A DNA stretch of 19,373 nucleotides, taken from the NCBI GenBank assembly GCA_045047305.1, contig JASFYO010000088.1, positions 1 through 19,373 on the forward strand, written 5' to 3'. Each line of letters opens with the position of its first letter. The first letter of the stretch is position 1. A model generated the notes under the pieces. The model ran no database searches. It worked only from the letters and a program-made list of their open reading frames with translations, and was not told where the DNA came from. Below are positions 1-19,373 of the stretch, piece after piece. Source of the DNA: Planctomycetota bacterium (GTDB lineage Bacteria > Planctomycetota > UBA1135). The translations under genes were made by a program, and so were the position numbers.

Positions 1-1049
1 GGGTGCCCGAGTGCAGTAGCGCCACCATTAACGTTGATTTTCGCAGAGTCCAACTCCAAAGTTTTGGTGAGTGCGCAAGCCCCCGATGCAAAGGCTTCGT
101 TGATCTCGAGAAGATCGAAATCATGCCGGCTCATGCCCGTCTTCTTCTCGAAGTTCTCCACCGCGACCTTTGGCGCCATCATGACCCACTCCGGAGCCAT
201 GCCACCTTCGGAGTAACCAGTGATTTTCGCCAGTGGCTTCAAACCGTACTTCTCTACTGCAGCGGCCGATGCAACCACAACCGCAGAAGCGCCATCGGAG
301 ATTTGCGATGCATTACCCGCAGTCACCGTGCCATCCTTGGTGAAGGCTGCGCGCATCTTGCCGAGGGACTCCACCGTGGTGTCGGCACGAATGCCTTCGT
401 CTTGGGAAACCACGATTGGATCCTTGCGACGTTGCGGTACTTCCACATCGAAAGTTTCTGCATCGAAGCGACCGTTTTTCCACGCATCGGCAGCGCGACG
501 GTGAGACTCTGCAGCGAAGGCATCCTGCATTTCGCGGGTGATGCCGTACTCATTCGCAACCAACTCGCCGGTCATGCCCATGTGCTTGTTGGAAGAGTGG
601 TCCCACAGGCCATCGTGGACCATGGCGTCGACCATTTTTACATCGCCAAGGCGCGCACCCTGCCGTGCGGAAGGAAGCAAGTAAGGCGCCTGGCTCATCG
701 ATTCCATACCACCACAAACGATGATGTCCTTATCGCCGGCCTTGATGGCTTGCGCGGCCAACATGACTGCCTTCAAACCAGAACCGCAAACCATGTTCAC
801 GGTGTAAGGCGAAACGGAATCGGGAATCCCACCTGCGCGCATGGCCTGACGAGCCGGGTTTTGCCCAACTCCAGCCTGCAGCACATTGCCCATAATGACT
901 TCATCGACGACATCGCCTTCGATTCCAGCCCTGGAAAGGGCCTCCTTAATCGCCAAACCGCCCAATTCCGGGGCGCGGAGCTTGGAAAGACCGCCTTGGA
1001 AGCGGCCGATGGGTGTGCGACAAGCACTAACGAGGAAGACTTCAGACAT
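1..1049 (-). CDS. Acetyl-CoA C-acetyltransferase (thiolase), 3' end truncated by the window edge
   Basis: Not in the ORF track because it has no stop in the window. Manual translation from ATG at 1049 gives MSEVFLVSACRTPIGRFQGGLSKLRAPELG...DEVIMGNVLQAGVGQNPARQA, the catalytic Cys motif VNMVCGSGLKAV, EINEAFA, and KINVNGGATALGH at the left edge. All are thiolase signatures. Confidence 0.96.
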   Translation of the reverse strand, partial: MSEVFLVSACRTPIGRFQGGLSKLRAPELGGLAIKEALSRAGIEGDVVDEVIMGNVLQAGVGQNPARQAMRAGGIPDSVSPYTVNMVCGSGLKAVMLAAQAIKAGDKDIIVCGGMESMSQAPYLLPSARQGARLGDVKMVDAMVHDGLWDHSSNKHMGMTGELVANEYGITREMQDAFAAESHRRAADAWKNGRFDAETFDVEVPQRRKDPIVVSQDEGIRADTTVESLGKMRAAFTKDGTVTAGNASQISDGASAVVVASAAAVEKYGLKPLAKITGYSEGGMAPEWVMMAPKVAVENFEKKTGMSRHDFDLLEINEAFASGACALTKTLELDSAKINVNGGATALGH

Positions 1050-1120
1050 TCTTTATTCCGGGGATGGAGGGAATCTTGACCAGACATTGTACAGACATCT
1101 TTGCCTGCGGTTGCCGAAGC

Positions 1121-1921
1121 CTACTCCGGCCAAAGCCCAGCTTTCTTTAAGTCGCGGGCTAGCGGTACATTTTTGCGCACCTTGGCGGCCACTTCTAAAT
1201 CGATCTCTGAGATGAGGAGGGTGCCGTCGTCCACGCATTCGTGCACTTCCCCGAGAGGATCGATGATGAGGGCGGAGCCCGGGAAGCGCATTGGGGGGCC
1301 ATCGCCGAGCGAAGCCTCGCCGGCCCGATTGCACGACAGAGTCCAAATTTGGTTTTCAGCCGCGCGGGCTTGGCTCATGAGATCAAAAATCGGCACTCGC
1401 GGCCACGGCCATTGTGCGCAGCAAATCAGCAAATCCGCCTCTTGGTACATGGCTTCGCGGCAGATTTCAGGGAAGCGTAGGTCGTAGCAAATAACGCCGA
1501 GGATTTTGCCGATGGGCGTTTCCACAGCTTGCGGTTGGGTTTCCCCGCGCTCGACCTGACGCCCTTCCCCCGTCGGCGAAAACAGCATGCGCTTTCGATA
1601 AGGACGTAGATTCCCCGCAGCACCTAAAAAGTGAAGCTCGTTGCTCGGCTTTTCGCCTTGGCCTCCCGGAGCCGAACCAACCACAATCAAACCAGCCTTT
1701 TCCGCGCGCGCATGAACCGCAGTCAAGGCGGCTTCGCTTTCCTCTCGCATCGCTGCAGAAAAATGCGACAAGAAAGACGTTGTCCATTTTTCGGGGAGGA
1801 CTAAAAGTGGAACGTCGGCACCGACACAACGGTCTATCGCTTCAAACACGGCCCTCAGGTTGACGTCGACCTGACCTGGGCGAACATCAAACGGAAAGGC
1901 GGCAATCTGAATCGGAGCCAT
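1121..1921 (-). CDS. Nitrilase-superfamily carbon-nitrogen hydrolase (Nit/omega-amidase-like)
   Basis: Glu-Lys-Cys triad motifs LVLPE, YRKRMLF and ICYDLRFPE, plus ARAAENQ and the C-terminal GSALIIDPLG motif. Confidence 0.92.
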   Translation of the reverse strand: MAPIQIAAFPFDVRPGQVDVNLRAVFEAIDRCVGADVPLLVLPEKWTTSFLSHFSAAMREESEAALTAVHARAEKAGLIVVGSAPGGQGEKPSNELHFLGAAGNLRPYRKRMLFSPTGEGRQVERGETQPQAVETPIGKILGVICYDLRFPEICREAMYQEADLLICCAQWPWPRVPIFDLMSQARAAENQIWTLSCNRAGEASLGDGPPMRFPGSALIIDPLGEVHECVDDGTLLISEIDLEVAAKVRKNVPLARDLKKAGLWPE

Positions 1922-1935
1922 CGAGCCTTATGTGA

Positions 1936-3162
1936 CTACTCGGAGGCGCTTGCCAGAGCAAGGAAGCGTGCGCGCACATCCTTGTAATCGACAGCGAGCT
2001 GCAATGTTTCCGTTAATGCCGCAACGTAGGCCGCCTGCTCCCCATTGGACTCCGCCTGCAAGGCATGATCATAGGCAACTTCCGCACGCGCTAGACGGGT
2101 CTTTAGCTCCTGCATGCGTAGTAAAACATCTTCCCATCCGAATCCGCCTTCATCTGCCTGGATAGCCTCGTAAAGCTGGTAAGCATGCACCATTTGGTTA
2201 TCTAACTCGTACGCACGAGCACGACGATAACGCAAACGGTTGGCCTGATCCTGGTTTGCCTCTGAAAGTTCTTTCAGACGTTGCAACTGTTGCCCAATGC
2301 CCAAGCGGCGCGCCTCATCAAGCAGGGCGTCGGCAGCTTCGATGGCACCACCGCGCGTGGCCATATCCACGGAGGCTAGAAGTGCCTCTCCGTGAACCCG
2401 ATGCTCAATCGAGGTCAGTAATTCCATGGTCTCTGCATTTCCAGGATCAAGATGCATACTGTCAAGAATCGAAACCCAAGCCGGACCGATTAATCCTGCT
2501 TCCAAATACATACGACCTAAAGAGCGGCTTGCGTCTGCGAGTTCCAGCGTGATCCCTTCCAAGCGCGATTGCGCCAAGGAATCATCGCCGAGCAAACTAG
2601 CCGCGTGCATAAAGGAAGTTCGTGCACGCAAATCCTGATGCGCACGCAGGTGATGCATACCCTGAAAGTAAAAGTCCTCGCCCATCTGCTCCTGGGAAGA
2701 CAACCACTCCTCGGTTTGGTCGAGCAATGCTTGCGCATGCTCATGCTCGGGATTCCAACTCAAGGCAAGACGTAACTCCAAAGCCGCGGCTTCTGGGTTA
2801 TTCTCCTCAGAGTATTCATAGCCCACGGCGTAATGACGCTCTGCCACTTGCAAGTCCGTACGTTTACGCAAGCGGACCAACTCTTCGGCGCGATCAGCTG
2901 GGGCAATGGTGACCAAATAATTCAGCAGCTCGCTGGCGTCGTCGGGGCGGCCAAGATGCAATAACTCTCGGGTGTTTTGCTCGAGCAAAAAGTAGCGGGT
3001 GCGCTCAATTCGACGCGCATCCTGCTGCTCAACGGGCATTCCGGTATAGATATCCAACGCCCGGTTGAAATTCGCCATACGGAATTGCTGATCCCCTTCT
3101 TCCAGGGTGACCCCTTGGCAAGACAAGGCTGAGGCCAGGATGAGGACTGTGAGGCGTCGCAT
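1936..3162 (-). CDS. Probable TPR-like helical-repeat lipoprotein of unknown function
   Basis: From ATG 3162 (GTG 3180 is an alternative start) the N-terminus MRRLTVLILASALSC has basic residues, a hydrophobic stretch and a lipobox-like Cys. The body has Ala/Leu/Glu-rich helical repeats with TPR-like turns (LSWNPEHEHA, MHLDPGNAET, VDYKDV). Confidence 0.65.
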   Translation of the reverse strand: MRRLTVLILASALSCQGVTLEEGDQQFRMANFNRALDIYTGMPVEQQDARRIERTRYFLLEQNTRELLHLGRPDDASELLNYLVTIAPADRAEELVRLRKRTDLQVAERHYAVGYEYSEENNPEAAALELRLALSWNPEHEHAQALLDQTEEWLSSQEQMGEDFYFQGMHHLRAHQDLRARTSFMHAASLLGDDSLAQSRLEGITLELADASRSLGRMYLEAGLIGPAWVSILDSMHLDPGNAETMELLTSIEHRVHGEALLASVDMATRGGAIEAADALLDEARRLGIGQQLQRLKELSEANQDQANRLRYRRARAYELDNQMVHAYQLYEAIQADEGGFGWEDVLLRMQELKTRLARAEVAYDHALQAESNGEQAAYVAALTETLQLAVDYKDVRARFLALASASE

Positions 3163-3211
3163 GAAGTTATTTTGACGCACGCGGACCTAGATGTCCTGCC
3201 TGAAATCTGGG

Positions 3212-4276
3212 TTAATTCGGCATCCGGCCAAAGGACCACAGACCAAGGCTGCCAAAAAACAGTACTGGAGCCGTTCCGGCAAGCCAAGGGCTCAGGGCGC
3301 CACGCCCGCCGAAGTCACGCATCAGCAAATCAATCACGAAATAGAAGGCACACAGGAGTAATCCAGTAGCAACTCCTTCCAGTGAACTACGGCGCTCAAA
3401 ACTGAGGGCAAAAGGCAGTCCTAAGGCCAACAAAATCAAGGGAATCAGGGGCCAGATACGCAATCCCCACAGTAATGTTTCCGCCTGGCGGTGGTCGGGG
3501 TCGCCTTTGAGGAGCGCTTTTAGGTCCACTGCGCTCAATTCCAATGGTCTCTTGTGGGCAAAATAAGATCGCTCCAAGTCGCGCGGCGCCAAGCCGGCGT
3601 GAAAATAGCGAGCGATAGGCTCTTCACCCTTATCGTAAATGCGCACACCTTTGGTCAATTGCCAGGCTCCAGATTCCCAGACTGCACGCTTGGCTAAAAC
3701 GCGTTCATCTTTGCCCGAAGCATCAAGCGCAAAGACTTCCAAGCCATTAATGACAGGCTTGTCTCCCGGGATAAAGCGTGCCGCATGCAGGCGGACATCG
3801 CCCTCACCGCGAGTCCACAGATCTAACGGCTGCCACTGAATTTGATTGAACAGTTGGCGCTGGAGAGATTCATGCGCGCGTAAATAATTGGGCAAATGCG
3901 TCTCGCGAAAAAGGCCAAGCCCAAAAGAAATCAATCCAGCGGCAAAGAAAATGGGCAAAAAGGCGCGCCAAGTGGCACGGCCAGCAACCAAAATCGGAGT
4001 CCACTCGCGATTGCGCAATAGTTGCGCCACCGTGCCAAGCCCGGCAATCAAAGTAATGTAAGGCGCAAACTGCAGCAGCAAAAACGGCAGGTTGAGCATG
4101 TAGTAGTAGAAAATGTCGCCCCCCGAAATACCTAGCGACTCCATGGCTAGGGCCTCCTGGAATTCATCGGCCTTGCCCAAAATCTCTAGCACCGAGAACA
4201 AACCGAGGAAGGCGCAGGCGACCACAACCCACTGAATGAGGAAAGCGAAAAGCACGTAGCGATCGAAGCGTTGCAT
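3212..4276 (-). CDS. lptG: LptF/LptG family permease (LptG-like), LPS export ABC transporter
   Basis: Starts MQRFDRYV. It has three N-terminal TM segments, the RNREWTPILVAG motif (cf. xxxE..AL.A.G), a periplasmic beta-rich region and three C-terminal TMs ending LSPWLAG. ATG 4276 overlaps the upstream TAA stop (TAATG), so this start is preferred over 4306. Confidence 0.82.
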   Translation of the reverse strand: MQRFDRYVLFAFLIQWVVVACAFLGLFSVLEILGKADEFQEALAMESLGISGGDIFYYYMLNLPFLLLQFAPYITLIAGLGTVAQLLRNREWTPILVAGRATWRAFLPIFFAAGLISFGLGLFRETHLPNYLRAHESLQRQLFNQIQWQPLDLWTRGEGDVRLHAARFIPGDKPVINGLEVFALDASGKDERVLAKRAVWESGAWQLTKGVRIYDKGEEPIARYFHAGLAPRDLERSYFAHKRPLELSAVDLKALLKGDPDHRQAETLLWGLRIWPLIPLILLALGLPFALSFERRSSLEGVATGLLLCAFYFVIDLLMRDFGGRGALSPWLAGTAPVLFFGSLGLWSFGRMPN

Positions 4277-5361
4277 TAGACGCGCGATACTCGGGTGAAA
4301 AGCCAACCGGCGATAGGAATCATCATCAGAGAGGGAAGCCAGGCTGCCAAGTAAATGTTGAGCGCTCCGGTTTCTTCGAAGATATCACACAAGTAGAACA
4401 CTGGGTAATAAACGAACAGAAGCAACATTAGAGATGCTGCAAACCCGGCCAGAAAACCACCTTTGCGCAGGCGCCAACCGAGTAAAGCTCCGATGAAGGC
4501 AAGCGGCAAGGTGGCAAAGCACATCGACCATCGTTGCCAATAGATAAAACGAAAATGTGCATGCCGTTCGAGAGCGAGGCTACCGTCGGCCAAAACTTGC
4601 AAAATCCGGGAGGAAGGAAGGTCTTTGGCGCGCACGCGGTCATCGTGCGCACCCTGAATCTCATCCAAGTTAAACACCAACCAAGTCTTTTCAGGATTAG
4701 AAAATAGCCCCCGAGTATCACGAAAAGTACGTAATCCATCAAAGTTAAAACCGAGATTGCTGCCGTCGACCGTCATGCGTGCAGTATTAGCGCGTAAACG
4801 CAATTCCTCTCCAGCTTTGCCCTTGCCTTCATTTGGACTCTCCAGACTAAGCAGCACATTATGGAAAACTCCCGGCCCACTACGCCCTTGCCAAGAAAGA
4901 TAAAGGCCAGCGTATTGCAGCTCACTGGATCCGGGGTTGGTGTTCTCCAACGCGGCCACCGGCACGCGATTTAGCAAAGTGCGCATTTTCTGGTAAAGGC
5001 CAGGCACCACTTCTGCGGTAATCGGGTAACTCGCTGCAAACACCAACGCCCCAGCAACCATGGCCGCTTGGAGCAAACGGAACGGTCGATAGCCTGCTGC
5101 AAAGGCCGAAATATGTTCCAAATCGGAAGCCATGCGCCCATAAGTCAGCACCACCCCAATCAACAACACCACCGGGAAAAAATATGGCAAAGCCTGACCA
5201 ACGATTAACGGCACCAAACTCAATGGCACCCAAAGCGGTGCACCTTGACTAGTCGCAGAGGCCCGGATCGCAGCGCCAAGTCCAATCAGGAAGATCACAC
5301 CAGTCAGCACCACGAACAGGCGCTGCAGGATCTCCCGTAGATAGGACCGAGCTAAAATCAT
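4276..5361 (-). CDS. lptF: LptF/LptG family permease (LptF-like)
   Basis: Starts MILARSYLRE and contains LTYGRMASDLEHISAFAAG (LptF/G signature). It has a 3+3 TM layout and LAAWLP near the C-terminus, and is the first gene of the tandem pair. Confidence 0.85.
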   Translation of the reverse strand: MILARSYLREILQRLFVVLTGVIFLIGLGAAIRASATSQGAPLWVPLSLVPLIVGQALPYFFPVVLLIGVVLTYGRMASDLEHISAFAAGYRPFRLLQAAMVAGALVFAASYPITAEVVPGLYQKMRTLLNRVPVAALENTNPGSSELQYAGLYLSWQGRSGPGVFHNVLLSLESPNEGKGKAGEELRLRANTARMTVDGSNLGFNFDGLRTFRDTRGLFSNPEKTWLVFNLDEIQGAHDDRVRAKDLPSSRILQVLADGSLALERHAHFRFIYWQRWSMCFATLPLAFIGALLGWRLRKGGFLAGFAASLMLLLFVYYPVFYLCDIFEETGALNIYLAAWLPSLMMIPIAGWLFTRVSRV

Positions 5362-5367
5362 GAGGGA

Positions 5368-5384
5368 ATCGTATCTGGTACTCT
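5368..5384. promoter_or_regulatory. Back-to-back -10-like hexamers for the divergent lptF and kinase-like genes
   Basis: Minus-strand TACGAT (5368-5373) lies 6 nt before the lptF ATG (5361). Plus-strand TGG-TACTCT (hexamer 5379-5384) lies 6 nt before GTG 5391. Confidence 0.5.
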
Positions 5385-5390
5385 AGTGCG

Positions 5391-6473
5391 GTGCATCCAA
5401 TGGCCCGAGAGAATATGGAGCGGTTCACCGCTGATGGAAAAAAGCCAGGTTCCGCCAGGCTATGTCGATTACTGCAAAGGGCGGTATCAGGTGATGGCGA
5501 ATTATTGCGCCTCTCCGCCCGGCGCTCGGTTTTTCGCCTCAAGGATGGGAAGCAAGACTGGATTTTGAAGCTAGACGCTCCAGAGCGCTCCTTTGAAACC
5601 ATTCGGGCCCGATTACGACGCCCACCCCTAGCCCGTGAAGCCCGCAACTGGAATCTCTTGTGTAAGCGCTGGCCTGAGCTCCAAACGATCCTCGGGGTGA
5701 TTGATTCAGAGCAACTGGATGCCTCTCGCGGTTGTTTTGCACGACTTTGGTTCGAAGGACGTCGTGGCCACATTTGGACGCTCGAGGACTGTCCGGCCGT
5801 CGGGGCTGGCATGGCTGCTCTTCATCAACTCGGATGGACCGATGTCGACCTTAGCCCGGAAGACTTACTGCTCGATGCTTGCGACCGCCTTCTCCCGCTC
5901 GACCTCGGCCATGCCCATGTCGGCGCCATTCCGGCCACCCCTGCCGACCGATGTCGTGATTGGGTGCACCTGCTCGGTGGATTCAGCTTAATCCAACGCC
6001 GCGCCTACACCCGCCCAATGCTGGATGCTTATCGCCAATCTTTGCGCTTGAGCGAATCCAACGAAGAGCTTTGGCGTCAGGCCTTGCTTTGGAGCAGTGC
6101 CATTCTGCATCGGCAGAGTCGACGATGTTTACGTCAGACGCGTGATTTTGAACCGCAAACCGATGGCATCTTGCGCAGCGAAAGGATTCCAGAAGGAGAA
6201 CGCTGCATAGTAGAAGGCGATGTCTCTTCCAATCCCCGCGATACCTTCCGCTTACTTTATGAGCTGGAACTGCACCATGTAGCCGCGCTGCGTCCAGTGC
6301 ATTTACAGATTGCGGACAGCGGTGATTGGGTAATTGAGGGCGTCATCCCCGATTCCTCCGAGACCTTGCAAGCGGACTTGCTCGCAGCCGGTTACGCCTC
6401 TACCGAGAAGGTGGAAGGCTGGCTTTTGGATCCGCGTGAATTAGAGCGGGTGAAACCGCAAGCCAAGCTCTAG
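5391..6473 (+). CDS. Lipopolysaccharide kinase (Kdo/WaaP/InaA)-like protein with a degenerate catalytic loop
   Basis: Kinase-fold hallmarks: RRSVFRL...WILK (beta3 Lys), AREARN (alphaC Glu), MAALHQLGWTDVDLSPEDLLL (catalytic-loop equivalent) and PLDLG (DFG equivalent). It is adjacent to lptFG. Confidence 0.65.
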   Translation: MHPMARENMERFTADGKKPGSARLCRLLQRAVSGDGELLRLSARRSVFRLKDGKQDWILKLDAPERSFETIRARLRRPPLAREARNWNLLCKRWPELQTILGVIDSEQLDASRGCFARLWFEGRRGHIWTLEDCPAVGAGMAALHQLGWTDVDLSPEDLLLDACDRLLPLDLGHAHVGAIPATPADRCRDWVHLLGGFSLIQRRAYTRPMLDAYRQSLRLSESNEELWRQALLWSSAILHRQSRRCLRQTRDFEPQTDGILRSERIPEGERCIVEGDVSSNPRDTFRLLYELELHHVAALRPVHLQIADSGDWVIEGVIPDSSETLQADLLAAGYASTEKVEGWLLDPRELERVKPQAKL

Positions 6474-7696
6474 AGGAACCAACGTTTTCCCGCGCCGGAG
6501 AGGGCGAAGGATTTCCAGTAATCGGCGGCCGGTAAGCGCCAGAAGGATTCGGCCCAATGGGCTTCCATCTCGCGGGCATACCAACGGCTCAAGCCACGGT
6601 CGACGCGGAGGTAATCCACCTCGGTGATTTGCGAAGGATAGGCCCGCATCGCCTCATCCTTCCGTGCGCGTAAATCCTCATCCATGGCAACATTTCCTGG
6701 GATGGGCAAAGGCTGCCACAGGCCACTCGCGGCAATTTCAACCTGGTTGAGGGAAGTTGGCCAAGCTGCTTGGAGCACGCGATTGGCCTCGAAGTGATCG
6801 AGGTTATTGTCCGCCCACCACACGCTGTGCACGCGCTGGGGGCGAAAATCCTCGAGTAAGGTTCGCAGCTGCAAAGTCCAAGGCCCCTTCACCTTCAGCT
6901 GGGTTTCAGGCGCATCGAGGAAGTGATAATCCGTCACTCCGAGAATATCCATCGCACGTTTAGCTTCTTTATGCCGAATCGCAGCGGACTCCGATTCACT
7001 GACGGTGCTCACTCCTTTACGGCCGTCGGTTAGCCAAATCATGCGCACTTCTGCTCCCGCCTTGGTGGCCTCGGCGATGGCGGCTCCACATTGAAGCACA
7101 TCATCATCAAAGTGCGGCATCACCACAGCCACGCGCTCGACCGGAGCCATGGCTGCCGGTAATTGGATCAAATCTATCTGCATCAAACTGCGTTGGTAAT
7201 CCAAAGCAGTTGCGAGATGATGGCGGTATTGCAGGGCGTCGGCGCGATTGGGGCGAAACTCTGCGCGCCACGATCCACGCAGGAGATGGGCTAGGCGTTG
7301 TGCCGGTTGGATGAGAAAGGCTTCGGCACCACCGCGTCCGACATGGCGGAAAGCGGAGCGATAACCGCGCAATCCGGCGGCGGCATTTTCAAACTCCAGT
7401 CCCGTTTCCTGATTGCCAGACTTCAGTAGGAGGTTGGGCCAGACCGGTACATCGCGCTCATACAAAGCGACAGGGAAGCTCGACGATAGGTCGCGGAGGA
7501 TACGCAGCAGCGAATCGGTTTCGCTGCCCGGGGCCGGGTAAGGAGCGATGAGCAAATCGCAACCGGCTGTCCACGGCATAGGGGCGGCAGCCCCTTGAGC
7601 CTCACACAATTGAAATGCCCCAGGAATCCACGAGCGCGGATCACCATGTAAAAAGCCAGGCTTGAGCGTGGTAAGAAACTCCCCCACCTCTGGCAT
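6470..7696 (-). CDS. PIG-L/LmbE family deacetylase with a degenerate N-terminal extra domain
   Basis: The C-terminal domain has VVMPHFDDD..CG, WLTDG, IRHKEAKRAMDILG, NLDH, K..AMRAYPSQ and AESF. The start is uncertain (ATG 7696, ATG 7747 or TTG 7750). Confidence 0.82.
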   Translation of the reverse strand: MPEVGEFLTTLKPGFLHGDPRSWIPGAFQLCEAQGAAAPMPWTAGCDLLIAPYPAPGSETDSLLRILRDLSSSFPVALYERDVPVWPNLLLKSGNQETGLEFENAAAGLRGYRSAFRHVGRGGAEAFLIQPAQRLAHLLRGSWRAEFRPNRADALQYRHHLATALDYQRSLMQIDLIQLPAAMAPVERVAVVMPHFDDDVLQCGAAIAEATKAGAEVRMIWLTDGRKGVSTVSESESAAIRHKEAKRAMDILGVTDYHFLDAPETQLKVKGPWTLQLRTLLEDFRPQRVHSVWWADNNLDHFEANRVLQAAWPTSLNQVEIAASGLWQPLPIPGNVAMDEDLRARKDEAMRAYPSQITEVDYLRVDRGLSRWYAREMEAHWAESFWRLPAADYWKSFALSGAGKRWFL

Positions 7697-7755
7697 GGTG
7701 AGAATATTCTGCGGCCGACGCAGCGGGCACGGAAGGATGCGCCCCATCAAACCAT

Positions 7756-9426
7756 CTACTCCATATACCCGAGAGCCTTCATGGTCTCAATGAGCTTGGC
7801 ATCGTCGTCTTCGACATCGCCGCCCATCTCGCGCGGTGCGAGTTGCACGAAATCTTCGCGCACTTGTACAGGGTTGGCAGCGCGATATTCAGGAGTGAAA
7901 CAATCCTCCATCACGCGACCATCCATGTAATCCTCAACCGGAAGACCTAGCAAATGCAGCATGGTGGTGGCCATATCGGCGATTTGTGGCCCGGTGACGC
8001 GTTCCCCTTGCTTGATGATGCCTTTGCCTTCCCAGCCATAGATGCCTTGGGTGCGGTGCATCGCGGGGCGGCCCTCGACTGCTGGCTCAGCAACTACCGG
8101 GTGCAACGGCGATGGCGACATATTGCACGCGGTTTCCTTGGTGACACATTGAATGTCAGGAGCAATGTGCAACTGCTCCCCTTCCCAGAGATCTTCGCGC
8201 TTGAAGGCCCGCGCAATAATCTTGGCGCCATCAGGAGCCCGCATCTCTACAACCTTAGCGATGATTTCATCGCGCAAGGCTTCGTACTCAGCACCAGCCT
8301 TGACGATGCCTTCCGGCTCGCGACCTTCCAAGTTCATCAAAACGATGTCTTCTCCGCCAGAAAAACTGGAATACGCACGGGTCTTTGACCAATCAATCAT
8401 CTCCATGATGGTCGCCTCTTGGCCTTTGCCTAACTTGCGACCACGCTCGGTGAGGATCTTCAAAATGCCACTACGGCGCAAGGCACCATTCCACTTCTTC
8501 TGCATCCACAGCTTGCGCTTCATCGATTCGGCACTGGACTTTAGTACCAAGTAACCGTTATCCAGCAACCACTTGTTCATGTAGTAGCGATAAGTAATGC
8601 GCCCAAAACCGTGGTCAGAGCAAGTGCCAAAGACGGCCTCCCCTTCCATTTTGAGAGCACGATCGCGAATCCGGCCAAAAGCAGTGTCGACGGCGGTGTA
8701 GACGTCGGCGAGCAAATCTTTACGCGCCTCCCACTTGCCTGGGTTGGCCTTCTGCCATTGCGGATCCTGGTAGCACCAGGCTTGATGCGAGGTGAGGTCC
8801 ACCTGGCGAAAAACCAATACGAAAAAGTCTGGATCGTGATGATCTAAGACGTGTTCGCCCATGCGCGTGATTTGCTCAATCACGTGAAACATGCTCTTCA
8901 CCGCGGCACCTTCCGATGCGCTGTGAAACAGCATTTCAGGCTCATTGTCGGCAGGGACATCGCCGATGGCGGCCTCCAACTCCTGACGCAATTCAGGCGG
9001 ATGAATGAAGTCTGAGTGACGATCAGGGGTAAGCAAACCACCAATCATGCAACCGTTCACTTTTTCTACCGGGAAGGTTAAAGGCACCGTAATCGAGGCG
9101 ACCTTCTTGCCAGCCTCACTTGCAAGACGAAACACACTCGGCACTTGCACCGATTTCATGGAGACCACGGGGCGTTGATAACTACCATGCCGCTGTTCGC
9201 GAAAGAAGAACACTCCGTGCTTGCCCGGATGTACGCCTGTCATAAAGGAACTCCACGCGAGAGAAGAGTTTGGCGGCACCGTGCTGGTCAAAGGACCACA
9301 GCATCCATTTTTGACCATGGCTGCCAGATTGGGCAACTTGCCCGCTGCGATCATCGGGTTGATGATATCCCAGGTGGCGCCGTCGATGCCGGCGATGATG
9401 ACGCGCTTGCGAGGGGTCGAGGTCAT
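7756..9426 (-). CDS. Alkaline-phosphatase superfamily type I phosphodiesterase/nucleotide pyrophosphatase-like protein (COG3379-like), cytoplasmic
   Basis: Metal and nucleophile motifs GIDGATW, STVPPNSSLAWSSFMTG..PGKHG, DLTSH, SDHGF and AMHR, with a C-terminal MKALGY tail. No signal peptide. Confidence 0.88.
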   Translation of the reverse strand: MTSTPRKRVIIAGIDGATWDIINPMIAAGKLPNLAAMVKNGCCGPLTSTVPPNSSLAWSSFMTGVHPGKHGVFFFREQRHGSYQRPVVSMKSVQVPSVFRLASEAGKKVASITVPLTFPVEKVNGCMIGGLLTPDRHSDFIHPPELRQELEAAIGDVPADNEPEMLFHSASEGAAVKSMFHVIEQITRMGEHVLDHHDPDFFVLVFRQVDLTSHQAWCYQDPQWQKANPGKWEARKDLLADVYTAVDTAFGRIRDRALKMEGEAVFGTCSDHGFGRITYRYYMNKWLLDNGYLVLKSSAESMKRKLWMQKKWNGALRRSGILKILTERGRKLGKGQEATIMEMIDWSKTRAYSSFSGGEDIVLMNLEGREPEGIVKAGAEYEALRDEIIAKVVEMRAPDGAKIIARAFKREDLWEGEQLHIAPDIQCVTKETACNMSPSPLHPVVAEPAVEGRPAMHRTQGIYGWEGKGIIKQGERVTGPQIADMATTMLHLLGLPVEDYMDGRVMEDCFTPEYRAANPVQVREDFVQLAPREMGGDVEDDDAKLIETMKALGYME

Positions 9427-9487
9427 GCGGTTAAGGAGGGGTGCAAAAGAACCCTCAAGTGCAGGATACTCCGTCGGAGCACACTTT

Positions 9488-11017
9488 CTATGACCTTCCT
9501 AGCTTCCGTTTCAGGATATTCACCACTGCCGGATCCACTTGCTTAAGCGTAAGGCATGCAATCGCGTAAACCACCCCACCTACCGCCGCACCAAGAAAGA
9601 CTCGCTGATCGAGATTCAAGGCGAAAAGGACTGCGATCATGCCAGCCGTAAGCGCGTAATAAGGCACAGTTCTGACCAGTATGGGAAGAGGATTACCAAA
9701 CATACGCCCGACTAGAACCATCTTGATGACGAATTCTAAGCAAGCAGTCAATGCCGATGCATAAGCTGCGCCAAGAATGCCATAACGCGGAATCAAAATG
9801 ATATTGCACACCACACTGCTGGCGAGAATGGTGATGCCAACCAGTGGAATGCGTTTCTCCAATTCCTTCGAGCCAAGCATCAGCATGCCGACTGGGCCGC
9901 CGAGGCAATCGACCACCATGGCGAATAACAACACACGAAGCACTTCTGCAGTGCTGTGCAGCACTCCCATTTCTGGCGCGCCGTAGCGATAGGACTCACC
10001 GAACCATCCACAGATGATGTCGGAGTAAAGGAAAATCCCTGCTGCCATGGGGATGACCCAAAAAGCCTGCCAGCGAACTGCACGCCCATAAAGCGCATGC
10101 GTTGCAGCTTTGGCATCGCCGCCGGCCGAGGATTCGGTTAGGCGAGCAAGACGCGGGAACAAAGCGGTGTTAAACGCCATGGTGAAAGTTTGGAACACAA
10201 TCGCCACCCGCATGGCTTGGCCATAAAGGCCCCGCGCAAAATCAACATCTCCGGCCTTCCCATCAATGAGACTCACGAACAAAAAGCCCATGAGGAGCAC
10301 GTCGATGCGATTGCGCAACATGCGTAAAATACGGAATAGAGCCACGAAACCGGAGTTCTTAAGCAAATCCCAGGCACGCTTTGGGGTGGAACTGGGAATC
10401 GATTCGTTCGGCAACAAACGTTTATGTACCAGACGCGGCAACAACCAACCACGAAGACTGGAGCCGACTAAGAACATGGTGAAGATGCCAAACAGGCGCT
10501 GGTCCTCCGGCAGCACCATCATCGCAATGGTGGCACCGCCAGCACGCAAAAGGCCAGTGAGGATTTCCACCATCGCTGGCATCGCCATGCGCTCATGCCC
10601 CTGAAAGAGGGATTCACCAAGTGATCCCATGGCATCGGAGAGGGTGATGCCCATGACTAGCAGGAAAAGAATCAGGCGCTGGTCGAGCGGCTCGCCGTTG
10701 TACAGACTATCGATAATGAGGAATCCACCAAGCACCAAAGCCGCGGCAAGCGTTCCCATCCACATCGCGAGGCGGGCGTCTGCATAAAGGCGAGCAGACT
10801 GCTTGGGGTTACGCGCTACTTCGCGGGTAACGATGAGGGGAATGCCAAAACTAGAGATCATGCTGCCTAAAAACAGCAGGCTTCCCATGAGGGTGTAGAC
10901 GCCATTGATGTCCGGATTGACGTAACGCGGCAGGATGAAACCGAACATCGCGTAGATGGAAGTTCCGAGGAACTTCGCACCGGTCAGAAACAAAGTGTTG
11001 CGCGCAAGACTACTCAT
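9488..11017 (-). CDS. Wzx-type oligosaccharide/polysaccharide flippase (MOP superfamily)
   Basis: Starts LARNT and contains FGIPLIVTREVAR, ALFPRLAR and NIILIPRYGILGAAYAS, which are typical Wzx motifs. About 12-14 hydrophobic segments over 509 aa. Confidence 0.9.
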   Translation of the reverse strand: MSSLARNTLFLTGAKFLGTSIYAMFGFILPRYVNPDINGVYTLMGSLLFLGSMISSFGIPLIVTREVARNPKQSARLYADARLAMWMGTLAAALVLGGFLIIDSLYNGEPLDQRLILFLLVMGITLSDAMGSLGESLFQGHERMAMPAMVEILTGLLRAGGATIAMMVLPEDQRLFGIFTMFLVGSSLRGWLLPRLVHKRLLPNESIPSSTPKRAWDLLKNSGFVALFRILRMLRNRIDVLLMGFLFVSLIDGKAGDVDFARGLYGQAMRVAIVFQTFTMAFNTALFPRLARLTESSAGGDAKAATHALYGRAVRWQAFWVIPMAAGIFLYSDIICGWFGESYRYGAPEMGVLHSTAEVLRVLLFAMVVDCLGGPVGMLMLGSKELEKRIPLVGITILASSVVCNIILIPRYGILGAAYASALTACLEFVIKMVLVGRMFGNPLPILVRTVPYYALTAGMIAVLFALNLDQRVFLGAAVGGVVYAIACLTLKQVDPAVVNILKRKLGRS

Positions 11018-11032
11018 GGTCGCGGCAATCGT

Positions 11033-11752
11033 TTAGCGGAACAACGGAATCAAAGTTGGCCGAAGTTTCTGAAAGAGGTCGGCGGTTGCGCGGGTGTCCC
11101 GCAGGCAGTATTCGGCGATTTCATCATAACGACCAGCGCGTGCTTTTTGTGCCACCATGGAACCATCCATCTTGCCTTTGGGAGATTCTACGCCGAAGCG
11201 TCGGCACCAATAGTCCAAGGAATAGGATTCACGGGCGGCACCCATGAAATTCAGGACCTCCATTAAATCGCAGTGGTCACGCACGCTATAGCGATATCCA
11301 GCGAGTTGACGACTTGGAATGACATCTAGCATCGCAGAGCGAGTAAGTAGTACCGGGCCGTCGTAGCCGCGACCGTTGTAGGTGACCACCGTCCCCCATT
11401 CTGTAGCTAAACGCCAGAACTCCGTAAGTAATTCGCGCTCATTACCGCGAAACACTTTGGTGCCTGGGACTTCATCAAAGTCCTCCCACTTGCAGCCCGA
11501 ACCGTGAACCAAAACAGCGCCCTGATCTTTCGCAAGATTCCACATTCCAATCGAAACGACCCGTCCGAGACCGCGCACTAAGGCAAGACGGTTTTGAATA
11601 TCTTCCTCAGTACCACGCTTTTTGCGCGCCATTAAATAATGACGCGTGGCCTCGTCGACCTCTTCCCATTCCAGGCCCGCAACTTCGATATCGAAAGCAA
11701 CAATGGGAGAACGAAGGTTGGCTTGCGCGCTAGTAGAGTCGTTAGATGCCAT
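11033..11752 (-). CDS. Stand-alone DEDDy 3'-5' exonuclease related to the PolB exonuclease domain
   Basis: ExoI FDIE, ExoII TYNGRGYD and ExoIII EYCLRD, plus HCDL and SLD..C..FG..SPKG.MDGS.V, which are typical of the DNA_pol_B_exo2-like family. Confidence 0.87.
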   Translation of the reverse strand: MASNDSTSAQANLRSPIVAFDIEVAGLEWEEVDEATRHYLMARKKRGTEEDIQNRLALVRGLGRVVSIGMWNLAKDQGAVLVHGSGCKWEDFDEVPGTKVFRGNERELLTEFWRLATEWGTVVTYNGRGYDGPVLLTRSAMLDVIPSRQLAGYRYSVRDHCDLMEVLNFMGAARESYSLDYWCRRFGVESPKGKMDGSMVAQKARAGRYDEIAEYCLRDTRATADLFQKLRPTLIPLFR

Positions 11753-11754
11753 AA

Positions 11755-12240
11755 TTACGCGCCCTCATTTTCCGGAGGAGTATCGCCATCATGCACAGAA
11801 AGCACCGGGACCTTAGCCATGCGCACCACTCTTTCTGCGGTCGAGCCGAGTAGTAAATGCGCTAGGCCGCCACGTCCGTGGGTAGAAATGACGATGACCG
11901 AGCAATCGAATTCCGCTGCAGACTCAACCACCGCCACCGACGGCTTGCCTTTTTCAACCAAGTGCGCTTCCACCGTTGCTCCAAGCGCGCGGAGCTTTTC
12001 AGCTGCTGCCTCTAAAGCTTTGCGAGCCCCTGCACGAAACTCCTCACGGTAGTTGCCGAGATCAAGTGCACCCGGTGCCATATAGTCGGCGAAGACTGGC
12101 GCCGTGGCGACCAAATCATCTTCTAGCGCATGGATTAGATGGACGATGCCTCCATTAGGAGTCGCAAGCTTTGCGGCCCATGGATAAGCGTGCTCCGCCT
12201 GGGTGGAGAAATCTGTAGTAAGAAGGATGCGAGAAAACAT
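11755..12240 (-). CDS. Universal stress protein (UspA family)
   Basis: Starts MFSRILLTTDFS and carries the ATP-binding motif IVISTHGRGGLAHLLLGSTAERVVRMAKVPVLSV. Confidence 0.95.
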   Translation of the reverse strand: MFSRILLTTDFSTQAEHAYPWAAKLATPNGGIVHLIHALEDDLVATAPVFADYMAPGALDLGNYREEFRAGARKALEAAAEKLRALGATVEAHLVEKGKPSVAVVESAAEFDCSVIVISTHGRGGLAHLLLGSTAERVVRMAKVPVLSVHDGDTPPENEGA

Positions 12241-12291
12241 CTTCCACGCAGAATACCGCTTCCGGGGCGAGATGGGGCCGACCCCTTGGGT

Positions 12292-13746
12292 CTACTTAGC
12301 GTCGATTTTCTTTTGCACTTCCTCGTCACCGGAAGTTACGTAGCCAAGCTCTGCCATAGAACTCAGGAAATCATGATTTGCACCTTCCGTGGGCAAAAGC
12401 GGTCGGGTTGCAGCACGATAACCAACACGATAATCCTTGGGCGCTGGCGAGGGATTAGCCTCTTGCCAAGCTTTAGTCATTAAATGCCGCAAGGGCTTAC
12501 CCTCCATGTAGCTTCCACTAGGGAGGCCGAGCAGGTCAAGCAAGGTTGGGGTGATGTCATAGATGCTGCCGAGAGTGCGGTCCCCCCGGGGCTGTAGGCC
12601 GAAAGCTTGCACTCCTAGGCCGGATAAAATCATGACTCCTGGAGGCGCGAGATCGTGACCGCCGCTTTGCACATTATCGATGTCATTGACATTCGCGACA
12701 CCCATGCCGTGATCGCTGATAATCATCACGATGGCATTCTCCGGCAGTGCAGCAACCACCTGACCAATCCACTCATCCATTTGCTCATAGGCCTCATCAA
12801 TGTGCGAGCCGAGGCGCTTGACCTGATCTTCGGGAACTAGGTAGTTGTAGTTCTGTGGAGCACGGTAACGCCAAAAGTAGTGACCAGCGACATCGGGCAA
12901 GCCGAAGTAAAGCAGGTTCAAGTCGGCAATTTCTCCACCTTCCAGCATCTGCAAGAAAATCTTTTCATGAGTGCGATCGGCATGAAAGACACCACGGAAG
13001 AAACGATCACGTAGGAATGCGAACTTCCATTCTTGTGGAGTGGTACCAAAGCGTTGATTGAACTCCTGAACCAAGGGGCCTTTCGGACGTCCGTCGTAGA
13101 GAATGTCAGAAATGGAATCGGCAAGCTGTTCAGGGTAGGTCAAATCCGGTAAGCCGTCGGCCATAACCAAGGGCTTCCACAACAAAGAGGCCTGGGCCTG
13201 CGCGGCATAACTTGCAACGATACGACTATGTGGGACATGCTCAGCAGGCCAAGAAACCCACCATGCGACCGAGTTAACGCTGCGATCACTCTCACCGGCG
13301 AGGTTCCAAATCGCAGGAACCTTGCGCGAATTGGAAGTATAAGGCAGCGCGTTCTTGACCGGTTTGTTGTTATCCCCAATTTCCATGAAATAGCGAATAC
13401 CATGGTCTGGGACTTTGACTCCCGTGGCAATCGAAGTCCACAGAATCGGTGAGTAAGTGGGGCGGTCGGTGAATAGATTTCCCGCGATTCCGCTATCGCT
13501 AAGCTTCTTTAGGTTGGGCAATTTACCTTGCGCGAACAGTGGCTCAATCACATTCCAGGTGAGTCCATCCACGCCCAGTACCACGACGGGCGGGCGTTCT
13601 GTAAGCCGCACTTGTGGCCCCATCGGCGCTTGGGTTGCGGCTTCCACCGTCGTTGGCGCGGGCTCATCCCCACCGCATGCAGTGAAGAAAAACAGACACA
13701 AGGCCGCGAATCCGTATGTGGGTTGCAGTTTGGCGAAGAAGCACAC
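12292..13746 (-). CDS. Alkaline-phosphatase superfamily phosphodiesterase-like lipoprotein
   Basis: Lipobox LFFFTA-C-GG followed by a low-complexity linker. Motifs GVDGLTW, PTYSPILWTSIATG, DVAGH, SDHGM and GGH, with a C-terminal MAELGY. Confidence 0.85.
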   Translation of the reverse strand: MCFFAKLQPTYGFAALCLFFFTACGGDEPAPTTVEAATQAPMGPQVRLTERPPVVVLGVDGLTWNVIEPLFAQGKLPNLKKLSDSGIAGNLFTDRPTYSPILWTSIATGVKVPDHGIRYFMEIGDNNKPVKNALPYTSNSRKVPAIWNLAGESDRSVNSVAWWVSWPAEHVPHSRIVASYAAQAQASLLWKPLVMADGLPDLTYPEQLADSISDILYDGRPKGPLVQEFNQRFGTTPQEWKFAFLRDRFFRGVFHADRTHEKIFLQMLEGGEIADLNLLYFGLPDVAGHYFWRYRAPQNYNYLVPEDQVKRLGSHIDEAYEQMDEWIGQVVAALPENAIVMIISDHGMGVANVNDIDNVQSGGHDLAPPGVMILSGLGVQAFGLQPRGDRTLGSIYDITPTLLDLLGLPSGSYMEGKPLRHLMTKAWQEANPSPAPKDYRVGYRAATRPLLPTEGANHDFLSSMAELGYVTSGDEEVQKKIDAK

Positions 13747-13750
13747 GCTT

Positions 13751-15973
13751 CTATTCTACCGGAATACGGACAGGTACTGGGCGCTTGCGTAAACGTCTGC
13801 GAATGCCCCACCAACCGAAGAACAAAACTGCCCAACCAGGGATTTCACCACTTAGGTCAAAGGGCCCTTCCCGCTCGAAGTCAGCAGAACATCCGCCTCC
13901 ACCGCCACCCGACGCAGTCGCAGGACTGGAGGTGCCATTAAAGGTGAAACCTGAAGAAACTGCGCCTTGCCCACTGTTGGTCAAAACCATCAGTCCAAAG
14001 TTTCCGGCGTTGGCATTGCTGTCGGTGATAGCTTCCACTTCGGTCGCGGAGATTAGGTCCATTAAGGTGGCTACCTTGCCACCTTGGCCACTAGTGGGGT
14101 CGACGCCGAACTTGACTTGAGCAATCTCAGAAAGCGACACACCAAAAATTCGCACCAAAGTACCGCCAGCTTTCGGCCCGTTCGATGGAGTAAAAGAATT
14201 GATTCTTGGGTCTGGCGTGGCCACGTAGGTGAAGCCGTTACTCACCAAAGTGTCAGCGGATGCCGGGTTACGCAGAATGATATCGACCTGGCCGGCGGCG
14301 TGTGCGGGCGCAATAGCCTGCATGATTTTGGTGGTGACGAAGGTGGTGGTCGCGGAAACTCCGTCGATGAGGACTTGGGTTTGGGCACTGAAGTTATTAC
14401 CCACGATGTAAAGGCGCGTTCCTCCAGAGGATTGCCCTGCAGTTGGCAAAAGATCTTGGAACACGGCCGAGCCGGTGAAGGTAAAACCACTGGACAAGGT
14501 AGTCTGCTGTCCATCGCGATTGTGAATCGCAACATCGACCAGACCGGCAGAAGATACAGGAGTCGTGACGGTAAGAGTCGTGGAACTCACAAAAGTTACG
14601 TTTGCCGCCTCCACTCCACCAAACAAGACATAAGCCCCATTCTGGAAGTTAGAGCCACTCACAGTGAGGGTTTCGCCGCCAACGATACTACCCGTGGTAG
14701 CACTCAAACCAGAAATGGTGGGTGCATCCGCGATGACCTCCACCACTCCACTAGCGACCTCTAAATCACCGGCAGAATTTCGCAAGTAGAGATCGTAGGT
14801 TCCCAGAGTTGCGCCGCTCGATGCCGTCACCGTACCGCGCACAAAAGAAGTGCCACTGCTCACGTTACTAATGCTTAGACCAGCAGTTTTAGTGGTCATC
14901 GTCATAGCACCGTTTTCAAAACCAGTACCGAAAATGGTCACAATGCTGGCCTGGCCACGCTTCAGCAGTACAGCGCCATTTGCGTTATCGCGCATTGCGA
15001 TATCGTCACCGACATCTAAGATTCCCACATTCAATGTGGCGCCGGCATTCAAGGTATGCGTGGTTGGTGAGTCAAATCCACCGTAGAAAGCTGCTCGGAA
15101 ATCTGTTTCCACCGCACCATTTCCAGTCAAATGTGCCGCCGTCATTCCACCTTCTAAAGGCGTGACGTGAATCCAGTAATTGGCGGCGGGGATGCCCTTA
15201 ATGTTGAAAATGCCATTATTGTTGGTCGTAGCCATACCCATCAAACGGCCATCGCTAGCCCGTATTGCGCTGACGACAGCACCTACGATTTTATTCGAGC
15301 CGGTTAAGCGACGGATGGTTCCAGTCAAACGAGATTGTCCACCAGCACTCGCGATGGCGATGGCTCCGGCCTCCTCATCGGGAGTCAAAGACCTATGCAA
15401 CCATTGAGAAGTACTCACAAATGGCCACATCGTCCCGGCAACTTGCGGTGAATGATCGAGACCAACAAAGTGACCTATCTCGTGGGTCAAAACATCTTGA
15501 ACATCGAAGGTTCCAGGTGTGCCATCGGTGGAGAAATTGAACTGCGAACCGTTAAACAAGATATCGGCGTCAAGAATAGCCCCGTTTGCCGTATTGAAGG
15601 AAATCGGAGTGATGGCAACGATTCCACTCCCGCCAGGGAAGTACCCGGATGAGTTGTTCTCATCAAAAGCAACGATGTGGGTGCTATTGGGTGCAGGATC
15701 CACTGACGTCGTGTCGGCACCACGTGTGAAGTTCAACGTGGATCCAGTGACGTCTTCCCACACCTGAAACCCATGTTCAATCGCAGGGATAAAACTCTCA
15801 TCCGCGATGTTATCCGAACCCGTAGTGTTGAGCTGCCACGTAATGTTCGAGTTCGACCACGCCAAGTTTTTGTTGTTGATGCGAATGCGCACATACGCAT
15901 CTGCAGCACTGAAGCTCACTCCAAAAACTACGAGTAGGGCAAGCGCACTTTTCCATGTGCGAGGACCAAACAT
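13751..15973 (-). CDS. Secreted matrixin-like (metzincin) zinc metalloprotease with a beta-sandwich/carboxypeptidase-regulatory-like domain, IPT/TIG repeats and a C-terminal Gly6-Cys/TM/basic anchor
   Basis: Zinc motif HEIGHFVGLDH (15452-15484), Met-turn TMWP and ILDADILFN. From ATG 15973 (13 nt after the upstream stop) there is a signal peptide ending AADA. The ORF track start at 16069 would overlap the upstream gene. Confidence 0.88.
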   Translation of the reverse strand: MFGPRTWKSALALLVVFGVSFSAADAYVRIRINNKNLAWSNSNITWQLNTTGSDNIADESFIPAIEHGFQVWEDVTGSTLNFTRGADTTSVDPAPNSTHIVAFDENNSSGYFPGGSGIVAITPISFNTANGAILDADILFNGSQFNFSTDGTPGTFDVQDVLTHEIGHFVGLDHSPQVAGTMWPFVSTSQWLHRSLTPDEEAGAIAIASAGGQSRLTGTIRRLTGSNKIVGAVVSAIRASDGRLMGMATTNNNGIFNIKGIPAANYWIHVTPLEGGMTAAHLTGNGAVETDFRAAFYGGFDSPTTHTLNAGATLNVGILDVGDDIAMRDNANGAVLLKRGQASIVTIFGTGFENGAMTMTTKTAGLSISNVSSGTSFVRGTVTASSGATLGTYDLYLRNSAGDLEVASGVVEVIADAPTISGLSATTGSIVGGETLTVSGSNFQNGAYVLFGGVEAANVTFVSSTTLTVTTPVSSAGLVDVAIHNRDGQQTTLSSGFTFTGSAVFQDLLPTAGQSSGGTRLYIVGNNFSAQTQVLIDGVSATTTFVTTKIMQAIAPAHAAGQVDIILRNPASADTLVSNGFTYVATPDPRINSFTPSNGPKAGGTLVRIFGVSLSEIAQVKFGVDPTSGQGGKVATLMDLISATEVEAITDSNANAGNFGLMVLTNSGQGAVSSGFTFNGTSSPATASGGGGGGCSADFEREGPFDLSGEIPGWAVLFFGWWGIRRRLRKRPVPVRIPVE
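13940..14725 (-). repeat. Three tandem IPT/TIG domains within the protease (protein-level repeat; boundaries approximate)
   Basis: The units begin PTISGLSATTGSIVGGETLTVSGSNF, VFQDLLPTAGQSSGGTRLYIVGNNF and PRINSFTPSNGPKAGGTLVRIFG. They end GFTF, GFTY and GFTF. Confidence 0.85.
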
Positions 15974-15986
15974 GGATGCTTTAGGT

Positions 15987-16520
15987 TCAGCCTTGGCGCT
16001 GGACTTCGGCGAAGATTTCTGCGAGAAGAACATCATAGTCATCGACCTGCACGAAACCCTCCTCTCCACCGCGACGAATGACTTTTGCAGCGCCAGAAAC
16101 GGAGGAAGCCTGGACCGTCATCGATCCAGCTTGAAGTCCGACAGGCATGCGCCATTGTTTGGTTTGAGAGGGTTCGCTGAGGAAAAGGATGCTGCGATCC
16201 CCGACCTTGAGGTCGGGCATGCCCGGCAGGACCAGTCCTTTACCGGCAACCTCGCCACCAGGAATTCGAACTTCCTGAATCGAGGCCATTGCACCTTTTA
16301 TCGGCGTTAGGGTCGAAAAGCTGTATCGCGTTTCAATCGTGCCATCGTCCAGGAGTACGCTGGTAGCGTCCAAGACTTCGATTTCGCAAATGCGCTCGGC
16401 ATTGCCCACTAATGTGGCTAAATCGGGTGCTGTTTCAGTGACAGAGGATGCATCGGCGCTGCTCAGGGACAAGCCTGAGAGTGCTCCGATGAGGATTGCG
16501 CAGGTGATGGGGTGACGCAT
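15987..16520 (-). CDS. Secreted hypothetical protein with a possible TIMP/NTR-like OB-fold
   Basis: Signal peptide ending SADA. The pattern L..LV.NAERI.EIEV...TRYSF......KG...PGG......PG.P.L.VGD..ILFL is beta-rich. It lies immediately upstream of the protease. Confidence 0.75.
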   Translation of the reverse strand: MRHPITCAILIGALSGLSLSSADASSVTETAPDLATLVGNAERICEIEVLDATSVLLDDGTIETRYSFSTLTPIKGAMASIQEVRIPGGEVAGKGLVLPGMPDLKVGDRSILFLSEPSQTKQWRMPVGLQAGSMTVQASSVSGAAKVIRRGGEEGFVQVDDYDVLLAEIFAEVQRQG

Positions 16521-16666
16521 GTTGCCTTATTTGCGGCCATCGACACCGACACTTGAGTGCGATCCTTGATAAATCCAACTTCCTATGAATTGTCTGGGGC
16601 AGGAGTGTTCCAGATCTAGATTTCGCAGCGCCCATATTCCCCCATGCTAACCGCTAGGATGCTTGC

Positions 16667-17818
16667 ATGACGCACAAGCCCTTGGATGCCGAGGTCCTCG
16701 TTCTTGGAGTTGGCTCCATGGGTGCTGCAGCCTGTCACGCTATAGCCCGTTGTGGTGTTTCCGTTTTAGGAGTCGATGCCCATACGATTCCGAATCAACG
16801 TGCATCGCATCATGGGGGCACCCGCATGATGCGATTGTCGTATCACGAACACCCCAATTACGTGGCACTCTTAAAGGAGGCGTGGCAAATGTGGCGTGAT
16901 TTGGAAGACGCTAGTGGTCATGGGTTGTTAACTCAAACCGGAGGGCTGTATCTCGGCCAACCCGACGGCGACCTTCTAGGCGGCGCAGTGCAATCCGCAG
17001 AGCTGCACGACCTCCCCCATCGCCGCCTTTCCGCCAACCGCCTACGCAAAGAGTTCCCTGCATTCATCGTTCCTGATGACTGTGAAGCCGTTTGGGATGA
17101 ATGTGCCGGCTATGTATTTTCAGAGCGCGCGATTCTTTGCATGACGACCTTAGCGAAAAAACTGGGGGCAAAAATCCGCGAGCACTTCCCGATTGCAGAG
17201 GTTCAATATGAGGACGACCATATTTGTTTGCGCAGCGTCAACGGCGAACGTGTGTATGGAAAGCACCTCATCGTGACCGCGGGGGCCGGTATCTCGGTTG
17301 CTGAGCTTGGATTAGCGCCTGCAGAGCTACAAGTGACGCGCCAAGAACTAGCTTGGTTCGAGGTTGCGCCTGCGATGCGCACTGCCGCGCGCGCAATTCC
17401 GTGCTGGGCTTTAGAAGCCAAAATCTTGCAGCCAAACAATCCTGGGTTGCTCTATGGTTTCCCGACCTTTGAAGGAGAACCTTGCTTGAAAGCAGCGCTG
17501 CATTGGCCTGGACCAAGCGCGGATGCCCACAGTCTGCTAGAAAGCCAGGCCGACGCCTTGCAACCAGTGCAACAAATGATGCACTCCCTATTCCCCACTC
17601 TCAGCGGACCCATGTCCCGCCAAGCCGTCTGCCGCTACACCAATAGTGCCGACAGCCATTTCATCGTGGATCGCCATCCGACCAAGCCGAACACCACCAT
17701 CGCGTGTGGGTTCAGCGGCCACGGGTTCAAGTTTGCTCCGGTCATCGGCGAGGTACTGCGGGAGTTGTGCTTCCACGGGAAAAGTACGCGCCCGGTGGAG
17801 TTCTTAGCGCTACGTTGA
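16667..17818 (+). CDS. solA: N-methyl-L-tryptophan oxidase / monomeric sarcosine oxidase family flavoprotein
   Basis: FAD-binding VLVLGVGSMG, SHHGGTRMMRLSY, the covalent-FAD Cys motif AVCRYT (cf. AVCMYT), HFIVD and GFSGHGFKFAPVIG. Confidence 0.92.
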   Translation: MTHKPLDAEVLVLGVGSMGAAACHAIARCGVSVLGVDAHTIPNQRASHHGGTRMMRLSYHEHPNYVALLKEAWQMWRDLEDASGHGLLTQTGGLYLGQPDGDLLGGAVQSAELHDLPHRRLSANRLRKEFPAFIVPDDCEAVWDECAGYVFSERAILCMTTLAKKLGAKIREHFPIAEVQYEDDHICLRSVNGERVYGKHLIVTAGAGISVAELGLAPAELQVTRQELAWFEVAPAMRTAARAIPCWALEAKILQPNNPGLLYGFPTFEGEPCLKAALHWPGPSADAHSLLESQADALQPVQQMMHSLFPTLSGPMSRQAVCRYTNSADSHFIVDRHPTKPNTTIACGFSGHGFKFAPVIGEVLRELCFHGKSTRPVEFLALR

Positions 17819-17940
17819 GCTGCATCCCACTTGGGGACTTGAGCCCTGGGCTCGTGCGCGTGATTCAGTAATTGGAAATGGCAGGGAGAAGGGCGGCGAC
17901 AAGAACTCAAATCTATCCATTCAGGATAGAATAAGGGCCC

Positions 17941-19170
17941 ATGTCTCCACTCCAAGACTCCGTTAGCCGCCAGCAAGGCATCGACTTCGTTCAGAAGCTC
18001 GGTGAGGCCCTGCATCGGTTCGGCACTCCAGCGAATCGGCTGGATGAGGTGTTGGTTTTGATGTCGCATGAATTGGGCTTGGAGGCTAGCTTTTTCAGCA
18101 CTCCATCCGCAATTTTTTACGCCTACGACTTGCCGGAGGAACGTGGCTATGCACGCTTGCAACGCGTTTATGAGCATGAACTGGACTTATCCAAGTTAGC
18201 CCGCTTAGATCGATTGTTCAATCAAGTGCTCGATGGGGAGATTCCGATTGCGCAAGCTGTTGCCAAGGTCGACGTCATCACTTCATCGCCGGCACCTTAT
18301 CCGCTCAGCCTCAGCTTTCTTGCCTTTGGAGCCACTTCGGCTGCTGCCGTGAACTTCTTTGGCGGCGGTCTTGCCGAGACCTTGCTGGCAGGCGTTTCTG
18401 GACTTTCTTTGGGCTTACTCTATTTGCTCACAGAAACCTTCGTCCCTCTGCGACGCTTGTTCGAGCCCATCGGCGCGCTATTGGTAAGCCTAACGGCCGT
18501 TTGTCTTGCGCAAAGTTTTGATGCATCAGCTGACCTCGCCACTCTTGCCGGTTTAATTATCCTAGTGCCCGGATTCAGCATCGCCATCGGGGCCACCGAA
18601 CTAGCCCTAAAGCACCCTACTTCCGGAATAGCGCGATTGGCCGGGGCCACCGTCACTTTGCTCATGCTGACGATGGGCACCATGTTCGGACGACAACTTG
18701 CGGAGTCCTTTGGCGTCACTCTGAATCCCAACATCATCCCCACCCCGCTACCGCAATGGGCGCAACCGCTGGGCTTAGTGGTCGCTGGCCTCGGCCTAGG
18801 CATTCTGTTCAAGATTGCCCGACGCGATTTACCATGGGCTGTGGCTGCTGTGATTTTGCCGTTTTTAGTTTTCCAGGCAGGAGTGAAAGAATTCAGTCTC
18901 GAGGCAAGTATCTTCCTTGGCGCTCTGGTGGCCGGAGCCTTTAGCAATGTCTTCGCCCGCTGGCGCGATCGCCCATCCATGATTGTGCGTCTACCCGGTA
19001 TACTAATTTTAGTCCCAGGCGCCACCGGTTTTCTTTCCCTCAGCGATTTTGCCGAAGGCGACATCATGGCTGGCGTAGAAGCTTTGTACCACGTAGGCAT
19101 GACCGCAACCGCATTGGTGACAGGACTTTTGGTCTCGAACATCTTGGTGCCACCACGCAAGGCGTTGTAG
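17941..19170 (+). CDS. Threonine/serine exporter (ThrE family, fused two-domain form)
   Basis: LGEALHRFGTPANRLDE, DLSKL, GLIILVPG and a second PGILILVPG repeat, with about 10 TM segments. Confidence 0.9.
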   Translation: MSPLQDSVSRQQGIDFVQKLGEALHRFGTPANRLDEVLVLMSHELGLEASFFSTPSAIFYAYDLPEERGYARLQRVYEHELDLSKLARLDRLFNQVLDGEIPIAQAVAKVDVITSSPAPYPLSLSFLAFGATSAAAVNFFGGGLAETLLAGVSGLSLGLLYLLTETFVPLRRLFEPIGALLVSLTAVCLAQSFDASADLATLAGLIILVPGFSIAIGATELALKHPTSGIARLAGATVTLLMLTMGTMFGRQLAESFGVTLNPNIIPTPLPQWAQPLGLVVAGLGLGILFKIARRDLPWAVAAVILPFLVFQAGVKEFSLEASIFLGALVAGAFSNVFARWRDRPSMIVRLPGILILVPGATGFLSLSDFAEGDIMAGVEALYHVGMTATALVTGLLVSNILVPPRKAL

Positions 19171-19220
19171 TTACGCTTTCAGACCAACACTGCGTTCAGC
19201 ACTAGGGTAGTGCATTGCAT

Positions 19221-19259
19221 AAAAAAACCGAGGAACGCAGCTCCCGTGCGTTCCTCGGT
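19221..19259 (-). terminator. Rho-independent terminator for the minus-strand gene entering from the right
   Basis: Perfect 13-bp inverted repeat ACCGAGGAACGCA (19227-19239) / TGCGTTCCTCGGT (19247-19259) with a 7-nt loop. The A7 run at 19221-19227 gives a U-tract on the minus strand. It lies 27 nt after the stop at 19287. Confidence 0.9.
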
Positions 19260-19286
19260 GAAGGAAGGTAATTCGTCTTTAGCGAC

Positions 19287-19373
19287 CTAAAAGTCGAAGG
19301 CAAAACGCAACGCGATGATGGTGGTCGAATCCAAGTTATCTAGTTCAGCTTGGGTTACGTCCAGCATGATGCG
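19287..19373 (-). CDS. C-terminal fragment of a probable outer-membrane beta-barrel (OprO/OprP porin-like)
   Basis: Manual translation gives RIMLDVTQAELDNLDSTTIIALRFAFDF*. These are alternating beta-strands ending in a terminal Phe (beta-signal), and the stop is followed by a terminator. Only 28 aa are visible. Confidence 0.6.
   Translation of the reverse strand, partial: RIMLDVTQAELDNLDSTTIIALRFAFDF

Follow-up and report, generated by a model that had tools for sequence, protein, structure and literature searches.

What restrains a secreted metalloprotease that carries no propeptide, and could a small protein encoded directly ahead of it do so? The question is raised by a locus in a 19,373-nucleotide stretch of DNA from a Planctomycetota bacterium, the whole of which is called the window here. 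In this locus a multidomain matrixin gene follows a gene for a small protein, referred to below as the partner.

Organization of the locus

The features of the locus are collected in Table 1. Both genes are on the minus strand, the partner (16520-15987) first and then the protease, ending at 13751. A preliminary description had placed two co-oriented genes 13 nt apart; the orientation is as described, but the spacing depends on ATG 15973, and it is ATG 16036 that is conserved instead. This in-frame ATG, 50 nt within the partner gene, is present in all nine same-genus loci examined (window included), and two of the nine have an ATG at +13/+16, so that the two genes probably overlap by 50 nt, giving the protease a 47-aa leader. 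A start at GTG 16069 was rejected as not conserved. The mature protease N-terminus is the same whichever ATG is used. Each protein has a hydrophobic leader that, by sequence reading, ends in A-D-A as first reported, and the partner is likely to be a secreted protein. A promoter and terminator scan gave no excess over shuffles. Neighbouring genes in the window encode LptF/G, a flippase-like protein and phosphodiesterases, and there is no phage context in the window.

Table 1. Features of the partner and protease genes in the window.
Feature	Positions	Strand	Basis
Partner gene, 177 aa, TIMP/NTR fold predicted	15987..16520	-	ORF and predicted fold
Partner signal peptide, predicted, 24 aa, ending A-D-A	16449..16520	-	Sequence pattern; A-x-A across the family at -20/-18, counted from first strand
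Mature partner, 153 aa	15990..16448	-	Model (pLDDT 87.4, pTM 0.80) and conservation
Matrixin (M10) protease gene, multidomain	13751..16036	-	Probable start ATG 16036 (761 aa); alternative ATG 15973 (740 aa)
Protease signal peptide, predicted, ending A-D-A	15896..16036	-	Sequence pattern; 47 aa including a long, basic n-region (26 aa if ATG 15973 is used)
Catalytic domain from Tyr1, without propeptide	15338..15895	-	PF00413, E 1.9e-13
Zinc-binding motif HEIGHFVGLDH	15452..15484	-	Met-turn Met codon 15428-15430
Carboxypeptidase-regulatory-like beta domain	15155..15328	-	PF13620, E 1.5e-6; 28.9 vs 32.3 bits, under curated cut-off
Three IPT/TIG domains	13934..14722, low end approximate	-	PF01833, E 1.4e-32, 3 stretches
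Tail: Gly-rich linker, Gly-Cys-Ser, short hydrophobic segment, basic end	13754..13912	-	Sequence

The protease has the HExxHxxGxxH motif and Met-turn of matrixins, and scores 51 bits against Pfam Peptidase_M10 (cut-off 24). Its nearest solved relatives are MMP structures, and its family profile matches the solved structures of MMP-12, -16, -14 and -8 and of karilysin at E values of 3e-21 to 5e-19. Karilysin has a short prosegment of its own. Unlike animal MMPs, the window protease lacks a propeptide and the His ligands of the structural zinc; in the three alignments listed, the His residues that ligate this second zinc in MMPs fall opposite profile positions that are not His. The predicted mature N-terminus lies 12 residues ahead of the conserved Trp (the distance is 9 in the Phe79 form of MMP-8 and about 89 in pro-MMP-1), and the window protease contains no PRCG motif or cysteine-switch propeptide, in agreement with the earlier view that it starts like an already activated MMP. 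PRCG is likewise absent from all 119 partnered proteases (0/119), and at each of these loci cleavage is predicted no more than 33 residues from the Trp. Judging from its composition, the C-terminal tail is likely to be a membrane anchor or sorting signal. No NCBIfam sorting-signal model, MYXO-CTERM included, scored above cut-off in any of the nine tails searched. Assignment to the myxosortase-dependent metalloproteases MXAN_2677/2678 (NF041905) was rejected, the score of 97.5 bits falling below the curated cut-off of 250.

Predicted fold of the partner

We compared the predicted structure of the partner with 48,161 representative chains. The best 13 matches are all NTR-module proteins. For the model of the mature chain, the scores are Z 11.0 with agrin NtA (rmsd 2.7, 111 residues aligned), Z 9.8 with N-TIMP-3 (rmsd 3.0, 114 aligned) and Z 9.5 with TIMP-1 (rmsd 3.0, 113 aligned). 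Foldseek returned only TIMP, NtA and NTR proteins among the matches listed to rank 19, the best at E 1.9e-3 and none at E<=0.001. Sequence searches were silent for the partner itself against Pfam and NCBIfam (0 families at E<=1) and for the partner profiles against the PDB (nothing at E<=10), although Pfam NtA does match a single family member, at E 2e-4. The partner is predicted from structure to have a TIMP/NTR fold, as had been suspected from the pattern of the 177-aa sequence. The mature chain begins S-S-V-T-E and continues through a helix, an OB-type barrel with a near-invariant Gly-Gly hairpin, and a C-terminal helix; residues 1-4 have low confidence when the chain is folded alone. The partner had also been called Cys-less, which holds for the N-terminal positions but not for the whole mature protein, where a single Cys (C45) lies in strand 1, away from those positions.

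Among known systems, a close parallel is the animal TIMP N-domain (MEROPS I35, PF00965), which acts on MMPs (M10A). The predicted NTR/OB fold covers TIMP residues 2-125 (Z 7.5-9.8, rmsd ~3 Å), the partner, like TIMPs, is probably secreted, the N-terminus predicted by pattern for the partner family lies most often in the register of TIMP Cys1, and the enzyme concerned is a matrixin. Unlike TIMPs, members of the partner family share a locus, or a single chain, with one cognate protease that lacks a propeptide, and identity to TIMPs is 8-12%. We rejected membership of the TIMP family itself, since the partner has neither Cys-X-Cys nor the disulfide set, PF00965 matches none of 116 family members at E<=0.1, and the C-terminal three-disulfide domain is missing, the entire 153-aa chain aligning to TIMP 2-125.

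The fold also suits a different role. The partner might be an accessory subunit that does not inhibit but binds outside the active site, as a chaperone for folding or export, a stabiliser or a substrate adaptor; we consider this unlikely, though well worth weighing. Other NTR modules act as binding domains, and agrin NtA, PCOLCE NTR and complement C345C, none with established MMP inhibition, score at least as high as TIMPs; unlike the partner, they occur within larger animal proteins as disulfide-bonded domains and have no gene coupling to a protease. Because the laminin-binding NtA is the best match and starts within one residue of the partner's N-terminal register, neither fold nor register proves inhibition.

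Distribution and gene linkage

The preliminary description had proposed that homologues be surveyed for linkage or fusion to metzincins, and such a survey bears the association out. Among 145 non-redundant Planctomycetota partner homologues, 119 lie directly 5' of an HExxH metzincin gene and nine are fused to one; the partner-metzincin loci span 35 GTDB families (counted by hand). The 2.83-Mb genome itself has two HExxHxxGxxH ORFs, each directly after a partner-family gene. In this genome, then, partner and metzincin are paired more than by chance. The remaining 17 homologues have no metzincin directly downstream, and 11 of these form two orphan clades (L106 and L040) near which no protease was seen. 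Beyond Planctomycetota, the range is drawn from a single Pseudoalteromonas locus, a single record with the label Myxococcota, and Atlas clusters. Pseudoalteromonas shioyasakiensis, the one cultured carrier found, has the same gene order (WP_217877327.1, WP_217877326.1). A tblastn search of phage with one related partner of the downstream type gave no match, and a search for "longer" homologues yielded one fusion among 7,999 scored candidates.

Covariation between the two proteins was no stronger than in mismatched sets (116 pairs, Neff 88; top z 5.3 vs 4.3-5.5 for ten shuffled pairings). Pairwise identities of partner and protease do correlate (r 0.75), because of shared ancestry.

The architecture of the fusions bears on the role of the partner. 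In three of them (L071, L075 and L076) the domains are separated by a TM helix and a basic loop, together with a further A-x-A segment that resembles a second signal, so that both N-termini would be freed; an accessory subunit leaves this segment unexplained. Six fusions and P0032 have instead a plain linker, a prodomain-like arrangement in keeping with such a subunit. Among the matrixin domains examined, 72 of 129 have an adjacent partner and 57 have none detectable, many of the latter apparently propeptide-less. An obligate one-to-one trans-prodomain is unlikely for this reason, and the many similar proteases without an adjacent partner argue that folding does not require the partner in cis, which also weakens the case for an accessory subunit.

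The N-terminal register

If the partner acts as TIMPs do, the position of its first residue should matter. TIMPs ligate zinc through the N-terminal amino group (PMC9890683), and one added Ala is cited as inactivating TIMP-2 (PMC5410052, citing Wingfield 1999). Numbered from the first strand, the family (n=145) has Ala at -18 in 66% of members and Thr, Ser or Ala at -17 in 82%, and structure alignments equate -17 with TIMP residue 1. A cleavage scorer blind to this register places the cut to give exactly -17, the Cys1 position, in 71 of 145 homologues and between -19 and -16 in 100. The orphan clades keep the register too. C-terminal length, by comparison, runs from 48 to 250 residues, and a fixed N-terminal length beside a variable C-terminus is left unexplained by an accessory subunit. 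From sequence, then, the family-wide register fits binding of residue 1 at the zinc site. In the window protein, mature residue 4 falls opposite residue 2 of TIMP-1, -2 and -3: its N-terminus is indeed near the Cys1 position, as had been noted, but two residues longer, which counts against a TIMP-like action. Two Ser/Thr residues begin the mature chain in 23 of 25 members of its own family.

Cys is absent from TIMP positions 1 and 3 in all 145 homologues. Among divergent partners recovered by starting from the protease, most keep the register when judged by eye, and a Cys occupies the Cys1 position in 4 of 27 (Cys1 only). Three paralogues lack a free N-terminus, its place being taken by an anchor.

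Conservation elsewhere points in other directions. The near-invariant residues are glycines, one Thr and one Pro, with the N-terminus not among them, a pattern that would suit an accessory subunit. Since the hairpin glycines are 99-100% conserved, the partner might also inhibit through this surface loop (Gly-Gly ... Gly-x-Pro), inserted in the cleft in place of residue 1. Potempin A, which has an OB fold, blocks an MMP-like enzyme with a loop (PMC9890683), and two paralogues with anchored N-termini (L030 and L098) still adjoin proteases. The fixed register and the shortened hairpin of divergent partners L208 and L210 speak against a loop inhibitor, and we regard it as improbable.

Proposed mechanism

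On balance we lean somewhat towards the partner being a disulfide-free, TIMP-like cognate inhibitor that puts its free N-terminus into the cleft at the protease's active site. Both chains would be made together and exported by Sec, and signal peptidase cleavage would produce an already active protease N-terminus and, on the partner, a free alpha-amino group. The partner would then bind the protease 1:1, backbone atoms of its residue 1 (usually Thr, Ser or Ala) coordinating the catalytic zinc as those of TIMP Cys1 do, with the Gly-Gly hairpin replacing the disulfide-locked ridge of TIMPs. Periplasm and envelope would be shielded until the protease, likely membrane-tethered, has been displayed and its partner has left or been broken down. 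In the window lineage the Ser-Ser N-terminus would reach 0-2 residues further out, a slack that may be tolerable without disulfide tethers.

Comparison with bacterial systems

A bacterial metzincin/TIMP-like pair has already been published for Listeria (PMC8235301). In Listeria monocytogenes, adjacent genes that are conserved together (LMRG_00713/00714) encode a secreted metzincin, Mtz, and a predicted TIMP-like protein, Tim. There the protease gene leads, whereas in the window it is the partner gene that does; Tim, a lipoprotein, is cut about 50 residues into its chain, whereas the window partner begins its fold at the mature N-terminus; and the Listeria locus is phage-associated, unlike the window (PMC8235301). 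Tim is cleaved by Mtz, and the available text of that account reports no inhibition (PMC8235301). By this precedent the partner could be a substrate of its protease, cut and released, or an effector with a target of its own. Orphan clades exist, and the two extra residues of the window partner could span the cleft as a substrate would; the partner has, however, no lipobox and no ~50-residue linker, its locus lacks phage context, and we give this explanation little credence.

Potempin A and karilysin of Tannerella forsythia offer a further parallel, a small OB-fold gene lying directly upstream of, or overlapping, that of an MMP-like protease; potempins are co-transcribed and inhibit their own proteases at Ki 2-10 nM (PMC9890683). 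Unlike the partner, they are lipoproteins that use surface loops to inhibit, and the published description gives them no other relation to TIMPs (PMC9890683). No lipobox is seen in the partner sequence, and no potempin occurs among the best 50 structure matches listed of 48,161. The serralysin inhibitors AprI/Inh are similarly co-transcribed with a bacterial metzincin and are said to bind it in a TIMP-like manner (PMC8235301).

Significance

The authors of the Listeria study came across no previous report of TIMP-like proteins in bacteria (PMC8235301), and the origin of the TIMP family has been placed in eumetazoans (PMC10755359). The literature searched, with few subscription papers and no supplements, yielded no description of the partner family. 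A bolder reading, which we offer tentatively, is that the partners form a large unannotated bacterial family of disulfide-free TIMP homologues whose residue 1 blocks cognate propeptide-less matrixins, and that animal TIMPs and NTR modules descended from it. On this reading, the family would include separate genes, linker fusions and polyproteins split by signal peptidase, some members already having Cys1.

A widespread bacterial family with a predicted TIMP fold, the TIMP N-terminal register and a matrixin of its own allows ideas on how the TIMP/MMP pair arose to be tested, and could yield disulfide-free scaffolds for MMP inhibitors. If our preferred mechanism is true, the control of propeptide-less bacterial matrixins would be accounted for; if the bolder reading is true, animal TIMPs and NTR modules would derive from a bacterial protease-inhibitor module and would not be a eumetazoan invention.

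Fold of the partner

The 177-aa protein upstream of the window's matrixin protease matches no model in Pfam or NCBIfam. Two AlphaFold2 models, one of the full-length protein (pLDDT 78) and one of the mature protein with 116 rows (pLDDT 87.4), predict a five-strand-type barrel with one helix before it and another at the C-terminus. Searched against 48,161 representative chains, NTR-module proteins fill all of the top 13 rows (Z 10.7 for NtA, 9.4 for N-TIMP-3, 9.2 for the PCOLCE NTR, and 7.4 for TIMP-1, with C345C domains also present), and generic OB folds reach at most 7.2. The mature model gives Z-scores of 11.0 for NtA, 9.8 for N-TIMP-3, and 9.5 for TIMP-1. Foldseek ranks the NTR modules in agreement, its best rows all falling short of E 0.001, and the nearest named sets in the ESM Atlas, taken here as a lead, are TIMP, NtA, and NTR clusters (0.91, 153 shared features). 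An NTR/TIMP-type fold is thus supported by modelling, in line with the preliminary description of a TIMP/NTR-patterned protein. Pfam NtA is matched by one of 116 members (E 2e-4) and the TIMP model PF00965 by none of the 116, leaving membership of the TIMP family itself unsupported.

Genomic linkage

Close homologues with names are all labelled Planctomycetota or Planctomycetes, as are 29 of 31 GTDB loci; the metzincin motif is present at 30 of the 31. The partner occurs in 32 of 41 related genomes and 122 of 301 genomes of the phylum. All 42 matches (40 loci) from the former and about 110 of 185 from the latter were examined, a sample in which fusions are over-represented because long ORFs were chosen deliberately. 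Once duplicates and two split fragments were dropped, 145 partner domains remained. The proposed pairing is borne out by their neighbourhoods: 119 lie directly before a metzincin, 9 are fused to one, and 17 are neither, with paired or fused cases in 35 families (counted by hand). Linker fusions of partner and catalytic domain are found at six loci and P0032.

Single cases among the 17 exceptions are a contig end inside the protease, a broken-motif protease next, a motif variant next, a partner after its protease, and a protease two genes on; the rest are L106, L040, and two orphan clades. One clade (L070, L072, L087, L088) has Pro/Thr-rich tails. The other (L091, L092, L101, L111, L140, also L149) has a long C-terminal helix and no protease nearby, and in five of its members the very next gene resembles folB or folB-folK, as judged by eye. 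At L208, L210, and L139 the partner gene is 3' of its protease, a Listeria-like order, and the near-invariant Gly-Gly hairpin is shortened in L208 and L210.

The window is contig C88 of its genome, G000, which encodes two HExxHxxGxxH ORFs, each preceded by a partner gene. The second cysteine of the other partner, on contig C27, is possibly a TIMP-like tether; its close relatives have neither cysteine. A protease-first search gave 130 matches in 121 genomes. Among the 129 examined were 45 already-known pairs, or 46 with the genome's second pair, and profile iteration added 26 of 83 others, for 72 of 129 with a partner. Linkage from protease to partner is looser than from partner to protease. 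Many unpaired proteases likewise appear propeptide-less. Some of them are found at the end of a contig, and others belong to genomes that encode a partner at another locus.

Coordinates of the paired genes, their neighbours, and related loci
Feature	Position	Strand	Description
Window partner	16520-15987	-	177-aa ORF
Window protease	end at 13751	-	Matrixin ORF
Window downstream run	1121-13746	-	Co-oriented: two phosphodiesterase/sulfatase-like, Usp, 3'-5' exonuclease, flippase-like protein, PIG-L deacetylase, LptF/LptG pair, TPR-like protein, CN hydrolase
Window ORF	5391-6473	+	360 aa, no Pfam match, kinase-like by eye; lptF and deacetylase genes on either side, opposite strand
Second pair, window's genome	G000:C27:13436-15258	+	Partner start C-I-E-E directly after Ala; second Cys near last barrel loop
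Polyprotein fusion	L071:2247-4697		Signal-like segment inside the chain, separating partner from catalytic domain
Polyprotein fusion	L075:1397-3502		As for L071
Polyprotein fusion	L076:1684-3885		As for L071
Broken-motif pair	L100:2068-4812		Partner, then matrixin with second and third zinc-motif His substituted
Cultured Pseudoalteromonas shioyasakiensis pair	L261:3914-7146		On 899-kb replicon; both genes annotated 'hypothetical'

The protease and its start

The window protease has a Peptidase_M10 domain above cut-off, three TIG stretches, and a sub-threshold carboxypeptidase-regulatory-like domain; its Gly-rich/Cys/hydrophobic/basic tail matches no NCBIfam sorting model. Among the best 60 of 128 matches to a profile of 116 catalytic domains are MMP-12, -16, -14, -8, -13, and -1 and karilysin (E 3e-21 to 8e-18). 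In the three profile alignments inspected, the His ligands of the MMP structural zinc fall on non-His positions.

A 13-nt gap between the genes, as first described, relies on the ATG at 15973, and a downstream ATG is present in only 2 of the 9 same-genus loci examined. An in-frame ATG 50 nt within the partner gene is kept in all nine, the window included. Overlap of the two genes is therefore probable, with a protease leader of 47 aa. Signal peptides of both proteins were called from sequence pattern. The conserved Trp is residue 13 past the A-D-A site, against residue 10 in Phe79-form MMP-8 and about residue 90 in pro-MMP-1 (chain offsets), and the predicted enzyme start therefore corresponds to the activated-MMP N-terminus. 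The original reading of a propeptide-less matrixin stands. PRCG occurs in 0 of 119 paired proteases. A crude scorer places cleavage 7-33 residues ahead of the Trp in 119/119 (mode 12), with Tyr or Phe first in 47/119. Gene content downstream in the window is envelope-related and ordinary.

N-terminal register and candidate mechanism

Counting back from the first strand (window I44), Ala occupies -18 in 66% of partners and -20 in 52%, followed by Thr/Ser/Ala, Thr/Ser/Val, and Val/Leu at -17, -16, and -15. In structural alignments of the model, mature residue 4 meets residue 2 of TIMP-1, -2, and -3, which makes -17 the Cys1 position. A register-blind scorer cleaves to -17 in 71 of 145 and within -19 to -16 in 100, whereas C-terminal length in the family runs from 48 to 250. 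The suggested Cys1-like distance is the commonest in the set; the window protein has its predicted start at -19, two residues further out. Its family is looser, beginning with two Ser/Thr in 23 of 25, at -19 (11), -18 (7), or -17 (5). One added Ala inactivates TIMP-2, according to PMC5410052, and literal TIMP geometry is therefore disfavoured for the window partner unless its untethered segment absorbs the slack. In three paralogues of the window's family (L030, L040, L098) the free N-terminus is replaced by a membrane anchor, and two of them have a C-terminal TM segment as well.

On balance we lean towards the partner being a cognate inhibitor that acts on its protease through residue 1. The register is suggestive only, because NtA starts at most one residue off -17 and the orphan clades share it, with 12 of 15 at -17 once the window's family is set aside. 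Partner and protease show no covariation signal across 116 pairs. A non-inhibitory accessory has perhaps a one-in-four claim. Divergent partners L220, L223, L227, and L232 carry Cys exactly at -17 (C-V-I-P-R start); they could be lipoproteins, or could block the zinc directly with the thiol.

In L071, L075, and L076, from two genomes of a single family, the partner is followed by a TM helix and a basic loop; a second hydrophobic segment and an A-x-A site then lead into the catalytic domain. Signal peptidase would free the protease N-terminus and the partner would stay membrane-anchored, giving a fixed 1:1 arrangement in which, we infer, both chains have free N-termini.

Relation to published systems

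Potempins are described in PMC9890683 as upstream OB-fold proteins and nanomolar loop inhibitors; inhibition by a loop is improbable for the partner. A Listeria metzincin cleaves a Phyre2-predicted TIMP-like lipoprotein (PMC8235301), and a role as substrate is similarly doubtful here. TIMP origin is set in eumetazoans in PMC10755359. The literature searched gave no account of this partner-first family. The present analysis contributes a two-way phylum-wide count and figures for the N-terminal register, describes the Cys1 clade and the polyprotein fusions, and corrects the protease start.
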